Below, one piece after another: positions 1-64,000 of a DNA stretch of 64,000 bases. The stretch spans positions 7,516 through 71,515 of the forward strand of contig MFNK01000009.1 in the NCBI GenBank assembly GCA_001782045.1, read 5' to 3'. The position numbers and the translations under genes were made by a program. The notes under the pieces are model-generated. The model was not told the origin of the DNA and did no database searches. It was given only the letters and a program-made list of their open reading frames with translations. How positions within the stretch are numbered: the first letter of the stretch is position 1; every line of letters begins with the position of its first letter. This DNA is from Candidatus Levybacteria bacterium RIFCSPHIGHO2_01_FULL_36_15b. Lineage in GTDB: Bacteria; Patescibacteriota; Microgenomatia; Levybacterales; UBA12049.

Positions 1-1480
1 ACGTCAGTTAATAATAATAGTTGTGATTTTTTCAATATTTTCTTATCTACTCGTACCATTTGGTTTTGTAAAAAATGAGTTTTTCCCAAAATCCAACGGA
101 GACACACTTTCCGTCTCGGTCGAACTTCCTTCGGGAACAAACCTTAAGACATCTACTCAAGAATCCTTAAAAATTCTTAAAACTCTTGTAAAAACACCGG
201 AAACAGACCATGTAGTCCTAAACATAGGAGCAGGTTATAATCCTTTTGGTGGCGGAGTGTCAACGGAAAACATTTTCAATTACACGCTTATTTTTGACGA
301 AAATAAAAAACTAACCTCAGGAGAAATTGCAGATTATCTTCGAGCTGAATTTAAAAATTATAACAAAGGTAAGTTATCCGTAAATGAGGAAACCGGGGGA
401 CCGCCAGCAGGATCTGACATTCAAATCAAAATTTTTGGACCCGATCTTTCAACGCTTGATGCGTATGCCAATAAAGCTATCTCTTTTCTTAATAAAGAAC
501 CGAGTGCAACAAACGTTTCAAAATCAATAAAAGCAGGAACAAGCAAAATTGTTTTTGAGCCTGATGAACAAAGACTCGCAAGTTATTCACTTACACCCGA
601 TGCGGCAGGATTCTGGCTTAGGCTTTTTGCAACTGGAGTCAAGATAGATAGCATAAAACTTGATAAAGATACCAATACTTCTGAAGATATAACACTTAGA
701 ATGGGAAGAAAAATTCCAACTGCAGATGAAATTTCAGGAATAAGTATTCCAACCCAAACAGGAGTTGTTCCGATAACATCTTTAGGGTTTTTAAGACTTG
801 AGCCAAATCCGACATTGATTACAAGAGAAGACGGCAAGCGCACAATATCAGTAACTGCAGGGGTAAAAAGCGGGTATACAATTCCACAGGTTAATTCAAA
901 ACTTGAAGCTTACGCAAATGACGAACTTGATCTCCCGCTAGGTTATAGCTGGAAAACAGGAGGCGTAAATGAACAAAATCAAGAATCGGTAGGAGATATT
1001 TATAAGGCGATGATAATTTCTATACTTTTGATTGTTATTACTATGGTTTTGCAGTTTAGTTCTTTCAGACGCGCAATAATAGTTATTCTTGTAATTCCAT
1101 TGGCCGTTTCCGGAGTATTTGTAATTTTTGCACTTACTCAAACAGCACTTACTTTCCCGGCTTTGGTTGGGGTTTTGGCACTTTTTGGAATTGTTGTTAA
1201 GAATTCTATTCTTATTATGGATAGAATTGTAGCTAATATTAAAACAGGAATGGAATTTAGACGATCTATTGCAGATGCCGCATCATCCAGACTTGAGCCC
1301 ATAGCGCTTACATCAATTTGTGCAATAGTAGGCTTAATTCCAATAACGATTTCTGATCCTTTATGGAGGGGACTTGGTGGGGCAATAATTGCAGGGCTCA
1401 CCTTCAGCGGAACTATAATGCTTTTCTTTATCCCGGTAGTTTATTATATTGTTTTTAATCCAAAAAAGTCCAAAAAATAA
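1..1480 (+). CDS. RND-family efflux transporter permease, C-terminal half (5'-truncated by window edge)
   Basis: Read-through frame from position 1. C-terminal TM bundle with RND-type motifs (GIVVKNSILIMD..., LTSICAIVGLIPI), large periplasmic-loop-like region before it. The listed ORF starts at 23 but the reading frame is open from the window start. Confidence 0.6.
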   Translation, partial: RQLIIIVVIFSIFSYLLVPFGFVKNEFFPKSNGDTLSVSVELPSGTNLKTSTQESLKILKTLVKTPETDHVVLNIGAGYNPFGGGVSTENIFNYTLIFDENKKLTSGEIADYLRAEFKNYNKGKLSVNEETGGPPAGSDIQIKIFGPDLSTLDAYANKAISFLNKEPSATNVSKSIKAGTSKIVFEPDEQRLASYSLTPDAAGFWLRLFATGVKIDSIKLDKDTNTSEDITLRMGRKIPTADEISGISIPTQTGVVPITSLGFLRLEPNPTLITREDGKRTISVTAGVKSGYTIPQVNSKLEAYANDELDLPLGYSWKTGGVNEQNQESVGDIYKAMIISILLIVITMVLQFSSFRRAIIVILVIPLAVSGVFVIFALTQTALTFPALVGVLALFGIVVKNSILIMDRIVANIKTGMEFRRSIADAASSRLEPIALTSICAIVGLIPITISDPLWRGLGGAIIAGLTFSGTIMLFFIPVVYYIVFNPKKSKK

Positions 1481-1512
1481 AGTATTTTTACTTCCGAGAG
1501 TTTAATTTTATA

Positions 1513-1878
1513 GTGTATACTTTGTTTGTGGATAACAAAAGTTTTGAAAAACTTGTAGAAGAAGCACTTGATTCACTCCCTAAAGAATTTGCTGAAAAAT
1601 TAAAAAACGTAGCAGTTGTAATAGAAGATTTTCCTACTCATCAAAAACTTCAACAGTTAGGTTTACCGCCTTGGGGACTTTTATTTGGTCTTTACGAAGG
1701 TGTTCCCCAAACTAAAAGGGGAATTTATTATTCTTCTCCTCCTGATAAAATAACAATTTTTAAAAATTCAATTGAGAAAGTAGCGCAAACAAAAGAACAA
1801 ATAAAGGCACAGGTAAAATCAACTGTAATTCACGAAATAGGTCATCACTTCGGCCTTTCGGATAAAGAATTGCAATAG
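1513..1878 (+). CDS. Zincin-like metallopeptidase family protein (DUF1025/Zincin_1-like), HEIGHHFG motif
   Basis: 121 aa, GTG start. C-terminal HExxH (VIHEIGHHFGLSD) typical of the small Zincin_1 family. Confidence 0.55.
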   Translation: MYTLFVDNKSFEKLVEEALDSLPKEFAEKLKNVAVVIEDFPTHQKLQQLGLPPWGLLFGLYEGVPQTKRGIYYSSPPDKITIFKNSIEKVAQTKEQIKAQVKSTVIHEIGHHFGLSDKELQ

Positions 1879-1893
1879 AAGCTCTAAAATTAC

Positions 1894-2517
1894 TTACTCA
1901 GAGGGGCAATTTAGCTGCTGTAAGCAACTAGCTTTGTCATCTCCTGATAAATAGTTACATGTACTGCAGCTTGCTCCGGCTCCTGATTTTGGTAAAGTAA
2001 AACTTGATAGGTCTGTGAATTTAATATTTGAAGGAGGAGTAAATTTGCTAGCATCAACAAGCCAGGGCGTACACTTGTAATCTACTTTTTGGTCTGAATT
2101 GAAATATTGAACAAACTGTTGATTTGTCTTTAAATCTTCTTCCTTTAAGGTCATTTTGAAACCAGCTTCCAAATCTGTTCCCCACATATAATTAGTGTCC
2201 CCATCTCTTATTAAATAGAACACAGAAGTTTTTCCCTCATTTTTGGATGTTATATCACCTCTCATTTTTTTGCCGGAGAAATAAAATGTCCCGGTTGATG
2301 AACTATCGGAAGTCATATAAGAAAAATCACATTTTTGATTCGTGCCTTTTGAAAGAATCCCCCAAATATCGGTAGTTGATTTTTCATTTTGTACTGTAGT
2401 CGGGGTAATATTTGTAGCTGTTTGATTTGCTTGCTTGTTCTGTCCCAAAACCAAAAAGCCGCCGATCCCAAGAAGCAAAACTAAAACTACGATGGCACCG
2501 ACAACCTTAGTATTCAT
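1894..2517 (-). CDS. hypothetical exported protein (N-terminal TM/signal, 6 Cys)
   Basis: 207 aa. Hydrophobic N-terminus VGAIVVLVLLLGIGGFLVLG followed by a Thr/Ser-rich region and Cys residues. Confidence 0.45.
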   Translation of the reverse strand: MNTKVVGAIVVLVLLLGIGGFLVLGQNKQANQTATNITPTTVQNEKSTTDIWGILSKGTNQKCDFSYMTSDSSSTGTFYFSGKKMRGDITSKNEGKTSVFYLIRDGDTNYMWGTDLEAGFKMTLKEEDLKTNQQFVQYFNSDQKVDYKCTPWLVDASKFTPPSNIKFTDLSSFTLPKSGAGASCSTCNYLSGDDKASCLQQLNCPSE

Positions 2518-2605
2518 AGGCTGATTTTATACCTGGTTTTGCAAGAAGTCAATCATTGTTTACAAAGACTTGACAAATGGCCTACGGATGCGCTCATAAT
2601 AGAGT

Positions 2606-2761
2606 ATGGCAAAGAAAAACAAACCCAAGTATAAGCATTTTCAGCTTCATGGAAAGCACACAAACCAGGAAGTTCTTGTTTATATTGTTGTAGTTTTAAC
2701 TATTTCGTTTATGGTAGGAATTGTTTTGAAAATGCAGTTTCTTACTTTTGCAGCCCGCTAG
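2606..2761 (+). CDS. hypothetical small membrane peptide (51 aa), convergently overlaps the metG stop
   Basis: ATG at 2606. Basic N-terminus followed by one hydrophobic helix (VLVYIVVVLTISFMVGIVL). Upstream TTGACA-N18-tcATAAT. Not in the supplied ORF track (<60 aa). Confidence 0.25.
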   Translation: MAKKNKPKYKHFQLHGKHTNQEVLVYIVVVLTISFMVGIVLKMQFLTFAAR

Positions 2762-4206
2762 ATTCTTGGAAATAGAGCATCACCCGATTTAATTTCCGCT
2801 TTAGAAAATTGTTTTTGTATTTTATCGGAGGTTTCCGGCAAGAAAGGAGACAAAAGTGCTGCAATTTCATATATTTGATCAACAGAGTGTGCAAGAAGAG
2901 AATTTAAATCCTTGCCCTTATGATTCGAGGAAACTTTTAGAAGCTCCCATGGTTTCTCATCGTTTATAAATTTGTCGAGCTTTGAGATTTTATTCCAAAT
3001 TAAAGCAAGAGCCTCGTTAAATCTAAATTCTTCAAGTAATTTTTTATAGTCACCGTAAATATCAATCAAATGAATTGCACGAGGAGATGCAAATTGTTTA
3101 AATGCTGCATTTTCACATAACTTACTTACTCTTGATACTAAATTTCCAAGTCCATTTGCAAGGTCACTGTTATAAACCTTTTCAAGTTTTTCAACAGAAA
3201 AATCACCGTCCGAAAAAGGTGAATTTTCGGAAAGCAGATAGTATCTCAAAGAATCCACACCATATTTATTTATTATTTCAATTGGATCAATAACATTTCC
3301 TATTGTTTTTGACATTTTTTGACCATTTACCGTAAAGTAACCATGAACAAATAGGGCATTAGGAAGTGCAAGTCCTGCAGACAATAAGAATGCAGGCCAG
3401 TAAATAGCATGGAATCTAATTATTCCTTTTCCTATAACGTGTAAATCCGCAGGCCACCATTTCTTATATTCTTGCTCGTTTGAATTAAAACCTATTCCTG
3501 ATTGATAAATATTGAGTGCATCAAACCAAACGTACATACGCTGATTATCATCGTCTGGTACCGGAACTCCCCAGTTTTTAGCACGTTTGTTGCTTCTTGA
3601 AATACTAATGTCTTTTAAACCTTCTTTTAAAAAACCCAAAACTTCGTTTTTTCTATATTGGGGATATATTTTAAGCTTGTCGGAATCTATTAGGTCTTTA
3701 ATTTGTTTTTCGTACTTTGAAAGTTTAAAAAAATAGTTTGTTTCGCTTACTTCTTCCAATGGTTTCCCAGGGTGCTCGAAGCACTGTCCGTTTTCATCAA
3801 GTTCTGATTTTTCATAAAAAAGTTCACACCCGACACAATAAAGCCCGGTATATTCCTTTTTATAAATATCATGCTGGCATAATTCCCAAAGTTTCTGCGA
3901 TGCCTGGTGATGCACCCTAGAGCTTCCTCTTTGAAATACATCAAATTCAATATTTAATGCTTTTGCTAAATCTTCAAACTCTTTTGAGTGAGTATCTAAA
4001 AATTTCTGAACCTCTACGCCTTCTTTTTCAGCTGCCTGAACATTTTTAATTGCATTTTCATCCGCACCCGATAAAAGTAAAACTTCTTCTCCTAAGCTTT
4101 TTCTAAATCTTTTTATCACATCCGCCTGCACAAATTCCAAAGCATGGCCTACATGAGGCTTTGCATTCACGTACGGAATAGCTGTAGTTAAATAATATTT
4201 GTTCAT
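2758..4206 (-). CDS. metG: methionine--tRNA ligase (short form, 482 aa)
   Basis: Class I aaRS with HIGH motif (PHVGHALE) and KMSKS (QKMSKTIGN). MetRS-type N-terminus AIPYVNAKPHVGH. Confidence 0.9.
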   Translation of the reverse strand: MNKYYLTTAIPYVNAKPHVGHALEFVQADVIKRFRKSLGEEVLLLSGADENAIKNVQAAEKEGVEVQKFLDTHSKEFEDLAKALNIEFDVFQRGSSRVHHQASQKLWELCQHDIYKKEYTGLYCVGCELFYEKSELDENGQCFEHPGKPLEEVSETNYFFKLSKYEKQIKDLIDSDKLKIYPQYRKNEVLGFLKEGLKDISISRSNKRAKNWGVPVPDDDNQRMYVWFDALNIYQSGIGFNSNEQEYKKWWPADLHVIGKGIIRFHAIYWPAFLLSAGLALPNALFVHGYFTVNGQKMSKTIGNVIDPIEIINKYGVDSLRYYLLSENSPFSDGDFSVEKLEKVYNSDLANGLGNLVSRVSKLCENAAFKQFASPRAIHLIDIYGDYKKLLEEFRFNEALALIWNKISKLDKFINDEKPWELLKVSSNHKGKDLNSLLAHSVDQIYEIAALLSPFLPETSDKIQKQFSKAEIKSGDALFPRI

Positions 4207-4220
4207 AGCTTCAGATTATA

Positions 4221-4562
4221 TCAGAGTTTCTTCTTTTCTCTAAACAAAATCTCAAGTCCCACAAAGAAAATTATAATCAGAAGAGGAAAAAGAGCCTGAT
4301 TTAATTTATAAAATCTAAGCAAAAGAAAAATTAAAATAGCAAGGCTGATAAAAGCACCTCTTCTTTTATTTGCTAAAGTAAACCAGGATATAGACCAAGT
4401 AAAAATAAAAAATGCTAATGCTGCAATTGGAAGAATAGGGATTTCAATAGAATATAAAGGTAAACTAAATTTTGGGGGAAAGAAAAAAACGAGATACAAA
4501 AGTGCTGCAAAAGAAAAAAACGAGATAAGAAGAAGATACAAAAGTGATTTTCTTTTACGCAT
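4221..4562 (-). CDS. hypothetical integral membrane protein
   Basis: 113 aa, 3-4 predicted TM helices, no recognisable motif. Confidence 0.4.
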   Translation of the reverse strand: MRKRKSLLYLLLISFFSFAALLYLVFFFPPKFSLPLYSIEIPILPIAALAFFIFTWSISWFTLANKRRGAFISLAILIFLLLRFYKLNQALFPLLIIIFFVGLEILFREKKKL

Positions 4563-4597
4563 ATATAAAGTTTAGCACAAGGTGATATAATGCAGCC

Positions 4598-4765
4598 ATG
4601 AATTTAGAATCGGAATTCAGTATCTCTAAGTCAAACAGAAGACGCGTTCAGGAAAAAGTAGAAAATCCTCAACACCCGTTTAAAATAATAGTACACGAAA
4701 GAACAAGAAAAAAGCTTGAAAAACGCGCCCACATCCTAGAAAGAAAAGCAGTAAAAAGAAAGTAA
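4598..4765 (+). CDS. hypothetical small highly basic protein (55 aa)
   Basis: ATG at 4598 directly after a gaTATAAT -10 box. Very K/R-rich (SKSNRRRVQEK...RKKLEKRAHILERKAVKRK). Not in the ORF track (<60 aa). Confidence 0.3.
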   Translation: MNLESEFSISKSNRRRVQEKVENPQHPFKIIVHERTRKKLEKRAHILERKAVKRK

Positions 4766-4804
4766 CCTAATAAATTTGCAATTTACTGCTATAATAGTCC
4801 GATT

Positions 4805-5134
4805 ATGAGCGAAAGGTTCAAAAAACCATTGCCTGAACATGCAGGATTGCGCAGTAAAATAGTTGGAACTCTTCAGAAAGTGGATCAAGCAAAGTCAAAG
4901 ATTTGGCAGACAGACGCTGCTTATAATTATTTGCCTACAAGTTCACAGCAAATTGTAGACGATATGGTTGAAGGAACTACTGATGGAATTAAGGCAGCAA
5001 ACGACATGGAATGGGTTTTGGCAGCAAACGAAGAGGGACTGGATCCAGACACAATTGTTAGAATGTGGGAAAGAATTGAACAAAAACCTGTTAAAGAACT
5101 CTCTACAGATTTATACTCTTCAAGAATTCATTAA
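4805..5134 (+). CDS. hypothetical protein
   Basis: 109 aa, preceded by an extended -10 (tgcTATAAT). No recognisable domain. Confidence 0.45.
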   Translation: MSERFKKPLPEHAGLRSKIVGTLQKVDQAKSKIWQTDAAYNYLPTSSQQIVDDMVEGTTDGIKAANDMEWVLAANEEGLDPDTIVRMWERIEQKPVKELSTDLYSSRIH

Positions 5135-5226
5135 ATAACCTTCTGAACCATTCGACTAAGAACTCTTGATCCATTCGACTCACTTCTTTCGCTCAGGATC
5201 AATACCTAATTCTTTGAAAATAGGTA

Positions 5227-5263
5227 TTGACAACTATTAGCAGTTATGATATGTTACTGCTAA
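5227..5263 (+). promoter_or_regulatory. sigma-70-like promoter (-35 TTGACA at 5227-5232) overlapped by a CIRCE operator (TTAGCAGTT-N9-TACTGCTAA, 5237-5263) upstream of hrcA-grpE-dnaK-dnaJ
   Basis: 9-N9-9 inverted repeat matching the CIRCE consensus TTAGCACTC-N9-GAGTGCTAA at 7-8 of 9 positions per arm. Sits immediately downstream of a perfect TTGACA and precedes the HrcA-repressor operon. Confidence 0.7.
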
Positions 5264-5339
5264 CCTCGATACATCGCAATTAGGCAGAACAATTTACTCT
5301 GCAAGCGAGTATCTGGGCCGAGCTTATTTGAAAATTTAT

Positions 5340-6071
5340 ATGCATGATTTAACAGCAAGGCAGGTTGAGATCTTAAAAAGCTTAATAGAGGAATACATAG
5401 AAACAGCAGAGCCAGTTGGTTCTGAGACTTTGGAGAAAAAGCATAATTTAAGCGCATCTCCGGCAACAATAAGAAATGAAATGGTGCGCTTGACAGAGTT
5501 GGGATATTTAAAAAAACCGCATATTTCGGCAGGAAGAATTCCAACTCCGGAAGGAATGAAGTTCTATGTAAAGCAGCTGATGAAGGAAAAAGAACTTTCA
5601 GTTGCAGAAGAAGTTTCATTAAAAGAAAAAGTATGGGATTTAAGAGAAAAGGAAAAAGATTTTTTAAGAGAGCTTACTAAAGCTTTAGCGGAAAGAACTA
5701 ATGCATTGGCTGTTACAACGACAAACGACGGAGATTTATTTTGTGCAGGATATGCAAATTTATTAGATTCACCGGAGTTTTTCGATATTGATGTAACTAA
5801 AAATTTACTTTCTGCAATTGATGAAATAAATTATTTTCAAGGTTTGTTTGAAGGACAAGAGGACGATGACGATACACATATATTACTTGGAGAAGAACTT
5901 GGTCCTAAATTAAACGGACCGTACGGTTTTGTTTACAGAAAGTATACAACTCCGGCAAGATTAAAAGGAGAAGTTGGAGTATTAGGTCCGGCGAGGCTAA
6001 ATTACAATCTTGTTGTCCCAACGGTTAGATATTTCGGAAATTTAATAGAGGAAATAGCAAAAGGCTGGTAA
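5340..6071 (+). CDS. hrcA: heat-inducible transcription repressor HrcA (short, ~243 aa)
   Basis: N-terminal wHTH (LTARQVEILKSLIEEYIETAEPVGSETL...SPATIRNEMVRLTELGYL) aligns with HrcA N-termini. The ORF track starts at a TTG (5328); ATG 5340 (MHDLTARQ) fits HrcA N-termini better. Confidence 0.8.
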   Translation: MHDLTARQVEILKSLIEEYIETAEPVGSETLEKKHNLSASPATIRNEMVRLTELGYLKKPHISAGRIPTPEGMKFYVKQLMKEKELSVAEEVSLKEKVWDLREKEKDFLRELTKALAERTNALAVTTTNDGDLFCAGYANLLDSPEFFDIDVTKNLLSAIDEINYFQGLFEGQEDDDDTHILLGEELGPKLNGPYGFVYRKYTTPARLKGEVGVLGPARLNYNLVVPTVRYFGNLIEEIAKGW

Positions 6072-6512
6072 ATGTTCGCAATGAAAAAAAAACATGAAGA
6101 TAAAAATGAAAATCATAGACAGAACCTTGAAAACCAACTAAAAAGAGCGGTAGCGGACTATCAGAATCTTGAAAAAAGGATAGCTATGGAAAAGGCGGAT
6201 TGGATAAGGCTATCTAACAAAGATTTACTTTTAAGACTGCTGCCTGGTCTTGACAGTTTAATTTTGGCACAAAAACATACTCAAGATGAAGGAGTAAAAA
6301 TTGCCATAAAGCATTTTTTAGAAATTCTTGAGCAAGAGGGAGTCAAAAAAATAGAAACAGAAGGAAAGGATTTTGACCCTAATCTGATGGAAGTAGTAGC
6401 AACGCGAGAAGGAGATGCAGGAAAAGTGCTAGAAGAAACAAGAACGGGATATGCGCTGGGTGATAAAGTATTAAGACCCGCTCAAGTAATAGTTGGGGGG
6501 CAAGAAAATTAA
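6072..6512 (+). CDS. grpE: nucleotide exchange factor GrpE
   Basis: 146 aa; coiled-coil N-terminus and GrpE C-terminal region; sits between hrcA and dnaK. Confidence 0.8.
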
Positions 6513-6514
6513 AT

Positions 6515-8422
6515 ATGGGAAAAATAATAGGAATTGATTTAGGTACAACGAATTCGGCTGTAGCCGTAATGGAAGGCGGAAGTCCGAAAATTATACATTC
6601 TGCAGAAGGAAGGAATGTTATTCCCTCTGTGGTTGACCCTGTATCTCATATAGTGGGCGATGTCGCAAAAAGACAGATGGTTTTAAAACCCAAGACCACA
6701 ATTTTTTCGATAAAAAGATTAATGGGAAAGAAATTTACCGACGAGTCAGTGCAATTTGATATGAAGTGGCTTCCATATACGATAAAAAGCGGCCGAGACG
6801 GGATGGCAGTAGTTGAGGTAGAAGGAAGAACTTTCACACCTCAGGAAATTTCTGCGAAAATTTTGCAAAAGATTAAAGCCGATGCTGAAGCCTATCTAGG
6901 AAGCAAGGTATCGCAAGCAGTTATAACGGTACCTGCATATTTTGACGATAGTCAGAGACAGGCAACAAAACAAGCAGGAGAAATAGCAGGACTTGAAGTA
7001 CTTAGGATCATAAATGAACCCACTGCAGCTTCACTAGCTTATGGATTGGACAAGAAAAATGCTCATACAATTGCAGTCTACGATTTAGGCGGAGGGACTT
7101 TTGACATTTCTATTCTTGAACTTGGAGAAGGAGTTTACGAAGTAAAATCTACGAATGGCGATACTCATTTAGGAGGAGACGATTTTGATCAGGTAATTGT
7201 AGATTACCTTGCTGAGGAATTTAAAAAAGAAAACGGAGTTGATTTAAAAAAAGACCCGCAAGCACTGCAAAGATTAAGAGAATCTGCAGAAAAAGCAAAA
7301 ATTGAGCTTTCAAGTTCAGCTGAAGCACAAATTAATCAGCCATTTATAACACAAGGAAGTGCCGGACCGCTTCATTTAACAGTTACATTAACAAGAGCAA
7401 AGCTAGAGCAGATAGTTGATCCGCTTATTCAAAAATCCATAAAGCCTGTTGAGCTTGCCTTAAAAGATGCCAAAGTTAAGGTAACAGACATAGATGAAAT
7501 AGTTTTAGTGGGTGGAATGACTAGAATGCCAAAAGTAGTTGAAGCTGTAACTAAGTTTTTCGGAAAAGAGCCAAACAAAAGTGTCAATCCCGATGAAGTT
7601 GTAGCTGTAGGAGCCGCAGTACAGGCAGGAGTTTTAGGTGGAGAGGTAAAAGACGTGTTGCTTTTAGACGTTACGCCTCTTACCCTTGGAATCGAAACTT
7701 TGGGAGCCGTATCAACACCATTAATCGAGCGAAATACAACAATACCTTCTTCTAAATCTCAAGTTTTCTCGACTGCGGCAGACAATCAAACCCAAGTTGA
7801 AATAAATGTTTTACAGGGAGAGCGTCCAATGGCAGCAGATAATAAATCATTAGGAAGATTTATATTAGATGGAATTCCGCCATCTCCTAGAGGAGTTCCT
7901 CAAATAGAAGTTACATTTGATATTGATGCGAATGGAATATTACATGTTAAAGCACAGGATAAGGCTACTGGAAAAGAACAAAGTATTAAAATAGAAGGTT
8001 CAACCGGCCTAACTAAAGAAGAAGTTGAAAAAATGACCAAAGAGGCCGAAGCTCATGCGACAGAGGATGCAGAAAAAAAATCAAAAGTTGAGGCAAGAAA
8101 TCAGGCAGACTCTTTGATATTTACAGCCGAAAAAACACTAAAAGACGCAGGAGACAAAGTTGCAGAAGATAGCAAAAAAGAAATAGAAGAAAAAATTGCA
8201 GCCTTAAAGGGAATATTAGATAGCGGATCGAAGGAGGATTTGGAGATTAAATCAAAAGAACTTTCAGACGCTTTGCAAAAAGTTGGAGAAGCTATGTATA
8301 AAAAGCAAGAAGATCAAGCACAACAGCCTCAAGCAGAAGAGACTCAAGGTGAACCAGGTGCGGAAGAACAGCCTCAAAAAGACAAAAAGGACGAGCCGGT
8401 AGAGGGTGAAGTTGTTAACTAA
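6515..8422 (+). CDS. dnaK: molecular chaperone DnaK (Hsp70)
   Basis: Hsp70 signatures ([26 protein letters not shown]). 635 aa with acidic C-terminus. Confidence 0.95.
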
Positions 8423-8486
8423 TTTTAAAGGAAAATATTTAAAAACAAGCGCGGATAACGCGCTTTTATAATATAATAGAGAAATT

Positions 8487-9371
8487 ATGGCAGCAAAAGA
8501 TTACTATTCAATTCTAGGAATTTCTAAAAATGCCACAGAAACTGAAATAAAAAAAGCTTATAGAAAGCTTGCGTTAGAATATCATCCGGATAGAAATAAA
8601 AGCAAAGAAGCCGAGGGTAAGTTTAAGGAGATAACAAAAGCGTACGAAGTTTTGTCCGACTCTCAAAAAAGAAAAACCTACGACCAGTTTGGAGAGGCAG
8701 CTTTTGAGCAAGGAGGACCAGGAGCAGGGGGTCCGTTTGGTGGGTTCGGTGGATTTTCGGGGCAACAGGGTCCATTCACTTATACATATACAACATCAGG
8801 GGATGGAGCCGGTTTTGATTTCGGAGGTTTTTCCGACCCTTTTGAAATTTTTGAACAATTTTTCGGAGGGGCAAATCCTTTCGGGCAAAGAGCGCAACAG
8901 AGACCCGTATACTCGCTCAATATTTCCTTTATGGAAGCAGTAAAGGGAACGACAAAAAGAGTAAATATGGGGGGAAGAACTCAAACCATAAAAATTCCCG
9001 CAGGTGTTGACACCGGATCAAGAATTAGATTTGGAGACTCAGATATAATTATGGAGGTTGAGCCGCACTCCAAATTTAAAAGGCAGGGATACGATGTAGT
9101 TTCGGAAGAAGATCTTTCTTTTCCTAAAGCTGCTTTGGGAACAAATTTAGATGTAGAAACTATAGAAGGAAATGTAAAAATTAAAATTCCTGCCGGCACA
9201 CAACCGGATACGCTTATTAGGCTTCGAGGAAAAGGCGTTTCACATCTTGCAGGAAGCGGAAAAGGCGATCATTATGTAAGAATCAGGATCCTAATTCCCA
9301 AAAATTTAACCTCCAAACAGAAAGAATTACTTAAAGAATTCGATGGCGAGAAAAAATCAGGCTGGTTTTAA
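8487..9371 (+). CDS. dnaJ: DnaJ-family co-chaperone lacking the Cys-rich zinc-finger domain (CbpA/type II-like)
   Basis: J domain with HPD motif (YHPDRN), G/F-rich linker, C-terminal substrate-binding domains. No CxxCxGxG repeats. Confidence 0.75.
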
Positions 9372-9430
9372 ATCCCTCAAATCGTCCTATAGTTGAAAAA
9401 ACACCATGAAAATGCTAATATTTACGTCTC

Positions 9431-12142
9431 ATGAAAGAAAAACAACAGGAATCAAGATCCTTATCGAAAAGTGTTCAGGGATATCTTACTGATTCAGAAA
9501 GAACGGTTTTAAGACCACACCAACTTACCGTTTTTGAAGATATACGAAAATTTTTTGAGGAGGGAAACAAAAGAGGATATGTTAGCTTACCTACTGGAAC
9601 AGGAAAGACTGTTCTTTTTGTGGAACTATCTAAAGCTTTATTAGACGTCCAGCCAGAACAAAAAAAACCAAAAATATTAGTCGTAACTCCATCTAAGGAT
9701 TTGGTTCATCAAACAATGGGCAAAAGTGGAGAAAGAGGATATGGTAAATTTGCCCCGGAATTAGGCGTTGGATCATATTTCAGTGATACTCCTAGCTCAG
9801 AAAAAACAGAAGCAGGTTTTTTAGACAATGACGTAGTAATTACTACTTATGATTCTTTTGCAATCTTAACTAATGCAACTGAATATGAATATACCCCAAT
9901 TGAACATGTAAAAATACCTCGCGTAAAAATACCTCGCGTAAAAATAGAACACATAGAAATACCAGAAGAAGATTTAAAAAATCATGGTAAAGGACAATTT
10001 AGTGATGGGGTAATAAATTCTGAAATCTATAAAAGAATGGTAGAGGTATTTGGAGAGGAAGGAACAATAAAAGCAGTTTCCAAATGGAAAGAATACCCGG
10101 TTCTTAACCAAGAACTATTCGAAACAGAATACTATAAAAGAATATTAGCCCTTTATGGAGAGAAAGAAGCATTAAAAAGAATTAAAATCTGGCAATCATA
10201 TCCAAAGGGAGATGATTTCTTAAATTCAACAATCTTTAAAAAAATAGAGGCTCTTTATGGAGAGAAAGAAGCCTTGAAAATTATTAAACAGTGGCAGTCC
10301 TACCCCATTGTTGATGAAAAACTATTTGAATCCAAATTTTATAAGAAAACAGTTGAGTTCATTGGGGTAGAGAAAGCAAGGAAAACAATTTCGAGCTTGG
10401 AGAAATATCCCCTATCTGCGAAAAAATTATTTGAATCAGACTTTTACAAAAGAATAGTTTCTCTTTTTGGAAAAAAAGGAGCCCTTGAAATGATTAGGCA
10501 ATGGCAATCTTTGGTAAATATTGAGCAAGTAATATTTGAACCCGAGTTCCACAAAAAAACAATTTCATTTATTGCTGAAAAAGAAGCTCTAAATAAATTG
10601 AGATTTTGGAGATCTTACCCAATAATTAATGATTTGCTTGAATCCGATACTTATAAGAAATGGTTAATTTTCTATGGGGAGAAAGATTTGATGAAATCAG
10701 TTAGGACAAAAAAATCGTTTCCTGTAATAACAGATAGGAAACTAATCGATAATTTCGACATTTTTGTTTTGGATGAAGCGCATCATGTTTTTGGTCAGGC
10801 AATAGCAGATTTGGTACAAAGCATCCCAGAAGACAAGTTAGTAATTGGTTTTACAGCAACTCCCGAAGCAAACAGGTTTAAAAAATTACAGAAATATCTT
10901 CCGTATGAAATCCATAATTTAGGAATAACAGAGGCAATAAGCCTAGATCTACTGGCGCCAATGTTACCAGTAGCGTTAAAAAGTGGGCTAAGAATAGATG
11001 GATCCGATATTTACGATGAGAGAGGTGAATACATAGATACCAAAATCTCATATTTAGCTCATGATGAAAAAAGAAACAAAATAGTGGTAGAGGCTACTAA
11101 GGCCATGTCGTCTTTGGGTAAGGGAATAATAATATCTTGCATTGCAGGGGGAGAAGCATGGCATGCAAAATATTTAGCAGAAAAGCTGAAAGAAGAAGGT
11201 ATAAAAGCGGAGGCTATTTATTCAGAAGTTCCGGCTAAAACCAGACAAGAAATATACGACAAATTTAATAGAGGAGAAATAAATGCTCTAACATTTATAG
11301 GAGTAATTGGTGAGGGATGGGATAGTGAAAGAGCAAAAGTAATTATAAATGCAAGGCCCACAAGATCTGATATTTTTGCAAAGCAGAGACTGGGAAGAAT
11401 AACAAGGCGCAATGGAGAATTGGCAGTAGCAATAGATATTCAAGATGATTTTGACCCTAAAAATCCTCCGGTAACAGTTGCAGACGCATTAGAGGTAGGA
11501 AAAGTGAGTTTTGGGACAATTATTGGGACAAACACAGATGTAAAAGAAGGGGAGATTTTGTCTTTACTTAAAAATAATACTCCGATTGAAGAGCAAGTTA
11601 AAGCTCCTTTTTCAGAATTCAAAAACCAGCTAGCAACGCTTCCTCAGTTAAAAAGAGGTTTTGTTTTGTCAGAAAGAGGCTTCCCAGAATATGCAATTGC
11701 TACAAGAGTAAACGGCCAGTATAGAGGCTTGACCACTGAATTTTTAGATAAAGTAGGAGAAGTAAATAATATTGAGATAAATAAACGAACTGCAGCTATG
11801 GATAGATCAACAAGAGAGGTATACAGTATTGATCAAACCAGAAGACTTTTGGCTTCTCTCCCAAGGGTAGAACCAAGTAAGTACTACATAGATAGTAAAA
11901 ACAACAAATGGATTTCAATAAAAGGCTTACAAGCTCTTTTTAGTCGAAGGTTTACAAATTTAAGTGAGGGACGTTTGGTAAAAATAACAACTGACATTCA
12001 GGATGAATTATCATGGATACCAGCAGTATATGAAATTAATAATCGAGGAAGCAGATTATTTTTTGCAATAAAATTATTCAGTGCCACACCCGAGGCTATC
12101 AGAAAAATAACGGAAGCGATAGAAAAGTCCTATAATAATTGA
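9431..12142 (+). CDS. SF2 DEAH-box helicase (type III restriction res-subunit-like core) with seven tandem ~36-aa repeats inserted in RecA domain 1 and a ~250-aa C-terminal extension
   Basis: Motif I LPTGTGKT, Ia VVTPSKDLVHQT, II VLDEAHHV, III FTATP, V TFIGVIGEGWDSE, VI QRLGRITRR. Seven repeats of the pattern F/Y-YKK-x5-G-x3-A-x3-I-x2-WQSYP fall between motifs Ia and II (nt ~10015-10750). Confidence 0.7.
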   Translation: MKEKQQESRSLSKSVQGYLTDSERTVLRPHQLTVFEDIRKFFEEGNKRGYVSLPTGTGKTVLFVELSKALLDVQPEQKKPKILVVTPSKDLVHQTMGKSGERGYGKFAPELGVGSYFSDTPSSEKTEAGFLDNDVVITTYDSFAILTNATEYEYTPIEHVKIPRVKIPRVKIEHIEIPEEDLKNHGKGQFSDGVINSEIYKRMVEVFGEEGTIKAVSKWKEYPVLNQELFETEYYKRILALYGEKEALKRIKIWQSYPKGDDFLNSTIFKKIEALYGEKEALKIIKQWQSYPIVDEKLFESKFYKKTVEFIGVEKARKTISSLEKYPLSAKKLFESDFYKRIVSLFGKKGALEMIRQWQSLVNIEQVIFEPEFHKKTISFIAEKEALNKLRFWRSYPIINDLLESDTYKKWLIFYGEKDLMKSVRTKKSFPVITDRKLIDNFDIFVLDEAHHVFGQAIADLVQSIPEDKLVIGFTATPEANRFKKLQKYLPYEIHNLGITEAISLDLLAPMLPVALKSGLRIDGSDIYDERGEYIDTKISYLAHDEKRNKIVVEATKAMSSLGKGIIISCIAGGEAWHAKYLAEKLKEEGIKAEAIYSEVPAKTRQEIYDKFNRGEINALTFIGVIGEGWDSERAKVIINARPTRSDIFAKQRLGRITRRNGELAVAIDIQDDFDPKNPPVTVADALEVGKVSFGTIIGTNTDVKEGEILSLLKNNTPIEEQVKAPFSEFKNQLATLPQLKRGFVLSERGFPEYAIATRVNGQYRGLTTEFLDKVGEVNNIEINKRTAAMDRSTREVYSIDQTRRLLASLPRVEPSKYYIDSKNNKWISIKGLQALFSRRFTNLSEGRLVKITTDIQDELSWIPAVYEINNRGSRLFFAIKLFSATPEAIRKITEAIEKSYNN
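9908..9952 (+). repeat. in-frame 15-bp perfect tandem duplication (GTAAAAATACCTCGC x2 plus a diverged third unit), encoding VKIPR-VKIPR-VKIEH
   Basis: Directly visible at 9908-9922 and 9923-9937, then GTAAAAATAGAACAC at 9938-9952. Confidence 0.9.
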
Positions 12143-12177
12143 CATTGTAAAAAATTAATGTATAATACTCTACCTAT

Positions 12178-13902
12178 ATGACGAAAGAAATAGAAAACTT
12201 AAAACAAATGTCAGCTCAGCGAGAGGTTTTTAGCTCTTTGGTTAACAAAAGAGAAAAACAATATAGTATGCTGGGTCAGCAGGTTAATCAAGAAAGTCTT
12301 GAAAAAGCTGTAAAAATAGGCGAAATAATGGATAGAACCCAAGCTCGACAACTGCGCATTGCAGAAAAAGTTGAATTACTTGATCAATCTATTTCCACGG
12401 AGTCAGAAAGAGTAGAAAGCCTTATCCAACGTCTTGAAGAATTGGGTTCAAGAAATCCCGCAATACATTCAGTATACGAAACATTTCGATCAGAATTTGA
12501 AGATTGGAATACTCCTCAAACAGCAAAACCAGAAGAAATAATACCACAACCGGTTGTTGAAGAGATCTCTGTTCCCGCAGTTCCTGAAGTTTCTGCTGGT
12601 TTTGAAGGACAAACAAGAATTGGTGGAAAAAAAGAAATATATGTGCTTCCAAATGGAACAGAACTTAAAACAACGCAAACAAGATTGCGAATTCTTCAAG
12701 CTCTTGAAAAAGGCCCTGCATCCATGGAGGAATTGGAGGAAGTTACGGGGAAAAATGCAGGATGGGTTTCTTCGACTATACATCAATTAGATAATCAACT
12801 GCAGCAATACAATTATAGAATACGTAATCTTAGCAGCGCAAAACAATTCGGCGCGAGGTATGTTCGGCAGTACGAGGGTGAAGAAGATATCACTCAAGGC
12901 GTGCAAGAGCATAGCGAAAAAGATTTAACAGAAGATAGCCATGCTGAGCAGGAGACTGAAGCGTCACTTGAATCAGGAGCTTTGCAAATTCCTCAGATTC
13001 CGGTGTTGAGACATATTGAATCTGCAAATCCACACAAATATGACGAAACTATTACCGTAAAATATGCCTTGGGACAAATTGAAAGCATAGCTCCTAATGA
13101 AAGAACAGAAGAAGAACAACAGCTAGTCAAAGATGCTGAATATCTAAAAAAATATACGCCATCAATCCGTTATCAGTCAATTTATACACAGGAGGAGATA
13201 CACGGTTTAGTCTTAAAATTAAAAACCCTGGAAGGTAAAAAAAGAGAAGATTTTGATGATGTAGAAGATAGAATAATAAATCACTTGATACAGATTGAAA
13301 AATCGACTTCTTCAAAATATGAATCTCCTAAAAAATCTACATCATGGGTTACTCTTAAAAATCGTGCATTTAGAGTAAGTAGATATCTCGCTGCAAAATA
13401 TGCACAGCGACAAGAACAAGCTGGTTATTTTATTAATCTGCATGATCCGCATCCAGAAACTCCTCCTCATGATTTATCAGCTATTTTTACTTTTGTTGCA
13501 TATGATCATGCAGTAAATACTATTGGAGCGAGAACTGTAGGCGTGACTGATCAACGATTTGCTAATTTCGAATCAAATTGCGAAGCAATAAATAAATGGT
13601 ATGAAGCTGCAAAACCATTCATTGACAAAATTCCAGGACATCTCAAGTTGCCAACAGGCTATGATGAACATCAGAGACAGGTTGGAGCCAGATGGTTTTT
13701 GTCTGATCTTGTGGCCACCATGAATATTAGGTTAAATGGAAATGGCCATAATAAATTCGAAGGTTTTGAGAAATATTATAGATATGATGTTGCAGGAGCG
13801 ATGGCTTTGCAATACAAAATTAAACATACAGTAGATGAAATAAATGAGATGTTGAAAAACATTACTACAGAAGAAATTGTTCCTCTCGAGCCCAATAGTT
13901 AA
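12178..13902 (+). CDS. hypothetical protein: coiled-coil N-terminus, possible wHTH segment (TRLRILQALEKGPASMEELEEVTG), unknown C-terminal domain
   Basis: 574 aa, no catalytic motif recognised. Follows the helicase after a 35-bp gap. Confidence 0.45.
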   Translation: MTKEIENLKQMSAQREVFSSLVNKREKQYSMLGQQVNQESLEKAVKIGEIMDRTQARQLRIAEKVELLDQSISTESERVESLIQRLEELGSRNPAIHSVYETFRSEFEDWNTPQTAKPEEIIPQPVVEEISVPAVPEVSAGFEGQTRIGGKKEIYVLPNGTELKTTQTRLRILQALEKGPASMEELEEVTGKNAGWVSSTIHQLDNQLQQYNYRIRNLSSAKQFGARYVRQYEGEEDITQGVQEHSEKDLTEDSHAEQETEASLESGALQIPQIPVLRHIESANPHKYDETITVKYALGQIESIAPNERTEEEQQLVKDAEYLKKYTPSIRYQSIYTQEEIHGLVLKLKTLEGKKREDFDDVEDRIINHLIQIEKSTSSKYESPKKSTSWVTLKNRAFRVSRYLAAKYAQRQEQAGYFINLHDPHPETPPHDLSAIFTFVAYDHAVNTIGARTVGVTDQRFANFESNCEAINKWYEAAKPFIDKIPGHLKLPTGYDEHQRQVGARWFLSDLVATMNIRLNGNGHNKFEGFEKYYRYDVAGAMALQYKIKHTVDEINEMLKNITTEEIVPLEPNS

Positions 13903-13945
13903 ATAGAAGTTTGTAATTTGAGCGCAATGTTTCTATACTTAAACT

Positions 13946-14272
13946 ATGTGGAGACTGCCCATTTATATACTTAAATTTTGGTACCTGGAAGCTCCGTTTT
14001 CGCTTGTAGGTTATTTTTTAAACCTCAACAAATCATTTTTTAATGCATTTTCTATGCTTCTTATGGTTAAAACGTTTTTTAAGCCTTGGAAAAATGAATA
14101 CAGGGAAGGTTTAGTAAAATTCTCCGTATTTATGGGAATTATTTTTAAGACTTTGTTTATTACTGCTGACGTATTTTTATTTGCAGTATTGTTGTTTTTT
14201 GAGCTTACATTCTTTATTGCATTTCTAGTATTTCCTATAGCAATATTTTATTTGCCGTTTATAAAATTATGA
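13946..14272 (+). CDS. hypothetical small membrane protein, translationally coupled (ATGA overlap) to the downstream Clp-like ATPase
   Basis: 108 aa, 3 TM helices. Stop TGA overlaps the ATG of the next gene at 14269-14272. Confidence 0.4.
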   Translation: MWRLPIYILKFWYLEAPFSLVGYFLNLNKSFFNAFSMLLMVKTFFKPWKNEYREGLVKFSVFMGIIFKTLFITADVFLFAVLLFFELTFFIAFLVFPIAIFYLPFIKL

Positions 14273-16635
14273 GAATATTAGCCAAATTTTACCATTGGTA
14301 TACTAATTTATTAACAGAAGTAACAAGAATTTTACTCTTTATTCTTCTTATAGGCTTAGTCGTTTTAAGTTATGTATATAAAATTTACCCGAATATTTTT
14401 ATTACTCTATTTGGGTTATTTATTATGTTTGAAGTCTATTTTTACCAGAAAATTGTAAAACATACTCCAAAGACTACAGTTTCCAACAATACGGGAAGTA
14501 TTTTTGATTCTTTTATAATTGAATCTTTATCTGCCTTTGAGGCAAGTAACAGTTCTGAGCAGATAATTAGATATTTAGTTAAACTTCCTCAAATTAAATT
14601 TATTATTTCTAAGTGTTGCTCCAGTAATAAAAATGTTCCAATTATTCCGGTAGAAAAAGAGGAGTTGGCAAAATCCGCGTTTGAGCTTGCCAAGGTTTTA
14701 AACGCAAAATTTGTTACCACCATAGATATTTTTGGAGCATATTTGAAGCTAATTGAACCTAAAACAAAGTTTTTGTTTAACGAAAAACTAAAACAAGAAG
14801 ATCTGAATAATATTTTGCTTTGGGCATCAAATAATTTCGCAGGAGAAGAAGTAGATAAAAAGGCTCAAATCTCATTTGCAGGGGAAGGTATTGCAGAAGA
14901 CTGGATTTATGGTTGGACACTAGAGACTAAAAAGTACACGGTTGATTTGACAAAAGAATATGTAAATCAAGATGAGCCGGTAGTTAGATTAAACGAATAT
15001 AACCAGTTGACGGAAGCTTTGTATAAGGGATCAAGTGTTGTGTTAGTAGGGGATGTTGGAGCTGGCAAGGATTCAATAGTTAGATTCTTTGCAGTAGAGA
15101 GCTATATGGGAAGATTGTCGGGAAATTTATATCACCAAAGGGTTTATAGACTTATGGTCGATGCTTTAATGGGAGGAGCAAGCCAGCAAGGAGAACTTGA
15201 AGAAAGACTTAACTTAACCATGCAGGAGCTGACTCACAGTGGCAATGTAATAATTTATATTCCTGAATTTCAAAACCTATTGGGAGCACAGTCTTTTAAT
15301 TTAGATATTTCGGGGGCAATTTTGCCTTATCTGCAAAACAAAAATGTTAGAATCATAGCATCCGTTACTCCGAGTGCTTATAAAAAATATGTTGAGCCCA
15401 ATAAGACGCTTCTAGATACTTTAGAGATTATAAATTTCCCGCAAATAACACACGAAGAAATGCTCGATATTCTTTTTGCAAAAGTTTCTGAAATTGAAAT
15501 TCTAAATAACGTCTCATTTTCTTACCGAGCAGTTTTAACAGCAGCTAGATATTCAAAAAATTACTCTAATGAAAGAGTAGAGCCAGGGAGTGCCGTAGTA
15601 TTGCTTGAAGACAGTGCAAATTCGGTTCATATATCCGGAAAACAAATAGTTGAGGAGGAAGATATTCTTTCTCAAGTGAAGAAAAAAGTACATGTTGAAG
15701 TTGGAGAACCAAAGCCAGTTGAGAAGAAGCTCTTATTAAATTTGGAAAATGAAATTCACAAAAGAATTATAAATCAAGCGGAGGCTGTTTCGGCAATTTC
15801 GGAGGCTATTAGAAGATTAAGATCCGGTTTAAAAACCCCTACCAAGCCAATATCATTTCTCTTTTTAGGCCCAACTGGAGTTGGAAAGACAGAAACCGCA
15901 AAAGCTCTTGCAGAGATTTATTTCGAGGGAAAAGAAAGACTAATTAGACTTGATATGAGCGAATTTTCTGGTGTTGATGGAGAGAAAAGACTTTTGGGGG
16001 CACCACCAGGCGAGGGAGACGAAAAAGGACAGCTAACGGAAGCAATTTATGATAGTCCTTACTCACTAGTTTTACTCGATGAATTTGAAAAAGCAGATCA
16101 AACCATTCTGGATTTATTTTTACAAGTATTCGATGACGGAAGACTCACCGATAATAAGGGAAAAACCGTTTCTTTTGCAAATTCAATCATTATTTCAACT
16201 TCAAATGCTGCTTCAGAATTCATCCGAGAACAGATAGCAATGGGGGTAATAGTCGATAAAAATTTTAAGACAAAACTTATTGAATTTCTCGAAACTAAAG
16301 GTGTATTTAAGCCTGAACTATTAAATAGATTTGATGATATTATTGTTTTTAAACCACTTGGAAACCCTGAAATTATACAAATTGTAAAATTGCTTCTTAC
16401 AGATGTTACTAAAAACTTAAAAGAAAAAGATATAAATGTAATGTTTGAAGAACCCGTTATTGAAAAAATAGCAACCGAGGGATTTGATCGGGATTTTGGC
16501 GCAAGGCCACTTAAAAGATACATTCAGGATAATATCGAAGACCTAATCGCCCAAAAAATGTTAAAAGACGAAATAAAAAGAGGAGACAAAATAGTAGTTT
16601 CAGTAAGTCCTGAAGGAAAAATAGTCATAGGTTGA
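14269..16635 (+). CDS. membrane-anchored Clp/Hsp100-type double AAA+ ATPase (ClpC-like) with degenerate D1 and intact D2
   Basis: N-terminal TM helices, then a degenerate Clp_N-like segment (VTTIDIFGAYLKLIE). D1 has Walker A GDVGAGKDS and Walker B IIYIPEF, both non-canonical. D2 has GPTGVGKTETAKALA, LVLLDEFEKA, sensor-2 GARPLKRYIQ. Confidence 0.7.
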   Translation: MRILAKFYHWYTNLLTEVTRILLFILLIGLVVLSYVYKIYPNIFITLFGLFIMFEVYFYQKIVKHTPKTTVSNNTGSIFDSFIIESLSAFEASNSSEQIIRYLVKLPQIKFIISKCCSSNKNVPIIPVEKEELAKSAFELAKVLNAKFVTTIDIFGAYLKLIEPKTKFLFNEKLKQEDLNNILLWASNNFAGEEVDKKAQISFAGEGIAEDWIYGWTLETKKYTVDLTKEYVNQDEPVVRLNEYNQLTEALYKGSSVVLVGDVGAGKDSIVRFFAVESYMGRLSGNLYHQRVYRLMVDALMGGASQQGELEERLNLTMQELTHSGNVIIYIPEFQNLLGAQSFNLDISGAILPYLQNKNVRIIASVTPSAYKKYVEPNKTLLDTLEIINFPQITHEEMLDILFAKVSEIEILNNVSFSYRAVLTAARYSKNYSNERVEPGSAVVLLEDSANSVHISGKQIVEEEDILSQVKKKVHVEVGEPKPVEKKLLLNLENEIHKRIINQAEAVSAISEAIRRLRSGLKTPTKPISFLFLGPTGVGKTETAKALAEIYFEGKERLIRLDMSEFSGVDGEKRLLGAPPGEGDEKGQLTEAIYDSPYSLVLLDEFEKADQTILDLFLQVFDDGRLTDNKGKTVSFANSIIISTSNAASEFIREQIAMGVIVDKNFKTKLIEFLETKGVFKPELLNRFDDIIVFKPLGNPEIIQIVKLLLTDVTKNLKEKDINVMFEEPVIEKIATEGFDRDFGARPLKRYIQDNIEDLIAQKMLKDEIKRGDKIVVSVSPEGKIVIG

Positions 16636-16812
16636 CATATTTGTATTAATTTCTTATATTAAATCTAATATGAATAGCAGAGTTGACGTGTACAATAATT
16701 TCTCCCCACAAAAATCTCTTAGTTAAAACTAGGAGAGCCTCAAGTTTTTAGAAAACAACTAATAAGATTTTTAAGCCTCCTAGATAAATTTTTTTGAAAG
16801 GAGGTGATTAAA

Positions 16813-17298
16813 TTGAGTAAAGAAAGAGCTCTTAAAGGATTACAGAAAGACGACTTATATTACCGGTTCGTAACAAAAGTAATTGGTCTTGATGAATCTG
16901 CTTCAGTAAAAGATGTAGAGATTGCAAGTTCAAAATGGTTTTCTAATGCACTTAGAAATACAGCAATTAAAGCATTGGGTCTTTCTGTATCAGCGACAGA
17001 TGAAGAAATAGATAAGGCTCAAAAAACTCCGGAAGGAGGAAGATTAGTGCGGCGTGCAATGCTTGGAGGAATAACAGATGAAGAACTGACTATTTTTGAA
17101 AGAGATGACCCAATTCCATTTCCCTATTCAAAGTACATACCAAAAGAAAGTATATTTGCAAGCGAGGGAAGAAAAAATAAAAAACGAAAACGAAGAAGAA
17201 GATTACGAAAAAGAAAATGTTCGTCTTGTCGAAATGAATTCAAGAAAACAGGTATAAAGCCGGAAAAGTGCATACACAAAGGAATTAATTTGTCTTGA
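16813..17298 (+). CDS. hypothetical protein with poly-basic C-terminal tail and a possible zinc-ribbon
   Basis: ORF track starts at GTG 16804, inside the aaggagg SD. TTG 16813 has better SD spacing. C-terminus RKNKKRKRRRRLRKRKCSSC...KCIH. Confidence 0.4.
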   Translation: MSKERALKGLQKDDLYYRFVTKVIGLDESASVKDVEIASSKWFSNALRNTAIKALGLSVSATDEEIDKAQKTPEGGRLVRRAMLGGITDEELTIFERDDPIPFPYSKYIPKESIFASEGRKNKKRKRRRRLRKRKCSSCRNEFKKTGIKPEKCIHKGINLS

Positions 17299-17332
17299 AG
17301 CTAGCTCGCTAAACTGATATAATGGCAAAACT

Positions 17333-18583
17333 ATGCCTGCAATACAAAGAAGTGAATTCGCATTAGCGCTAAATCAGGTATCAAACGAAAGGGGCTTGGA
17401 CCCCGAAATAATTTTAGATGCAGTTCGTAATGCCATTTTAGCTGCTTACAGAAAAGATCATCCCGAATCGGAGCTTGAAGAATTCACAGCCTTACTCGAT
17501 GCAAATACAGGCGAAGCAAAAATTTTACAAGGTGATAAAGACGTCACCCCTCCTGGTTTTGGGAGAATTGCCGCACAAACCGCAAAACAGGTAATACTTC
17601 AAAAAATCCGAGAAAAAGAAAAAGAATCTGTAATGGCAGATTTTAAGCAAAAAATGGGATCAATTGTAAATGGAATGATTTTAAGATTTGCCGGGCCAAA
17701 TGTAATTGTAGATGTTGGAAAAACAGAGGCTCTAATGCCTCCGCAAGAACAAATTCAGAATGAAAAATACCATCTTAATCAAAGACTTGCAGTTTATATT
17801 CTTAATATTCAGGAGGGACCAAGAGGAGAAGAAGTAGTTGTATCCCGTGCTAGCAATGGACTCTTAGAAGGATTATTTAAAAGAGAAGTTCCGGAAGTAT
17901 CTCAAGGAGCAGTTGAAATAAAAGAAATAGTTAGAGAACCCGGGAATAGAAGTAAAGTAGCAGTATATTCAAATCAATCTGGAATTGATCCAGTAGGAAG
18001 TTGCGTTGGGCAAAAAGGCGTTAGAGTTCAGGCAATAATTGCAGAATTAGGAGGACTTGAAAAAATAGACATAATTCAGTGGCAGGAGAATATTAAGAAT
18101 TATATTGCACAGGCTCTTTCTCCTGCAAAGGATTTAAGAGTTGAGGTAAGTGAAGACGATAAAGTTGCCCACGTATTTGTTGCGCCAACGGAGCTTTCTT
18201 TGGCAATTGGTAAAGAAGGACAAAATGTAAGACTTGCTTCGAAATTAACCGGATACAGGATTGAAATAGAAGAAGATCCGACCAAGGCTGCAGCACCCGT
18301 AAAAGAAGAAGTTAAAGTCGCTGAGAAAACACCTGAAGAAGAAGTAAAGAAAGAGAAACAAGTTGCCGAATCAGCAACAACGGATGTCCAGAGCCAAGCT
18401 ACAGAAGAAGTAGCAGAGCCAGTAGTTTCTGACTTACCTATTCAAGTTTCAGAACCAGTACAGGAAGAAAATCAGGCAGAGCCTCAGGTAAATACAGAAG
18501 AAGCTAAATCTATTGAGGAAACACCGGTTGAAAATCCGGTCCAAAATAAGACAAAAGTTAAAGATGAAGAAAATTTACAATAA
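17333..18583 (+). CDS. nusA: transcription termination/antitermination factor NusA
   Basis: NusA N-terminal domain (FALALNQVSNERGLDPEIILDAV), S1 and two KH domains, acidic C-terminal tail. Confidence 0.9.
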   Translation: MPAIQRSEFALALNQVSNERGLDPEIILDAVRNAILAAYRKDHPESELEEFTALLDANTGEAKILQGDKDVTPPGFGRIAAQTAKQVILQKIREKEKESVMADFKQKMGSIVNGMILRFAGPNVIVDVGKTEALMPPQEQIQNEKYHLNQRLAVYILNIQEGPRGEEVVVSRASNGLLEGLFKREVPEVSQGAVEIKEIVREPGNRSKVAVYSNQSGIDPVGSCVGQKGVRVQAIIAELGGLEKIDIIQWQENIKNYIAQALSPAKDLRVEVSEDDKVAHVFVAPTELSLAIGKEGQNVRLASKLTGYRIEIEEDPTKAAAPVKEEVKVAEKTPEEEVKKEKQVAESATTDVQSQATEEVAEPVVSDLPIQVSEPVQEENQAEPQVNTEEAKSIEETPVENPVQNKTKVKDEENLQ

Positions 18584-18618
18584 TTTATGAAGCCCATGCG
18601 TTGTAAATTTAATTTAAT

Positions 18619-20097
18619 ATGGATAAAAAGACAAAAATTGAACATTCAAAGAATGAATACAACTTTCCTCCTGTAGTTGCGGTTTTGGGTCACGTTGATC
18701 ACGGCAAAACTTCTCTTTTAGATGCAATAAGAAAAACAAATATCGCAGGAGCAGAACATGGTGGAATAACCCAAAAAATCGGAGCATCAAGCATTAAAGT
18801 AACCCACGAAGGAAAAGAGCGAAGAATTACTTTTATAGATACCCCCGGACACGAAGCTTTTACCAAAATGCGAGGACGCGGAGCGCAAGCTGCAGATATT
18901 GGAATATTAGTCGTTTCTGCAGTTGATGGTGTGATGCCTCAAACAAAAGAAAGCATAACGTTATTAAAAGCTTCTGAAATTCCATTTATTGTTGCTTTTA
19001 CAAAAGTTGACGATCCGCAAAAATTAGTTGATAAAGCAAAGGACCAGCTTTTAAAAGAAGAAGTAATGCTTGAAGGTTATGGAGGAGATATTCCTTTTAT
19101 AGAAGTTTCCGCAAAAGAGGGGCACAACATAAAAGAGCTTTTAGACTTAATTCTTTTGATTTTTGATTTAAAATTAGACAGTAATTTTTATCATTTTTCA
19201 AAAGACGGACAATTTAAAGGAATAGTAATTGAGTCAAAACTGGATCAAAAGAAAGGACCGCTGGCTTCTGTGGTGGTTAAAAATGGAAAATTAAGTCTTA
19301 AAGACGAATTATTTTCACCAGAAGGAAATTTGGGAAAAGTAAAAAACCTTATATCTGCAACCAGCGAAAATATAAAAGAGGCAGAAATAGGTGAAGCAGT
19401 GGAGATATTAGGATTTGCAAAAGCTCCTACCGTAGGAAGCGTTATTAGTACAACAAAGGTTGCCGCAGAAGAGATAGTTGAAGCACAAAAAGCACCTGCG
19501 CTTTCTAATTCTCCTTTTGAGAGAAATGAAGAGAATATGATTCCAATAGTTTTGTGTGCCGATACCTTAGGTTCTCTAGAAGCCATAAAATATTCATTGC
19601 CTGAAAAAGCAAAAATTGTTAAGGAAAAAACCGGCGAAATAGAAGTGTCAGATGTCTTATATGCTAAATCTACAGGCGCAATAGTATTGGGATTTAATGT
19701 TAAGTTAAAACCTGAAATTTTAAAGCTTGCCAAAACAGAAAAAATTCTAGTTAAGAGTTATTCAATAATTTACGAGATGATTGATGAAATAAATGATTTT
19801 GTACAAGGAAAACTAGAGGCCTTACAAGAGGAAGTTTTTGGCATAGGTAAAATACTTGCAAGTTTCCCGTACGAAAAAACAAAAGTGATGGGAATAAAAG
19901 TGCAAGAGGGAAGAATCGCAAAAAACGATAAATTGAGGCTAATTAGAAACGATGAAGTTATTGGCGAAAGCCATGTTGCTTCTTTAAGACAAGGTAAAGA
20001 GCAGGTTTCAAAAATTGAAGAAGGAGCAGAAGGGGGAATAATAATTTCTCCTTTCCTTGACTTTACTATAGGAGATATGGTACTATCGCACAACTAA
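18619..20097 (+). CDS. infB: translation initiation factor IF-2 (short form starting at the G domain, 492 aa)
   Basis: G1 [15 protein letters not shown]3 DTPGHEAF, G4 TKVD; IF-2 C-terminal beta-barrels. Confidence 0.9.
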
Positions 20098-20115
20098 CTG
20101 CCCCAAAAACAAGTT

Positions 20116-21060
20116 ATGGATAATTTAACATTCCCAAAGATTAAAGAAGCAATAGAAAAATATCAAACAATCGGAATTGCTTTTGCTTCCGGTTCTAATC
20201 TTGATTCCACAGCAGGAGCGCTTTCTTTATATTTATCTCTTAAGAATTTAGGCAAGAATGTAACAGTTGCCTCCCCGTCAAGCCCATTAGTAGAAGTTTC
20301 TTCTTTAGTTGGAATTGATGAGGTTTCTACTGGTTTTGGGGGAGCAGGAGGAGATTTAGTCGTATCTTTTCCTTATAAAGAAGGAGAAATAGAAAAAGTT
20401 TCTTATACACGAGACGAAAATTTTTTGAACATAGTAGTTAAAGCAGGAGAATTGGGGCTTGGATTTGATGAGAAAGATGTTAAATATTCAAGGTCGGGTG
20501 CTGCACCAGAGCTTTTATTTGTTGTTGGAACTCCCCGAATTTCGGATTTGGGTCCTCTTTTTGATCCGGCAATTTTAAAAGATACCGTTGTTATAAATAT
20601 AGATAATAATTCTCAAAATCAAGGATTTGGAGATATCGTAATGGTATCTAATAGACTTTCTTCGGTTTCGGAAGCAATTGCAAATTTACTTTTGGCACTT
20701 AATTTAAAAATTGATTTGGATATTGCACAAAATTTAATGCTCGGATTGTCAAATGCCACCGATAATTTCCAAAGCGAGTCCACAAGTCCTTTGGCTTTTG
20801 AAATAGCGGGAATTTTAATGAGACAGGGCGCAACAAGACCGTCTCAAAAAATAGCAAGAAGAAGGGTTTCTGAAGACGATTTCATTAAACAGCAGGAAAG
20901 ACAGATTAGGGTTCAATCTCAAGAATCAGCTCGAGATCAAGAGCCAATAAGACAGCAAGAGCCTGTTTTAGAACAAGCAGAAAAAAAGGAAAAAACAGTT
21001 GAAAATCCGCCGGAAGATTGGCTAGAGCCAAAAATCTATAAGGGTTCCACAAACTTCTAA
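20116..21060 (+). CDS. DHH-family (NrnA-like) phosphoesterase homolog with degenerate active site, Q/E-rich C-terminal tail
   Basis: Aligns to the NrnA N-terminal DHH domain (TIGIAFASGSNLD.., VVINIDNNSQNQGFGDIVMV, SSVSEAIANLL). DHH motif reads DNN, motif I His/Asp replaced, no DHHA1 GGGH. Confidence 0.55.
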   Translation: MDNLTFPKIKEAIEKYQTIGIAFASGSNLDSTAGALSLYLSLKNLGKNVTVASPSSPLVEVSSLVGIDEVSTGFGGAGGDLVVSFPYKEGEIEKVSYTRDENFLNIVVKAGELGLGFDEKDVKYSRSGAAPELLFVVGTPRISDLGPLFDPAILKDTVVINIDNNSQNQGFGDIVMVSNRLSSVSEAIANLLLALNLKIDLDIAQNLMLGLSNATDNFQSESTSPLAFEIAGILMRQGATRPSQKIARRRVSEDDFIKQQERQIRVQSQESARDQEPIRQQEPVLEQAEKKEKTVENPPEDWLEPKIYKGSTNF

Positions 21061-21062
21061 TT

Positions 21063-21587
21063 ATGAATGAGAAAACTAGACCCCAACTTGAGAGTAGGTT
21101 GCTTGCATGGAGCAGAAAAAATAACAATAATGAACGTGGATTAAGACGCCAAGAACCGGAAAATCCTAAGGTTTATCCGTTTGCTGATTTTGATGACTAT
21201 GTTCTTGGATTTAGAGCAGGCGTTCAGCAAGATTTTGGAATCGTCTTAAGTCATATCGAAGTTCCCTTTGACGGACATTCTTATGAAGCATTTTTAGATG
21301 GGTTAGCTGGATTTGAAAGTGAGGGGAATTGGGGAAGAATGGCTAATCATACAGGATTAACACTTTTATTACTTCATTTAGGTTATCCCCGAGCGCAATT
21401 AACAGAAAGAAGGATAGAAATTTATCAGCATCCAGGTGCTTTAGAAAAGTATAGAGAAGATATCGAAGATTTAATGAAGCGTAAAAAAATAGATCCAAAA
21501 AATCCATCTCCAATTATGCCTGTATACGGAAACATGGTTGGGGCTCTAGATCCAAACCCAAAGACTGTTTACACTCGACCATTGTAA
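21063..21587 (+). CDS. hypothetical protein (compositionally atypical, R/G/H-rich)
   Basis: 174 aa, no recognised domain. Confidence 0.4.
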   Translation: MNEKTRPQLESRLLAWSRKNNNNERGLRRQEPENPKVYPFADFDDYVLGFRAGVQQDFGIVLSHIEVPFDGHSYEAFLDGLAGFESEGNWGRMANHTGLTLLLLHLGYPRAQLTERRIEIYQHPGALEKYREDIEDLMKRKKIDPKNPSPIMPVYGNMVGALDPNPKTVYTRPL

Positions 21588-21642
21588 TTGGAAACAGGAG
21601 CTGTTATAATACGTTCTGTTATTAAGAAAGAAAAATTAGTTT

Positions 21643-21915
21643 ATGCCACTTAGTTCTACGCAAAAGAAAGACATAATTAAAGAATTCCAAACAGCAAAAG
21701 GAGATACAGGAAGTCCTGAAGTCCAAGTTGCGCTTTTAACGCATAGAATAGAAAGATTAACTGAACATCTTCAGGGACACGGACATGATAATCACAGCAG
21801 ACGCGGACTTCTTTCTATGATTGCAAAGAGAAGAAGACTTATCAATTTTTTGGAAAAAGTTGATAAGGCAAGATCCTCGGATATAGCAAAAAGGGTAGGA
21901 TTAAAAAGTAAGTAA
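21643..21915 (+). CDS. rpsO: 30S ribosomal protein S15
   Basis: 90 aa. S15 signature (TGSPEVQVALLT..HSRRGLL..RRRLL.YL). Confidence 0.9.
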   Translation: MPLSSTQKKDIIKEFQTAKGDTGSPEVQVALLTHRIERLTEHLQGHGHDNHSRRGLLSMIAKRRRLINFLEKVDKARSSDIAKRVGLKSK

Positions 21916-21921
21916 AAATTA

Positions 21922-24183
21922 ATGAAACAAACCTCAAAAGAGCTAGATTTAGCTGGTAAAAAATTAACACTACAAATAGGAAACTTGGCTCAACAAGCCA
22001 CATCTTCTGTTTTAGCAAGACTCGGAGATACCGTAGTATTAGTTACGGTTGTTGAGGGTGGCCCAACAGACTTAGATTATTTTCCTCTTAGTGTTGAATA
22101 CGTAGAAAGGCTTTATGCGGGAGGCAGAATTAAAGGAAGCCGCTGGGTAAAAAGAGAGGGAAGACCAAGCGATGAAGCTATACTTGCAGGAAGAGTAATT
22201 GATCGTTCCATTAGGCCTCTTTTCCCCAAAGCCTTTAAAAACGAAGTTCAAATTATTGTAACAGTACTTTCAGTTGATGGGGAAAACGAACCAGACATCG
22301 TTGCTTTAAATGCAGTATCGGCTGCAATTGCAATATCGCGAATTCCATGGAACGGACCAATTGGGGCTGTAAGAATGGGTTATGTTAAAGAAAATGGAAG
22401 CGCTGCAGAATTTTTAGCAAATCCAACTTCCAGCGAAATTGAACTTTCAGAGCTTGACATGGTTGTTTCTCAAACTAAAGACAAAACAGTGATGATTGAA
22501 GCTGGTGCTTTGCAGGTACCCGAGGATGTATTGGTAGAAGCAATAAAAAGGGCTCAGGTGGAAAATGAAAAGATAGTTTCCGCAATTGAGGAACTAGTAA
22601 AAGAGGTTGGAGCAAAGAAACTTGCAACAACTGAAGATCCACTGCTCCACGAAACGATTCAAATAATAGAAAAGTCATATAAAGAAGATGTACAAGCGCT
22701 TATTAAATCACGAGTTGATAAAGAATCTGGTGGGGATGACACAGGAGATTTAATAAATAAAATATACGACGACCAAAAAATGAAAAACAAAGATACGGAA
22801 ATTGACAAAAAACAGGTTGCTAAAGCAATAGAATATGTAATGTTTAAGCTTATCAGAAAAGATGTTTTGGAAAAGAAACATAGGCCAGATGGTAGAGGCA
22901 TGGACGAAATCCGAGAAATTGATACAAAAGTTGGAATTTTACCAAGAACACATGGTAGTGCGCTTTTTCAAAGAGGCCTTACACAGGCTTTATCAATTGT
23001 AACCCTTGGTTCTCCCCGAATGGAACAGCTAATTGAGTCTGCAGAAGGAGAAGAGTCTAAAAGATATATTCATCATTATAGCGGACTACCTTATTCTTTT
23101 GGACAAACCGGAAGAGTAGGAACACCTAGCAGACGAGAAATAGGACATGGAGCACTTGCAGAAAGAGCGCTAAAAGGAGTAATACCTTCGCAAAATGAAT
23201 TCCCTTACACAATAAGATTAGTTTCGGAAGTATTATCTCAGAATGGATCAAGCTCTATGGCTTCAACTTGCGGATCAACTCTTGCCCTTATGGATGCCGG
23301 AGTGCCAATTAAAAAACCTGTAGCAGGAATATCTATAGGAATGATGTCGGATGAAAAAAGCTACGAGCTTTTAACTGATATTATTGGGCTTGAAGATTTT
23401 TCAGGAGATATGGATTTTAAAGTGGCAGGAACCGATACCGGTGTCACGGCGATACAAGTTGATGTAAAAATTCCAGGTTTAACTCAAGCCCAAATTAAAG
23501 ATATTTTTGAAGCTTCTAAAAAGGCAAGACTATCAATTTTAGAAAAAATGCTATCAGTAATACCAACGACTCGCGAAAATCTTTCTCAGTATGCGCCAAA
23601 GATAGAGATGTTAAATATCCCGGTGGATAAAATTGGAGAATTAATAGGACCGGGAGGTAAAGTTATAAAAAATATAATATCTACAACAGGCGCAACTGTT
23701 GATGTAGAAGATGATGGATCTGTAACGGTTTCAGGAACAAACGAAGAATCAGTACAAAAAGCAATCGATTGGGTTAAGAGCTTAACAAGAGATGTTGGGG
23801 TGGGAGAAACATTTGAAGGAGAAGTAAAAAGAATATTACCTTTTGGTGCATTCGTTGAAATTTTACCCGGAAAAGAAGGTATGGTTCATGTTTCTAAGAT
23901 GTCTACAGAATTTGTAAATAATCCTTCTGATATTGTTGAAATAGGGCAAAAAGTTAAAGTAAGAGTTGCAGAAATAGACGATCAAGGAAGAATAAATCTG
24001 TCTATGTTATTTGGAGCAGATGCAGAGAAAGAGAAAGAACCTCGTGGCCCATCAAATAGAAACTTTGAAGCACGAGAAAGGGAACCAAGACGAGAACATC
24101 CTCTTTCCATGCAATTTAAAAGAGAAAGACAAAAAACATGGCAGCAAAATAAGCGTTTTGGACCTAAAAAACCAAGATACTAA
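21922..24183 (+). CDS. pnp: polyribonucleotide nucleotidyltransferase (PNPase)
   Basis: Two RNase PH domains, KH and S1 domains, basic C-terminal tail. 753 aa. Confidence 0.95.
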   Translation: MKQTSKELDLAGKKLTLQIGNLAQQATSSVLARLGDTVVLVTVVEGGPTDLDYFPLSVEYVERLYAGGRIKGSRWVKREGRPSDEAILAGRVIDRSIRPLFPKAFKNEVQIIVTVLSVDGENEPDIVALNAVSAAIAISRIPWNGPIGAVRMGYVKENGSAAEFLANPTSSEIELSELDMVVSQTKDKTVMIEAGALQVPEDVLVEAIKRAQVENEKIVSAIEELVKEVGAKKLATTEDPLLHETIQIIEKSYKEDVQALIKSRVDKESGGDDTGDLINKIYDDQKMKNKDTEIDKKQVAKAIEYVMFKLIRKDVLEKKHRPDGRGMDEIREIDTKVGILPRTHGSALFQRGLTQALSIVTLGSPRMEQLIESAEGEESKRYIHHYSGLPYSFGQTGRVGTPSRREIGHGALAERALKGVIPSQNEFPYTIRLVSEVLSQNGSSSMASTCGSTLALMDAGVPIKKPVAGISIGMMSDEKSYELLTDIIGLEDFSGDMDFKVAGTDTGVTAIQVDVKIPGLTQAQIKDIFEASKKARLSILEKMLSVIPTTRENLSQYAPKIEMLNIPVDKIGELIGPGGKVIKNIISTTGATVDVEDDGSVTVSGTNEESVQKAIDWVKSLTRDVGVGETFEGEVKRILPFGAFVEILPGKEGMVHVSKMSTEFVNNPSDIVEIGQKVKVRVAEIDDQGRINLSMLFGADAEKEKEPRGPSNRNFEAREREPRREHPLSMQFKRERQKTWQQNKRFGPKKPRY

Positions 24184-24209
24184 TTCCCCATTGTGTTATT
24201 ATTAAATTA

Positions 24210-25265
24210 ATGGATTCTGCCCAAAATATTGATTCAGAGTTAAATAAATTATCAGAGAAGGTTAAAAAAGCATCTCTTCCTCCCGATTTACAAGAAAAGG
24301 TTAATTCTATGTTATCGCTTTTATCTATTAGTTTAAAAACAGGAACAGGTAGTTTTATAAACTATCAAACAACCGAAAATTACTTAAATTGGCTATGTTC
24401 ATTGCCATTCAACCTTGAAACGCAGGACAATTTAGATATCAACAAAGCAAAAGAAATACTAGACAAAAATCATTACGGATTAATGTCCGTAAAAGACACG
24501 ATTATGGAATACTTATCAACCCTAATTTTAAATAAACAAAATAATACAATGGTTAATGCGCCAATTCTTTGTTTGGTAGGATTGGTAGGAACAGGTAAAA
24601 CAACACTTGCGTATTCTATAGCAGAAGCGTTGGGAAGAAGATTTGAAAGAATTCCTTTTGGAGGGTTATCCGATTCTTTGTCTTTAAGAGGACAATCGCG
24701 TGCATTTACTGACGCAGAGCCCGGTCTATTTATTAAGAAAATCGTACATGCCCAAAGCAAAAATTGCGTAATATTACTAGATGAACTTGATAGAATTGCA
24801 GAGCATGCCAGAGCAGATGTTATGGGAGTATTAATTGAAGCACTAGACAATGAGCAAAATAATTCGTTTGTTGATCATTATATAGATTATCCTTTTGATT
24901 TGTCTCATGTTTTATTTATTGCAACAGCAAATAACACGACAAGTCTTTCTACCGCAGTATTGGATAGATTAGAAATTATTCAAATGCCCTCCTACAACGA
25001 TGATGAAAAAAAAGTGATTGGGCAAAAATATTTATTTCCAAAAATTGTTAAAAACGCGGGACTTCTAGACAACCAGGTAATAATAGAAGAAATTTTATGG
25101 CCTACCATTATTAGGCCGCTTGGTTATGATAGCGGTATAAGAAGTTTGGAAAGAAGCCTAGAAAATATTGCAAGAAGAGTTGCGCGTATGATTGTAGAAG
25201 GCAAATTATCTAAAAATTCGCAAGTTAAAATAGATAGTAATAATATAAGAGAGTATTTAAATTAA
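24210..25265 (+). CDS. Lon-derived AAA+ ATPase lacking both the LAN N-domain and the S16 protease domain
   Basis: Aligns with LonA from the pre-AAA long helix (ENYLNWLCSLPF..KAKEILDKNHYGL) through Walker A (GLVGTGKTT), Walker B (VILLDELD), sensor regions. Ends (..NNIREYLN*) exactly at the AAA+/protease boundary. rnj starts 2 nt later. Confidence 0.7.
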   Translation: MDSAQNIDSELNKLSEKVKKASLPPDLQEKVNSMLSLLSISLKTGTGSFINYQTTENYLNWLCSLPFNLETQDNLDINKAKEILDKNHYGLMSVKDTIMEYLSTLILNKQNNTMVNAPILCLVGLVGTGKTTLAYSIAEALGRRFERIPFGGLSDSLSLRGQSRAFTDAEPGLFIKKIVHAQSKNCVILLDELDRIAEHARADVMGVLIEALDNEQNNSFVDHYIDYPFDLSHVLFIATANNTTSLSTAVLDRLEIIQMPSYNDDEKKVIGQKYLFPKIVKNAGLLDNQVIIEEILWPTIIRPLGYDSGIRSLERSLENIARRVARMIVEGKLSKNSQVKIDSNNIREYLN

Positions 25266-25266
25266 T

Positions 25267-26922
25267 ATGGAAGAAAAAATATCAATTATTCCTTTGGGTG
25301 GAGTTTCGGACGTTACTCGTAATATGTATATTTACGAATACAAGAACGAGATTCTTCTTGTGGATTGCGGAATCGGTTTTGCAAACGAAACTGTTGTAGG
25401 GGTGGATTTATTGCTGCCGGATATTTCTTATCTAAAAACTACAAATAAAAAAATTGTTGGAATGGCAATAACTCACGGACACGAAGATCACATGGGAGCT
25501 TTGCCTTATATCTTACCCGACCTTCCTGATTTTCCAATATACGCTACATCTTTAACCGCAGAATTTGCAAATGAGAAATTAAAGGAGTTTGGGATGCCAA
25601 AAAGAATTCAAAAAGTAGATTTTGATGGAGGAGAAGTAAAGATTGGAAGCTTTACAATTTCTTTCGTTAGAGTTACGCATAGTATTCCAGATACTTCTCA
25701 CGTTTTTATAAAAACCCCCGTAGGTAATTTTTATCATGGAAGCGATTTTAAATTTGACTTAACTCCATACGACGGCAAAAAAACAGATTTTCAAAAAATC
25801 GTAAAGCTTGCAAATCAAGGAGTTATATGTCTTTTATCCGATGCGCTTCGCGCGGAGGAACCGGGAAAGGCTCCTTCAGAATCAAGCTTAACTTATGCAT
25901 TTGAAGAAGAGATAGATAAAACCAAAGGCAAGTTTATAGTTACTACATTTTCTTCAAATATTTCAAGACTTAATCAGGTAATAAATGTTGCAAAAAAGTT
26001 TAACAAAAAGATCTGCTTTGTAGGAAGGTCTTTGATTAAGGCTAAAGATATGGCAATAAGACTAGGATACATGAGCCTCCCTAAAGATATGGAAGTTGAT
26101 GTTAGGGATTTAAAGCACGTAAAAGATCAAAATTTGGTTTTAATAGTAGCAGGAAGTCAAGGGCAGGAGAATTCTGCGCTAACACGTATTGTAAGCGGGG
26201 AATTTAGGGAAATAAAATTAAATCCAGCCGATACCATTATTTTTAGTTCCGATCCAATTCCGGGAAACGAAATATCTATTAATTCATTAATAGATGAAAT
26301 ATCTAAAATTGGAACACGCGTTATTTATTCTGCAATTTCCGAAAGCTTTCATGTATCGGGTCATGGAGCCGCTGATGATTTAATGATGTTGATGAACTTA
26401 GTAAGACCAAGTAAGGTTTTACCGATAGGTGCAACTTACAGACAAATGGTTGCCTATAAGCAGCTTGCCAGACAGCAAAGCTTTGAAGATAAGGATATTA
26501 TTTTAATCGAAAATGGGCAGGAAGTAGTATTTACTAAGGAATCTTCATTTCTTGGTAGAAAACTAAATCTTAGGAATGTTTTTGTAGATCAAATTTCAGG
26601 GGAGGAAATCGAGAGTTTCGTGGTAATGGACAGGCAAAAAATTGCAAAAGAAGGAGTAATAGTTGTTATTGCAGAAGTAGATTCCCAAACCGGACAAATC
26701 TTGGATAACCCTAATATTATTGCAAGAGGTTATGCTTCCGCAGACGCACAGACTTTATCTAAAGGACTCAGCAAAGAGTTAAAAACCGCGCTGTCCAGAA
26801 AGAAAGGACCGGTTACAAACTGGATTTATATAAGAAGACAACTGGCAGATGTAACAGAAAAGTTTATTTTCAAAACTTTCCGCAAACACCCCATGGTGCT
26901 TCCGATTGTTATCGAGATTTAG
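25267..26922 (+). CDS. rnj: ribonuclease J (metallo-beta-lactamase/beta-CASP RNase)
   Basis: MBL motif ITHGHEDHMGALP, beta-CASP region, RNase J C-terminal domain. 551 aa. Confidence 0.9.
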   Translation: MEEKISIIPLGGVSDVTRNMYIYEYKNEILLVDCGIGFANETVVGVDLLLPDISYLKTTNKKIVGMAITHGHEDHMGALPYILPDLPDFPIYATSLTAEFANEKLKEFGMPKRIQKVDFDGGEVKIGSFTISFVRVTHSIPDTSHVFIKTPVGNFYHGSDFKFDLTPYDGKKTDFQKIVKLANQGVICLLSDALRAEEPGKAPSESSLTYAFEEEIDKTKGKFIVTTFSSNISRLNQVINVAKKFNKKICFVGRSLIKAKDMAIRLGYMSLPKDMEVDVRDLKHVKDQNLVLIVAGSQGQENSALTRIVSGEFREIKLNPADTIIFSSDPIPGNEISINSLIDEISKIGTRVIYSAISESFHVSGHGAADDLMMLMNLVRPSKVLPIGATYRQMVAYKQLARQQSFEDKDIILIENGQEVVFTKESSFLGRKLNLRNVFVDQISGEEIESFVVMDRQKIAKEGVIVVIAEVDSQTGQILDNPNIIARGYASADAQTLSKGLSKELKTALSRKKGPVTNWIYIRRQLADVTEKFIFKTFRKHPMVLPIVIEI

Positions 26923-27499
26923 AAAGATTTCTTGTTAAATTTTCGATATCTTGTAGATGTTCATCTCTTTTAACATCTCCACGAATCTTTCTTTTGTAAA
27001 TTTTATCTTTTAATTCAGTTTCGGGACTCTGAATTTCGTAAACAATATCGCCGATTCTACCATATACAGGTTCAGAGAATTGTTGTTTGTCTACTGTTCC
27101 ATCACTTTTTATAATTTGCTTATCTTTTCCAAGTGGGCTAATTTTTGTTTGGAGGTAATAAATATCTAAGTTTGAACCCCCAAGATGATAAATTAGATTG
27201 TGGTAGTATTCTTTTCTTCCTTTATAATTGATTTTATAATCCAAAACTTCAGGATTAATCGATTTTAATATTTTCTCTATTGCTTCTTTTGGATTTGAAT
27301 CCGTTCCGTAAATTTGAATATCTATATCGTTATGAAATCTAGTGATTCCTTCTAGGTAGCCGTCCACGGCATACCCACCAGAAATGATAAGCCTCATTCC
27401 AAGCTGCGGAGCCACTTTTGTTAATTGTCCAATAATTTTAAGATCTGTCTGAACTCTTTCTTTTTGTTCAGAAGAAAGATTTTCTCTAATTATTTCCAT
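26909..27499 (-). CDS. nucleotidyltransferase-fold protein, ANT(2'')/Lnu-like (GGYAVDG...TRFHNDIDI)
   Basis: Pol-beta-superfamily NTase signature resembling aminoglycoside-2''-/lincosamide-nucleotidyltransferases (GGWAIDA..TR.HDDIDL). 3' end overlaps the rnj stop by 14 nt. Confidence 0.55.
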   Translation of the reverse strand: MEIIRENLSSEQKERVQTDLKIIGQLTKVAPQLGMRLIISGGYAVDGYLEGITRFHNDIDIQIYGTDSNPKEAIEKILKSINPEVLDYKINYKGRKEYYHNLIYHLGGSNLDIYYLQTKISPLGKDKQIIKSDGTVDKQQFSEPVYGRIGDIVYEIQSPETELKDKIYKRKIRGDVKRDEHLQDIENLTRNLSKSR

Positions 27500-27605
27500 G
27501 AGGAAATTATAGCAGAAATAGAAATATTACCCTATAGTTTGCAATTTAGTTAAAAAGGTATATAATTAAGTTGTACAAGGCTAATAAAGTCTTTATAATA
27601 AATAC

Positions 27606-29702
27606 ATGCCCAAAAGACGTCATTATAGAAAACAAAAGTTTAAGATCAAGCTTAAAAAAACTACGATTTATTCTATTTTCGCTTTTGGAATAATGCTTTC
27701 TGCAATTCTTTTTGGAGCTTCTTTTACCAAAAACGGACCTTCGCTAGTTCTTATTAACGATTATTTAACTTATTATCTTGGTAGATTTTCGCTTCTATTT
27801 CCGTTAGTACTTTTAGTACTTGGATTTTTCTTTTTAAAGCTCAAGTTTTTTCTTTCAAAACCTAACGTTGCCGTAGGTGCTTTAATTTTTTATTTATCGT
27901 TGCTTGGCGCTTCTAAGTCCGGTTTTGTTGGAATTACTCTAAATTCTCTAATTGCGGATGTATTAGGAGGTTTTATTACTTTTGCCATTTATGCTTTTGG
28001 AATAGTTGTCGGTTTAATTGTGTTTTTTGATACTTCAATTGATGAAATAGTTCAAATAATTTCTTCAGTTTTTTCTTTAATTCAAAAATTAGTACCGGGA
28101 AACCTGCTTTCATTTTTTAAAAAGAAAGAAATCCCTGCACTTTCAGACAAGCAAATGATTATAAAAGGTATGGATGATCGATCTTCCAAAGATATGAAAA
28201 TAAACTCTAATTCTCCTAAAAAAGAAGAGCCACTTATTTCAGATAAGCTTGTTATGAATGTTCCGGGAAAAGCTGGTGTTTGGCATCTTCCTCCCTTAGA
28301 CTTACTTTCAAGCGACGCTCCGCAAAAAGCAGACAGAGGAGATGTTAAAAAAATCGCCGCAGATATAGAAAGAACTCTACAATCTTTTAATATAGGAGCA
28401 AAAGTTGTTGAAGTTAACTTAGGACCGGCAGTTACCCAATATGCCCTGCAGGTTCCTATGGGAATAAAAGTTTCTAAAATTACCTCCCTTGCTAACGATT
28501 TAGCGCTTAATACAGAGGCTCCAACTGGGCAAATAAGAATTGAAGCGCCGATTCCCGGAAGAAATTTAATTGGAGTAGAAATTCCAAATAGAAGCCTTGA
28601 GGTTGTAACTCTTCGCACAATGCTTTCAAGCGATCAGATGAAAAAACATAAATCCAAGCTTGCAGTTTCCTTAGGACTTGATGTTTCCGGGGATCCTCTT
28701 GTTGCAGATATTGGTAAAATGCCTCACGTATTAGTTGCAGGTACCACGGGAAGCGGAAAATCAGTTTTAATAAATTCTTTTATAGCGTCTCTGCTTTTTA
28801 GGGCAACTCCGGATGAGCTAAGACTTATTATGATTGATCCTAAAAGAGTAGAGCTAACCGGTTATAATGGCATCCCTCATTTGATGACACCAGTAATTGT
28901 AGAGGTTGATCAAATTTTGGCATCTTTAAAATGGGCTATGGGAGAAATGGATAGGCGCTACAAAACCTTTGCAGAACAAGGAGTAAGAAATATAGATTCC
29001 TATAACGAACTTGCAGGATTTCAAAGACTTCCATACATTGTAATTTTTGTAGATGAACTTGCTGATTTAATGGCTTATGCGCCGGTTGAGGTTGAAGATG
29101 CAATTGCACGACTTGCTCAAATGGCAAGAGCAACAGGAATACATTTGGTTGTTTCAACCCAAAGACCCTCAGTTGATGTTATAACGGGTTTAATTAAAGC
29201 AAATATTCCGGCTCGAATCGCATTTAACGTTTCTTCAATGATTGATTCCAGAGTTATAATAGATATGCCGGGGGCTGAAAAACTTCTGGGAAGAGGTGAT
29301 ATGCTTTACATTCCACCAGACCAGGCAAAACCAACAAGAATTCAGGGTGCATTTGTTTCAGAAAAAGAAGTCAGAAAGTTAGTAGACTTTTTAAAGGCAG
29401 AAAATCCGCCGGTAGAATATACAGAGGAGGTTTTAGCAGAGCCGCTTGTTAAAAAAGGCGGACACGGGAGCAGTTTGGATGGCGGTAGAGATGCTTTATT
29501 TGAAGAAGCCGTAAGAATCGTTTGCCAATATGACAGAGCATCAGCATCATTATTGCAAAGAAGATTATCTATTGGATATTCAAGAGCAGCAAAAATTATA
29601 GACCAGCTTGAAGAAGCCGGATTAATTGGAAGAGCAGACGGGAGTAAGCCAAGAGACGTTCTTATAAGAGATCCGGAAGAATTTCTTGCTAACTTAGGAT
29701 AA
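27606..29702 (+). CDS. ftsK: DNA translocase FtsK/SpoIIIE
   Basis: N-terminal TM helices, linker, motor domain with Walker A GTTGSGKSV, C-terminal gamma wHTH (LLQRRLSIGYSRAAKIIDQLEEAGLIG). Confidence 0.9.
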   Translation: MPKRRHYRKQKFKIKLKKTTIYSIFAFGIMLSAILFGASFTKNGPSLVLINDYLTYYLGRFSLLFPLVLLVLGFFFLKLKFFLSKPNVAVGALIFYLSLLGASKSGFVGITLNSLIADVLGGFITFAIYAFGIVVGLIVFFDTSIDEIVQIISSVFSLIQKLVPGNLLSFFKKKEIPALSDKQMIIKGMDDRSSKDMKINSNSPKKEEPLISDKLVMNVPGKAGVWHLPPLDLLSSDAPQKADRGDVKKIAADIERTLQSFNIGAKVVEVNLGPAVTQYALQVPMGIKVSKITSLANDLALNTEAPTGQIRIEAPIPGRNLIGVEIPNRSLEVVTLRTMLSSDQMKKHKSKLAVSLGLDVSGDPLVADIGKMPHVLVAGTTGSGKSVLINSFIASLLFRATPDELRLIMIDPKRVELTGYNGIPHLMTPVIVEVDQILASLKWAMGEMDRRYKTFAEQGVRNIDSYNELAGFQRLPYIVIFVDELADLMAYAPVEVEDAIARLAQMARATGIHLVVSTQRPSVDVITGLIKANIPARIAFNVSSMIDSRVIIDMPGAEKLLGRGDMLYIPPDQAKPTRIQGAFVSEKEVRKLVDFLKAENPPVEYTEEVLAEPLVKKGGHGSSLDGGRDALFEEAVRIVCQYDRASASLLQRRLSIGYSRAAKIIDQLEEAGLIGRADGSKPRDVLIRDPEEFLANLG

Positions 29703-29711
29703 GCCCCCTTT

Positions 29712-30353
29712 ATGATTAAAGCCAGTGAAAAATTATTAGAGAAAAGACTTGAATTAGGACTTTCTTTAGAGAAAATCGAAAAATCTACAAAAATTAAAGC
29801 AGATTACCTTAGTTTAATCGAAAATGGAAAATTTTCCAGTCTTCCTTCTATTTCCCACGCTTCTGGATTTGTTAAAAATTATGCAAAATTTTTGGGAATT
29901 TCAGAAAAAGAAATTATGCCGCTCTTTAGACGTGAGTTTGATGCAGAATCCGAGTATAGAGTCTTACCTAAGAGCTTTGAAGAGAGGGAGGGGTTTCCAA
30001 TTAGAAATTTTAAGCTAGGAAATGGTTTATTTATCGTAGGGATTGTACTTGTTATTTTTATAGCTTATATTCTTTTTCAATATAGGTACGCTTTTATAAA
30101 TCCACCGCTTACAGTTTATAACCCGCAGGACAGAAGTGTAATAGTTGCACAACAACTCGAAGTCAAGGGTAAAACAGAACCGGAGACCAACATTTTTATA
30201 AATAAAAATCCTGCAACAGTTGATAGCAGAGGTAATTTTTCCAAAACAATTAGTGTTTTTCCCGGAAATTTTGTGCTTAATATAGATGCTGTAAATAAAT
30301 TTGGAAAAAAGACAAGTAAGAAAATAATTATTGAAATTAAATCGGGCACTTGA
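29712..30353 (+). CDS. rodZ: RodZ-like cytoskeleton protein (N-terminal XRE-type HTH, single TM, C-terminal DUF4115-like domain)
   Basis: HTH (LGLSLEKIEKSTKIKADYLSLIENGKF), TM (LFIVGIVLVIFIAYILF), C-terminal beta-rich domain. Confidence 0.55.
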   Translation: MIKASEKLLEKRLELGLSLEKIEKSTKIKADYLSLIENGKFSSLPSISHASGFVKNYAKFLGISEKEIMPLFRREFDAESEYRVLPKSFEEREGFPIRNFKLGNGLFIVGIVLVIFIAYILFQYRYAFINPPLTVYNPQDRSVIVAQQLEVKGKTEPETNIFINKNPATVDSRGNFSKTISVFPGNFVLNIDAVNKFGKKTSKKIIIEIKSGT

Positions 30354-30387
30354 CCTTTTTAACCTTTTGGGTTAAGTTAATTGTATG

Positions 30388-30508
30388 GATCCCGTTAAAA
30401 GCCGCGATCGCATATGGTTCATAGCAATGAAAATTGAACTTTCGATATCATACGAATATAAGATCAAAGGAGGAATTAAGCAGATCGCAATCTGCTTTTA
30501 AACGGGAT
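30388..30508 (+). promoter_or_regulatory. long-range inverted repeat (ATCCCGTTAAAAGC ... GCTTTTAAACGGGAT, 14 bp with one bulge) enclosing a 92-nt loop that contains an AAGGAGG box and an internal hairpin. Right arm ends on the AT of the ATG at 30507
   Basis: Arms 30388-30401 and 30494-30508. Same arm core and geometry recur at 58316-58395. Confidence 0.4.
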
Positions 30509-30773
30509 GGATACTGCTCAAGTTGTATTATTTTTAGTTATCATAATCCTCACGGTTCTTCTTGTGGTTTTGGGGATACAAGTATTTTTTATCTTAAGGG
30601 AGCTTCGTAAAACAGTAGATAGAGCAAATAAAATTCTTGAAGATGCAAGCGAGATAACAGAAAATGTTAGAAAACCGGTAAGTTCCTTATCGTCTTTGGC
30701 AATGGGTCTTAAAACCGGTGCCACAATTGCAAAAATATTTCAAGGAGATAAGAGGGGTAAAAAAGATGAATAA
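30507..30773 (+). CDS. small membrane protein, DUF948/YtxG-like
   Basis: 88 aa; N-terminal TM followed by a coiled-coil. Confidence 0.45.
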   Translation: MDTAQVVLFLVIIILTVLLVVLGIQVFFILRELRKTVDRANKILEDASEITENVRKPVSSLSSLAMGLKTGATIAKIFQGDKRGKKDE

Positions 30774-31053
30774 TAATGGCGGAAGCAGATTTTTTGATGG
30801 GTTTTTACTTGGCATTGTTATTGGTGCCGCTGCGGTTTATCTTTTTGGAACAAAATCCGGTAAAAGATTAGTTAAAAAATTCTCCGAGGAAGGCTTTAGC
30901 GGCTTTGAAGAATTAATAGAGAATTATAATAGCAATGAAGATGAATTTGAAGCCCAACCGGAAGAAAAGGAAAACTCCATGGAAAAAGAGCCTACAATTA
31001 TTGCCGTTAAGCCCAAAAAGAGATTATTCAAAAGGTTTAGAAGAGTTGATTAG
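30766..31053 (+). CDS. small membrane protein, YtxH-like
   Basis: MNNNGGSRFFDGFLLGIVIGAAAVYLFGTKSGKRL matches the YtxH G-rich TM motif. ATG 30766 with SD aagagggg; 8-nt overlap with the upstream gene. The ORF track's longer frame from 30718 is probably over-extended. Confidence 0.45.
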   Translation: MNNNGGSRFFDGFLLGIVIGAAAVYLFGTKSGKRLVKKFSEEGFSGFEELIENYNSNEDEFEAQPEEKENSMEKEPTIIAVKPKKRLFKRFRRVD

Positions 31054-32003
31054 TTTGAAAGACCGTATTTATTTATATTTTCCTGTTGCTCCGCTAATGT
31101 TTTAGCATAACGATTAGTCCCCGTTTTATCAGTAATATAAAAAAGGTACGAAGTGTTGGAAGGATTTACTACAGCTTTTAAGCTAGCCAATCCCGGGTTT
31201 GAAATTGGACCTGGCGGAAGACCATTTATCTGATATGTATTATAAGGCGAGTTAAGAGAATAGTCTGTTCTTAAGATTGGTCTCCACCATTTATTATCAA
31301 TTTTACCTTTGGCATATTGAATTGTGGCATCAATATCAAGTTTCATTCCTATTTCTAGCCTATTTAAAATAACACTAGCAACAATTGGTCTGTCCTCGTC
31401 GTGTTTTGATTCTCTTTCTACTAGAGAAGCTATAGTTACGATTTTGTCTTTTGAAAGATTTGTCCTAGATATATCTAGAGACGAATATTTTTTTTCAAAA
31501 TTATTTTTCATAATAGAAACGATTGTATCTACATCGGAATCTTTAGGAAATAAGTAGGTATCAGGAAAAAGATATCCTTCATTTTCAATTAGGGTTTGAT
31601 TCCAGGATTTATCGTAGGTTGGCATTTTATTCTGTAAAGATTCATCAATTTGGGCTGCACGAAAACCTTCCGGAATAGTTACCCAAATATCAAGCGTTCC
31701 GTGTGTTAGATTTTCTGCAATATCATATGTATTCATTGATGGTGACAATCTAAAGGACCCTGCTTGAATTTTTTTATCTAATCCTGTTTGTTTAGTAATA
31801 AGAAAGAAAACAATAGGATCTCTTATGAGTTCTTGAGATTTTAAATTGTATGCTATAGCCCTGACGTTATCTCCCTGACTGATTACAAAAGTTTTTATCT
31901 CCTTGCTTTCTTTATTAACCGGATAATTTCCGTTTTGCCACCAAAATATTGCACCTATAAAAAGAATTAGTAAAATTATTAATAAAACTATAGATTTTTT
32001 CAT
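31050..32003 (-). CDS. mltG: endolytic murein transglycosylase MltG (YceG family)
   Basis: N-terminal TM plus YceG-like domain. 317 aa. Confidence 0.75.
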   Translation of the reverse strand: MKKSIVLLIILLILFIGAIFWWQNGNYPVNKESKEIKTFVISQGDNVRAIAYNLKSQELIRDPIVFFLITKQTGLDKKIQAGSFRLSPSMNTYDIAENLTHGTLDIWVTIPEGFRAAQIDESLQNKMPTYDKSWNQTLIENEGYLFPDTYLFPKDSDVDTIVSIMKNNFEKKYSSLDISRTNLSKDKIVTIASLVERESKHDEDRPIVASVILNRLEIGMKLDIDATIQYAKGKIDNKWWRPILRTDYSLNSPYNTYQINGLPPGPISNPGLASLKAVVNPSNTSYLFYITDKTGTNRYAKTLAEQQENINKYGLSN

Positions 32004-32046
32004 AGATTCGATTTCCTCACTATGACCCTGAGCCTAGTCGAACGGG

Positions 32047-33324
32047 TCATTCGTATTCTATGATTGGAAAATTATGCAAAGCCTCTTTTGCCTCCCTAAG
32101 ATTATACATGTTTTCCGCAAAAAGTGTATATAATGTATCATCTAATTTGACGCTCTCTCCCAACTTTTTGTCTAAATATATGCCTGAGGATTTAGCAAGC
32201 GGAGCTCCTAAAATTCTTGCAATAGAAGTTAAGTTACGAATACTTAACTCATTTACTATGCCCTCTTTTTTTGCTTTCTCTTTATGTATAAATTTTCCTA
32301 AAGGAAGCGCCGAACTATCTATCTTAGGGTTTCCCCCTTGAGCTTTTATTATTTGTTTAAATTTTTCTAAAGCTATTTTTTCCTGCAATAAATGTAATAC
32401 CCACGCATAAGTATTCTTGAAGTTTTTTTCCACATAGTCTTTTGTTTTCTTATCATCTGCAAGACAAAGGTCTAATAATTCTGTAGAAAGATGAATACTT
32501 CTTAACTCTAAATCAGTTGGTCTGTCATCTGTTTGTTCCAAAACTTTTAAGGTATCTGTTATTTCCAAAACTGGTCCGATACCTCGTCCTGCTGGTTCCA
32601 GAGTTTTATATATAATAATTTTTATTTTGACTTTAAACTTTCTGGCCAAAAATTCAAATTTATTTTTTAAAACCTCTGCGTCTTTTAAAGTATGAACTTT
32701 AACAGTTTTTCCATAAGGTAAATCTATAATTATATGATTTGATCCGAAAGCTATTTTTTTAGCCATAATAGATACGACAATTTTGTCATAAGACTCAAAA
32801 AGCAAAGGCCTCTCTACCTGAATTAGTACATCATCTGCCGGGGCTAAATTAAAACTTCCGCCCCAAACAATACATCCATTTGTTTTTTTTACTGTTTCGT
32901 AAATTTGCTCTTTTGTTAAATTTACAGGAGCAAGTACTTCCATGTCATCTGCTGTGCCATCTGGAGAAGTGATAGCGCGGGAAGAGCTTTTTGGAATTTT
33001 AAAACCCGCTGCCGCAACTATTGCTACAACAATTGGGGTAGTTCTTGTTCCCGGTACGCCACCAATCGAATGCTTATCCGCAACAATTCCCGGAAACGTA
33101 AGTTTTTCTCCTGTTTCTACCATTGCGCGCGTCAAATAATAAAGTTCTTCATTGCTAAAGCCTTTTGAATATCCCGAAGCTGCGAAATAAGTGGTTAAAA
33201 TATCTCCGAATTTCTTCTTTGATATTTCGTCCATAATTGAATATATTTCTTTGTAAGATAATTTCTTTCCAAGTAATTTTTTTCTGACAGCATTAATTGC
33301 TAGATGATTTTCGTCCATATTCAA
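32047..33324 (-). CDS. thymidine/pyrimidine-nucleoside (or AMP) phosphorylase family protein
   Basis: Glycosyl-transferase family 3 core (ADKHSIGGVPG.RTTP) with C-terminal PYNP domain. 425 aa. Confidence 0.7.
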   Translation of the reverse strand: MNMDENHLAINAVRKKLLGKKLSYKEIYSIMDEISKKKFGDILTTYFAASGYSKGFSNEELYYLTRAMVETGEKLTFPGIVADKHSIGGVPGTRTTPIVVAIVAAAGFKIPKSSSRAITSPDGTADDMEVLAPVNLTKEQIYETVKKTNGCIVWGGSFNLAPADDVLIQVERPLLFESYDKIVVSIMAKKIAFGSNHIIIDLPYGKTVKVHTLKDAEVLKNKFEFLARKFKVKIKIIIYKTLEPAGRGIGPVLEITDTLKVLEQTDDRPTDLELRSIHLSTELLDLCLADDKKTKDYVEKNFKNTYAWVLHLLQEKIALEKFKQIIKAQGGNPKIDSSALPLGKFIHKEKAKKEGIVNELSIRNLTSIARILGAPLAKSSGIYLDKKLGESVKLDDTLYTLFAENMYNLREAKEALHNFPIIEYE

Positions 33325-33427
33325 TCTTTAATTTGTGATAAGGCAATCCCAATTGATGATTTAATTATTCTTAAAATTAATGAAAATAAATTTAACAAAA
33401 ATATTTTAAGCTTAGTAACTAAATCTT

Positions 33428-34153
33428 TCATATTTTAGTGAGTCTTGCTTTCACTACAAGTCTTTTCCAAATAGTTCCGGGAGGAGTACAAGTTATAAGA
33501 GTTAAGAAACTATCTCCGTAATTTTGCTCAAGTACTGCTGTATTTGTCGGATCTACAACAGTTATGGATTCAATTTTATAATTGTATATTACATTTCCCA
33601 CTTTTACTATAATGTCGTCTCCGGTTTGCAATTTAAAAAGATAAGAAAAAATAGTTTTGTAATCCTTTTGGTTGTAAAGCTGGGGAAGAGTAGAGTGACC
33701 AAAAATTACTGCATTTCCTCTTTCTGGAGGAAGAGCAGTTCCTCCATAATTAACAAGGTGTTTTGTTAAGTCTGTATCTTTTGCAGAAACTTCTGCGTTT
33801 TCAATTCCAATTTTAGGAATGGAAATATTATATATAGGAGTTTTTAGATTTCCGTTTTTTGGATTATATCCGGGAAACCAGTTTTGCGCATCTGCATAAT
33901 TTATTCCTGATAGGCTTTCGGATGCACCGCTTATAAGGGATGCAAGTGTGTTTCCTGAAACAATGCTAACCTTTGGAATGGGAGCGTTAATTTCCTGATT
34001 TGCAAAAACAGGAGCAAAGTATATTTGCCAGGAGATTAAAGGAAAAAAAGCGTAAATAAAAATTGAAACTCCAAATATTAGACTTGTAAAACTTAGGAGT
34101 CTAAGAATATTTTTCCTGCCTTTTGGGTTTCCTTTTTTATAATACTTAACCAT
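33428..34153 (-). CDS. sortase (cysteine transpeptidase)
   Basis: N-terminal TM, catalytic His (VIFGHS), TLxTC motif (LTLITCTP), conserved Arg near C-terminus. Confidence 0.8.
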   Translation of the reverse strand: MVKYYKKGNPKGRKNILRLLSFTSLIFGVSIFIYAFFPLISWQIYFAPVFANQEINAPIPKVSIVSGNTLASLISGASESLSGINYADAQNWFPGYNPKNGNLKTPIYNISIPKIGIENAEVSAKDTDLTKHLVNYGGTALPPERGNAVIFGHSTLPQLYNQKDYKTIFSYLFKLQTGDDIIVKVGNVIYNYKIESITVVDPTNTAVLEQNYGDSFLTLITCTPPGTIWKRLVVKARLTKI

Positions 34154-36430
34154 TTAGTTATTTTGCACATTTATTTCTATGTTGTTTGGATTTTTGGGCA
34201 ATCCAGAATTTAAAAACGGGATTGAGGGATTAAATAAAGTTTCAACTTTTTCAACATTTTGTAAATTATTTAAATAGTTTTGTGCTTTTTGCAAATCCTG
34301 TCCCTGTATTTGTGTTTTAATTTCGTTCAAATCAAGTTTTGGTAATACTTTAACATTTATTGCAAGTTCCGCTACGGTATCTCTGTTCTTTTCTACAGTC
34401 AGTTTTTTTACATCTGTTTTTATAGCGCTTTTTAAAATATTTACTTCTGCACTGTCAAATAGCATCTCTACAAGACTTATCATATCGCTGTTTTCATAAG
34501 CTATGTAATTAAAAGCGACTGTTGCGTTAAGTGTGAGCTTATTAGACTCATCCCCTTCTTTTTTATCGAATTTTTCATCCGATAAATCGGTATCTACAAA
34601 TTGCGGGAGAATAGTTTTTCCTTTTTCTATCTTTCCTGCAATGGCCTCTTTTGCCTTATCCTCAAGTGCCTTAGGAAGGGCAGCTCTTGCTTTTGCCATG
34701 TCATCTTTAGAAACTACATTCACGTTTTTCTTTGTTCCTCCGGAGAATGCGTTGTCATTTTTTGCTCCTATTGCTTTATTGCTTCCAATTGTAAACTTGG
34801 TGTCAGAAGGAAGATTATATTCCGTTCCTATTTTTTCTGCTGTTACTTCTACATTTGCAGTTCCAGGTTTTGTTCCGGAAAAAACATCACCTGATGCGGA
34901 TGCAATTGATATTGTTTTGTCCAGCGTAAACTTAAGTCCATTCGATGAAGTTATTACGGTTCCTTCGTTAAGCTTAATAGGGTCAGTGTCGTTATTAAAA
35001 ACCGTTACCGTTCCTTTTGCGTTTGTTCCCACGTCTTTTTTGCCGACTACATCGATGGTTGTCGATCCGCTTTCCTCAATCGGAACAATGGTTGCTTCAA
35101 TTATATTTTCATCAAGCTTTGTGGAAGAGTTAGGAGAAAAAGTAACTTCAGCGTTTTTAGTTTGTGTTATTGTTTTAACCGTTATGTTAACTTTTGCTTT
35201 TGCCTGAAATAGAAAAATAAAATAAAACAAAATTACTCCAAGAATTACAACACCCGCAATTAGCAGCATCTTTTTATCTCTAATGTTTAAATTTCTTAAA
35301 GAGTCTTTTGCAACTAAGGATCTTGCCTTAGTAAAAGACGTTTTTGCTTTTTCTATAAGCAATACTCCTAAAGCTCCTAAGTTAGATTTTTTTTCTTCTC
35401 TTATTTTTACATCCTCTGGAATTTCTTCACTTACTTCATTCAGATTTTCACTTGGAACACTGTCTTTAGGTTTTTCATATCTTGGTTTATTTTTGGCAAC
35501 GTCGGCATTGCTAAAGCCAAAAAAATCCATAGATCCTTCTTGTCCTACATAATCCAAATCGCCGGTTTCTTTATCTTCCGCTTTAATTTCTTCTGCCACT
35601 TCATTCTTGCTAACATTTTCTTCCTCGCCTTCTTCTCTTTTTTCCATAACAATTTGATTTTCATCAAACTGCAGAGTTGCACCCATTTGAGTAGCAGCAC
35701 CTAAAAGTACAGCTTTTACATCGGCATTAGCAGGTAGCATCATAATTTGGGGAATATGCAAAAAGTTTAAACTCTTACTCCACTGATGATTTAGAAATTC
35801 CTGAGTTAATTCATCTTCGTCTGAATTTAATAAAATTACTCTTGCAGGCATAACCGCAGGTGTTTCTAAGTGTTTAAGAAGTGTATCTACTGTAAAAGAA
35901 GCACCTTCGTGAATTTCGGTTGTTCTTGCCTCCATGATTTTTCCGCTTTTTATGTAATATACGGTTAAATATTTTTTTCCAATTTCGGCAAGTATTGCTG
36001 TTACTGGGGCGCCTTCTTCTTTTTGTAAAAGATTTGTTACGCTTTCGCTAAATGTTAGAAAACCAATTGGATCAAGGGATAATTCTTCTCCTACCTTTTT
36101 TAATTTATCTAAATATTCTTTTTTAATTTTATCAGCCTCTATCCAGTTATCTTTTAAGGCAAGAATTGTTTTATATTTATCAGGAGAAGTGCCTAGGGAA
36201 GTTTCAGCGCCAGATACTGCTTTATCTAATACATTTAAGAATTCCTCAAGCGATGCATCCTCAATTGTATTTGTAAATTCTTCCTCGGATGAACTAATGT
36301 ACTTTAGGTTGCTCCCAGTCTTTTCAAAAATAACGGCCTTTGCCTTCTCGTTTCTTAAAATAAGAGAGAGGTAATATTCTTTATCCTCTTTTTTGCCAAC
36401 GTTGAGCAGATTAGAAATGTTCATATTCAA
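34154..36430 (-). CDS. large bitopic membrane protein: ~390-aa cytoplasmic N-domain (possible FtsA/PilM-like actin fold), one TM, ~340-aa extracytoplasmic beta-rich C-domain
   Basis: TM LLIAGVVILGVILFYFIFLF. N-domain resembles the PilM/FtsA SHS2 pattern only loosely. Stop/start junction with sortase (34153/34154). Confidence 0.45.
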   Translation of the reverse strand: MNMNISNLLNVGKKEDKEYYLSLILRNEKAKAVIFEKTGSNLKYISSSEEEFTNTIEDASLEEFLNVLDKAVSGAETSLGTSPDKYKTILALKDNWIEADKIKKEYLDKLKKVGEELSLDPIGFLTFSESVTNLLQKEEGAPVTAILAEIGKKYLTVYYIKSGKIMEARTTEIHEGASFTVDTLLKHLETPAVMPARVILLNSDEDELTQEFLNHQWSKSLNFLHIPQIMMLPANADVKAVLLGAATQMGATLQFDENQIVMEKREEGEEENVSKNEVAEEIKAEDKETGDLDYVGQEGSMDFFGFSNADVAKNKPRYEKPKDSVPSENLNEVSEEIPEDVKIREEKKSNLGALGVLLIEKAKTSFTKARSLVAKDSLRNLNIRDKKMLLIAGVVILGVILFYFIFLFQAKAKVNITVKTITQTKNAEVTFSPNSSTKLDENIIEATIVPIEESGSTTIDVVGKKDVGTNAKGTVTVFNNDTDPIKLNEGTVITSSNGLKFTLDKTISIASASGDVFSGTKPGTANVEVTAEKIGTEYNLPSDTKFTIGSNKAIGAKNDNAFSGGTKKNVNVVSKDDMAKARAALPKALEDKAKEAIAGKIEKGKTILPQFVDTDLSDEKFDKKEGDESNKLTLNATVAFNYIAYENSDMISLVEMLFDSAEVNILKSAIKTDVKKLTVEKNRDTVAELAINVKVLPKLDLNEIKTQIQGQDLQKAQNYLNNLQNVEKVETLFNPSIPFLNSGLPKNPNNIEINVQNN

Positions 36431-38175
36431 GTAACTTTAGCGTATATTCTTTTTTGTCCCCGGCCTAAATTCTCCTGCTTTATTATTGTAAAACTCTTTA
36501 TCTTGCCTGTAAAGTCGACATGAGGTCCGCCGCAGAACTCTTTAGAATAGTCTCCTATAAAATAAACTTTTACATCTCCTTCGTATTTTTCATCAAAAAG
36601 TCCCATTGCTTTGATTCCTTTAGCTTTTTCGATTGGAAGCATCTCAAAATGTACAGGTAGATTTTCTTTTATTTTGCTAGTTACAATTTCTTCAATCTTT
36701 TTTATTTCATCATCCGTTAAATTTCTATCAAAATTAAAATCAAATCTAACCCTTTCACTTGTAATATTGCTTCCCGTCTGGTGAAGATCTGTTCCAAACA
36801 TATCTCGAAGTGCCTGATGCAAAAGATGAGTTGCGGTATGCCCTTTAATTGTTAACTCAGAGTGGTCTGCAAGTCCTCCTTTAAACATTCCCGCTCCTGC
36901 GGTTTTGGATTTTTTACTATGCTCTTGCATTAAATCCGCAAACTTTTGTTCGTCAAAAATGTAACCAAGACTTTTTATTTGAGTCGGGGAAAGTCCGTGG
37001 GTTGAATACATTTTAAAAGCCTCATCAGCATTAATTTCTTTAGTTCCATTTTCCTCTGCTCCTCCAATTATTTTCTCTGCATCTTTGATAACTTTTTTGT
37101 AAGCTTGCTGTTCTTGTAAAATTACATTTTTAATCTCTTCAAAGTTTTGGCTCAAAGTTTTATCTGTTTTGGCACACTCTGCAACAATTGCACTTATTAT
37201 GTTTTCAACATCTGCTTGTCCCAGGTTATCAAAACTTCTTCGAAGTAATCTTCTTAAAATATATCCGCGTTCTTTATTAGATGGGAAAACGCCTGCATCA
37301 ATTAAATAAACAGCAGCTCGCAGGTGGTCAGCAATTATTCTTACTGCTTTTTGGTTCTTCACATAATCTAAATCTGCTTCTCTTTCTATTGCTTTTACAA
37401 TTGGGGAAAAAAGGGAAGTCTGGAAAATATCAGACTTTTGCTCAACTGCTGCCAGTAGCCTTTCCAGTCCTCCTCCAAAATCAACATTTTTATTTGGTAG
37501 TTCTTTAAAGCCTTTATCTGTTTTTTGATATTGCATAAAGACGCTGTTTGCAATTTCCAAAAACTTCCCGCATTCGCATTCTACAGGATTATCTTTGCAC
37601 TCCTTCTTGTGTTCTATGTCATCAAACCTAAAGTACACTTCTGTGTCAGGTCCGCCAATTTCGCCAACAGGCATATTTTTTGGAACTCCGCTTCTTGACC
37701 ACCAGTTTTTATCAACTCCTGCAAAAGATATTTTTTGCGCCGGTACTATTTTTTTCCACAATTCAAAAGACTCTGTATCTTTTTCAATTTCATCCTCACC
37801 ACCAAAAACTGTAATAAAAAGCTTATCCTCCGGTAAGCTCAACTCAACGGTTAAAAATTCCCAAAGCCAGGGAATTTCTTCTTTTTTAAAATAATCTCCC
37901 AAACTCCAATTACCAAGCATTCTAAAAAATGTCGTGTGGCGGTTGTCTCCGACTTCGTCTATATCAACAGCCCTAAAAGAATTTTGTACGTTTACTAATC
38001 TTTTGCCTTGAGGATGCGCTTCTCCTAAGAGATAAGGAATTAAAGGCTGCATACCGGACGATGTAAAAAGGGTAGTCGGGTCATCAATTGGAACAAGTGG
38101 AGAATTAATAATTTGCTTATGGTCTCTTTTTTCAAAAAATGAAATGTAAGTATCAATAAGAAGTCTTGCGTTCAT
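36427..38175 (-). CDS. alaS: alanine--tRNA ligase, short form (catalytic + editing domains, no C-Ala domain, 582 aa)
   Basis: Class II AlaRS motifs (TLFTSSGMQ, RHTTFFRMLGNWSLGDYFK), editing HxxxH (HTATHLLHQAL) and CGGPHV. Confidence 0.8.
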   Translation of the reverse strand: MNARLLIDTYISFFEKRDHKQIINSPLVPIDDPTTLFTSSGMQPLIPYLLGEAHPQGKRLVNVQNSFRAVDIDEVGDNRHTTFFRMLGNWSLGDYFKKEEIPWLWEFLTVELSLPEDKLFITVFGGEDEIEKDTESFELWKKIVPAQKISFAGVDKNWWSRSGVPKNMPVGEIGGPDTEVYFRFDDIEHKKECKDNPVECECGKFLEIANSVFMQYQKTDKGFKELPNKNVDFGGGLERLLAAVEQKSDIFQTSLFSPIVKAIEREADLDYVKNQKAVRIIADHLRAAVYLIDAGVFPSNKERGYILRRLLRRSFDNLGQADVENIISAIVAECAKTDKTLSQNFEEIKNVILQEQQAYKKVIKDAEKIIGGAEENGTKEINADEAFKMYSTHGLSPTQIKSLGYIFDEQKFADLMQEHSKKSKTAGAGMFKGGLADHSELTIKGHTATHLLHQALRDMFGTDLHQTGSNITSERVRFDFNFDRNLTDDEIKKIEEIVTSKIKENLPVHFEMLPIEKAKGIKAMGLFDEKYEGDVKVYFIGDYSKEFCGGPHVDFTGKIKSFTIIKQENLGRGQKRIYAKVT

Positions 38176-38200
38176 AGCTAAATTATATCAGAAGAAGAGG

Positions 38201-38587
38201 CTAAAAACCGAAGCTTTTGGCGAATTTATCGGCTTGCATTTCCTGGTGCGCAATCTCCTGCTTACCCTGTCGTACTAAGGTAGAATTTCTGTGACCTAAC
38301 ATTATATGGCCTATTTCATGTGCTATAGAGTATTGAATTTGCTTCTGCGTTTGTTCAAAAAGAGATTCACTCAAAAAAATTAGATGCATGTTTTTTAAGT
38401 CGTTTCCGGTAAAAGTAAAACCCCAAGCGTCTTCCATTGAAGTTACAAACCAGCAATTTGTGGTTACAAAACTTATTATTTCATCATTCATTGCGGCTAG
38501 GGTTTTGCAAACCCACTTTTTCATCACAGTAAGTCCTACAAGTTTTCCATCAAATGCTTGCATAATTTCATCTTCCTTATTTGTCAT
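38201..38587 (-). CDS. ImmA/IrrE-family (COG2856-like) zinc metallopeptidase, HEIGH motif
   Basis: SIAHEIGHIMLGH near the C-terminus. The ORF track extends to 38722 through an implausible N-terminal stretch. ATG at 38587 (MTNKED...) is preceded by a TATAAT. Confidence 0.5.
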   Translation of the reverse strand: MTNKEDEIMQAFDGKLVGLTVMKKWVCKTLAAMNDEIISFVTTNCWFVTSMEDAWGFTFTGNDLKNMHLIFLSESLFEQTQKQIQYSIAHEIGHIMLGHRNSTLVRQGKQEIAHQEMQADKFAKSFGF

Positions 38588-38832
38588 TTTAAAATTATAC
38601 ATCGTATTATAGACGTACGGGTTTATAATGTATTTATGAAGATAAATGCAGAATGGCATGGTAAAAATAAAATGCCAAAAAACCCTACTGTTGCACAAAG
38701 AATAAATTGGCACAGAAAACACTTAAAATATTGTGCATGCCGAACAGATGTTCCTGAGAGCCTAAAGAACTTCTTCTAGCCAGTGCAAGTTAACTCCCAC
38801 ATTTTTATTTTTTCTGGTACAATCTCAAACTA

Positions 38833-39117
38833 ATGACTGATATTTTAAAAGAGCCGTTTTCGAATATAGTCCGATGGGAGAATACAGAAGTAGTTACTGT
38901 TACAACTGAGCCTGATTGGGAGGATGACATTATTGAGAAAGGTCTTGATTTTATAAATAGATTTAAGCCTACCGATTTAGACTACGAACATGGACTTGCA
39001 ATCAAAGAAACGCCCGATGGAAAACTAAGTCAGCATGTGGTAATTTGGCATGCGAAATGGAGCCACGAAGACAAAACAAAACGACCTCCATTATTAGATA
39101 TTCCTTCTAGACAATAG
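38833..39117 (+). CDS. hypothetical protein
   Basis: 94 aa, no recognised domain. Confidence 0.4.
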   Translation: MTDILKEPFSNIVRWENTEVVTVTTEPDWEDDIIEKGLDFINRFKPTDLDYEHGLAIKETPDGKLSQHVVIWHAKWSHEDKTKRPPLLDIPSRQ

Positions 39118-39146
39118 AAATTAGTAAGTAGTGGTATAATTAATTC

Positions 39147-39542
39147 ATGAAATCCCTCAAACAAACCTACATTATTAACGCACCCGTAAAAGAAGTTTGG
39201 AAAGCCTTAACAGACCCAAAATATATAGAGGGCTGGGGAGCAGGAAAGTGCGTAATGGATGAAAAAGAAGGTACTAACTTTTCTTTGTGGGGGGAAAGTA
39301 TTTGGGGAAGGAATACAAAAGTAGTTTCCGGTAAATTACTTATTCAGGATTGGTATAGTGATGAAACTCCAAAATGGAAAAGCCCGTCTATTGTAACTTT
39401 TGAGCTGGTAGAAGAAAATGGAAATACCAAATTAGATTTAACGCAAGAAAATATTCCGGAAAAAGATTTCCAAAACATCTTTGATGGTTGGAAAGACTAC
39501 TATGTAGGTCCGCTTAAAGCTTTTGTCGAGTCGAAAAACTAG
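39147..39542 (+). CDS. SRPBCC-superfamily protein (AHSA1/polyketide-cyclase-like)
   Basis: 131 aa. N-terminal INAPVKEVWKALTDP typical of SRPBCC/START-like proteins. Confidence 0.6.
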   Translation: MKSLKQTYIINAPVKEVWKALTDPKYIEGWGAGKCVMDEKEGTNFSLWGESIWGRNTKVVSGKLLIQDWYSDETPKWKSPSIVTFELVEENGNTKLDLTQENIPEKDFQNIFDGWKDYYVGPLKAFVESKN

Positions 39543-39553
39543 CTTAAGTTTTT

Positions 39554-40006
39554 ATGAACATAATTAGTCCTGCGTTTTCAGAAGGAGAAGAAATTCCAAA
39601 AATTTATACTTGCGATGGAAATAATATAAATCCACCTCTTGAGTTTTCCGAAGTTCCGGAAAATGCAAAAAGCCTAGTTTTAATTATGGATGATCCAGAT
39701 GTGCCAAGAAACTTAAAACCAGATGGCATTTTTGATCACTGGGTTGTTTTTAATATTCCGCCTGAAATAACAAAAATAGATGAGAACTCAAAACCTTTGG
39801 GAATTGTAGGAAAAAATAGCGCAGGGCAGTCTGAATATACGGGACCTTGCCCGCCGGACAGGAAACACCGTTATTTCTTCAAACTTTATGCCCTAGACTC
39901 GTTACTAGAACTTGACGAGCGTGCGACTAAAAAAGAGGTAGAAATAGCAATAGAAAGTCACATAATTGATAAAGCAGAGTTGATGGGTGTTTATGAAAGA
40001 TCTTAG
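39554..40006 (+). CDS. YbhB/YbcL-family PEBP (Raf-kinase-inhibitor-like) protein
   Basis: PEBP motifs (DPDVP, HRYFFKLYALD). 150 aa. Confidence 0.75.
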   Translation: MNIISPAFSEGEEIPKIYTCDGNNINPPLEFSEVPENAKSLVLIMDDPDVPRNLKPDGIFDHWVVFNIPPEITKIDENSKPLGIVGKNSAGQSEYTGPCPPDRKHRYFFKLYALDSLLELDERATKKEVEIAIESHIIDKAELMGVYERS

Positions 40007-40137
40007 ATTTGACTTCTGGCTAAATTCTGCTACAATTACACGATCATGGAAAATATATTTTTAGCAGTTAGAAGACATACAACGCTCTCGGGCGGTATGT
40101 CTTTTAGTGTCTAAAACTATTTAGAAGCAACAAAAGC

Positions 40138-40161
40138 AGCCGCCCCAAGGGGCGGTTTTTT
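40138..40161 (+). terminator. rho-independent terminator (GC-rich hairpin CCGCCCC-AA-GGGGCGG followed by T6)
   Basis: Hairpin 40140-40155 followed by tttttt at 40156-40161. Preceded by a second hairpin AGACATAC...GTATGTCT at ~40066-40105. Confidence 0.55.
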
Positions 40162-40180
40162 AGTGGAAAAGAGGTGAATT

Positions 40181-40738
40181 ATGGAAAGAGAACAAACAGA
40201 AAATTTAAAATATAATTTTTCGGTAAAGATGGCCGGAGAAGCTGACTTAAAGTATGTTCCGGAAATTTCAGGGTGGACAAATAGTGCAGGAACTATGATA
40301 GCCCTTTCAGAAGAAAAACTTGCAGAGTTATTTCTAAACGATAATTCGGCAATTGTAACAAATTCTTTGGGTCAAATAGTTTCTCATGCTGCTATTACTT
40401 GCGAGTATCTCGATGATTTCCTTGAATTTGGAGGTTTGGTAACAGGTAAGGATTTTCAAAATCACGGTGCAGCGACATTGGTTACAAAATTTCTTTTATG
40501 TAAAAAATCTAAAGAAAATCCGGGTAAGACTATTTTTGCTCTTGCGAATAATATTAGCTCAAAAATTTTGATTAAGCTTAATGCTCCGGAAATGCTCACA
40601 ACCGAAGTTTGTGAACAAGCTTGGGATTTATGCAAGGAATGCCCTAAATACATGAAACCAAAATCGGGAGAAATTTTTGAATGCTGCGATACACCTTACA
40701 ACTTAACAGAAGTTTGCAAAGGAGGTGATAAGAAATGA
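40181..40738 (+). CDS. hypothetical Cys-rich protein
   Basis: 185 aa; strong SD aaaagaggtga; C-terminal Cys cluster CEQAWDLCKECPKY..FECCD..EVC. Confidence 0.45.
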   Translation: MEREQTENLKYNFSVKMAGEADLKYVPEISGWTNSAGTMIALSEEKLAELFLNDNSAIVTNSLGQIVSHAAITCEYLDDFLEFGGLVTGKDFQNHGAATLVTKFLLCKKSKENPGKTIFALANNISSKILIKLNAPEMLTTEVCEQAWDLCKECPKYMKPKSGEIFECCDTPYNLTEVCKGGDKK

Positions 40739-40905
40739 AAGAATTTTTTAAACCAGAACAAACAGAATTTTTATATCCGGAAATTGTTCCGGTTTATCAG
40801 CGTGCCTTTGCAGGAGAACCATGGTTTGAAGTAAGCAAATGCGCGGACGAGTCTGAAATTCAGAAATGTATAGGGGGATTTTCCAAATTATGTCTGGGCT
40901 TATAA
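40735..40905 (+). CDS. hypothetical 56-aa Cys-containing peptide, translationally coupled (ATGA overlap) to the upstream gene
   Basis: ATG 40735 overlaps stop 40736-40738. Strong SD aaaggaggtga 7 nt upstream. Not in the ORF track (<60 aa). Confidence 0.3.
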   Translation: MKEFFKPEQTEFLYPEIVPVYQRAFAGEPWFEVSKCADESEIQKCIGGFSKLCLGL

Positions 40906-41022
40906 ACGAGAGATGGGAGTTCCGGACAGGAGAGATTTTGTTTCTATAATGCCGTTATTGTACAATCGAAAAAACATAACTGAACAACGCGAAAAATCTA
41001 TATTTAATTTTTATTACAAGCA

Positions 41023-42012
41023 ATGGATAACGGAATAATTTTGTTAAAAAAACTTATTTCAATTCCTTCTGAAACGGGGAATGAGAAAGTCATTTGTAAT
41101 TTTGTTTATAGCCTGTTAAAAAAGGAGGGTTTTTTAGTGCAAAAAATTTCAGTTGGGAATAGGTTCAATGTAATTGCAAAAATTGGAAAACCTAAAGTTT
41201 TTCTACAAGCACATTTAGATACTGTACCACCATTTATAAAATTTAGCCAAGATGAAAAATTCATCTATGGCCGTGGAGCATGTGACACAAAAGGAAGCGC
41301 AGCGGCTATGATTACTGCTTCGCTTGAATTGGCAAAATCAGGAGTAAAAGATTTTGGATTAATATTTACGGTTGGGGAAGAAGTAGATTTTACAGGAGTC
41401 AAAAAACTTTCAAAATATAATTTCCCCTTTGTCATTGTTGGCGAGCCAACCTCACTTAAGGCAGTAAACGCGCATTTTGGAATTTTAGTATTTAAAATTA
41501 CCGCAAAAGGAAAAGCTGCGCACAGCAGCCTTCCGGAAAAAGGTATAAATGCAATACAGCTTCTTTTAGAAACTCTTAATAGGGTTAATAAAATAAAAAT
41601 TTTTCCGGAAAGTATACTTACTCTTGCAAAGATAGAAGGAGGAATCGCAGACAATATAATACCGGAAACAGCAAGCGCTCTTTATAGCATGAGGATTTCT
41701 CCCAACGACAAAAAAGATTATATAAAAGAATTTAAATCTGCTCTTTCTAAATATACAAAGGTTGAACAAATTCTAAATGTGTCATCCGTTAACAACAAAA
41801 TTCCAAGTGAGCTCTCATTTTTTAAGGTTGGAGAAATGTTAAAAGGCTCAACAGAACTTGCTTTCTTTAAAAACGGAGTTATTTTGGGCCCGGGCGATAT
41901 TAAATTTGCACACAGCCAAGATGAAAAAATTGAAAAGAAAGAGCTTAAGGAAGCAGTAAGAATTTATTCAAAGATCGTTGAAAATTTTATTGGAAGTAAT
42001 TTAGCCACTTGA
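41023..42012 (+). CDS. M20-family metallopeptidase (ArgE/DapE-like deacylase)
   Basis: N-terminal LISIPSETGNE, metal ligands (HLDTV, GACDTKG, GEE). Confidence 0.7.
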   Translation: MDNGIILLKKLISIPSETGNEKVICNFVYSLLKKEGFLVQKISVGNRFNVIAKIGKPKVFLQAHLDTVPPFIKFSQDEKFIYGRGACDTKGSAAAMITASLELAKSGVKDFGLIFTVGEEVDFTGVKKLSKYNFPFVIVGEPTSLKAVNAHFGILVFKITAKGKAAHSSLPEKGINAIQLLLETLNRVNKIKIFPESILTLAKIEGGIADNIIPETASALYSMRISPNDKKDYIKEFKSALSKYTKVEQILNVSSVNNKIPSELSFFKVGEMLKGSTELAFFKNGVILGPGDIKFAHSQDEKIEKKELKEAVRIYSKIVENFIGSNLAT

Positions 42013-42064
42013 CAGCATTGTGAATTATTGGTATAAAAAGAATACTCTATAGACATTAAATGGA

Positions 42065-42091
42065 AGAGGTGAAGACCTCTCCCGTTTTTTT
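42065..42091 (+). terminator. rho-independent terminator (AGAGGT-gaag-ACCTCT then T7)
   Basis: Hairpin 42065-42080, T-run 42085-42091, downstream of the M20 gene. Confidence 0.5.
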
Positions 42092-42127
42092 GGCGTTATT
42101 TGGGCAGGAAATTATAATTTTTACCTA

Positions 42128-45100
42128 ATGGCAAAAAAGGGCAGTAGCAAAAACAGTAAGGACGGCATTAGAATTGTGTGGGGCAAAGATTTTTCTTTAC
42201 TCCCCAATCTTGATTTACTTCAAATTCAAAAAAATTCATATCAGTGGTTTTTAGATGAGGGAATTAAGGAAATTCTAAACGAGATTTCTCCAATTGATGA
42301 CTTTACAGAAAAAAACTGGACACTTGAACTTAAAGACTATAGATTAGGAAAGGCTTCTACTACTCCCGAGAATGCACTTTTAAAAGGCATCACCTACGAC
42401 AGTCCCTTATATGTAGAAACCACCCTCACAAACAAAAAAACAGATGCAAAATATAACCAAGAAGTATTTTTAGGTGATATTCCTCTTATGACAGAAAGAG
42501 GCACCTTTATAATTAATGGAATTGAGCGGGCAGTAGTAAACCAGCTTGTTCGAAGCCCCGGTGTTTTCTTTACTGCAACACCAGATAACGTTACTGGAAA
42601 AACCCTTTATATGGCAGAAATAAGACCAGTTCACGGAAGCTGGCTAGAATTTACAACTACAAGACATGAAACAATAATGGTAAAAATTGACAGAAGAAGA
42701 AAGTTTTTATCGACAACATTTTTAAGAGCTCTGGGAATGTCTTCTAACGAGGCAATAAAAGAAAGATTTGTACAGACAGAGGCTGATAAAACCCAATTTA
42801 TAGAAAACACACTTCTTAAAGATGATACTGCAACGTCTGACGATGCAGTAATTGAGATTTTCAAAAAGATGCACCCCGGAGAACCGGTAGTCTTAGACAA
42901 AGTAAGGGAAAATTTCTTAGGCACATTCTTCAACAATAGAAGGTACGATTTGGGAGTAGTTGGAAGGTATAAGATTAACAAAAAACTCCAAAATATAGAA
43001 GGATTTACTCCACCCAGTATTGAGACCAAAATTTTGACAACAGAAGATATTATTGGAACACTGTCTTTTCTTATTAAACTAGCTCAGGGACAAGAAGGAA
43101 TAGATGATATTGATAATTTGGCAAATAGAAGAGTCAGATGCGTAGGAGAATTAGTAGCAACGACTGCATTTAGAATTGGTGCCTTAAGATTAGAGCGATC
43201 TGTTAAAGAGCGAATGAGCTTAATTCAGGCAGATCAGCCAATTTCAATTGGCGGACTTATTAATGCAAGACCAATCATGGCTTCTATTAATGAATTCTTC
43301 AGAACCTCGCAGCTTTCTACAATTTTGGATCAAACAAACCCACTTTCCGAAATTGACAACTTAAACCGCCTAACAGTTATGGGAACCGGCGGAATTTCAA
43401 GAGAAAGAGCAGCCTTTTCAATAAGAGACATAAATGCGTCCCAATACAGCAGAATTTGTCCTATCCGAAGCCCTGAAGGTCCAAACATTGGATTAGTAAC
43501 CTATCTTGCTTTATTCGCAAAAGTAAATAAGTACGGATTTTTAGAAGCTCCTTATAGAAAAGTAGTGCAGGAAAAAAGAGGCAAAGAAAAACTTGCTAAA
43601 GCAACAAATGAAATAGTTTATTTGTCAGCAGACGATGAGCGAAATCATTATATTACTCATGCGGGAATGCTTGATCAAAACGGGAAAATTATCGATGAAA
43701 GAGTTCCGGCAAGATTTAAGGGTGAATTTATAGAAACGGATAGAGAAAACATTGAATATGTAGACGTTGTTCCAAGACAAGTTGTAGGAAGCGCAGCTTC
43801 TCTTATTCCTTTTGTATCACATGATGAAGCGAATAGAGCCTTAATGGGTACACACATGCAGTGTCAGGCAGTGCCACTTCTTAAGCCGGAAAGCCCAATT
43901 GTTGGAACCGGAATGGAAAATTCAATTTCTCAGATGATGGGAAGGGTAATTTATGCCCCCTACGACGGAATTATAGAATACGCAGATTCCGACAAGGTGA
44001 CAATCAAAGGAAGAGGATCAAAAGAAGAAATAACATATTACATCAATTCTTTCAAGAGAACATCTAATGCAACTTCATATAGTCAAAAAACAGTTGTAAA
44101 AACAGGTCAGCGAGTTAAAAAAGGAGATATTTTAGTTGATGGGCCTTCTTCGCAAAATGGAGAACTAGCTCTTGGTCAAAACCTACTTATTGCATATATG
44201 TCTTTTGACGGACTTGGATATGAAGACGGAATAGTTATTTCAGACAGGCTTGTTAAAGAAGATACCTTGTCATCTATTCATATTGAAAAGCATGAAGCAG
44301 CAGTTGTTGAAACAAAACTTGGACCCGAAGAGACAACAAGAGATATCCCTAATGTTTCGGAAGAGGATTTGGCAAATTTAGATGAAGACGGAATAGTGGT
44401 AGTAGGCTCGGAAGTTGAACCGGGAGATATCTTGGTCGGAAAAATAGCTCCAAAAGGAGAAACAGAACTTTCTGCAGAAGAAAGACTGCTCCGGGCAATA
44501 TTTGGAGAACAAGCAAGAGAAGTTAGGGATACATCCCTTAGAATTCCCCATGGCGAACGAGGCACAGTAATAAGCGTTCAGATATTAGATAGAAAAAAGG
44601 GAGATGAACTGGAGCCCGGCTGTTTAAGAAAAATAATTGTTGAAGTAGCACAGCTTCGACACGTTGTAATAGGCGATAAACTTGCAGGTAGACACGGAAA
44701 TAAAGGAGTTATTTCAAAAATACTCCCTGAAGTTGATATGCCTCATTTGGCAGATGGTACTCCGGTTGATATTATAATTTCTCCAATTTCGGTACTTGCG
44801 CGTATGAATTTAGGACAACTTTTAGAAGCGCATCTTGGTTGGGCTGCAAAAGAGCTTGGACAAAAAATTGCAATTCCAGCATTCGAAGAAGTAAATGAAC
44901 AAAAAATTGTTGACGAGCTAAAAAAAGCAGGACTTCCGGTAACTGGCAAAGCAGTACTTTATGACGGTAGAACTGGAGAGCCTTATGAAAATCCGGCAGT
45001 TGTCGGAATTGAGTACATAATGAAGCTAATCCATATGGTAGAAGATAAAACTCACGCACGATCAACCGGACCATACTCTTTGGTTACGCAGCAGCCTTTA

Positions 45101-45553
45101 GGAGGAAAAGCTCAAATGGGAGGACAAAGGCTTGGAGAAATGGAAGTTTGGGCACTGGAAGCGCATCGCGCACGCTATACTCTGCAGGAAATGTTGACTA
45201 TAAAATCAGATGACGTCGTAGGAAGAGCAAAGGCGTTTGAGGCTATTGTTAAGGGAACAGATATACCTACTCCGAAGGTTCCAGAAAGCTTTAAGGTTTT
45301 AATTAAGGAATTAAACGCGCTGGGATTAAATGTTGTTCCAATGGGCGCAACGGTTTCGGATCATCCGATTGATGAACCAATTGCGACAACCGAAGAAGCA
45401 AAAAAAGCTGCAGCAGAAGAGGCAGTTGAAGAAGAAGCAAAAGAGCTAAAAGAAGAATTAGGGGGAGAAGATACTTTAGGAAAGGGAGAAGAGTCTTCCG
45501 CTCAGGGTATGGATGTAGCAGAAGCGGAAGGAGAAAGTAAGGCAAATGAATAA
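42128..45553 (+). CDS. rpoB: DNA-directed RNA polymerase subunit beta
   Basis: 1141 aa; conserved RpoB blocks; acidic C-terminal tail. Confidence 0.95.
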   Translation: MAKKGSSKNSKDGIRIVWGKDFSLLPNLDLLQIQKNSYQWFLDEGIKEILNEISPIDDFTEKNWTLELKDYRLGKASTTPENALLKGITYDSPLYVETTLTNKKTDAKYNQEVFLGDIPLMTERGTFIINGIERAVVNQLVRSPGVFFTATPDNVTGKTLYMAEIRPVHGSWLEFTTTRHETIMVKIDRRRKFLSTTFLRALGMSSNEAIKERFVQTEADKTQFIENTLLKDDTATSDDAVIEIFKKMHPGEPVVLDKVRENFLGTFFNNRRYDLGVVGRYKINKKLQNIEGFTPPSIETKILTTEDIIGTLSFLIKLAQGQEGIDDIDNLANRRVRCVGELVATTAFRIGALRLERSVKERMSLIQADQPISIGGLINARPIMASINEFFRTSQLSTILDQTNPLSEIDNLNRLTVMGTGGISRERAAFSIRDINASQYSRICPIRSPEGPNIGLVTYLALFAKVNKYGFLEAPYRKVVQEKRGKEKLAKATNEIVYLSADDERNHYITHAGMLDQNGKIIDERVPARFKGEFIETDRENIEYVDVVPRQVVGSAASLIPFVSHDEANRALMGTHMQCQAVPLLKPESPIVGTGMENSISQMMGRVIYAPYDGIIEYADSDKVTIKGRGSKEEITYYINSFKRTSNATSYSQKTVVKTGQRVKKGDILVDGPSSQNGELALGQNLLIAYMSFDGLGYEDGIVISDRLVKEDTLSSIHIEKHEAAVVETKLGPEETTRDIPNVSEEDLANLDEDGIVVVGSEVEPGDILVGKIAPKGETELSAEERLLRAIFGEQAREVRDTSLRIPHGERGTVISVQILDRKKGDELEPGCLRKIIVEVAQLRHVVIGDKLAGRHGNKGVISKILPEVDMPHLADGTPVDIIISPISVLARMNLGQLLEAHLGWAAKELGQKIAIPAFEEVNEQKIVDELKKAGLPVTGKAVLYDGRTGEPYENPAVVGIEYIMKLIHMVEDKTHARSTGPYSLVTQQPLGGKAQMGGQRLGEMEVWALEAHRARYTLQEMLTIKSDDVVGRAKAFEAIVKGTDIPTPKVPESFKVLIKELNALGLNVVPMGATVSDHPIDEPIATTEEAKKAAAEEAVEEEAKELKEELGGEDTLGKGEESSAQGMDVAEAEGESKANE

Positions 45554-48500
45554 TAATAACTCTAAGAAAAATAAAGACATAACAATTTTGGACTTTAAAG
45601 CATTAAAACTTCTTTTGGCGAGTAAAGAAGATATTATGAATTGGTCTTACGGCGAAGTTACAAAGCCTGAAACCATAAATTATAGAACTTTAAGGCCAGA
45701 AAAAGACGGACTTTTTGATGAAAGAATTTTCGGACCCACAAAAGATTGGGAATGTTACTGCGGAAAATATAAAAGAATAAGAAACAGAGGCATAATTTGC
45801 GATAAATGCGGAGTTGAAGTAACTCTATCCAGAGTAAGAAGAGAGAGAATGGGTCATATTAATCTTGCATCTCCTGTTTCACATGTATGGTTTTTCAAGG
45901 GTTCAAGTTCTCCGCTTTCTCTAATGCTTGATATGTCTCAAAAGAGCCTGGAAGGCGTTATTTATTATGCGTCTTATCTTGTGACAGATTTGGATGACGA
46001 AAAAAAGAAAGAAGCGCTTTCAACTCTTTCTAAGGTTATTGAAAAAAGAAAGGAAGAATTAAGACGCGAAATTCTTACTGAAGAAAAAACAATTGGAAAG
46101 GAAATTGAAGGTAAAAAGAAAGAAGCGGTAACGACTAAAGTTAAAGGCGAGCAAAAAGACTTGATAAAAGAAGAATTAGAGTTAAATAAAAGACAAAAAA
46201 TAGCAAGACTTACCGAGCGAGCAGATGCAGAAGCTAAAAAATTAGATGAAATAGAAGATGCGCTTTCTAAACTTCTAAAAAGTCTTAAAGTGGGAAGCGT
46301 TTTATCGGAAGATGAGTATTATAAAATTTTAGAATACGATATACCAATTTTCTTCACTATTAAAACCGGGGCAGAGGGATTAATGGAATTAATTGAAAAA
46401 ATTGGAATCGCCAACCTTATTTTGGATCTTCGAGAAGAAACAGCTAAAGCTAAAGGACAAAAATACTTCAAATTGATTAAAAGACTGCGTCTTTTAGAGG
46501 CAATGCGAAAAGCAGGAGTTGAGCCTAAATCAATGATACTTACAACGCTACCTGTTATTCCCCCGGATTTGCGACCCATGGTTCAGCTTGCTGGAGGAAG
46601 ATTTGCAACATCCGACTTAAACGATTTATACAGAAGAGTAATTAACAGAAATAATAGATTAAGACATTTGATGGCACTTGGTGCACCTGAAATAATTTTA
46701 AGAAACGAAAAAAGGATGCTTCAGGAATCTGTAGATTCTTTAATTGATGCTTCTCAGCGTACAACCCAGGTTGTCGCATCGCCTCTTCGATCTCTTTCAG
46801 ATATGTTAAGAGGAAAACAAGGAAGATTTAGGCAGAATTTACTCGGAAAAAGAGTTGATTATTCCGGCCGAAGCGTAATAGTAGTAGGTCCAGAACTTAA
46901 GCTTTCAGAGTGCGGATTGCCAAAGGAAATGGCACTTGAAATGTTTAAGCCATTTGTGTTGCGTGAAGTTATTGTAAGAGGATATGCCCCAAACATAAAA
47001 AGCGCAAAAAGATTTATAGAAAAAAGAAGTCCTGAAATATTTGATATTTTGGAAGAAATTACAAAAAATCATCCGGTTTTACTAAATCGTGCTCCAACGC
47101 TCCATAAGTTGGGAATTCAGGCATTTTATCCTGTTCTTATTGAAGGAAGCGCAATATCGCTGCATCCTTGCGTTTGTAGCGGATATAATGCTGATTTTGA
47201 CGGTGATCAAATGGCAGTTCATATTCCTCTTTCAGTAAAAGCACAGGAAGAAGCGGCAACTCTTATGATGCCAAAGCACAATTTGCTAAAGCCGGCAGAC
47301 GGAAGCCCTATTACTTTGCCAAATAAAGAAATGGCAGTTGGAATTTTCTATCTTACTTCAATAGACGAGTCTTTAAGAGCTGAGGTATTGCAGGGTTTTC
47401 ACAATATAAATGAAGTTATGCTTGCAATTTCAATGAGAAAAATAAAAATACGACAGCCAATTTTAGTAAAAATTGATAATGAAGTTGTCGAAACCTCTGC
47501 GGGAAGAGTAATGCTTAGCGAAAGACTTCCAAAAGAAATAGGATTTATAAACGAACAGGTTAAAGCTTCAGGCATAAAAGCTATTATTACTAAAGCCATT
47601 AAAAGCCTATCTCCCGAAGAAGTAGAAGCTTTAATTGATAATATTAAAGCCTTAGGATTTTATGGTGCAACAATTTCCGGAATCTCCGTTTCCGTATTTG
47701 ATAACGAAATGGTAGAAGAAAAAGACAAATTAATAGCTGAAGCAGAGAAAAAGGTAAGCGGCGTTGAAGATGATTATCAAGCAGGTCTTATTACTAATGA
47801 TGAGAAGAAAAGACTTTCAAATGAAATTTGGATTGAAACAACAGAAAAAATTGCAACTTTAACATGGAATAACTTAAAAATAGGAAACGTTATAAGAACC
47901 ATTATAGATTCTGAAGGAGCAAGAGCGGGTAAGGAGCAATTAAAACAGTTGTCCGCTATGAGAGGACTTATTCTTGATCCATTAGGTAAAATAGTTGAGC
48001 TCCCAATTAAAGGAAACTTTAGACAAGGGTTGTCTATTTATGAATATGTCGCATCAGCAAGAGGTAGCCGAAAAGGGTTAACAGATTCTGCTTTAAAAAC
48101 AGCAAACGCAGGATATTTGACCCGAAGATTGGTAGATGTATCTCACGATGTAATAGTACGCGGAGAAGACTGCGCAACAACAGAGGGAATTCTGATTGTT
48201 CAAAATGAGCCTGGTAGAACAGCTGAGTTTGCCGATAGAATTCTTGGAAGATTTGCGGCAGAAAAAGTTACTTCCAAAAAAAGCAGAAAAGAATTAATTA
48301 AAGCACATGAACTGGTTACAGAAGAAAAAGTCAAATTGTTATTGTCAGAAGGAATAGAAGAACTTTTAGTGCGTAGTGCAATTACTTGTAAACTTGAATA
48401 TGGAGTATGCGCAACCTGTTACGGTTGGGACTTTTCTACAAAAGCAAAAGTAGAGCTTGGAGTACCGGTAGGAGTTATAGCTGCGCAATCAATTGGAGAA

Positions 48501-49265
48501 CCGGGAACGCAGCTTACAATGCGTACAAGATACGTAGCTGGAGCAATAATGCAGGATGTTACCCAAGGTCTCCCAAGAGTAGAAGAGCTTTTTGAAATGA
48601 GAACTCCAAAAAGTCTTTCTCCCATTGCCGAAATAACAGGAAAAGTGTCAGTTGAGGCCGGCGAGGATGGATACATAGTAAAAGTTAGAAGCGCAAAAGC
48701 GAAACCTGCAGAAGAAAAAGAGTATTTTATTCCACTTGCTTCTACTTTAACAGTTGAAAATGGACAAGAATTACTTGCCGGTACACAGCTTGCCCAGGGA
48801 TATCTGGATCCAAAGGAAGTAATAAAAATTAAGGGTTTAGTAGATGCTCAAAGGTACATAATAACTGAAGCTCAAAAAGTTTATGAGAGTCAGGGAATTG
48901 GAATAAATGATAAACATTTTGAGGTAATACTTCGAAAAATGTCGGACAAAGTAATAATTGAAACCGTTGGGGATACATCTTTAATTCCGGGCGACTTTAT
49001 TACAAAAACAAGATTTGAGCAAATAAATGCAGAGGTTTTATCACAAGGAGGAGAACCAGCTACCGCACGGCAAACCATTCTTGGGATTACAAAGTCGTCT
49101 CTTTTCTCAGATTCTTGGCTTTCAGCTTCTTCATTCCAGGAAACTACAAAAGTATTAACAGAAGCAGCGCTCGAAGGTTCCGAGGACAAATTGGTTGGAC
49201 TTAAGGAAAACGTAATTATAGGAAGACTAATTCCCGTTGAAGGAACTATCCCAGATACGGTATAA
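45546..49265 (+). CDS. rpoC: DNA-directed RNA polymerase subunit beta'
   Basis: Zn-finger CYCGKYKRIRNRGIICDKCGVEV, catalytic NADFDGDQMAVH. 1239 aa. Confidence 0.95.
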   Translation: MNNNNSKKNKDITILDFKALKLLLASKEDIMNWSYGEVTKPETINYRTLRPEKDGLFDERIFGPTKDWECYCGKYKRIRNRGIICDKCGVEVTLSRVRRERMGHINLASPVSHVWFFKGSSSPLSLMLDMSQKSLEGVIYYASYLVTDLDDEKKKEALSTLSKVIEKRKEELRREILTEEKTIGKEIEGKKKEAVTTKVKGEQKDLIKEELELNKRQKIARLTERADAEAKKLDEIEDALSKLLKSLKVGSVLSEDEYYKILEYDIPIFFTIKTGAEGLMELIEKIGIANLILDLREETAKAKGQKYFKLIKRLRLLEAMRKAGVEPKSMILTTLPVIPPDLRPMVQLAGGRFATSDLNDLYRRVINRNNRLRHLMALGAPEIILRNEKRMLQESVDSLIDASQRTTQVVASPLRSLSDMLRGKQGRFRQNLLGKRVDYSGRSVIVVGPELKLSECGLPKEMALEMFKPFVLREVIVRGYAPNIKSAKRFIEKRSPEIFDILEEITKNHPVLLNRAPTLHKLGIQAFYPVLIEGSAISLHPCVCSGYNADFDGDQMAVHIPLSVKAQEEAATLMMPKHNLLKPADGSPITLPNKEMAVGIFYLTSIDESLRAEVLQGFHNINEVMLAISMRKIKIRQPILVKIDNEVVETSAGRVMLSERLPKEIGFINEQVKASGIKAIITKAIKSLSPEEVEALIDNIKALGFYGATISGISVSVFDNEMVEEKDKLIAEAEKKVSGVEDDYQAGLITNDEKKRLSNEIWIETTEKIATLTWNNLKIGNVIRTIIDSEGARAGKEQLKQLSAMRGLILDPLGKIVELPIKGNFRQGLSIYEYVASARGSRKGLTDSALKTANAGYLTRRLVDVSHDVIVRGEDCATTEGILIVQNEPGRTAEFADRILGRFAAEKVTSKKSRKELIKAHELVTEEKVKLLLSEGIEELLVRSAITCKLEYGVCATCYGWDFSTKAKVELGVPVGVIAAQSIGEPGTQLTMRTRYVAGAIMQDVTQGLPRVEELFEMRTPKSLSPIAEITGKVSVEAGEDGYIVKVRSAKAKPAEEKEYFIPLASTLTVENGQELLAGTQLAQGYLDPKEVIKIKGLVDAQRYIITEAQKVYESQGIGINDKHFEVILRKMSDKVIIETVGDTSLIPGDFITKTRFEQINAEVLSQGGEPATARQTILGITKSSLFSDSWLSASSFQETTKVLTEAALEGSEDKLVGLKENVIIGRLIPVEGTIPDTV

Positions 49266-49275
49266 TACTTAACCT

Positions 49276-49758
49276 ATGCCTACACTTAGTCAGTTATCTA
49301 AAAGAGGAAGACATAAGAAGATTAAAAAGACAAAATCCGCTGCATTGAGGCGAATTTTTAACGCTAAAGAAAGGCGTTATAAAGATATTGAAGGACCTCA
49401 AAAACGCGGTGTTGTAACTTTAGTTAAAACTATGACTCCAAGAAAGCCTAATTCTGCGCTTAGAAAGGTAGCAAGAGTAAAACTTTCAAATCGCATGGAG
49501 GTAACAGCATATATTCAAGGCGTTGGCCACACTCTTTCGGAACACGGAATAGTCTTGGTAAGAGGCGGAAGGGTAAAAGATTTACCGGGTGTAAGATACC
49601 ATATAGTTAGAGGTAAGTTTGATTTAGCAGGAGTTGAAGGAAGAAAATCCAGTAGAAGCAAATACGGAGCAAAAAGAGGCGGAGGCCCGGTAAGAGTTGC
49701 AGGAACTCCAACGCCCACAGCTGAAGCACCGGCACCAGAAGCAGCACCTGCTGCATAA
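49276..49758 (+). CDS. rpsL: 30S ribosomal protein S12 with ~25-aa Ala/Pro-rich C-terminal extension
   Basis: S12 core ([27 protein letters not shown]) followed by [26 protein letters not shown]. Confidence 0.9.
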
Positions 49759-49763
49759 AATTT

Positions 49764-50237
49764 ATGAGACACAAAAAAATAGACAAAAGACAAGTAGATA
49801 AAGACTTAACATACGGAAACGCATTGGTTACTAAATTTATAAACCGCATAATGCGCGATGGTAAAAAATCTCCTGCAGAAAAATCTTTTTATGGCGCGAT
49901 GGATATTATAAAGGAAAAAGGTCATGATCCTTTGGTTTTGTTTGAAACAGCCCTCCAAAATGTCGGACCGAGAGTAGAGGTAAAATCCAGACGCGTGGGA
50001 GGCGCAAATTATCAGGTTCCCTTGGAAGTAAGAGGAGACAGAAAAAACGCCTTAGCAATAAGGTGGATTGTAGAAGCAGCAAGGGCAAGAGCAAATACGG
50101 AATTCCATACTTTTGCAGAAAAGCTTGCCCAAGAACTTTTAGAAGCTTCTAAAAACGAAGGAGCCGCAGTTAAAAAACGCGATACAGTTCACAGAATGGC
50201 CGAAGCAAACCGCGCTTTTTCCCACTTTAGGTTCTAA
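49764..50237 (+). CDS. rpsG: 30S ribosomal protein S7
   Basis: 157 aa; S7 conserved blocks. Confidence 0.9.
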   Translation: MRHKKIDKRQVDKDLTYGNALVTKFINRIMRDGKKSPAEKSFYGAMDIIKEKGHDPLVLFETALQNVGPRVEVKSRRVGGANYQVPLEVRGDRKNALAIRWIVEAARARANTEFHTFAEKLAQELLEASKNEGAAVKKRDTVHRMAEANRAFSHFRF

Positions 50238-50276
50238 ATTTTTGTTGAATGAGATAAAATAAAAGTAGGGATTATT

Positions 50277-52376
50277 ATGGCTGAAGATAGATTAAAAACA
50301 TTAGATAAGGTAAGAAATATTGGCATTATTGCCCATATTGACGCGGGAAAAACAACAACCACAGAAAGAATTCTTTTTTACACCGGAAAAACCTACAAAA
50401 TTGGAGATATCGACGAGGGAAATACCCAAATGGACTGGATGGAACAGGAAAAAGAAAGAGGAATTACCATAGTTTCCGCTGCAACAACAGCTTTTTGGAA
50501 AGATTACAGAATAAATATTATTGATACTCCCGGACACGTTGATTTTACTGCAGAAGTAGAGAGATCTTTAAGGGTTTTGGATGGCGGAATTACAGTTTTG
50601 GATGCAGAAGAAGGAGTTCAATCCCAATCAGAAACCGTTTGGAGACAGGCTGATAAGTATAAAGTGCCAAGGCTATGTTTTGTGAATAAAATGGATAAAT
50701 TAGGAGCCGATTTTTTAGCAACTATAAAATCGATTGAAGACAGACTTGGTGCTAACCCGCTTATTATGGTTTTGCCAATTGGGGTTGAAAGTAGTTTTAC
50801 AGGAATAGTCCATTTGATGGAACAAAAAGCATACATTTGGAAAAATGACAACCTCGGCGCGGAATTTGAAGTTACAGATGTGCCGGAAGATATGAAGGCT
50901 CAGGTGCAAGAATATAGGCACAAATTAGTTGAAAAAATTGCAGAAACCGATGATGCTCTAACTGATAAATATTTGCACGGACAGGAAATTTCAGACGATG
51001 AATTAAAAGCGGCTTTGCGGCGTGCAGTTATTGCTTATAAATTAGTTCCGATATTTGCAGGAAGTTCGCTGCGTAACAAAGGCGTCCAGCCATTACTTGA
51101 TGCAGTTGTAGATTATCTGCCTTCTCCTTTGGATGTTGGAGAAATTATCGGAATTAATCCCAAAACTGGTGAGGAAGTAAAAAGAACTCCTCAAGCAGAC
51201 CAGCCTTTAGCAGGTCTTGCCTTTAAAATTCAAATTGACCCACACGTCGGAAAACTTACTTATTTTAGAGTTTATAGCGGCAAAGTAGCTGCCGGTTCCT
51301 ATATTTATAACAGTTCCAAAAATGAAAATGAAAGAATTGGAAGAATTTTATTAATGCATGCAAATCACAGAGAAGAAATTAAAGAAGCATATGCAGGAGA
51401 AATTGTTGCATTAGTTGGGCTTAAGGATACTATTACCGGAGACACTTTATCAGATGAAAAAGAACCAATAGTTCTGGAAAAAATTTCCTTCCCCGAGCCT
51501 GTTATATCACTTGCAATTGAGCCAAAAACAAAAGCAGATCAGGAAAAATTAGGCCTTGCTCTAAAAAGATTGTCAGAGGAAGATCCGACTTTTTCAATTA
51601 AAACAAATCATGAAACAGGGCAGACTATAATTTCCGGAATGGGAGAGCTGCAGCTTGAAGTTATGGTAGACAGAATGAAGCGGGAATTCGGAGTTTTGGC
51701 AAATGTCGGAGCGCCCCAAGTAGCATATAAAGAAACAATAAAGCAAACTGCAGAGGGAGAAGGAAAGTATATAAGGCAATCCGGAGGAAGAGGACAATAC
51801 GGCCATTGTTTCTTACGGGTTGAACCAAAACCAAGAGGCGAAGGGTACGAGTTTATAAATGCAATAAAAGGAGGAGCAATTCCTTCTGAATTTATAATTT
51901 CAATCCAAAAAGGTGTAAAAGAAACTATGGAAAACGGAATTTTGTTAGGATATCCGCTTGTTGATATGAATGTAACTGTTTATGATGGAAGTTTCCACGA
52001 GGTAGATTCATCCGACGTCGCATTTAAAATTGCAGCTTCACAAGCACTTCAAGCTGCTACACGAAAAGCACAGCTTTCGCTTTTAGAGCCTATTATGAAG
52101 GTTGAAGTAACAACGCCGAGCGAGTTTATGGGAGATGTAATTGGAGATTTGTCATCTAAAAGAGGTCAAATATTAGGAACAGAAGAAAAGGGAAAAGCGA
52201 CAATTATTAACGCTATGGTACCGCTCGCCGAGCTTTCAAAATATGAAACGACTCTTCGATCTATGTCTCAGGGAAGAGCCCACTCATATCTTGAGCCAAG
52301 CCATTACGAAGAAGTACCCAAAAATATAGTTGAAGCAATGCTTGCCAAATCCACATTCACCGGAAGAGTTGAATAG
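50277..52376 (+). CDS. fusA: elongation factor G
   Basis: G domain [20 protein letters not shown]; domains II-V. 699 aa. Confidence 0.95.
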
Positions 52377-53160
52377 GTAAAGAGGGATAATTTCCGCGTC
52401 TCCAAAAACTGCTCGTAAAGTATTTTTTAAGTTTATCCAGGACAGGATTAGAATGAGAAGGTTCTTCTTCAATCGTAAGTTGAGTAAAACTTGATGGTCG
52501 AATCCACGGCCAAATTTGAATTTGACCTTCTCTTTGTGCAATAACTGTTTCCTCTGGTGTCATTCCTTGTGCTTGCCATACTAATCTTTCCAGTTGAGGA
52601 TGCCAACTTTCCCATAAAATTTGATCTTTTGTTTTTTCTTTTAGATCTTGTTCACCACCATTTATTAGCATTTTATTATGTCTCGTAAGATAACTTGAGA
52701 GTTTTAATTCTTTTTCAGCAAGAGGTAGGCTGTTCCATCCATCTAATGCGGCCTTTTTAACCCAAGAACCATTTATTTGTCCATCCTGTTCTTCTTGTTT
52801 AGCTATCTCTTCGCTTAGCATTCTATTTCTAATTTTCTGTTTGCCGTGTTTCAATTGTAGACTGCTCGATTTTACCTCACCTTCAGCTTCGCTTAAAGGA
52901 AAGCCTTCAACGAACTTTATTATAAAATCACTACCTTTTGCATATCGTTCTTTCAGAATTACTTCTGCAACAATATCTGTTTGGGATGCTATTATCTTTT
53001 GTGTTCTTATTTCTGTTATATCTCCTCTTTCGTTCCAGAGATCATGAAGAAAAGCTCCATTATCTTTTTGCTGTTCTTTAATTTTTCTTCTCGTGAGACG
53101 CACAGGGATCTCAAAATGAGGCGCGGATATTTGATCTAATTCGGATGGTGCAATTCCCAT
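52357..53160 (-). CDS. hypothetical protein (Q/E/W/R-rich), antisense-oriented insertion between fusA and tuf
   Basis: 267 aa, no recognised domain. 3' end overlaps the fusA stop by 20 nt (convergent). Confidence 0.45.
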
Positions 53161-53206
53161 CTGATTTAATTGTGGTAGTTCAAAAAATATTTGTCAAGAA
53201 GATTAT

Positions 53207-53785
53207 TTGTTTTGGTATACTAAATATGTGGTAAAAATAAAATCCTTCAGGTATAAAAATCTTCTTGGGGCTTTTTTGGGAATTCTTATCGCGCTTCTTC
53301 TGTCTCGCTTTGAGCCTTTTCACTTATTTCTTCTAAACTTACATGAATTAGGTTACTTAGGTGCCTTTATTGCCGGAGCGCTTTTTGTTTCTACTTTCAC
53401 GGTTGCAACAGGGGCTGTAATACTTCTTGTTTTAGCTGAAAGTCTTTCGCCCGTAGAGTTGGCCCTAATAGGTGGTTTAGGCTCGGTTCTTGGAGATTTT
53501 TTTATTTTCAAGTTTATCAAAAACTCGCTCTCGATTGAAATTACTGAAATTTATAATCACTTTGGGGGTAACCATCTTTCAAAAATCCTACACACAAAAT
53601 ATTTTAGTTGGACTTTGCCGGTAATTGGCGCGATTATTATCGCTTCTCCATTTCCCGATGAATTAGGAGTAAGTTTACTAGGGATATCCAGAATGAAGAC
53701 GTATCAATTCTTAATTCTCGCATTTATTTTAGATTTTTTAGGCATATTTCTCATAGTAAGTGCGTCAGCTTTAATAAAACCTTAA
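53207..53785 (+). CDS. hypothetical polytopic membrane protein
   Basis: ~192 aa, 5-6 TM helices. Start ambiguous (TTG 53207 or GTG 53228). Confidence 0.4.
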   Translation: MFWYTKYVVKIKSFRYKNLLGAFLGILIALLLSRFEPFHLFLLNLHELGYLGAFIAGALFVSTFTVATGAVILLVLAESLSPVELALIGGLGSVLGDFFIFKFIKNSLSIEITEIYNHFGGNHLSKILHTKYFSWTLPVIGAIIIASPFPDELGVSLLGISRMKTYQFLILAFILDFLGIFLIVSASALIKP

Positions 53786-53858
53786 ATTCCTACTTGACGA
53801 AAGCTTGTAAGTAATGTATATTTAATTCAACCTTGGAACAGGTATTTTTTTTGCTCAT

Positions 53859-55040
53859 ATGGCAGATAAATTCGAGAGAACAAAACCACATGTAAATATA
53901 GGAACCATCGGTCACGTAGACCATGGTAAGACAACGCTAACCGCAGCTATTGCAACAGTACTGTCTAAAAGCGGTAAGGCAACAGCAAAAAAGTACGAAG
54001 ATATTGATAACGCTCCGGAAGAAAAAGCAAGAGGAGTCACAATTAATATTTCCCATATTGAATACGAAACAGACAAAAGACACTATGCACACATTGACGC
54101 ACCAGGACATGCAGATTACATTAAGAACATGATCACAGGAGCTGCCCAAATGGACGGCTCAATCTTAGTTGTTTCTGCCCCGGACGGCCCCATGCCACAA
54201 ACAAGAGAACACATACTCCTCGCTCGACAAGTAGGAGTTCCTGCAATTGTCGTTTTCTTAAACAAAACAGATATGGTTCAGGATGCAGAACTTTTGGACT
54301 TGGTAGAAATGGAAGTAAGAGAACTCTTAACCAAATATCAATATCCTGGCAATGACGTGCCTATTATTCGTGGGTCAGCGCTTAAAGCTTTGGAAGGCGA
54401 CGCAGAAGCAGAAAAGCAAATACTGGCCTTAATGGATGCAGTTGATACTTATATTCCAACTCCAACAAGAGATTTAGACAAACCATTCCTTATGCCTGTT
54501 GAAGACGTCTTCTCTATTAAAGGAAGAGGAACAGTTGTTACGGGAAGAGTTGAAAGAGGAAAGGTCAAAGTTAACGAGCCGGTTGAAATAGTCGGAATTA
54601 AAGCTACAAAACAGTCTGTTGTAACCGGAGTAGAAATGTTTAGAAAAATGCTTGATGAAGGACAGGCAGGAGATAATGTTGGACTGCTCTTGCGAGGTGT
54701 TGAAAAAGCAGACGTTGAAAGAGGACAGGTTATTGCAAAGCCAGGCTCGATTACGCCTCACAAAGAATTTGAAGCAGAAGCATATATTCTTACAAAAGAA
54801 GAAGGCGGACGACATACACCGTTCTTTACAGGATACAGACCTCAGTTCTTTATTAGAACAACTGACGTAACAGGAGAAGCAGCGCTGCCAAGCGGTGTAG
54901 AAATGGTTATGCCAGGGGATAATACAAAAATGACAGTAAAACTTATTGCACCAGTTGCAATGGAAGAGGGACTCAGATTCGCAATAAGAGAAGGCGGAAA
55001 AACAGTTGGAGCAGGAGTAATCTCCAAAATAATCTCTTAA
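53859..55040 (+). CDS. tuf: elongation factor Tu
   Basis: [22 protein letters not shown]. 393 aa. Confidence 0.95.
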
Positions 55041-55053
55041 TCCAAAAGTCTGC

Positions 55054-55071
55054 CCTGCCTGCGCAGGCAGG
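55054..55071 (+). repeat. 18-bp perfect GC-rich palindrome CCTGCCTGCGCAGGCAGG just downstream of tuf (terminator-like but without a clean U-tract)
   Basis: Arms 55054-55062 and 55063-55071. Strongly GC-rich in an AT-rich genome. Confidence 0.5.
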
Positions 55072-55101
55072 CTCATTTAGCTCTTTGATTTAAATACACA
55101 T

Positions 55102-55410
55102 ATGCCAAAAGGAAGAATTAGAGTAAAACTCAAAAGTTACGACGCGAGAGTAATAGACTCTACATGTCAGCAAATTTTAGACACGGCAATTAGAACCGGG
55201 GCTAAAGTTGTTGGGCCAATTCCACTTCCCAGCAAAAGATCGGTATATGCGGTAAATAAATCAACTTTTATAGACAAAAACGCACGAGACCACTTTCAAA
55301 TAAAAATCCACAAAAGACTCATAGATATAATCTCACCCACAGAAAAAACAATTGACAGTCTTACGCATTTAGAATTACCTGCTGGAGTGAATATTGAGAT
55401 AAGGATGTAG
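55102..55410 (+). CDS. rpsJ: 30S ribosomal protein S10
   Basis: 102 aa. S10 signature (RIRVKLKSYD..LD.S...I..TA...GAKVVGPIPLP). Confidence 0.9.
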   Translation: MPKGRIRVKLKSYDARVIDSTCQQILDTAIRTGAKVVGPIPLPSKRSVYAVNKSTFIDKNARDHFQIKIHKRLIDIISPTEKTIDSLTHLELPAGVNIEIRM

Positions 55411-55422
55411 TATAATTCGTTT

Positions 55423-55830
55423 ATGGATACACCAGCAAATCCAAATCAACCTCCACAAGATCCCTTTAACTTAGCCCGACAGATATCTACTGATCCCGCA
55501 GTTCCAGACGAGCAGAAATTGGAAATGTTAACGGAAATTGGCAGAGGTGTTGGCGTTGATGTAGATAGAATAAATAGATTGCAACGTGTTCCAATTATAC
55601 AACGTGCGGAAATAATAGCAGGACATATTGCTCGACATGGAGAAACTGTTAGGCAGATTACCGATTTTCAAACGGAAGCAAAAAGTCAATTACGCGAAGC
55701 AGATTCACAGCTGGCTAAATCGACGGCGGAAATAGCAGCTAGACTGGATGAGCTAAGAAGATTCCATGAGCCAAGAATAGCAGAAGCAGACATAGCCGTA
55801 CGCCGTCCCAAAAACACCCCTGAAAAATAA
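55423..55830 (+). CDS. hypothetical protein (alpha-helical; Pro-rich N-terminus PANPNQPPQDP), inserted directly after rpsJ
   Basis: 135 aa. Higher GC and R/Q/D-rich composition unlike neighbours. Preceded by tagTATAAT. Confidence 0.45.
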   Translation: MDTPANPNQPPQDPFNLARQISTDPAVPDEQKLEMLTEIGRGVGVDVDRINRLQRVPIIQRAEIIAGHIARHGETVRQITDFQTEAKSQLREADSQLAKSTAEIAARLDELRRFHEPRIAEADIAVRRPKNTPEK

Positions 55831-55863
55831 CCTGCAGGCGTAAACATCGAAATCAGGATGTAG
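55831..55863 (+). pseudogene. orphan duplicate of the rpsJ 3' end (10 codons + stop, PAGVNIEIRM*), synonymously recoded
   Basis: cct gca ggc gta aac atc gaa atc agg atg tag versus the rpsJ end cct gct gga gtg aat att gag ata agg atg tag (55378-55410). Seven differences, all third-position synonymous. Identical aggatgtag core. Confidence 0.6.
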
Positions 55864-55865
55864 AA

Positions 55866-55893
55866 TTGACTTGTATCTCTTTAATGCTATAAT
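55866..55893 (+). promoter_or_regulatory. candidate sigma-70 promoter TTGACT-N16-TATAAT
   Basis: -35 at 55866-55871, -10 at 55888-55893, upstream of the second inserted ORF. Confidence 0.45.
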
Positions 55894-56006
55894 TTCTATA
55901 TGGAACCTGTTGATAGTCAAGAAATCGCTGCTAATTCTCTAGAGCAAAGCATTATTCTCCAGACCACGTTTTTAAAAGAGAAGAGCTTCAGAACGAATCA
56001 GAAAGC

Positions 56007-56432
56007 TTGTTCTCTAGTTTTCTAGATGTATTTAAGCAAGACCCTGATGTTCTAGAAGCCACAGCAGATTCCTTCTTTGATTATGGTGGGTCTCACGATT
56101 TTATAGAAATACCTAAAAGTAATTCTGAATATGAAATATCTACAGCTGATGATCCATATAATGGGGCTGTATATAGATTAGATATTGTTAGAAGAGAGGG
56201 AGAGGTTGAAGAACATCTAATTCTTAAAAGCGCACCCGAGAGGTTTAGAGGAAGCACCATAGTTATGGAAGGAGTGGGGTTTATATATCAATACCGAAAT
56301 GAGGAGACGCAAGGGTATCGTCCATACTCAAATTCACCAATAGCTTTGGATGCTGCTCGAACTCTTTTAGAAAAAACAAAAAGAGATTTTCAAGATGCAC
56401 CCCAACCAAATCCGGCCAATCCTCAGACTTAA
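56007..56432 (+). CDS. hypothetical protein (TTG start; C-terminus ends in the Pro-rich APQPNPANPQT)
   Basis: 141 aa, no recognised domain. Atypical composition (R/E/Y/G). Weak SD. Confidence 0.4.
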   Translation: MFSSFLDVFKQDPDVLEATADSFFDYGGSHDFIEIPKSNSEYEISTADDPYNGAVYRLDIVRREGEVEEHLILKSAPERFRGSTIVMEGVGFIYQYRNEETQGYRPYSNSPIALDAARTLLEKTKRDFQDAPQPNPANPQT

Positions 56433-56601
56433 ACGCTCCCATTAAGAATCCACAGGTTAAAATTCAAACGCGAAAACCTATCAGCCTCCTCTTGCAATTG
56501 ACCTCATCAATATATATAATTACAAGTACAAAATGGCTAAAACACAGGAGGTGATGTTAGCTACATAGGAGTAAATTCGCTACTTTTTTTGTAAGTAAAA
56601 G

Positions 56602-56630
56602 CGGCTCTATGTGGCCGCCTTTTTGTTGTT
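56602..56630 (+). terminator. terminator/attenuator-like hairpin (GCGGC-n8-GCCGC + T-rich run) 10 nt upstream of the rplC SD
   Basis: Stem 56602-56606 / 56615-56619, then ctttttgttgttt. Preceded by a candidate promoter TTGCAA-N16-TATAAT (56493-56520) and an 11-codon mini-ORF (MAKTQEVMLAT). Confidence 0.4.
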
Positions 56631-56640
56631 TAGGAGAATT

Positions 56641-57579
56641 ATGCAAATTTTATCTTTAGTAGGAAGAAAAGTCAGTCAAAAACAAGGATTTTTGCAGAAC
56701 GGTAAAAGAGTTCCGTTAACTGCAGTAAATGTGATGGGTAACATGGTAACTCAGCTTAAGACAGCCGACAAAGAAGGCTACACTGCAATTCAGCTAGGTA
56801 TGGATATTAAGAAAAAACCAGGCAAAAGAGACCTGAATAGAGCAAAACAAGCGGGGCTAGAAAAAGCACCCCGCTTTTTTACAGAAATAAGAGTGGATGA
56901 TCTTGAAGGTGCAACCCTAGGCGCAGAATTAAAATTTGAGGAAGTTTTCGTTCCCGGAGATATTGTTGACGTAACAGGAACTTCAAAAGGAAAAGGATTT
57001 GCAGGAGGAGTAAAAAGACACGGATTCCACGGAGGACCTAGAACCCATGGACAATCAGACAGGGAAAGAGCGCCCGGCTCAATTGGTCAAACAACAACAC
57101 CAGGAAGAGTTTATAAAGGTAAAAAAATGGCAGGAAGAATGGGAACAGATACGGTAACTGTTAAAAATTTAGAAATTATAGAAGTAACTGCAGACGGAGT
57201 TTTACTAATAAAAGGATTAGTTCCCGGACATTTAAACGGATATGTAACAATTAAAAAAGTTGGAGAAAATAAAAAATTTGAACCGTTATATAAGGAAGAA
57301 GTAAAAGAACCAATTTCAGAAAGCACCAGTGAAAGTTCAGAAAATCAGACAAGCGGAACCGACCTGTCGCATTCTTCGGATGACGCTCAGGCTGTTCAAC
57401 CTGAACAACAAAACCTAGAGTCACCTTCGCTAAATAACAGCTCGGCAACTGACTCTGAAGATATTAAAGTTAATACTGAGCCGGCTGTCAGTTCACCTCA
57501 GAATGAACAGGTCGATACCACTCCAAAGAAAAATAAAGAAGAAATTAAAGAGGAGGTAGCTGAAGATGCCAAGAGCTAA
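56641..57579 (+). CDS. rplC: 50S ribosomal protein L3 with ~100-aa Ser/Glu-rich C-terminal extension
   Basis: ATG 56641 after SD aggaga (the ORF track's 56611 start is over-extended). L3 core then a low-complexity acidic tail. Confidence 0.9.
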   Translation: MQILSLVGRKVSQKQGFLQNGKRVPLTAVNVMGNMVTQLKTADKEGYTAIQLGMDIKKKPGKRDLNRAKQAGLEKAPRFFTEIRVDDLEGATLGAELKFEEVFVPGDIVDVTGTSKGKGFAGGVKRHGFHGGPRTHGQSDRERAPGSIGQTTTPGRVYKGKKMAGRMGTDTVTVKNLEIIEVTADGVLLIKGLVPGHLNGYVTIKKVGENKKFEPLYKEEVKEPISESTSESSENQTSGTDLSHSSDDAQAVQPEQQNLESPSLNNSSATDSEDIKVNTEPAVSSPQNEQVDTTPKKNKEEIKEEVAEDAKS

Positions 57580-58315
57580 AGCTCAAGTTAAAAGCTCAAA
57601 GTCAAAAGTTATAAAGAAAGAAACATCAAAAGCTCCAAAAAAAGCGGTAAAAGAATTATCTAAGCAAACAGGATTAAAACTAAGTGTTTATTCTGCAACC
57701 GGAAGAGTTTTGGAAAGCATGAGTCTTCCTAAAGAAATTTTCGGAGTGGAAGAAAACAAAAGCTTACTTGCCCAGGCTGTAAGAGTTTATCTTGCAAATC
57801 AAAGAAGCGGAACTGCAAAGTCAAAAAGCAGGGGAGAAGTAAATATTTCTACAAGAAAAATTTACAGACAGAAAGGAACAGGCCGGGCAAGACATGGCGC
57901 TGCTTCAGCTCCTATTTTTGTTGGAGGAGGAGTTGCTTTTGGACCAAGGCCCCACGATTTTTCATTAAAACTTTCTAAAAATCTCAGAAGGAAAGCATTA
58001 TTTATGGCGCTTTCTTCAAAGCTTGCAGAAGGGGAAATAAAAATAGTTTCAGGATTTGAAAAACTGGAGCCTAAAACAAAAAACATGGCTCAAGCTTTTG
58101 CAAAAATAGAAAAAGAAGGAAAGAAAAGGAATTTATTATTGGTAACTCCGGATTCAACCGAAAAATACGTAAACGTAGTTAAAGCAGCAAGAAATATAAA
58201 AGGCGTAGAAATTATGCCCTCGAGTCTTTTAAATACATATCAGGTTCTTAAAGCAAAAGAATTATTATTCATGAAAGAAGCAATAAACACACTAAAGGAG
58301 AGCGCAGCAAAATGA
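57566..58315 (+). CDS. rplD: 50S ribosomal protein L4 (N-terminal basic extension)
   Basis: 249 aa; L4 core (GTGRARHG...). Confidence 0.9.
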   Translation: MPRAKAQVKSSKSKVIKKETSKAPKKAVKELSKQTGLKLSVYSATGRVLESMSLPKEIFGVEENKSLLAQAVRVYLANQRSGTAKSKSRGEVNISTRKIYRQKGTGRARHGAASAPIFVGGGVAFGPRPHDFSLKLSKNLRRKALFMALSSKLAEGEIKIVSGFEKLEPKTKNMAQAFAKIEKEGKKRNLLLVTPDSTEKYVNVVKAARNIKGVEIMPSSLLNTYQVLKAKELLFMKEAINTLKESAAK

Positions 58316-58395
58316 ATCCCGTTAGAAAAATGAGTTCAAAAAAGATATTTCCAGAAATAAGGCTTAATATTTTAAGGAGGGTTTTCTAACGGGAT
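58316..58395 (+). promoter_or_regulatory. second copy of the ATCCCGTTA...TAACGGGAT inverted-repeat element (14-bp perfect arms, 52-nt loop containing AAGGAGGG). Right arm ends on the AT of the rplW ATG
   Basis: Arms 58316-58329 (ATCCCGTTAGAAAA) and 58382-58395 (TTTTCTAACGGGAT). rplW ATG at 58394. Confidence 0.45.
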
Positions 58396-58693
58396 GAATG
58401 CATTAAATATTATTTTACAGCCCGTAATTTCTGAAAAATCATTAAATGATGTAGGTAAATCAAGATTTACATTTAAAGTGGCAAGGAATACAAACAAAAC
58501 TGAAATTAAAAAAGCAGTAGAGGAAAAATTTAAGGTAAATGTTTTAAAAGTTTCAACGATAAGCTTAGCGGGAAAAGAAAAACAAATACGAACAAGAACA
58601 AAAGTTGCAAAAGTAGCAAACAAGCCCTTTAAAAAGGCAGTCGTAACATTAAAAGAGGGACAAAAGATTGCAATTTTTGAGTCAGGAAAATAA
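58394..58693 (+). CDS. rplW: 50S ribosomal protein L23
   Basis: 99 aa, L23 fold pattern. Confidence 0.9.
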   Translation: MNALNIILQPVISEKSLNDVGKSRFTFKVARNTNKTEIKKAVEEKFKVNVLKVSTISLAGKEKQIRTRTKVAKVANKPFKKAVVTLKEGQKIAIFESGK

Positions 58694-58695
58694 AT

Positions 58696-59451
58696 ATGAA
58701 TAAATTACAAATAATAAAAAAGAAAATATCAGGTAGAGACGCAGCAGGAAGAGTTGCGGTAAGGCACCAGGGCGGAGAGCAAAAAAGATATTTGCGCGTC
58801 ATTGATTTTAAAAGAGACAAAAAAAATATTGAAGGAAAAGTAGTATCGCTGGAATACGATCCGGGAAGAACAGTAGATATTGCGCTAGTGCAATATAGCG
58901 ATGGAGAGAAAAGGTATATTTTAGCGCCCGAGGGTCTAAAGCTTAAAGATATAGTTATTGCATCCGATAGAGCAGTTGAGCTTAAAACGGGAAATGCGAT
59001 GCCGCTTTCGGTACTTCCAATCGGTACGGTAGTTCATAATGTGGAGCTAAATCCGGGCAGAGGCGGACAGCTTGCAAGAGGCGCTGGTGCACAAGCAATT
59101 ATTGCAGCAAAAGAAGGCGGATATATACATCTTAAGCTTCCGAGTGGCGAAGTTAGAAAAATTTTGCAGGCATCTATGGCAACAATAGGCGCATTGGGAA
59201 ATGCAGATTTAAAAAACAGAGTATTTGGAAAAGCTGGAACAAAAAGACATATGGGAATAAGGCCAACTGTTAGAGGAGTAGCCCAAAATCCAAGAAGCCA
59301 TCCTCATGGTGGTGGAGAAGGAAGATCGGGAATTGGTATGAGCTTACCTAAAACTTTCGCAGGAAGACCTGCGGTTGGAAAAACAAGGAGACCAAAAAAA
59401 TATTCTAATAAATATATTTTACAAGGAAGAAAGAAAGGAAAGCATAATTAA
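58696..59451 (+). CDS. rplB: 50S ribosomal protein L2
   Basis: RVIDFKR..., HPHGGGEGR motif. Confidence 0.9.
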
Positions 59452-59453
59452 GA

Positions 59454-59737
59454 TGGGACGAAGCACTAAAAAGGGTCCATTTGTTGATCCTAAATTAATT
59501 AAAAAAGTTAATTTACAAAAACAGACCGGTGATAAATCGGCGATTAAAACATGGAAAAGATCGTCCCAAATTCCGCCGGAATTTGTCGGACATACGTTTG
59601 CTGTTCATAACGGAAGAAATTTTATAAACGTGTTAGTCCTTGAAGGAATGGTAGGACATAGGCTTGGCGAATTTGCGCCTACTAGAACATTTAGATCTCA
59701 CGGAAGAGTAGTAGCAAGGGAGATAAGTAAAACTTAA
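59454..59737 (+). CDS. rpsS: 30S ribosomal protein S19
   Basis: [12 protein letters not shown]..., HNGR. The ORF track's 59375 start is an over-extension into rplB. Confidence 0.9.
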
Positions 59738-59738
59738 T

Positions 59739-60155
59739 ATGGAAATTATTGCAGTTTCAAAATCAGTTAGGGTTGCACCAAGAAAAGTAAGACTGGTTGC
59801 GGATTCGGTAAGAAAAATGCCAATTGAAGACGCGCTTGCCACACTTGGGCTTATAAACAAAAGAGGAGCTGTGGCAATAAGCAAAACATTAAAGAGTGCA
59901 ATTTCAAATGCTAAAAATAATAATAAATTGGAGAAGGATATGTTAATTATAAAATCTATAGAAGTAGCAGAGGCACCATTTTATAAAAGATTTAGACCTT
60001 CAACTCGCGGAAGAGTACATCCTTATAAAAGAAGAGGAAGCCATATTAAAATAATTTTATCCGAAAAAAATGTTCAGCTTGGGGCTAAATCAAAAACCGT
60101 AACGGTAAGGCAAGAAAAAGAAAAAAAGGAGGAAAAAAGTGGGACAAAAAGTTAA
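59739..60155 (+). CDS. rplV: 50S ribosomal protein L22 (C-terminal extension)
   Basis: L22 core; 138 aa. Confidence 0.9.
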   Translation: MEIIAVSKSVRVAPRKVRLVADSVRKMPIEDALATLGLINKRGAVAISKTLKSAISNAKNNNKLEKDMLIIKSIEVAEAPFYKRFRPSTRGRVHPYKRRGSHIKIILSEKNVQLGAKSKTVTVRQEKEKKEEKSGTKS

Positions 60156-60783
60156 TCCTAAAATATTAAGACTTGGTGTTGGTTTAAACTGGACAAGCAG
60201 ATGGTTTGATGACGTAAAGTACAAAGATACTCTGCTTGAAGATTACATAATTAGAAAATCATTGATGGAAAGGCTTAAGAACGCCGGTATTGCAGAAATA
60301 GATATTGAAAGAAGTATTAACAGTATTAAGATAACTGCTTATGTTTCAAAACCCGGAATGGTAATTGGAAGAGGAGGAACAGGACTAGAGGAATTAAAAG
60401 CATTTCTTTCAAAACTTTTAGACAAGAAACAAGTGAAAAATCAATACAAAATAGATACTCAGGTTGAACCGATTAAAGACCCTAATTTAAATGCATATTT
60501 GGTTGGAAGAAATATCTCAGACCAGCTTGCAAGAAGACTTCCGGCTAAAAGAGTTATGAAATCAACTGCGGAAAGAGTTATGGCAAGCGGTGCACAAGGA
60601 GTAAGGATAGTGCTGTCGGGAAGAATCGGTGGTGCGGAAATCGGAAGAAGAGAAAAAATTCAGCAGGGAACTGTTCCGTTATCAACCATTAGAGAAAATA
60701 TAGATTATGCATCCGTTCCTTCGCTTACAAAAAAAGGATATATAGGAGTAAAAGTTTGGATTCATAAGGAGGAAGAAAAATAA
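60139..60783 (+). CDS. rpsC: 30S ribosomal protein S3
   Basis: GTG start after SD aaggagg. KH + S3-C domains (MGQKVNPKILRLG...). Confidence 0.9.
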   Translation: MGQKVNPKILRLGVGLNWTSRWFDDVKYKDTLLEDYIIRKSLMERLKNAGIAEIDIERSINSIKITAYVSKPGMVIGRGGTGLEELKAFLSKLLDKKQVKNQYKIDTQVEPIKDPNLNAYLVGRNISDQLARRLPAKRVMKSTAERVMASGAQGVRIVLSGRIGGAEIGRREKIQQGTVPLSTIRENIDYASVPSLTKKGYIGVKVWIHKEEEK

Positions 60784-61194
60784 ATGTTAGTTCCAAGGCG
60801 TGCTAAATATAGAAAACAAATGAGGGGAACAATGAAAGGTAATTCATACAGAGGAATAACTGTTTCTTTTGGAGACTTTGGTTTAATGAGCGAAGGCACT
60901 GCTTGGGTTAGTGCAAGGCAAATAGAAGCGGCAAGAAGAGCAATAACTCATTATACACAAAGAGGGGGAAGAGTTTGGATAAGAATCTTTCCGGATAAAC
61001 CGATTACAAAAAAACCTGCAGAAACAAGAATGGGTTCCGGAAAAGGAGATGTAGCCGAATTTGTAGCAAGAGTTAAGCCCGGCAGAATTTTATTTGAAAT
61101 GGGTGGAACTACAAAAGAAATAGCATATGAAGCCTTGCGACTAGCAGGACATAAATTGAATATAAAAACAAGAGTGGTAGAAAAGGAAAATTAA
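60784..61194 (+). CDS. rplP: 50S ribosomal protein L16
   Basis: [15 protein letters not shown]... L16 signature. Confidence 0.9.
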
Positions 61195-61218
61195 TATTTC
61201 GATAAACTCAATATAATT

Positions 61219-61440
61219 ATGAAAAGCAAAGATAAAAAAGATTTATTTACAAAAAGCTTAACAGAACTTAAAAAAAAATTAAGTGACGGTAGAGACGAGT
61301 TGTTTAATTTAAAACTAGATTTATCGCAAAATAAATTAAAAAATACAAAATCTATAACGTTAAAAAGAAAAGAAATTGCTTTGATTTTAACAGCTTTAAG
61401 AGAAAAGGAGTATGAAAATGCAAAAAACACTAATAGGTAA
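61219..61440 (+). CDS. rpmC: 50S ribosomal protein L29
   Basis: 73 aa, L29-like helical protein. Position between rplP and rpsQ. Confidence 0.8.
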   Translation: MKSKDKKDLFTKSLTELKKKLSDGRDELFNLKLDLSQNKLKNTKSITLKRKEIALILTALREKEYENAKNTNR

Positions 61441-61651
61441 AATAGTTTCATTAAAAACCGAAGGAACAGCAGTAGTTGAGGTAACTAGAAAAACTGCTCA
61501 TCCTTTATATAAAAAGCTTATGAAAAGGAGCAAAAAATATAAAGTTGATACGGCAGGTATGAATTTGGAACTTGGCCAAAGAGTTAAAGTAGGCTCGATT
61601 AAAAAGATGTCAAAAGACAAATATTTTAAAGTTATTACAGTACTAAAATGA
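61418..61651 (+). CDS. rpsQ: 30S ribosomal protein S17
   Basis: MQKTLIGKIVS... OB-fold S17. ATG 61418 has proper SD spacing (the ORF track's 61412 start is too close to the SD). Confidence 0.85.
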   Translation: MQKTLIGKIVSLKTEGTAVVEVTRKTAHPLYKKLMKRSKKYKVDTAGMNLELGQRVKVGSIKKMSKDKYFKVITVLK

Positions 61652-62022
61652 TACAGCACAGAACAATACTAACAGTTGCAGATAATTCAGGAGCAAGAAG
61701 ATTGCAGGTAATTCATGTTTTCGGAGGGCACAAAAGAAAATTTGGATTCTTAGGCGATATTTTAAATTGCGTTGTTAAAGATGCATCACCAACCGGTCAA
61801 GTAAAGGCAAGTGAAATAGTAAAAGTTGTATTAGTTAGAAGCAGGAAAGAACATAAAAGAGAAGACGGATCATACGTTAGGTTTTCGGATAACGCAGGAG
61901 TCTTAATTGATAATGACAAAGATAAAAACCCAAGAGGCACCAGAATTTTTGGGCCAATTGCAAGAGAGATAAGAGACAGAGGTTTTGCAAAAATTGCCAG
62001 TATGGCTATTGAGGTAGTTTAA
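61648..62022 (+). CDS. rplN: 50S ribosomal protein L14
   Basis: MIQHRTILTVADNSGAR... L14 signature. Confidence 0.9.
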   Translation: MIQHRTILTVADNSGARRLQVIHVFGGHKRKFGFLGDILNCVVKDASPTGQVKASEIVKVVLVRSRKEHKREDGSYVRFSDNAGVLIDNDKDKNPRGTRIFGPIAREIRDRGFAKIASMAIEVV

Positions 62023-62023
62023 T

Positions 62024-62329
62024 ATGAAACTTAAAAAAGGCGATAACGTAAAAGTCATAAAAGGAAAGGACAAAGGAAAAAACGGAAAAATAGAAAAAGT
62101 TTTCCCAAAGGCCAAAAAAGTGCTCGTTGCAAATATTAATTTATTCAAAAGACACTTAAAAGCAAGGAGTCAAAATCAGCCTTCGGAAATTGTAACTTTA
62201 ACTAAACCAATTTCTGAAGCAAGCGTTGCTTTTGTTTGTCCAAAATGTTCTAAAGTTTCTCGAATTGGATATAAAATTCAAAAAGGTGTAAAATCTAGAA
62301 TTTGCACAAATTGTAAATCGGAAATTTAA
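62024..62329 (+). CDS. rplX: 50S ribosomal protein L24 with C-terminal C4 zinc-ribbon extension
   Basis: KOW motif then CPKCSKVSRIGYKIQKGVKSRICTNCKSEI. Confidence 0.85.
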   Translation: MKLKKGDNVKVIKGKDKGKNGKIEKVFPKAKKVLVANINLFKRHLKARSQNQPSEIVTLTKPISEASVAFVCPKCSKVSRIGYKIQKGVKSRICTNCKSEI

Positions 62330-62330
62330 A

Positions 62331-62870
62331 ATGAATACTTTACAACAAAATTATACCGAAAACATATCTAAAAAATTAAAAGAAGACTTAGGTATTAAAA
62401 ATGTAAATAGAATTCCTAAGCTTTCTAAAATTGTACTTAATATGGGAGTTAAGGGTGCATTAGACGATAAAAAAAATATAGAAAAAGCAGCCGAGATTTT
62501 AGCACTTATTTCGGGTCAAAAACCGGCAGTTATGAAAGCAAAAAAATCAATATCGACATTTAAATTAAGAGAAGGAGATCCGGTTGGAGTTATGGTAACC
62601 TTGCGGGGCAGAAGGATGTATGATTTTTATCAAAAACTGACATCAATCGTTTTCCCAAGACTTAGAGATTTCCATGGAGTAAAATTAGGAAGCTTTGACG
62701 GTAGAGGAAATTATACTTTGGGTTTTGCGGAAAGCACTGTTTTTCCGGAAATAGATCCAAGCAAAGCAGACTTACAGCAGGGACTTGAAATTTCTATTGT
62801 AACAACTGCCGAAAAAGATGATGAAGGAAGGGAGTTACTAAAGGCACTTGGAATGCCTTTTCAAAAATAA
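62331..62870 (+). CDS. rplE: 50S ribosomal protein L5
   Basis: 179 aa, L5 conserved blocks. Confidence 0.9.
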
Positions 62871-62872
62871 AT

Positions 62873-63058
62873 ATGGCTAAAAAGTCGGACATAGTTAAAT
62901 TTCAGAAAAAACAAAAGTTCTCTACAAGAGATAAGAATAGATGCAATATTTGCGGTAGAGCAAGGGGTTATATGAGAAGATTTGGAATTTGTAGAATTTG
63001 TTTTAGAGAACTTGCACAGAAAGGAGAATTACCGGGAGTTATTAAAGCTACCTGGTAA
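62873..63058 (+). CDS. rpsN: 30S ribosomal protein S14 type Z (zinc-binding, 61 aa)
   Basis: [24 protein letters not shown]4 motif. Confidence 0.9.
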
Positions 63059-63064
63059 ATTAAT

Positions 63065-63457
63065 ATGAATCATTTAGTATCTGATTTTGTAATTAGAATA
63101 AAAAATAGCGCAATTGCTAAAAGAAAAGAGGTTATTTTGCCGCATTCAAAAATTAATAAAGAGATCGGCAAAGTTTTGGTACGGGAAGGTTTTTTGGAGG
63201 ACTTAAAAGAAGAAGGGGAAAAAGGAAAAAAGAGTTTAAGAGCGACTATAAAATATGAAAATAGAATTCCTGTTTTAACCGATATAGAAGTAATTTCAAA
63301 ACCATCTTTAAGAGTTTATGGAAACATAAAAAAGATTAACGAAATAAAAAAGAGAGGCAGAAGAAGAGTAATAGTTTCAACCAGTAAAGGACTTATGACA
63401 TCAGAAGAAGCACAGAAAAAGGGAGTTGGAGGAGAAATACTTTTCGCCATTTGGTAA
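63065..63457 (+). CDS. rpsH: 30S ribosomal protein S8
   Basis: 130 aa, S8 C-terminus GGEILFAIW. Confidence 0.9.
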   Translation: MNHLVSDFVIRIKNSAIAKRKEVILPHSKINKEIGKVLVREGFLEDLKEEGEKGKKSLRATIKYENRIPVLTDIEVISKPSLRVYGNIKKINEIKKRGRRRVIVSTSKGLMTSEEAQKKGVGGEILFAIW

Positions 63458-63461
63458 AAAT

Positions 63462-64000
63462 ATGTCAAAGATTGCAAAAAAACCAATTATTATAAAAGAA
63501 GGAGTAACGCTTATAAATAATGGCGGGGTGGTTACCGTATCAGGACCAAAAGGAAGTTTAGTATTTAATATTCCAACAGGAGTTGAAACCGAAATAAACG
63601 ATGGTAAGGTAATGATAAGAGCGAAAAGTAAAAATCCGCAGTTAAGCCCTATGTTAGGATTAACAAGAGCATTGCTTGCAAACTTTGTTACAGGTGTAAG
63701 TGAAGGTTTTGAAAAAAAATTAGAACTTGCAGGGGTTGGTTACAGGGCACAAGCAACGGGTGATACACTTACGCTTTCCGTTGGCTTCTCACATCCGGTT
63801 ATAATAAAAGGCGAGCCGGGAATTACTTTTAGCGTAGAAGAAAACATAATCACGGTTTCCGGTATAGACAAAATACTTGTGGGAAATACGGCAGCTAAAG
63901 TTAGAAACATAAGACCTCCGGAGCCATATAAGGGCAAGGGCATAAAATATGTAGGAGAAAGAATAAGAAGAAAAGCAGGTAAAGCAGCCAAGGCATTAAC
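63462..64000 (+). CDS. rplF: 50S ribosomal protein L6 (3'-truncated by window edge)
   Basis: ATG 63462. MSKIAKKPIIIKEGVTL...GVGYRA L6 pattern. Runs to the window end, so absent from the ORF track. Confidence 0.85.
   Translation, partial: MSKIAKKPIIIKEGVTLINNGGVVTVSGPKGSLVFNIPTGVETEINDGKVMIRAKSKNPQLSPMLGLTRALLANFVTGVSEGFEKKLELAGVGYRAQATGDTLTLSVGFSHPVIIKGEPGITFSVEENIITVSGIDKILVGNTAAKVRNIRPPEPYKGKGIKYVGERIRRKAGKAAKAL

Follow-up and report, generated by a model that had tools for sequence, protein, structure and literature searches.

Why does the end of an essential ribosomal protein gene occur twice at one Levybacteria locus, the second time behind a small gene with few homologues? In the 64,000-nt stretch of DNA analysed here (the window), rpsJ (55102-55410, + strand; Pfam Ribosomal_S10, E = 1.8e-31) encodes ribosomal protein S10 of 102 amino acids. 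Its last 33 nt (55378-55410, copy 1) recur at 55831-55863 (copy 2, + strand), beginning one base past the TAA of a 135-residue ORF (ORF135, 55423-55830, + strand) and in frame with it. A preliminary description of this DNA gave the recurrence, its position directly 3' of the ORF135 stop, and the coordinates and sequences of both copies exactly, and took the pair for the mark of an integrating element. We conclude that the repeat is probably the footprint of a displacement of the rpsJ 3' end by recombination with another Levybacteria lineage.

The two copies are identical at 26 of 33 positions, and the seven mismatches (repeat positions 6, 9, 12, 15, 18, 21 and 24) each fall at a third codon position; either copy translates as PAGVNIEIRM followed by a stop. 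Our recount agrees with the seven synonymous differences described earlier. With a repeat finder, the similarity reaches 41 nt at 78% identity (55373-55413 and 55826-55866). Seven random substitutions would all fall at third positions with P = 8e-5, and 0 of 200,000 simulations of seven random substitutions gave a fully synonymous outcome. In 94 related loci, 1 of 739,629 control positions matched the locus's own rpsJ end at 22/33 or better, and of 141 ORF ends in the window only that of rpsJ has such a copy downstream. The arrangement of repeat and ORF135 is identical in independent assemblies from several samples, which rules out an assembly artefact. Inspection of the repeat by eye found no convincing likeness to a Xer/dif or attC site. 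Copy 2 had been said to lie in no ORF; this holds for the + strand, but two short antisense ORFs (55686-55847 and 55753-55920) overlap it, both of which we judge to be spurious from their size and position.

We compared the locus with those of 80 related species and ranked segments of rpsJ among 66 loci. Over gene nt 1-180, the closest loci are L016 (157/180), L021 (156/180) and L017 (156/180), ranks 1-3 of 66, and the part spanning nt 1-178 (55102-55279, + strand) is native-like by these neighbours. Over nt 253-309, a segment of 57 nt that includes copy 1 (55354-55410, + strand), the same three loci rank 52-56 of 66 and L006 ranks 2. Third-position identities in this segment are 0.16 to L017, 0.11 to L016, 0.26 to L021 and 0.68 to L006, marking the 3' end of the gene as clearly foreign. 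A max-chi-square analysis of 55 informative sites detects mosaic ancestry within rpsJ (permutation p = 0.0004), with the best breakpoint between nt 178 and 183, and 13 consecutive informative sites from nt 255 to 297 are donor-type in an unbroken run. The breakpoint and this run bracket the zone that holds the left, homologous crossover (55280-55355, + strand); foreign sequence sets in at gene nt ~180-255, which puts its start 22 nt or more upstream of the repeat. At 57 and 33 nt, the segments that carry the information are short.

The lineage of L006, near the window in the 3' end of rpsJ, also has the nearest ORF135 homologue. The window matches L006 at a fraction of 0.55 of third positions in tuf and 0.53 in rpsJ nt 1-180, as against 0.70 in rpsJ nt 181-309 and 0.71 in ORF135. 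The ORF135 proteins are 79% identical, compared with 55% for L3, 56% for L4 and 47% for L23. By these identities, the 3' part of rpsJ and ORF135 have diverged less from the donor lineage than has the genome background. The first 215 residues of L3, encoded downstream by rplC (56641-57579, + strand; Pfam Ribosomal_L3), are 73% identical to L017 and 55% to L006, so that the background on the right of the insertion is also L017-like.

Copy 2 has the opposite affinity. It best matches the working rpsJ ends of L017 (30/33), L016 (28/33) and L021 (28/33), the same three loci that are nearest over rpsJ nt 1-180, and this answers the earlier question of which copy is native. The synonymous differences and the differing nearest relatives bear out the earlier proposal that the two copies come from different lineages and are each a genuine S10 coding end. 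The copy shows no significant RNA fold (z = -0.19) and no Rfam match at E <= 1, and we rejected a structured RNA or known RNA family as its explanation. On sequence comparison we take copy 2 to be the displaced native rpsJ end, left behind as a dead non-coding copy. Starting 3 nt past this relic there is a strong promoter-like site, TTGACT-16-TGcTATAAT (55866-55893, + strand), that matches the consensus at 11 of 12 positions and carries a TG extension; the sequence across the relic-promoter junction is GAAATCAGGATGTAGAATTGACTTG. Promoter-like hexamers, read by eye, also lie directly after the rpsJ stop in L034, L015, L020 and L021, and this shared position suggests that the relic has kept its original context. 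A contig of another strain (L004) matches the window without a difference up to the end of the relic and departs from it at the first base after its TAG, continuing as GTGATATAATACTTCTATGATAGATTTTG.

The foreign end of rpsJ is followed by ORF135, the putative imported gene. A predicted TATAAT -10 box (55411-55416, + strand) lies directly past the rpsJ stop, with 6 nt between it and the ORF135 ATG, and the same ATGTAG-TATAAT-N6-ATG junction is found in L006 and L096. A TAWAAT motif 4-9 nt ahead of the ATG is present at 12 of the 52 long ORFs of the window, and we regard the start of ORF135 as leaderless-type, with the -10 box as its presumed promoter. An exhaustive search found nine homologous proteins at E <= 0.001. 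Those with more than 45% identity and readable context (the window, L006 and L096) all lie directly after an rpsJ end; in L014 the contig begins 73 nt before the homologue, and rplC follows the gene. At rpsJ-rplC the family ranges down to 49% protein identity. A more distant homologue, P0006 (37% identity), adjoins a GIY-YIG gene without flanking repeats, a different context which indicates that the family is not tied to rpsJ. The earlier question whether homologues sit next to rpsJ ends is answered yes for L006 and L096 and no for P0006, and we dropped the idea of a strict link.

ORF135 and its L006 homologue are identical at 0.84, 0.91 and 0.71 of first, second and third codon positions, as expected for a coding gene. 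In DNA they are 82% identical, and the true donor lies outside our sample. The predicted protein is all-helical; its confident AlphaFold model (pLDDT 86.6) consists of a small helical head and a 70-residue helix and has no PDB match at E <= 0.001. No significant family match was found in Pfam, NCBIfam or PHROGs, and none to toxin, immunity or defence proteins in Pfam and PADLOC, where the sole PADLOC match is marginal (E = 0.0087) and is to a family of unknown function. A phage origin of the gene was considered and rejected, as it has no relatives in IMG/VR viral contigs.

The interval that received ORF135 is a hypervariable cargo slot in the Levybacteria clade. The preliminary description had placed an insertion of ~450 nt in one of the most conserved operon junctions in bacteria, but the gap between rpsJ and rplC is 1,230 nt here and is made up of the ORF135 unit, a second orphan region and the rplC leader, and the clade does not conserve the junction. 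Near-contiguity of rpsJ and rplC, with spacing of at most 250 nt, holds in 31 of 71 species; in the other 40 the junction contains 0.25 to more than 2 kb of mostly unrelated cargo. This cargo is heterogeneous, ordinary genes together with orphans, without a common module. The closest relatives (L015-L018 and L020) have other genes at the junction, for example def and an Asp/Glu racemase gene, and lack ORF135. Several contigs of the host species end at the S10-L3 junction (L004, L005 and L101-L104).

The second orphan region of the window (55900-56432, + strand) comprises ORF41 (55900-56025) and ORF141 (56007-56432), possibly one frameshifted gene. The promoter-like site past the relic and a leaderless ATG would serve ORF41; ORF141 has only a TTG start, no homologue outside the host species and no family match. 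The slot ends on the right at the rplC leader (56492-56624, + strand), where a promoter and terminator scan placed a promoter at 56492-56520 and an intrinsic terminator at 56601-56618 with a T run, on either side of a conserved 11-codon uORF (56533-56568). The leader is kept in 18 loci, and its terminator helix shows compensatory changes. To judge from these predicted elements, rplC appears to have its own promoter, uORF and attenuator, which is probably why insertions at the slot are tolerated.

Copies of rpsJ ends occur at few of the other loci. In a scan against 78 distinct true rpsJ ends, only the window, L006 (two copies) and L034 rose above background; two 20/27 matches, one of them inside ORF135, are at chance level. 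A position weight matrix scan proved too strict and missed the L034 relic. In L034, where the same layout arose independently, rpsJ is followed by a 176-aa ORF unrelated to ORF135, a relic, a promoter and the next cargo, and L039 has one partial relic. L006 holds a stack consisting of the true end, a relic, ORF135 and a further relic, with the same 453-nt spacing as in the window and the same register of the relic after the ORF135 stop. The 5' boundaries of four relics cluster at gene nt ~272-283, and in no case is there convincing similarity beyond ~38 nt further upstream. The trailing relic of L006 matches that of the window at 22/33. Relics of the L006 species vary between strains (ATGTAG/ATACAG, AATTTT/AACATT) at an unchanged ORF135 and in this respect behave as unconstrained remnants; in some of these strains the repeats flanking ORF135 are identical over 27 nt. 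The ORF135 homologues of L096 and L014 have no trailing relic. We found no empty-site allele of the host species: each contig with ORF141 also has ORF135, and no record lists ORF41 as a called gene; the insertion is accordingly read from comparison between species.

The 3'-end replacement that was proposed earlier agrees with these data, in that the closest relatives lack ORF135, copy 1 is foreign and copy 2 is native. In the sequence of events that we favour, the donor would have carried rpsJ directly followed by ORF135, an arrangement still present in L096, and probably, as L006 does, a further and older rpsJ-end relic after ORF135. At its left end the incoming DNA would have paired with the recipient rpsJ and undergone homologous crossover at gene nt ~180-255, and the right end would have joined the recipient ~33-38 nt before the rpsJ stop, either through a short rpsJ-end homology behind ORF135 or through microhomology (homology-facilitated illegitimate recombination). 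Such an event would yield a working chimeric rpsJ with an unchanged C-terminus, the gain of ORF135 with its own leaderless-type -10 box, and the native last 33 nt as a non-coding relic ahead of the original promoter and ORF41/141. The comparisons themselves show the repeat, the mosaic rpsJ, the native identity of the relic, an ORF135 that is patchily distributed and little diverged, the variable slot and the lack of a recombinase; the recombination pathway, the route of DNA uptake and the promoter functions are what we infer from this arrangement. On the far side, the join lies between the ORF135 TAA and CCTGCAGG, where the sole common sequence is AAT(A/T)ACCTGC, and the same register in L006 suggests an inherited ORF135-relic junction. 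The neat join and the clustered relic starts are not what random illegitimate joins predict; they call for a preferred site or for one common origin of the ORF135-relic junction, and a preferred site would leave some room for a site-specific process.

Might a site-specific recombinase have produced the locus? ORF135 would then be a minimal or decayed integrative element, akin to a cis-mobilizable remnant, that uses the rpsJ 3' end as attachment site and is moved by a tyrosine or serine recombinase or the host Xer system encoded elsewhere, with the two copies as attL and attR. Repeats of 33-41 nt of the exact 3' end of a ribosomal gene do resemble the traces that ICEs (integrative and conjugative elements) leave behind, and the unit of 453 nt in both the window and L006, the 27-nt identity of some repeats in the L006 species and the clustering of relic boundaries in four cases fit as well. 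Yet the unit contains only ORF135, with no recombinase domain in Pfam; no recombinase turned up among the 10 integrase-sized ORFs of the window, in accord with the earlier statement that the window holds no integrase, and the 10 large cargo ORFs that were scanned from the junction in related loci include no integrase. The mixed cargo of the slot and the absence of ORF135 from IMG/VR viral contigs also count against this explanation. The foreign tract reaches into rpsJ, 22 nt or more upstream of the repeat, which strand exchange inside the att site cannot yield. The integrating element of the preliminary description finds no support in these data. The only perfect block shared by the copies is aggatgtag, the crossover core suggested there, and a crossover at this 3' core would give a native copy 1 and a copy 2 that is foreign upstream of the core, the reverse of the polarity observed. 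A Campbell-type integration of a 453-bp circle was likewise rejected, as it needs a crossover inside the 33-nt repeat and donor-type sites begin at nt 255. All told, we consider site-specific integration unlikely.

Two further explanations were weighed. Under old vertical inheritance, the ancestor of the window and L006 already had rpsJ-ORF135-relic, other lineages lost it, and the relic was kept for a function, for example as upstream promoter DNA of the next gene. The positions of ORF135 after the rpsJ end in the window, L006 and L096 and before rplC in L014 are compatible with this, as are the junction that is alike wherever readable across homologues down to 49% identity, the shared relic register and the promoter-like site 3 nt past the relic. 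It cannot account for the different nearest relatives of the 5' and 3' parts of rpsJ, however, nor for the smaller divergence from L006 of ORF135 and the rpsJ 3' part compared with tuf and the rpsJ 5' part. Moreover, the window relic is closer to the working end of L017 (30/33) than to the trailing relic of L006 (22/33), the L006 relics are polymorphic and decaying, and L096 and L014 have no trailing relic, so we hold this history to be highly improbable. Alternatively, the rpsJ end could have been duplicated in situ, through slippage or in the form of a long target-site duplication by an unknown inserting enzyme, and have diverged since. A short A in an A-cargo-A arrangement is the formal product of a staggered-cut insertion, and the near-identical repeats of the L006 species would fit, but copies of one template would be identical at first, a dead copy should then gain changes at all codon positions, and here all seven are synonymous third-position changes; the nearest-relative sets of the copies differ, and the sequence upstream of copy 1 is foreign too. 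We give this duplication hardly any credence.

In a bolder version of the displacement by recombination, which we think improbable, ORF135 and its trailing relic could form a recombinase-free self-targeting cassette with two rpsJ homology arms, and the slot could act as an integron without an integrase. The rpsJ 3' part would be the left arm and the 33-nt copy of the rpsJ end the right arm. Host RecA would add the cassette at the rpsJ end of related genomes with nothing deleted, and would remove it again through repeat-repeat recombination, so that new leaderless gene units would enter beside rpsJ and shift older units downstream. An empty site or deletion product would read as a native-type rpsJ end joined to AATTGACTTGTATC, and the junction of a 453-bp circle as the ORF135 stop, a single rpsJ end and TATAATTCGTTTATGG.

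Genes for S10 and L3 lie in a syntenic block of ribosomal protein genes that is routinely concatenated for phylogeny of CPR bacteria and serves to link contigs. A Levybacteria S10 gene can combine sequence from two lineages as a mosaic, and in this clade the S10-L3 junction is a variable slot. At the resolution of single bases, the locus is evidence for gene exchange through homologous recombination in uncultivated CPR bacteria and for the capacity of an essential ribosomal gene to act as a landing anchor for accessory genes. The relics put acquisitions in order, as the newest adjoins rpsJ, and the slot, rich in orphan genes with predicted leaderless-type promoters, is a place to seek lineage-specific CPR functions.

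Several known systems share parts of this pattern. As in integrons and at other integration hotspots beside core genes, a fixed interval holds different unrelated genes across species, and in three stacked cases the newest arrival lies next to rpsJ with the older ones downstream, as in cassette stacking. Unlike in integrons, we saw no intI, attC or attI here, and each cargo gene appears to bring its own promoter instead of depending on a shared one; no integrase was found, and the repeat region gave neither a significant fold (z = -0.19) nor an Rfam match. Streptococcal ICEs with tyrosine integrases target the 3' ends of rplL, rpsI and rpmG and are flanked by direct repeats of 12-54 bp (Ambroset et al. 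2016, PMC4701971). The window resembles ICEs, integrative mobilizable elements and prophages in that its direct repeats correspond exactly to the 3' end of a conserved ribosomal protein gene, the replacement end keeps the product unchanged and the host end has moved to the far side. It differs in having 453 bp with one gene and no integrase, excisionase or transfer genes, and its repeats are only 78% identical, with a foreign tract that runs past the repeat into the gene; the 3'-end direct repeats of such elements are present, whereas a recombinase and a crossover inside the repeat are not.

In naturally transformable bacteria, homology-facilitated illegitimate recombination (Prudhomme et al. 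2002; Meier and Wackernagel 2003), as outlined in PMC5361080, likewise combines one homologous anchor, here rpsJ, with a non-homologous tail, here ORF135; the tail is joined at a short homology or microhomology, as may have happened here, and foreign DNA is integrated additively beside a conserved gene. By that outline, the experimental products usually delete recipient DNA at the join, whereas here 33 nt are duplicated, because the anchor homology continues downstream of the join. The pathway proposed for the window is, besides, deduced from its product, and the right join may have used a relic that the donor already possessed.

The closest parallel is the displacement of C-terminal (3') ends at rhs, cdiA and T6SS effector-immunity loci (Jackson et al. 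2009, PMC2935791; Kirchberger et al. 2017, PMC5361080). There too, the incoming DNA carries a conserved upstream part of the gene, a new 3' end and a linked downstream gene; by recombination within the conserved part, the new end is put in place and the old one is left downstream as an orphan, without a dedicated recombinase. The conserved gene becomes a mosaic, as here. Repeated events stack orphans, and a comparable series is seen in L006 (the true end and two relics), with one relic each in L034 and L039. In those systems, however, the new tip is a different toxin, the linked gene encodes its immunity protein and the change of function is selected. Here the gene is an essential ribosomal one whose old and new ends encode the same 10 residues, so both tips are that of S10 rather than of a polymorphic toxin; rpsJ serves only as homology anchor, the payload is an unrelated small gene and the relic is only 33 nt long. 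The repeat is not a new kind of mobile element, and among known processes it comes closest to 3'-end displacement by homology-anchored recombination, of which it is a new example.

The rpsJ gene (55102-55410) ends with cct gct gga gtg aat att gag ata agg atg tag and is followed by ORF135 (55423-55830), a gene for a 135-aa protein. A second rpsJ end, here called the relic (55831-55863, cct gca ggc gta aac atc gaa atc agg atg tag), begins at the base after the ORF135 TAA stop codon. The sequence and arrangement of the two ends are exactly as given in the preliminary description: 26 of 33 positions are identical, all seven differences (repeat positions 6, 9, 12, 15, 18, 21 and 24) fall at third codon positions, and both copies encode PAGVNIEIRM*. 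With a repeat finder, the similar stretch reaches 41 nt (78% identity). The match is not due to chance. In the full set of related loci fetched, 1 of 739,629 control positions matched the rpsJ end of its own locus at 22 or more of the 33 nt; seven random substitutions would all fall at third positions with P = 8e-5, and a fully synonymous outcome arose in 0 of 200,000 simulations. Among 141 ORF ends in the window, only that of rpsJ has such a downstream copy, and the region is identical in independent assemblies from several samples.

All compared rpsJ genes are 309 nt long without indels, allowing site-by-site comparison. Over nt 1-180, the window is nearest to the related loci L016, L021 and L017 (157, 156 and 156 of 180; ranks 1-3 of 66). 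Over nt 253-309 these three fall to ranks 56, 52 and 55 of 66 and the top matches are L006 and L044 (48/57), with third-position identities of 0.11 for L016, 0.26 for L021 and 0.16 for L017 as compared to 0.68 for L006. A breakpoint test with 55 informative sites (permutation p = 0.0004) placed the best breakpoint at nt 178-183, and 13 donor-type informative sites occur in a row from nt 255 to 297. The best matches of the relic are the working rpsJ ends of L017 (30/33), L016 (28/33) and L021 (28/33), exactly the loci nearest to the 5′ part of rpsJ. The right flank of the rpsJ-rplC interval is also L017-like, the L3 protein being 73% identical to that of L017 and 55% to that of L006. These affinities show that the relic is the native former rpsJ end and that the working end is foreign, which bears out the proposal in the preliminary description that the 3′ end of rpsJ was replaced, with the native end displaced downstream. 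The absence of changes between the relic and L017 at the 22 first and second codon positions suggests that the relic has been non-coding for only a small fraction of the time since the lineages split.

ORF135 homologues are scarce, occurring in the species of L006 (79% protein identity), L014 (70%) and L096 (49%) and in a few distant ones, and are absent from the window's closest relatives. In the window, L006 and L096 the gene immediately follows an rpsJ end, the setting in which the preliminary description had proposed to look for its relatives, and the three loci share the junction ATGTAG-TATAAT-N6-ATG. The L014 contig starts 73 nt before its homologue, leaving rpsJ out of view, and rplC comes after. 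A distant homologue, P0006 (L105 2167-2917, 37% identity), resides away from rpsJ, after the gene of a 97-aa GIY-YIG protein; it starts with TATAAT-N7-ATG and has no flanking repeats. At third positions, the identity of the window to L006 is 0.55 for tuf, 0.53 for rpsJ nt 1-180, 0.70 for rpsJ nt 181-309 and 0.71 for ORF135, and the 79% protein identity of ORF135 compares with 55% for L3, 56% for L4 and 47% for L23. Because the 3′ part of rpsJ and ORF135 are closer to L006 than their flanks are, these comparisons indicate a common ancestor with the L006 lineage more recent than that of the rest of the genome, and hence transfer of this piece. The L006 lineage is its nearest sampled relative; the true donor lies outside the sample.

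We propose that the piece entered by homology-anchored recombination, in which its left end paired within rpsJ and its right end was joined through short homology or illegitimately. The left junction would be a homologous crossover within rpsJ; the right would coincide with the stop codon of ORF135, beyond which native rpsJ sequence picks up 33-38 nt before its own stop. An rpsJ-end relic also follows the ORF135 homologue in L006, in matching register and with the same repeat spacing of 453 nt. The most economical reading is a donor in which rpsJ-ORF135-relic was already in place, its relic serving for the right join against the recipient's rpsJ end. An empty-site allele was not found.

The preliminary description had instead envisaged an integrating element with its crossover at aggatgtag. 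The ORF135-relic junction is strikingly neat and relic starts cluster at gene nt ~272-283, which leaves some room for a site-specific process at the rpsJ end, and also for a cassette that brings its own two homology arms and spreads via host recombination alone; we consider the cassette unlikely and the site-specific process quite improbable. The foreign tract starts at least 22 nt upstream of the repeat, and a crossover at the 3′ core would give a native first copy and a foreign second copy, whereas the reverse is observed; both argue against aggatgtag as the crossover site. Nor was a recombinase found in the unit, among the scanned ORFs inserted between rpsJ and rplC in related species, or among the window's 10 ORFs of integrase size. 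The start of the foreign tract also rules out that a 453-bp circle was inserted in Campbell fashion. Overall, the initial interpretation is partly supported, and we retain homology-anchored recombination.

Displacement of the rpsJ end recurs in the clade. L034 carries rpsJ, an ORF of 176 aa unrelated to ORF135, a relic that is identical at 24 of 33 positions and has lost its stop codon, a promoter-like site and the next inserted gene; L006 carries the true rpsJ end, a 52-nt GC-rich spacer, a relic, ORF135 and a second relic; and L039 has a partial relic of 17 nt, 3 nt past the rpsJ stop codon. Within the L006 species the relics vary among strains while ORF135 is invariant, so the relics behave as neutral remnants. 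The contig L004, which comes from a different sample, shows no difference from the window over tuf, rpsJ, ORF135 and the relic, and from the first base past the relic TAG (L004 4763-4886, corresponding to window 55864 onward) continues with unrelated sequence (GTGATATAATACTTCTATGATAG...) until the contig ends. This looks like a strain-level swap of inserted genes with its boundary at the end of rpsJ homology. Between tuf and rpsJ the AT-rich genome contains a GC-rich perfect palindrome, cctgcctgc/gcaggcagg (55054-55071). The spacer in L006 (3904-3955, …cgcttgcaggcgagc…) is similarly GC-rich and hairpin-bearing, and L039 and L034 have related motifs close to rplC. All of these may be terminators or belong to a set of small repeated hairpin elements.

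The source names of proteins identical to those of the window assign it to a Candidatus Levybacteria genome (CPR, Microgenomates). The gene order in the window is tuf, rpsJ, ORF135, relic, a strong promoter-like site (55866-55893, TTGACT-16-TGcTATAAT), the orphan ORF41/ORF141 (55900-56432), a second promoter (56492-56520), a small conserved uORF, an intrinsic terminator (56601-56618) and rplC (from 56641). The rpsJ-rplC gap measures 1,230 nt rather than 450 nt, and the junction, counted in the preliminary description among the most conserved in bacterial operons, is variable in this clade. Among rpsJ neighbourhoods from 80 related species, 71 had both genes in view. The gap is at most 250 nt in 31 of the 71, usually about 110-230 nt, and where inspected it mostly consists of the rplC leader; in the other 40 it spans 0.25 to >2 kb. 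The inserts, in Levybacteria and related Microgenomates (L015-L094), are mostly same-strand and mostly unrelated to each other; those scanned include peptide deformylase (def), an Asp/Glu racemase, a Fic protein, a CAP-domain protein, a cation-efflux protein (CDF transporter) and several orphans. The S10-L3 junction in this clade is a hypervariable cargo slot, bounded on the left by the rpsJ stop codon and on the right by the rplC leader promoter. ORF41 lies behind the strong promoter-like site and starts with a leaderless-type ATG, and ORF141 overlaps it in a different frame with only a TTG start and no signals; judged from this layout they look like a single gene broken by a frameshift. ORF141 lacks homologues in other species. 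The fusA-tuf interval also varies between lineages (window 52357-53785, L006 1969-2268), holding a 267-aa ORF (minus strand) and a 192-aa ORF (plus strand) in the window, neither with a precomputed Pfam hit, and a 99-aa ORF in L006. The str/S10 region may contain a second variable slot at this interval.

The rplC leader (window 56492-56624; also L006 4450-4583, L096 2920-3054, L016 3660-3796 and others) comprises a promoter-like site, uORF and intrinsic terminator whose sequence and position are conserved across the clade. As rplC thus has a promoter-like site of its own, upstream insertions need not be polar, and they are probably tolerated because of its predicted promoter, uORF and terminator. 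The uORF (56533-56568; 11 codons, MAKTQEVMLAT*, containing GGAGGTGAT) was found in 18 loci, and indels of 3 nt leave its frame intact. The conserved end of the uORF, GCUACAUAG, shows complementarity to the loop and 3′ strand of the terminator, with 92% of cells paired as compared to 20-51% when the pairing was slid. This pairing suggests a translation-sensing attenuator of the rplC operon. The leader has no Rfam match; the relic has neither an Rfam match nor a significant RNA fold. The L3 protein of the window (312 aa) has a low-complexity, Ser/Glu/Gln-rich C-terminal extension of ~100 residues (57280-57579); L3 is 271 aa in L006 and 239 aa in L014. ORF135 itself has no Shine-Dalgarno sequence, and a TATAAT sits straight after the rpsJ stop, 6 nt ahead of its ATG, a leaderless-type layout from which it is probably expressed. 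Such starts (TATAAT-like box 4-9 nt before the ATG) precede 12 of 52 long window ORFs, for example at 2517, 4206, 4805, 8487, 17333, 36427-38175 and 49276, and an SD-like motif precedes 8 of the 52.

These data document recombination in CPR bacteria at base resolution and call for caution in phylogeny from ribosomal markers. The displacement of the rpsJ end is a new example of a known process. C-terminal displacement has been described for rhs genes (PMC2935791) and in T6SS effector-immunity arrays, where homology-facilitated illegitimate recombination was proposed (PMC5361080). As in those systems, a conserved anchor acquires a new end and a linked gene, and old ends persist as orphans in arrays; unlike them, the anchor is essential and encodes a ribosomal protein, and its old and new ends differ only synonymously. 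The model of the preliminary description has its counterpart in ICEs with tyrosine integrases, which reside in the 3′ ends of rplL, rpsI and rpmG, with repeats of 12-54 bp (PMC4701971). The repeat at rpsJ resembles theirs, but tests for the recombinase and crossover position of such elements were both negative at rpsJ.

What the first reader, a model, noticed from the sequence alone, without database searches (positions are those of the whole stretch)
55423..56432. Two compositionally foreign cargo genes with mirrored Pro/Asn/Gln-rich termini, inserted between rpsJ and rplC
ORF A (55423-55830) and ORF B (56007-56432) are visibly more GC-rich than the surrounding Lys/Ile/Asn-rich, low-GC coding sequence. 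Their amino-acid composition is R/Q/D/P-rich.

Each has its own sigma-70-like promoter. tagTATAAT sits in front of A, and TTGACT-N16-TATAAT at 55866-55893 sits in front of B. B starts on TTG with a weak SD.

The N-terminus of A (MDTPANPNQPPQDP) and the C-terminus of B (APQPNPANPQT) carry the same unusual PANP/NPQ-type motif. That points to a common origin or to shared low-complexity linkers.

Neither protein matches a family I recognise. A is predicted to be all-alpha. B is mixed (YRLDIVRREGEVEEHLILKSAPERFRGSTIVMEGVGFIYQYRNEETQGYRPY).

Sitting between S10 and L3, they would be co-transcribed with, or interfere with, ribosomal protein expression. A two-gene cargo of this size is compatible with a toxin-antitoxin, immunity or ribosome-associated function.
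Basis: partly seen in the sequence, partly recalled or inferred. Interest (0 to 1): 0.65.

Follow-up and report, generated by a model that had tools for sequence, protein, structure and literature searches.

The report
Swapped-in orphan genes after rpsJ
Two small genes of unknown function lie between ribosomal protein genes S10 and L3 of a groundwater Levybacterium, at a junction that varies between related species; one was imported from a related lineage by recombination inside the S10 gene, and they are not a foreign two-gene module.

Summary

**Composition.** It is native. GC3 is 0.27 for A and 0.23 for B, against 0.19-0.31 for neighbouring genes, and codon-usage scores match the ribosomal genes.

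**ORF A.**
- It is a real gene under purifying selection (dN/dS 0.12-0.23).
- AlphaFold2 models it confidently as all-helical.
- It belongs to a tiny uncharacterised family: 8 hits among 1.8 billion representatives.
- It follows rpsJ in four Levybacteria lineages but is absent from the window's closest relatives.
- It is 79% identical to the L001-clade copy, although flanking L3 and L4 are only 54-56% identical.
- The last ~60-100 nt of rpsJ are L001-like.
- A 33-nt copy of the resident rpsJ end (55831-55863) lies right after ORF A. It differs from the functional end only at 7 synonymous sites and matches a close relative's real end at 30/33.
- I conclude that A arrived by recombination anchored in rpsJ.

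**ORF B.** It is a separate, strain-variable orphan. It is 5'-frameshifted relative to a leaderless ATG, and its only polymorphisms are nonsynonymous.

**Pairing.** A and B never co-occur elsewhere, so they are not a toxin-antitoxin pair.

**rplC.** It has its own promoter, an 11-codon leader ORF and a terminator.

**The site.** The rpsJ-rplC gap is expanded in 41 of 73 related species.

The parts
55102..55410 (+). rpsJ (ribosomal protein S10), a mosaic gene. The 5' part resembles the closest relatives. The last ~60-100 nt resemble the L001 clade, which is the donor type.
   Evidence: of 27 informative sites, 14 close-relative-type and 6 donor-type lie before nt 250; 0 and 7 lie after. Fisher p = 0.0019; nt 244-309 are 86% identical to L001 but 61-68% to L010-L016, while nt 1-243 are 85% identical to L012/L016 and 80% to L001.
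55381..55413 (+). The functional rpsJ 3' end (PAGVNIEIRM, stop). It is donor-type and runs straight into ORF A's -10 box.
   Evidence: 28/33 identical to the real L001 end, but only 22-24/33 to the ends of the closest relatives L010-L013. The junction ATGTAG|TATAAT-N6-ATG is also found in L001 (copy 2) and L092/L095.
55411..55416 (+). TATAAT -10 box of ORF A, 6 nt before its ATG. This is a leaderless-type start and has no good -35 element.
   Evidence: The layout is conserved in four lineages. TATAAT-N6-7-ATG precedes at least 8 long ORFs in this window.
55423..55830 (+). ORF A, 135 aa. It has a small N-terminal helical head with the motif DPFxLAxQISxDPxIPDEQKL, followed by one ~70-residue helix. 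The family is uncharacterised and the gene was horizontally acquired.
   Evidence: dN/dS is 0.12-0.23. AlphaFold2 pLDDT is 86.6. The profile search found 8 hits in 1.8e9 representatives. It is 79% identical to the L001 copy while L3 is 54% and L4 56%.
55831..55863 (+). Displaced copy of the resident rpsJ 3' end (PAGVNIEIRM, stop). It is in frame immediately after ORF A's stop codon and marks the recombination.
   Evidence: repeat D1. All 7 differences from the functional end are synonymous third-position changes. It is 30/33 identical to the real rpsJ end of close relative L012 and 28/33 to L011. nhmmer E = 1.3e-5.
55866..55893 (+). Promoter-like site TTGACT-N16-(TG)cTATAAT at the start of the B cassette.
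   Evidence: 11 of 12 positions with a TG extension.
55900..56025 (+). 41-codon ORF starting at an ATG 6 nt after the -10 box, in a different frame from B. It is probably the original 5' end of the B gene, now out of frame.
   Evidence: The coding-potential signal moves from this frame to B's frame around 55935-55975. A T5A4 run lies at about 55968-55977.
56007..56432 (+). ORF B, 141 aa from a TTG start; the frame is open from 55935. It is an orphan found only in this population.
   Evidence: The only hit in 5.8e9 proteins is itself. It has no similarity to the gap ORFs of 80 relatives. Codon usage is native. AlphaFold2 pLDDT is 39.8. Variant L101 carries 6 SNPs, all inside B and all nonsynonymous. 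Variant L100 diverges exactly at 55864.
56492..56520 (+). Promoter-like site TTGCAA-N17-TATAAT belonging to the rplC operon.
   Evidence: It is conserved as TTGCAT-N17-TATAAT in 17 distinct related sequences.
56533..56568 (+). 11-codon leader ORF (MAKTQEVMLAT, stop) containing the Shine-Dalgarno-like sequence CAGGAGGTGAT.
   Evidence: It is always 11 codons with the pattern M-x4-E-V-x2-A-T-stop. L031 carries an in-frame 36-nt insertion.
56601..56630 (+). Intrinsic terminator GCGGC-TCTATGTG-GCCGC plus a T-run, just upstream of rplC (ATG 56641). Its loop and 3' arm are complementary to the end of the leader ORF.
   Evidence: The stem pairs in 100% of cells with one covarying pair. The alternative pairing holds in 98.4% of cells.

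Best explanation
ORF A and ORF B are two independent single-gene cassettes. They sit in a variable slot between two transcription units: tuf-rpsJ upstream and the rplC operon downstream.

**ORF A**
- It encodes a real, selected, soluble helical protein. The long helix makes it probably oligomeric, which is an inference. Its family is tiny and uncharacterised.
- It was imported into this lineage from a Levybacterium of the L001/L007 clade.
- The left crossover was homologous and fell inside rpsJ. The incoming DNA therefore replaced the last ~60-100 nt of rpsJ and brought A's -10 box, which abuts the rpsJ stop codon.
- The right junction fell at the resident rpsJ end. That end was pushed downstream of ORF A as a 33-nt copy.
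- This matches either homology-facilitated illegitimate recombination or a double crossover that used the rpsJ-end repeat already flanking the donor cassette. The DNA most plausibly arrived by natural transformation.

**ORF B**
- It is a separate orphan cassette that begins exactly after the displaced rpsJ end.
- It has its own strong promoter and a leaderless ATG that is now out of frame with the main ORF.
- It varies between strains and shows no sign of purifying selection. It is either a young gene or a decaying one.

**Expression**
- Neither gene is needed for, or likely to disturb, rplC expression. rplC has its own promoter and a leader-ORF/terminator element.

**Shown versus inferred**
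- Shown: the mosaic rpsJ, the displaced end, the identity excess of A, native composition, lack of A-B co-occurrence, and the variable slot.
- Inferred: the recombination pathway, transformation as the route, leaderless expression, and any biochemical role of A or B.
For: **ORF A was acquired horizontally**
- A is 79% identical between the window and L001 and 70% between the window and L007. For the same pairs L3 is 54%, L4 52-56% and L2 71%. In the vertically related pair L001-L007, A is 74% against L3 68% and L4 78%.
- In 15 control pairs drawn from other gap-gene families, the gap gene never exceeds L3 by more than 10 points.
- dS of A between the window and L001 is 0.57, against 1.36 for tuf and 1.14 for rpsJ.
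- The closest relatives by ribosomal proteins (L010-L013, L016) lack A.

**The recombination scar**
- rpsJ is a mosaic (Fisher p = 0.0019).
- The displaced end at 55831-55863 differs from the functional end at 7 of 33 sites. All 7 are synonymous third-position changes.
- The displaced end matches the real end of L012 at 30/33. The functional end matches L012 at only 24/33 but matches L001 at 28/33.
- The L001 clade carries near-identical 27-30 nt rpsJ-end repeats on both sides of TATAAT-ORF A, with mosaic variants between samples.
- Similar displaced rpsJ ends occur independently in L029 and L078.

**ORF A is a real gene**
- dN/dS is 0.12-0.23.
- pLDDT is 86.6.

**A and B are not a pair**

**The slot is variable**
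- The gap is 330-3443 nt in 41 of 73 species. It holds mostly unrelated genes.
- None of the families seen is a recombinase: the 25 most frequent families across 59 gap ORFs, and the 10 ORFs scanned individually.

**rplC has its own promoter and leader**

**The arrangement is not an assembly artefact**
- It is 100% identical in at least 7 independent assemblies.

**Transformation is plausible**
- Natural competence with homologous recombination has been demonstrated in Patescibacteria, and com genes are conserved across the radiation (PMC10633639).
- The definition of homology-facilitated illegitimate recombination follows PMC3240628.
Against: - The rpsJ breakpoint rests on a 309-nt gene. A few donor-type sites lie further 5' (nt 139-210), so the boundary is fuzzy. 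The segment-based test gives only p = 0.01-0.02.
- The actual donor is not in the databases. dS to L001 is still 0.57.
- The junction between A's stop codon and the start of the displaced end is shared with L001. The displaced copy may therefore be partly donor-derived rather than purely resident.
- No transcription data exist. Promoters and leaderless starts are consensus-level predictions, and A's promoter lacks a -35 element.
- B may predate A at this site or may have arrived later. The order of events is not resolved.
- The L100 variant is known only from the last 124 nt of one contig.
- The functions of both proteins remain unknown.
Confidence: 0.68

Rival explanations
1. A and B form one functional two-gene cargo, such as a toxin-antitoxin, immunity or ribosome-associated pair, inserted together.
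For: The genes are adjacent, small, on the same strand and without family matches. Both have Pro/Asn/Gln-rich termini that are composition outliers.
Against: - A occurs without B in the L001-L006/L094, L007 and L092/L095 lineages.
- B occurs nowhere else.
- A 176-nt spacer, the displaced rpsJ end and a separate promoter lie between them.
- The L100 variant keeps A but diverges exactly where the B cassette begins.
- There are no PADLOC or Pfam toxin or antitoxin hits.
- The order of residues in the two termini is not similar.
Confidence: 0.04
2. The cassette is the remnant of an integrase-driven integrative element that targets the 3' end of rpsJ. The two rpsJ-end copies would be attL and attR, and the integrase was lost later.
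For: - Direct repeats of the target gene's 3' end flank the insert, and the gene is restored by an element-borne end. This is the classic layout of elements that integrate into the 3' ends of tRNA or protein genes (my own knowledge).
- All displaced ends start at about the same position, some 32 nt before the stop.
- One remote A homologue (P0009) sits next to a tyrosine recombinase.
Against: - No recombinase was found in the window insert, among the 25 most frequent Pfam families of 59 gap ORFs, or in the 10 gap ORFs scanned individually, which include the largest.
- The inserts are only ~0.3-0.6 kb.
- The two copies differ at 7 of 33 sites, with only 9 nt identical at the 3' end.
- The donor-type tract extends into rpsJ beyond the repeat. 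That fits homologous exchange better than a fixed att core.
- There are no phage or plasmid matches.
Confidence: 0.12
3. ORF A is an old, vertically inherited gene of this clade that was lost repeatedly. The rpsJ-end copies come from local tandem duplications.
For: A sits at the same position in four lineages. The 49%-identical L095 copy diverges about as much as L3 does, at 52%. Most other gap-gene families look vertically inherited.
Against: - A shows a 25-point identity excess over L3 between the window and L001.
- Its dS is lower than that of the flanking core genes.
- The closest relatives lack A.
- The two copies of the rpsJ end differ at 7 of 10 third positions, and only synonymously. 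That requires separate evolution under selection in two genomes, not a local duplication.
Confidence: 0.08
4. ORF B, with the 41-codon ORF upstream, is not a functional gene. It would be a frameshifted pseudogene or a chance or recently arisen ORF.
For: - The leaderless ATG at 55900 is out of frame with B, and the coding signal switches frame.
- B has a TTG start with a poor Shine-Dalgarno sequence.
- It has no homologues.
- pLDDT is 39.8.
- The only polymorphisms are 6 nucleotide changes giving 5 amino-acid changes and no synonymous change.
Against: The frame stays open for 167 codons in a ~38% GC sequence; my estimate of the chance probability is about 1e-5. Codon usage is native (0.32 per codon). 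The frameshift is identical in at least 7 assemblies, so it is not a sequencing error. Translation could restart at the TTG, which lies 18 nt before the upstream ORF's stop.
Confidence: 0.4

Closest known systems
Horizontal-transfer hotspots bracketed by conserved core genes, where cassettes are exchanged by homologous recombination in the flanks. Examples are capsule and O-antigen loci, and the hotspots described by Oliveira, Touchon, Cury and Rocha in 2017 (my own knowledge).
   Same: - The flanks are constant: the rpsJ end on one side and the conserved rplC promoter and leader on the other.
- The content differs among related species.
- There is no dedicated recombinase.
- The flanking core gene is a mosaic.
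   Different: The slot lies inside the otherwise very conserved str/S10 ribosomal gene cluster. The cassettes are single small genes. In some lineages a 30-nt piece of the essential flank gene is duplicated and travels with the cassette.
Homology-facilitated illegitimate recombination during natural transformation (defined in PMC3240628; first described by de Vries and Wackernagel in 2002, my own knowledge).
   Same: There is one homologous anchor (rpsJ) carrying a donor-type tract that is contiguous with the insert. The other junction lies at a short stretch and leaves a duplicated resident sequence.
   Different: The right junction may itself be homologous, between the donor's rpsJ-end repeat and the resident rpsJ end. 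That would make the event an ordinary double crossover. No experimental evidence exists here.
Integrative elements that insert into the 3' end of a conserved gene and carry a replacement end, such as phage or ICE integration into tRNA or tmRNA genes (my own knowledge).
   Same: A direct repeat of the gene's 3' end flanks the insert, and the gene stays intact.
   Different: There is no integrase. The inserts are tiny. The repeats differ at 21% of positions, and the donor tract extends beyond the repeat.
Type II toxin-antitoxin modules.
   Same: Two small adjacent genes on the same strand.
   Different: The pair does not co-occur elsewhere. There are no family matches, the promoters are separate, and the spacer is 176 nt.

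Membership tests
Type II toxin-antitoxin module | The two genes co-occur as an adjacent pair wherever either is found. | tested here: not met
   A occurs without B in three other lineages. B occurs only in this population.
Type II toxin-antitoxin module | Recognisable toxin or antitoxin domains. | tested here: not met
   No Pfam, PADLOC, NCBIfam or PHROGs match below E = 0.008. No fold match for A.
Type II toxin-antitoxin module | A tightly coupled bicistronic operon with overlapping or closely spaced genes and one promoter. | tested here: not met
   A 176-nt gap holds the displaced rpsJ end and a separate 11/12-match promoter. No transcript data are available.
Core-gene-flanked horizontal-transfer hotspot | The same flanking core genes hold different gene content in related genomes. 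| tested here: met
   Of 73 species, 41 have an expanded gap of 330-3443 nt. The ORFs are mostly singleton families, including His_Phos, deformylase, FtsJ, NUDIX, Fic and PMT.
Core-gene-flanked horizontal-transfer hotspot | Evidence of recombination in the flanks. | tested here: met
   rpsJ is a mosaic. A displaced resident end is present. This was shown for ORF A only; other cassette families look vertically inherited.
Homology-facilitated illegitimate recombination | A donor-type tract in the anchor gene that is contiguous with the insert. | tested here: met
   rpsJ nt 244-309 are 86% identical to L001 and 61-68% to the close relatives.
Homology-facilitated illegitimate recombination | An illegitimate, microhomology-only junction at the other end. 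| tested here: inconclusive
   The right junction lies at the resident rpsJ end. The donor clade already carries an rpsJ-end repeat there, so the junction may be homologous instead.
Homology-facilitated illegitimate recombination | DNA uptake by natural transformation in the recipient. | not tested
   Competence genes were not searched for in this genome. Competence has been shown for Saccharibacteria, and com genes are reported as conserved across the radiation (PMC10633639).
Integrase-mediated integrative element | A site-specific recombinase gene inside the insert. | tested here: not met
   None was found in the window insert, among the 25 most frequent Pfam families of 59 gap ORFs (14 rarer families were not displayed), or in the 10 gap ORFs scanned individually.
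Integrase-mediated integrative element | An identical att core at both ends. | tested here: inconclusive
   Only AGGATGTAG (9 nt) and CCTGC are identical between the copies in the window. The L002-L004 copies share 27 identical nt.
Integron gene cassette | An adjacent intI integrase and attC imperfect inverted repeats at the cassette ends. | tested here: not met
   No integrase was found. The boundary repeats are direct copies of a coding sequence, not attC-like palindromes.

The most novel reading that the evidence does not exclude
The unit [rpsJ 3' end]-TATAAT-ORF-[rpsJ 3' end] may be a recombinase-free mobile gene cassette. It would carry a piece of an essential, highly conserved ribosomal protein gene as a portable homology arm. 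That arm would let it, and later unrelated cassettes, drop into the rpsJ end of any related genome after DNA uptake. The displaced ends would then remain as landing pads.

If so, the rpsJ|rplC junction of Levybacteria would work as an integron-like variable array without an integrase. ORF A's tight linkage to rpsJ in four lineages might also reflect a ribosome- or S10/NusE-related role.
Probability: 0.2. Interest if true: 0.6.

Novelty: new member of a known kind. Interest (0 to 1): 0.38.

Why it matters
- The locus preserves an unusually legible record of how a gene entered the most conserved gene cluster of a genome-reduced, uncultivated bacterium. The record consists of a mosaic essential gene plus a displaced copy of its 3' end.
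- This supports recombination after DNA uptake as a route of gene gain in the Candidate Phyla Radiation.
- It shows that the S10 gene cluster, widely used as a vertical phylogenetic marker and a binning anchor, has a variable slot in Levybacteria and a recombinant rpsJ in this lineage.
- The proteins themselves remain of unknown function, so the immediate biological payoff is modest.

Tried and rejected
- **Family searches.** Pfam, PHROGs, PADLOC and NCBIfam scans of A, B and remote A homologues gave nothing significant.
- **Solved structures.** Profile searches of the PDB with the whole A family and with its N-terminal head gave only coiled-coil noise, plus a non-significant hit to the Sleeping Beauty helix-turn-helix (E = 0.12).
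- **ORF B structure.** The model was too poor to search (pLDDT 39.8).
- **Phage and plasmid collections.** tblastn of A and B against both, and a scan of viral contigs with the A family, found nothing.
- **Rfam.** No match for the region, for relatives' leaders, or for the L078 insert.
- **Similarity of B to neighbours' genes.** I looked for similarity between B and the gap ORFs of 80 relatives and found none.
- **Integrase or transposase hotspot.** Rejected, because the gap genes are ordinary assorted functions.
- **Assembly chimera.** Rejected, because the arrangement is identical in at least 7 assemblies.
- **Stop-codon read-through.** I considered read-through fusing A to the in-frame rpsJ tail. 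The tail is decaying in L001 variants (QVGVNIEIKIQ) and absent in L007 and L095, so I rejected it.
Full report
**1. What is there**

The window comes from a Candidatus Levybacteria genome of the Candidate Phyla Radiation. ORF A is 100% identical to a hypothetical protein of bin RIFCSPLOWO2_01_FULL_36.

The local gene order is tuf (53859-55040), rpsJ (55102-55410), ORF A (55423-55830), ORF B (56007-56432), rplC, rplD, rplW, rplB. The true rplC start is ATG 56641, not the listed GTG at 56611.

**2. Composition is native**

- A has GC 0.434 and B 0.383. tuf has 0.419 and rplB 0.405, and the window averages about 0.36.
- GC3 is 0.265 for A and 0.225 for B. Neighbouring genes range from 0.19 to 0.31.
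- A codon-usage log-odds score trained on 34 long ORFs of the window gives 0.34 for A and 0.32 for B. tuf and the ribosomal protein genes score 0.23-0.46, and out-of-frame readings score about -0.5 to -0.9.
- A's slightly higher GC reflects its Ala/Arg/Asp/Glu/Pro-rich, Lys-poor composition.

**3. The 'mirrored termini'**

- A's N-terminus and B's C-terminus are 64% and 67% Pro+Asn+Gln, against a mean of 14%. Only 3 of 116 termini in the window reach that level.
- The best local alignment between the two termini is matched or beaten by 65% of composition-preserving shuffles.
- The L007 homologue of A lacks the motif. Remote A homologues have their own Pro/Thr/Ser-rich N-termini.
- The shared feature is low-complexity composition. 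It is not evidence of common origin.

**4. ORF A is a real gene of a tiny family**

- It has homologues at 79% identity (L001-L006 and L094), 70% (L007) and 49% (L092, L095, L096). All lie directly after rpsJ and before rplC, except that the L007 contig starts 73 nt upstream of the ORF, so rpsJ is not seen there.
- dN/dS is 0.12-0.23.
- AlphaFold2 gives pLDDT 86.6. The model has three short N-terminal helices and one helix spanning residues 58-127.
- A profile search of 1.8 billion representative proteins found only 8 hits, one of them spurious. The true hits are proteins of 94-138 aa (the 94-aa one is cut by a contig end) that share DP[FY]xLAxQISxDPxIPDEQKL.
- Remote members lie elsewhere in their genomes: one next to a tyrosine recombinase and an RNase H, one after dsbB, and one among small ORFs.
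- No sequence family, solved structure or viral fold matches.

**5. ORF A was imported by recombination in rpsJ**

*The repeat.* A 33-41 nt direct repeat flanks ORF A. The rpsJ 3' end (PAGVNIEIRM, stop) recurs at 55831-55863, immediately after A's stop codon and in frame with it (repeat D1). The two copies differ at 7 of 33 sites, and all 7 are synonymous third-position changes. Neutral decay of a local duplicate would do this with probability of roughly 3e-4 (my estimate). Both copies must therefore have diverged under selection for the S10 C-terminus, which means in two different genomes.

*Which copy is resident.*
- The downstream copy matches the real rpsJ end of the window's closest relatives: 30/33 to L012 and 28/33 to L011.
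- The functional end matches those relatives at only 22-24/33, but matches L001 at 28/33.

*The mosaic gene.*
- rpsJ nt 1-243 are 85% identical to L012 and L016, and 80% to L001.
- rpsJ nt 244-309 are 86% identical to L001, and 61-68% to the close relatives.
- At informative sites, 14 close-type and 6 donor-type lie before nt 250, and 0 and 7 lie after (p = 0.0019).

*Identity excess.*
- A is 79% identical between the window and L001, while L3, L4 and L2 are 54%, 56% and 71%.
- In the vertically related pair L001-L007, A is 74% against 68%, 78% and 81%.
- Fifteen control pairs from other gap-gene families never exceed L3 by more than 10 points.
- dS of A is 0.57, against 1.36 for tuf.
- The closest relatives (L010-L013, L016) lack A.

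*The cassette boundary.*
- The junction ATGTAG|TATAAT-N6-ATG, which is the rpsJ stop codon followed by A's -10 box, is shared by the window, L001 copy 2 and L092/L095. A's promoter region therefore overlaps the rpsJ end, which explains why the two travel together.
- In the L001 clade, TATAAT-ORF A is bracketed by near-identical 27-30 nt rpsJ-end repeats. The variants of these repeats are reassorted between samples.
- Displaced rpsJ ends also follow unrelated inserts in L029 and L078. In L078 all the differences are again synonymous.

*Not an artefact.* The window arrangement is 100% identical in at least 7 independent assemblies. The window lineage and the L001-type lineage also co-occur in one sample, ERZ28563803.

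*Mechanism (inferred).* DNA was taken up and then recombined, either by homology-facilitated illegitimate recombination or by a double crossover using the rpsJ-end repeat. Competence with homologous recombination has been shown in Patescibacteria (PMC10633639). Homology-facilitated illegitimate recombination is defined in PMC3240628.

**6. ORF B is a separate orphan cassette**

- B has no homologue other than itself among 5.8 billion proteins. It has no similarity to the gap ORFs of 80 relatives and no match in phages or plasmids.
- The cassette begins right after the displaced rpsJ end, with TTGACT-N16-TGcTATAAT (11 of 12 positions) and an ATG 6 nt later at 55900. That ATG opens only a 41-codon frame. 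B is in another frame, open from 55935, with a TTG start at 56007.
- The codon-usage signal moves from the first frame to B's frame around 55935-55975, near a T5A4 run.
- B's AlphaFold2 model is poor (pLDDT 39.8).
- One population variant (L101) carries 6 SNPs in 1345 nt. All lie inside B and all are nonsynonymous, giving P50H, S83R, F92L, Y94C and Q95H.
- Another variant (L100, a 232-kb contig) is identical up to 55863 and then continues with unrelated sequence that begins TGATATAAT-N6-ATG.
- B is therefore strain-variable and shows no purifying selection. It is either young or decaying.

**7. The site is a variable slot, and rplC is insulated from it**

- Among 73 related species with both genes resolved, the rpsJ-rplC gap is at most 330 nt in 32 and 330-3443 nt in 41.
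- The inserted ORFs are mostly singletons. They include a histidine phosphatase, peptide deformylase, FtsJ, a racemase, NUDIX, a glycosyltransferase, Fic and a cation efflux protein. No recombinase was found among the families seen.
- Directly upstream of rplC, relatives with and without inserts share three elements:
  - a promoter (TTGCAT-N17-TATAAT);
  - an 11-codon ORF with the pattern M-x4-E-V-x2-A-T-stop;
  - an intrinsic terminator.
- The only terminator-like site on the + strand between 55000 and 56700 is this one.
- The cassettes therefore lie between two transcription units, which makes interference with rplC expression unlikely. This is an inference, because no transcript data exist.

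**8. Verdict**

These are accessory insertions, and A is horizontally acquired. They are not compositionally foreign, not of common origin, and not a two-gene module.

The case is a new member of a known kind: accessory orphan genes in a hotspot flanked by core genes. Its unusual feature is a clear recombination scar inside rpsJ. What either protein does remains unknown.

Noticed in passing
window 56492-56640; also L001 5450-5590, L007 550-715, L011-L013, L016, L017, L019, L021, L031, L034, L038, L045, L095: A conserved leader precedes rplC. It has a promoter, an 11-codon ORF (M-x4-E-V-x2-A-T-stop) containing the perfect Shine-Dalgarno-like sequence GGAGGTGAT, and an intrinsic terminator.

The terminator's invariant loop and 3' arm (CUAUGUGGC/U) are complementary to the end of the leader ORF (GCUACAUAG). 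The terminator stem covaries (G-C, A-U, G-U), and L031 keeps the reading frame despite a 36-nt insertion.

This may be a translation-sensing attenuator of the rplC operon. There is no Rfam match.
   Followed up: partly
L100 2942-3065 (window equivalent: after 55863): A strain variant on a 232-kb contig is identical to the window up to the last base of the displaced rpsJ end. It then continues with unrelated sequence starting TGATATAAT-N6-ATG, and the contig ends 124 nt later. This suggests cassette swapping exactly at the boundary of the displaced end.
   Followed up: partly
L101 (window 56155-56291): A population variant has 6 SNPs in 1345 nt. All lie inside ORF B and all are nonsynonymous. 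Three of the five changed residues cluster at residues 92-95.
   Followed up: yes
L078 4310-4580: In a distant Patescibacteria single-cell genome, a ~270-nt GC-rich, hairpin-rich insert lies between the real rpsJ end and a displaced copy that differs from it only synonymously. It has no Rfam match and may be an unknown structured RNA. The contig also contains an inverted duplicate, which is probably an amplification chimera.
   Followed up: partly
L001 4904-4958: A 55-nt GC-rich spacer with palindromic arms (CGCCTG...CAGGCG) lies between the real rpsJ stop codon and the second rpsJ-end copy. A similar GC-rich palindrome lies between tuf and rpsJ in the window at about 55052-55073.
   Followed up: no
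window ~57300-57576: Ribosomal protein uL3 carries a C-terminal extension of roughly 90-100 residues that is acidic and rich in Ser, Thr and Gln. The protein is 312 aa here, against 271 aa in L001 and L095 and 239 aa in L007.
   Followed up: no
window 52357-53160 (-) and 53207-53785 (+): The fusA-tuf gap also holds lineage-specific ORFs: one of 267 aa with no Pfam hit on record, and one of 192 aa that looks hydrophobic, also without a Pfam hit on record. L001 has a different 99-aa ORF there. The str cluster therefore has a second variable slot.
   Followed up: no
window 27606, 39147, 51639, 55423 (+); 38587, 38175, 27499, 4206 (-): At least eight long ORFs start 6-8 nt after an exact TATAAT. 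Leaderless or near-leaderless transcripts therefore appear common in this genome.
   Followed up: partly
L090 695-2045: A remote ORF A homologue (33% identical) lies immediately downstream of a tyrosine recombinase gene and upstream of an RNase H gene. A DUF87/TrwB-like ATPase gene lies nearby.
   Followed up: no

Follow-up and report, generated by a model that had tools for sequence, protein, structure and literature searches.

How does a perfect inverted repeat come to lie between two ribosomal protein genes, rplD (L4) and rplW (L23), with the start codon of the second gene built into one of its arms, and how is the second gene translated from behind such a hairpin? The question is raised by the S10 operon in the window, by which is meant the whole 64-kb stretch of DNA that was analyzed. 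The window has a G+C content of 36% and belongs to a CPR genome of the Levybacteria type, with an L4 protein that is 100% identical to L4 of Candidatus Levybacteria bacterium RIFCSPLOWO2_01_FULL_36_13. A first-pass annotation, made from the sequence alone, had described two 14-bp arms, ATCCCGTTAGAAAA at positions 58316-58329 and TTTTCTAACGGGAT at 58382-58395, separated by 52 nt, and in this it was right: the two arms are perfectly complementary, the left one begins directly after the rplD stop codon and the last base of the right one is the T of the rplW ATG (58394-58396). The same annotation placed a Shine-Dalgarno (SD) sequence in the loop at 58372-58379. The motif is there, but its position is another one, since AAGGAGGG occupies 58374-58381 and the end of its GGAGG lies 13 nt before the ATG, a spacing longer than the usual optimum.

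The window contains no other perfect 14-bp inverted repeat with a loop of at most 200 nt. At least one such repeat is found in 7% of block-shuffled windows, so that the repeat, taken alone, is only moderately unlikely, and it is the evidence from other genomes, given below, that makes it certainly a real feature. It had been taken for the second of two copies that share an arm sequence, but no further copy of either arm exists in the 64 kb, as judged by searches with the 14-mer (up to two mismatches), its 8-mer core (up to one mismatch), a 9-mer (one mismatch) and the whole element (blastn-short). The sole near match to an arm, at 14644 with two mismatches, has no partner arm, and the window thus holds a single copy of the element. 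A scan for promoters and terminators gave nothing at this site. In particular, the repeat was rejected as an intrinsic terminator or attenuator, because there is no terminator-like site at the element and the stem is followed by GAATGCAT, while a U-tract after a G+C-rich stem would be required.

The answer that we regard as probable is that the hairpin is a 78-bp MITE in an ancestral overlap between the rplD stop and the rplW start, AAATGAAT, and that translation is relayed across it from L4 to L23. The two parts of this answer differ in strength. That the hairpin is a mobile element we hold with high confidence, while the relay, as read from the sequence, has in our judgment slightly better than an even chance of being the mechanism by which L23 is made.

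An insertion in the overlap between rplD and rplW

Seven relatives, with L4 proteins that are 65-81% identical to that of the window (loci L011-L014 and L194-L197), have neither a spacer nor a stem between rplD and rplW. Their junctions, with lengths of -4 (ATGA), -1 or +1 nt, read AAATGAAT or TAATGAAT, and are thus ordinary overlapping or 1-nt junctions, where the first-pass annotation had thought of looking for a similar stem. The junction in the window reads AAATGAA[T CCCGTTAGAAAA … TTTTCTAACGGG A]TGAATGCA, which is the sequence of the relatives plus exactly 82 bp, and this difference is the sum of an element of 78 bp and a duplication of the 4 bp TGAA (Table 1). The left TGAA retains the rplD stop codon and, with the A that precedes it, also the old start codon of rplW. 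The present start codon of rplW consists of the last base of the element, A58394, and the TG of the right TGAA. The N-terminus that follows from it, MNALNIIL, aligns with MNVLNIIL and MNTLNIIF in the relatives, which means that the start codon in use is the regenerated one. The spacer of 78 nt was found again in 10 of 10 places among the matches listed, next to an identical L23 and in independent assemblies from ENA, JGI and Logan (22 contigs read), and it is therefore not an assembly artefact.

Table 1. Coordinates of the features at the rplD-rplW junction, numbered from the first letter of the window
Feature	Position	Strand	Basis and remarks
rplD (ribosomal protein L4)	57566..58315	+	ORF list; Pfam Ribosomal_L4 on the identical gene in L001; homologues. 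Stop TGA 58313-58315, within the left target-site duplication
Ancestral Shine-Dalgarno (AAGGAG), within the rplD 3' end	58295..58300	+	11 nt before the old ATG (58312); same position before the rplW ATG in element-free relatives (junctions of L011-L014)
Relay ORF, 25 codons, MNPVRKMSSKKIFPEIRLNILRRVF and stop	58312..58389	+	Begins at the old rplW ATG (ATGA overlap with the rplD stop) and ends at TAA 58387-58389; the new rplW ATG follows after 4 nt
Left copy of the 4-bp target-site duplication TGAA	58313..58316	.	AAATGAAT at the empty sites of relatives
Inserted 78-bp non-autonomous element (MITE-like), T + 76-nt core + A	58317..58394	.	
Left terminal inverted repeat TCCCGTTAGAAAA, 13 nt	58317..58329	+	Termini consensus; A58316, counted in the left arm by the first-pass annotation, is part of the duplication
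Element-borne Shine-Dalgarno AAGGAGG	58374..58380	+	Distance to the rplW ATG 13 nt, to the relay-ORF stop 6 nt
Right terminal inverted repeat TTTTCTAACGGGA	58382..58394	+	Holds the relay-ORF stop TAA; the rplW ATG opens with its last base, A58394
Right copy of the target-site duplication TGAA	58395..58398	.	TG completes the regenerated rplW ATG
rplW (ribosomal protein L23)	58394..58693	+	ORF list; homologue alignment

The locus has four of the properties by which a MITE is recognized. There are empty orthologous sites, i.e., the uninterrupted junctions of the seven relatives; there are perfect terminal inverted repeats of 13 nt, and the same termini are found in more than 170 copies elsewhere; TGAA is present on both sides of the element; and the element is small, with the 25-codon relay frame as its sole ORF and no Pfam match. 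At the level of DNA, a non-autonomous transposon would have inserted into the TGAA of the overlapping junction, thereby duplicating these 4 bp. An odd 78-nt hairpin spacer in the most conserved operon of a CPR genome is in this way explained as mobile DNA. A mobile origin had been considered in the first-pass annotation, and the clean insertion, the duplication and the large family elsewhere bear it out. It had also been said there that relatives without the stem, together with absence of the repeat family elsewhere, would suggest a recent selfish insertion rather than regulation. The stem is indeed missing from the relatives, but elements of the same family are widespread elsewhere.

A family of tiny elements and its start-codon sub-type

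A genome scan, with one genome per species, for the pattern CCCGTTAGAA-N(41-71)-TTCTAACGGG gave at least 120 stretches, to be compared with about 20 expected by chance according to a rough estimate. They contain at least 123 elements, the majority of which are in Patescibacteria (CPR), where the hosts among the matches listed include Saccharibacteria, Nomura-, Kaiser-, Yanofsky-, Doudna- and Levybacteria. Other hosts among these matches are Planctomycetota/Pirellulales, Deltaproteobacteria, Nitrospirae, KSB1, WOR-3 and Gammaproteobacteria, and 9 further matches are in viral contigs. When the genome scan is combined with the sub-type search described below, more than 170 copies of the family are found outside the window. 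The ends of the element are conserved and the interiors highly variable; many loci have additional copies of 24-190 bp, and several hold 3-7 copies.

The limits of the element and of the duplication follow from the flanks. In the matches listed, CCCG is without exception preceded by Y and CGGG followed by R, and these two bases are complementary to each other in 92% of the copies. When the two flanks are compared in register, the fractions of identical bases at six successive positions are 0.53, 0.79, 0.69, 0.69, 0.74 and 0.41, compared with a background of about 0.25. The four bases next to the tips thus match across the two sides in 69-79% of the copies, and the positions beyond do so far less often. 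This, together with the Y…R tips, is the signature of a 4-bp target-site duplication with a bias for T-N-N-A, and what defines the family is its termini, Y-CCCGTTAGAA(R)…(Y)TTCTAACGGG-R, together with the duplicated T-N-N-A of 4 bp. In the window, ATGAAT occurs as a direct repeat at 58312-58317 and 58394-58399, but a duplication of 6 bp around CCCG tips was rejected, because the outer positions match far less often and because just 17 of the 43 copies of the sub-type to which the window element belongs have a T directly after the right repeat.

This sub-type was recognized from three Levybacteria copies in the genome scan (L050, L122 and L124), which have the 76-nt core and the right end, …AAGGAG(G/A)G(T/C)TTTCTAACGGG, in common with the window copy. 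Each of them is on a start codon, and the site of L050 is again an ATGA overlap of stop and start. A metagenome scan for this right end followed by RTG gave 50 loci, in 48 of which a real gene follows. The genes include topA, dnaG, rplM, rpmC, rplX, rplO, pth, adk, dut, secF and recR, among others, and rplW is occupied in three other lineages as well (L166, L169 and L174), with L23 proteins 44-50% identical to that of the window. Duplication, length and frame were counted in the 43 unique copies of the sub-type. All 43 are flanked by a perfect 4-bp duplication (TGAA in 25, TGGA in 15, TGAG in 2 and TGTA in 1), 42 have the tips T…A, and 38 are exactly 78 nt long. All 43 are also on a start codon, an association that is partly by construction, since the scan pattern required SD and RTG; four copies only, those of the window, L050, L122 and L124, are free of this bias.

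How the copies are related to each other indicates how they have spread. L156 and L192, two copies that share a contig and occupy the start codons of rpmC and rplO, agree at 75 of 78 positions, and copies at rplM and rplW in different organisms at 73 of 78, while the four copies at rplW are no more alike than the average copy. Near-identity across different genes, and not at the same gene, indicates transposition and not inheritance of a site-specific leader. The only structure conserved in the sub-type alignment is the terminal stem of 13 bp. Its innermost pair, at position 13, co-varies (A-U, i.e., A-T in the DNA, in 23 copies and G-C in 10), so that the covariation search suggested in the first-pass annotation finds one pair in the terminal stem but no conserved interior structure.

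These results also bear on the interpretation that the first-pass annotation had favored, namely that the stem is an evolved cis-regulatory leader of rplW, where the start is sequestered until a trans-acting factor, e.g., a ribosomal protein, opens it, so that L23 is gated independently of L4 and the other upstream genes. The stem is indeed stable (-26.9 kcal/mol, z = -3.8 for the RNA fold of the element region), it includes the AT of the ATG and there is an SD in its loop, all of which such a leader could use. However, a leader should be conserved, and the stem is absent in all 7 relatives examined; dozens of unrelated genes have the same element in front of them, topA, dnaG, pth, adk, rplM and rplO being examples; and nothing in its interior is conserved in structure. 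Rfam has no model that overlaps the region in the window (E up to 10) or the elements in 18 loci of other sub-types (gathering thresholds). As for independence of the upstream genes, the locus points the other way, since the old ATG overlaps the rplD stop and the frame that it opens ends 4 nt before the rplW ATG, which ties the element to upstream translation. We therefore judge the leader very improbable and continue with the inserted MITE.

In the wider family, copies persist chiefly where one gene ends or another begins, or else as insertions that leave the frame of a gene intact. An RTG (ATG or GTG) start of an ORF of at least 70 codons is found exactly at the junction in 42 of 122 copies (34%, among the matches listed), while randomly chosen positions in these loci give 0.9% per side. 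This start codon is made, as in the window, of the terminal R of the element and the TG of the duplication. A long ORF ends at the junction in 33 of the 122 copies listed, either with TGA or TAA in the duplication or with TAG in the left repeat. Finally, 20 of 123 copies (16%, among the matches listed) are inside genes, with the frame open for at least 60 codons on both sides, and in 19 of these 20 the length is a multiple of 3. Their host proteins gain about 23-29 residues with the pattern …PVR…SNG…. To exemplify, glycyl-tRNA synthetase (GlyRS) has a clean insert of 26 amino acids, IHPVRNN…RISNG, that has no counterpart in three homologues. Similar inserts were verified by homologue alignment in two other proteins, an example being the in-frame IHPVRSS…TSNG of a second protein, which is followed by a repeated IHP.

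The in-frame copies make it possible to weigh the idea that the RNA loses the element like an intron, or that ribosomes bypass it, with TGAA or ATGAAT as take-off and landing sites. Identical short repeats that flank a strong hairpin do have a superficial likeness to translational bypass elements. But copies that were removed from the RNA could have any length, and the multiple-of-3 constraint on the intragenic copies, which are seen as in-frame peptide inserts, argues against removal. In the window, moreover, rplD and rplW are both complete without it. We consider this idea so improbable that it can be left aside, and the element is taken in what follows to be present in the mRNA as an inserted MITE.

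A practical consequence is that the motif YCCCGTTAGAA…TTCTAACGGGR with a 4-bp repeat can flag insertions at gene starts, at gene ends and inside proteins in many uncultured phyla. When they are not flagged, such insertions resemble novel leaders, small ORFs or lineage-specific protein inserts.

Proposed translation across the element

Since the left duplication preserves the old start codon, it can be asked where translation from it would lead. Of the 43 sub-type copies, 42 still have the old ATG on their left side, and in 40 of the 43 the frame that begins there is open through the whole element, up to the TAA in the right repeat, with 4 nt left to the new start codon (TTC TAA CGG G|ATG). The interiors are rich in A+T (76%) and have a median identity of 43%. 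They contain 2 stop triplets in the relay frame, compared with 27-100 in each of the other five frames. When the interiors are shuffled, the mean number of open frames is 7.8 out of 43 and the maximum in 1000 shuffles is 18, a comparison that overstates the independence of the copies, because they share descent, although their interior divergence is near saturation. Copies with deviating length are instructive: both copies of 81 nt remain in frame, and in both copies of 79 nt the frame ends at a TGA that overlaps the new ATG. The relay frame, from the displaced start to the stop in the right repeat, is thus maintained by selection in this sub-type.

An upstream ORF ends at the old ATG in 22 of the 43 copies, 12 of them with the same ATGA overlap as in the window. 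In several of the remaining copies, a box resembling TGnTAnAAT lies just a few bases before the old ATG, which suggests leaderless genes.

Selection on the frame could in principle be selection on its product. The frame would then be kept because the 25-residue peptide, M-N/D-PVRK…RR-V/A-F, is itself functional, and a frame that is open in 40 of 43 copies is what one would expect from this. The conserved residues are, however, only those that are encoded by the terminal repeats and the SD; the interiors, only about 43% identical as DNA, encode peptides that are mutually unrelated, and a Pfam search with the relay peptide gave no match. A functional peptide is accordingly a highly improbable reason for the open frame, and we return to the relay of translation as its putative role.

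To see what the relay would achieve, consider a ribosome that has finished L4, or one that has been loaded at the old SD and ATG. Such a ribosome would translate the 25-codon relay ORF and thereby melt the 14-bp stem, which would otherwise bury the rplW start. It would terminate 4 nt before the rplW ATG and could re-initiate there, aided by the SD of the element. In this way, the translational coupling from L4 to L23 would be kept across an insertion of 82 nt, and transcriptional polarity, too, might be prevented by ribosomes on the relay ORF. Experiments in E. coli and Haloferax have shown that coupling by termination and re-initiation is almost lost when the spacer measures about 20 nt (PMC10666635). 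From this follows that a 78-nt hairpin, if left untranslated, would uncouple L23 from L4 and bury its ATG. The host would then tolerate the MITE because the start codon is regenerated, an SD comes with the insertion and translation is relayed.

These features are not general in the family. An SD-like motif is present in just 7 of the 42 start-codon copies of the wider family (7 at the end that faces the gene and 0 at the opposite end), and a relay ORF in 10 of the 27 start-codon copies that retain the old start. As general properties of the family, both were therefore rejected; relay and SD are traits of the sub-type. The 78-nt sub-type appears to be adapted to landing on start codons, with an SD of its own and with a length and a sequence that keep the old frame open. 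One may go further and describe it as a "translation-transparent" branch of a cross-phylum family of tiny transposons, specialized for start codons, with a selected relay ORF that passes on coupling, or initiation on possibly leaderless transcripts; we would give this description an even chance of being correct. If it is, the sub-type is a mobile element shaped by the translation-coupling rules of its hosts, and a natural portable translational coupler. The insertion itself shows that even streamlined genomes tolerate transposons in essential operons when stop codon, start codon and ribosome-binding site are restored, and the strongly conserved open frame provides a testable natural example of translation that is relayed across an insertion.

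It may also be that the insertion has been co-opted, i.e., that the hairpin makes L23 strictly dependent on ribosomes that arrive from L4 or from the relay ORF, more tightly than the ancestral ATGA did, and that the element has been kept for this function. The stem buries the new start and the relay frame is under selection, as co-option would have it, and the same junction is occupied in the three lineages of L166, L169 and L174. This recurrence, however, is equally explained by the ATGNA target that an overlap junction offers to the element. There is no site-specific conservation, in that the copies at rplW are no more alike than copies elsewhere, the closest relatives do without the element, and nothing in the data requires co-option. 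It is for these reasons an unlikely reading compared with that of a MITE which is tolerated because translation passes through it.

Relation to known systems

Coupling by termination and re-initiation is known at ATGA and TAATG overlaps (PMC10666635, PMC6728339), and the ancestral rplD-rplW junction was likewise an overlap, of -4 nt. The element recreates two short junctions in series, the first where the rplD TGA overlaps the relay ATG and the second where the relay TAA precedes the rplW ATG by 4 nt. The difference from known coupling is that the 25-codon ORF which would bridge the two genes is supplied by a mobile element, and we know of no described case of coupling that is mediated in this way. 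The leaders of the S10 operon and of other ribosomal protein operons also place an RNA stem near the start codon of a ribosomal protein gene, within the S10 operon as here, but the present stem differs from them in that it is not conserved in relatives, matches no Rfam model and is not specific to ribosomal protein genes.

At the level of DNA, the elements are presumably moved, by cut-and-paste or by copying, by a transposase of the DDE type that is supplied in trans. A search of about 1.2 Mb of loci gave no autonomous element and no transposase bounded by these termini. Pairs of termini 0.4-4 kb apart with matching duplications occurred only twice there, in both cases as separate small copies that shared TGAA or TTCA by chance. 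The ORFs that adjoin solitary termini are not transposase-like, and all-against-all clustering of 1757 ORFs from 120 loci gave housekeeping families only, with no recurrent transposase-like ORF. Elements of the IS1380 family and piggyBac have tips that begin with CC(C) and make A/T-rich duplications of 4 bp (4-5 bp for IS1380). The end of piggyBac, TTAA|CCCTAGAAAG, has some likeness to TNNA|Y-CCCGTTAGAAAG over about 10 nt, but the present family differs by the extra Y between duplication and CCC, and no such transposase was found next to or between its termini in these loci. It would be of value to find the transposase that acts on CCC-tipped ends and duplicates 4 bp of the form TNNA.

Two other classes of repeats were considered and rejected. 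Integron attC sites have the core order 5'-RYYYAAC … GTTRRRY-3', and the order here is reversed on both strands (5'-GTTAGAA … TTCTAAC-3'). REP and REPIN sequences, mobilized by RAYT, have no target-site duplication and a conserved 5' GTAG or GTGG, and here there are clear 4-bp duplications and YCCCG termini.

The bacterial MITEs Correia of Neisseria, RUP of pneumococci and ERIC of enterobacteria are co-transcribed with neighboring genes. Like the present family, they are shorter than 200 bp, end in inverted repeats, are flanked by a short target-site duplication and lack a transposase gene, and many of their copies are at gene boundaries and form hairpins in mRNA. The family is set apart from them by its Y-CCCGTTAGAA termini, a 4-bp TNNA instead of a TA duplication, its presence in many phyla and its very variable interiors. 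It differs also in that a start codon is rebuilt from the last base of the element and in that one sub-type has an SD and a selected open frame. MITEs, in-frame palindromic inserts and coupling at ATGA are all known already. What we believe to be new is this family with its spread across phyla, the regeneration of a start codon from the tip of the element itself and the selected relay ORF in the SD-bearing sub-type; a description of the family was not found in the literature, the coverage of which was incomplete, so that this is no proof of novelty.

The in-frame palindromic inserts are those of Rickettsia, where palindromic elements (RPE) are tolerated as in-frame insertions inside protein-coding genes. 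The 19 intragenic copies with a length that is a multiple of 3 give the present family a similar character. Hosts and sequence differ, and the duplications of 4 bp are clear in the present family. The copy in the window is itself intergenic and adds 82 nt, a length not divisible by 3, and it is other members of its family that resemble RPE by being inserted in frame.

Recurrence and movement of the sub-type

The 78-nt sub-type, i.e., the family members that carry a Shine-Dalgarno sequence near one end and sit on start codons, occurs at the rplD/rplW junction in three other lineages, whose L23 proteins are 44-50% identical to that of the window, while the same junction in the closest relatives of the window is without it. 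This distribution suggests that the junction has been hit repeatedly and independently. Within a ribosomal-protein cluster on a single contig (Ga0210057_1003167), rpmC and rplO each have a sub-type copy at their start (loci L156 and L192); the two copies are identical at 75 of 78 positions, and their sequences provide evidence for recent transposition inside one genome.

In many sub-type copies that lack an upstream ORF, a TGnTAnAAT-like extended -10 box is found a few bases ahead of the displaced ATG, the original start to the left of the element. It is as if the start codons of leaderless genes had been struck in these copies. If such genes were hit, the relay ORF, which continues in frame from the old ATG through the element to a stop before the new ATG, would start at the very 5' end of the transcript.

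Features of the sub-type, its wider family and the window (handles beginning with L denote loci fetched for comparison)
Feature	Locus	Position
Sub-type copy at rplD/rplW	L166	4757-4834
Sub-type copy at rplD/rplW	L169	558-635
Sub-type copy at rplD/rplW	L174	342-419
Extended -10 box	L148, L162, L167, L185, L193 and others	6-10 nt upstream of old ATG
In-frame family copy	L104	4374-4445
In-frame family copy	L052	2536-2604
In-frame family copy	L041	1305-1367
Family copy with interior near-copy of right terminus (example)	L056	6015-6090
Family copy with interior near-copy of right terminus (example)	L020	2688-2756
Family copies with interior near-copy of right terminus (examples)	L100, L117, L123	
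tuf-rpsJ palindrome	window	55047-55073
rpsJ end, first copy	window	55378-55410
rpsJ-rplC interval	window	55411-56610
ORF 1 (no Pfam match)	window	55423-55830
rpsJ end, second copy	window	55830-55862
ORF 2 (no Pfam match)	window	56007-56432
L3	window	56611-57579
L4, N-terminal part	window	57566-57700

Variants of the wider family

Family members also lie in frame within housekeeping genes (GlyRS and others), at the three tabulated loci and 17 further ones. There the encoded protein gains some 23-29 residues with the pattern …PVR…SNG…, and in 19 of these 20 copies the length is a multiple of three. Inside many family copies the right terminus (…CTAACGGGR) appears a second time, in nearly identical form, 15-25 nt in from the left end, and some loci also have very short, hairpin-only versions (24-38 bp), a combination that suggests nested or abortive copies. 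A possible further member is a 91-nt inverted repeat present several times within a single group of phage contigs (L135, L136, L137, L140 and L141); its 10-nt arms are those of the family, but its flanks are GA/TT.

The ribosomal-protein cluster of the window

In the window, rpsJ and rplC are separated by about 1.2 kb. The last ten codons and stop of rpsJ (PAGVNIEIRM) are present twice, the second time after ORF 1, with differences confined to third codon positions, and this second end looks like the remnant of a 3' end from a foreign rpsJ that arrived with an inserted cassette. In the relative L012, def and a 178-aa ORF occupy the corresponding position. Between tuf and rpsJ lies a G+C-rich palindrome, CTGCCCTGCCTGCGCAGGCAGGC, unrelated in sequence to the 78-bp element at rplD/rplW. 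L3, the true start of which is probably the ATG at 56641, downstream of the listed GTG, ends in an acidic, Ser-rich, low-complexity tail some 100 residues long, and L4 has a Lys-rich N-terminal extension.
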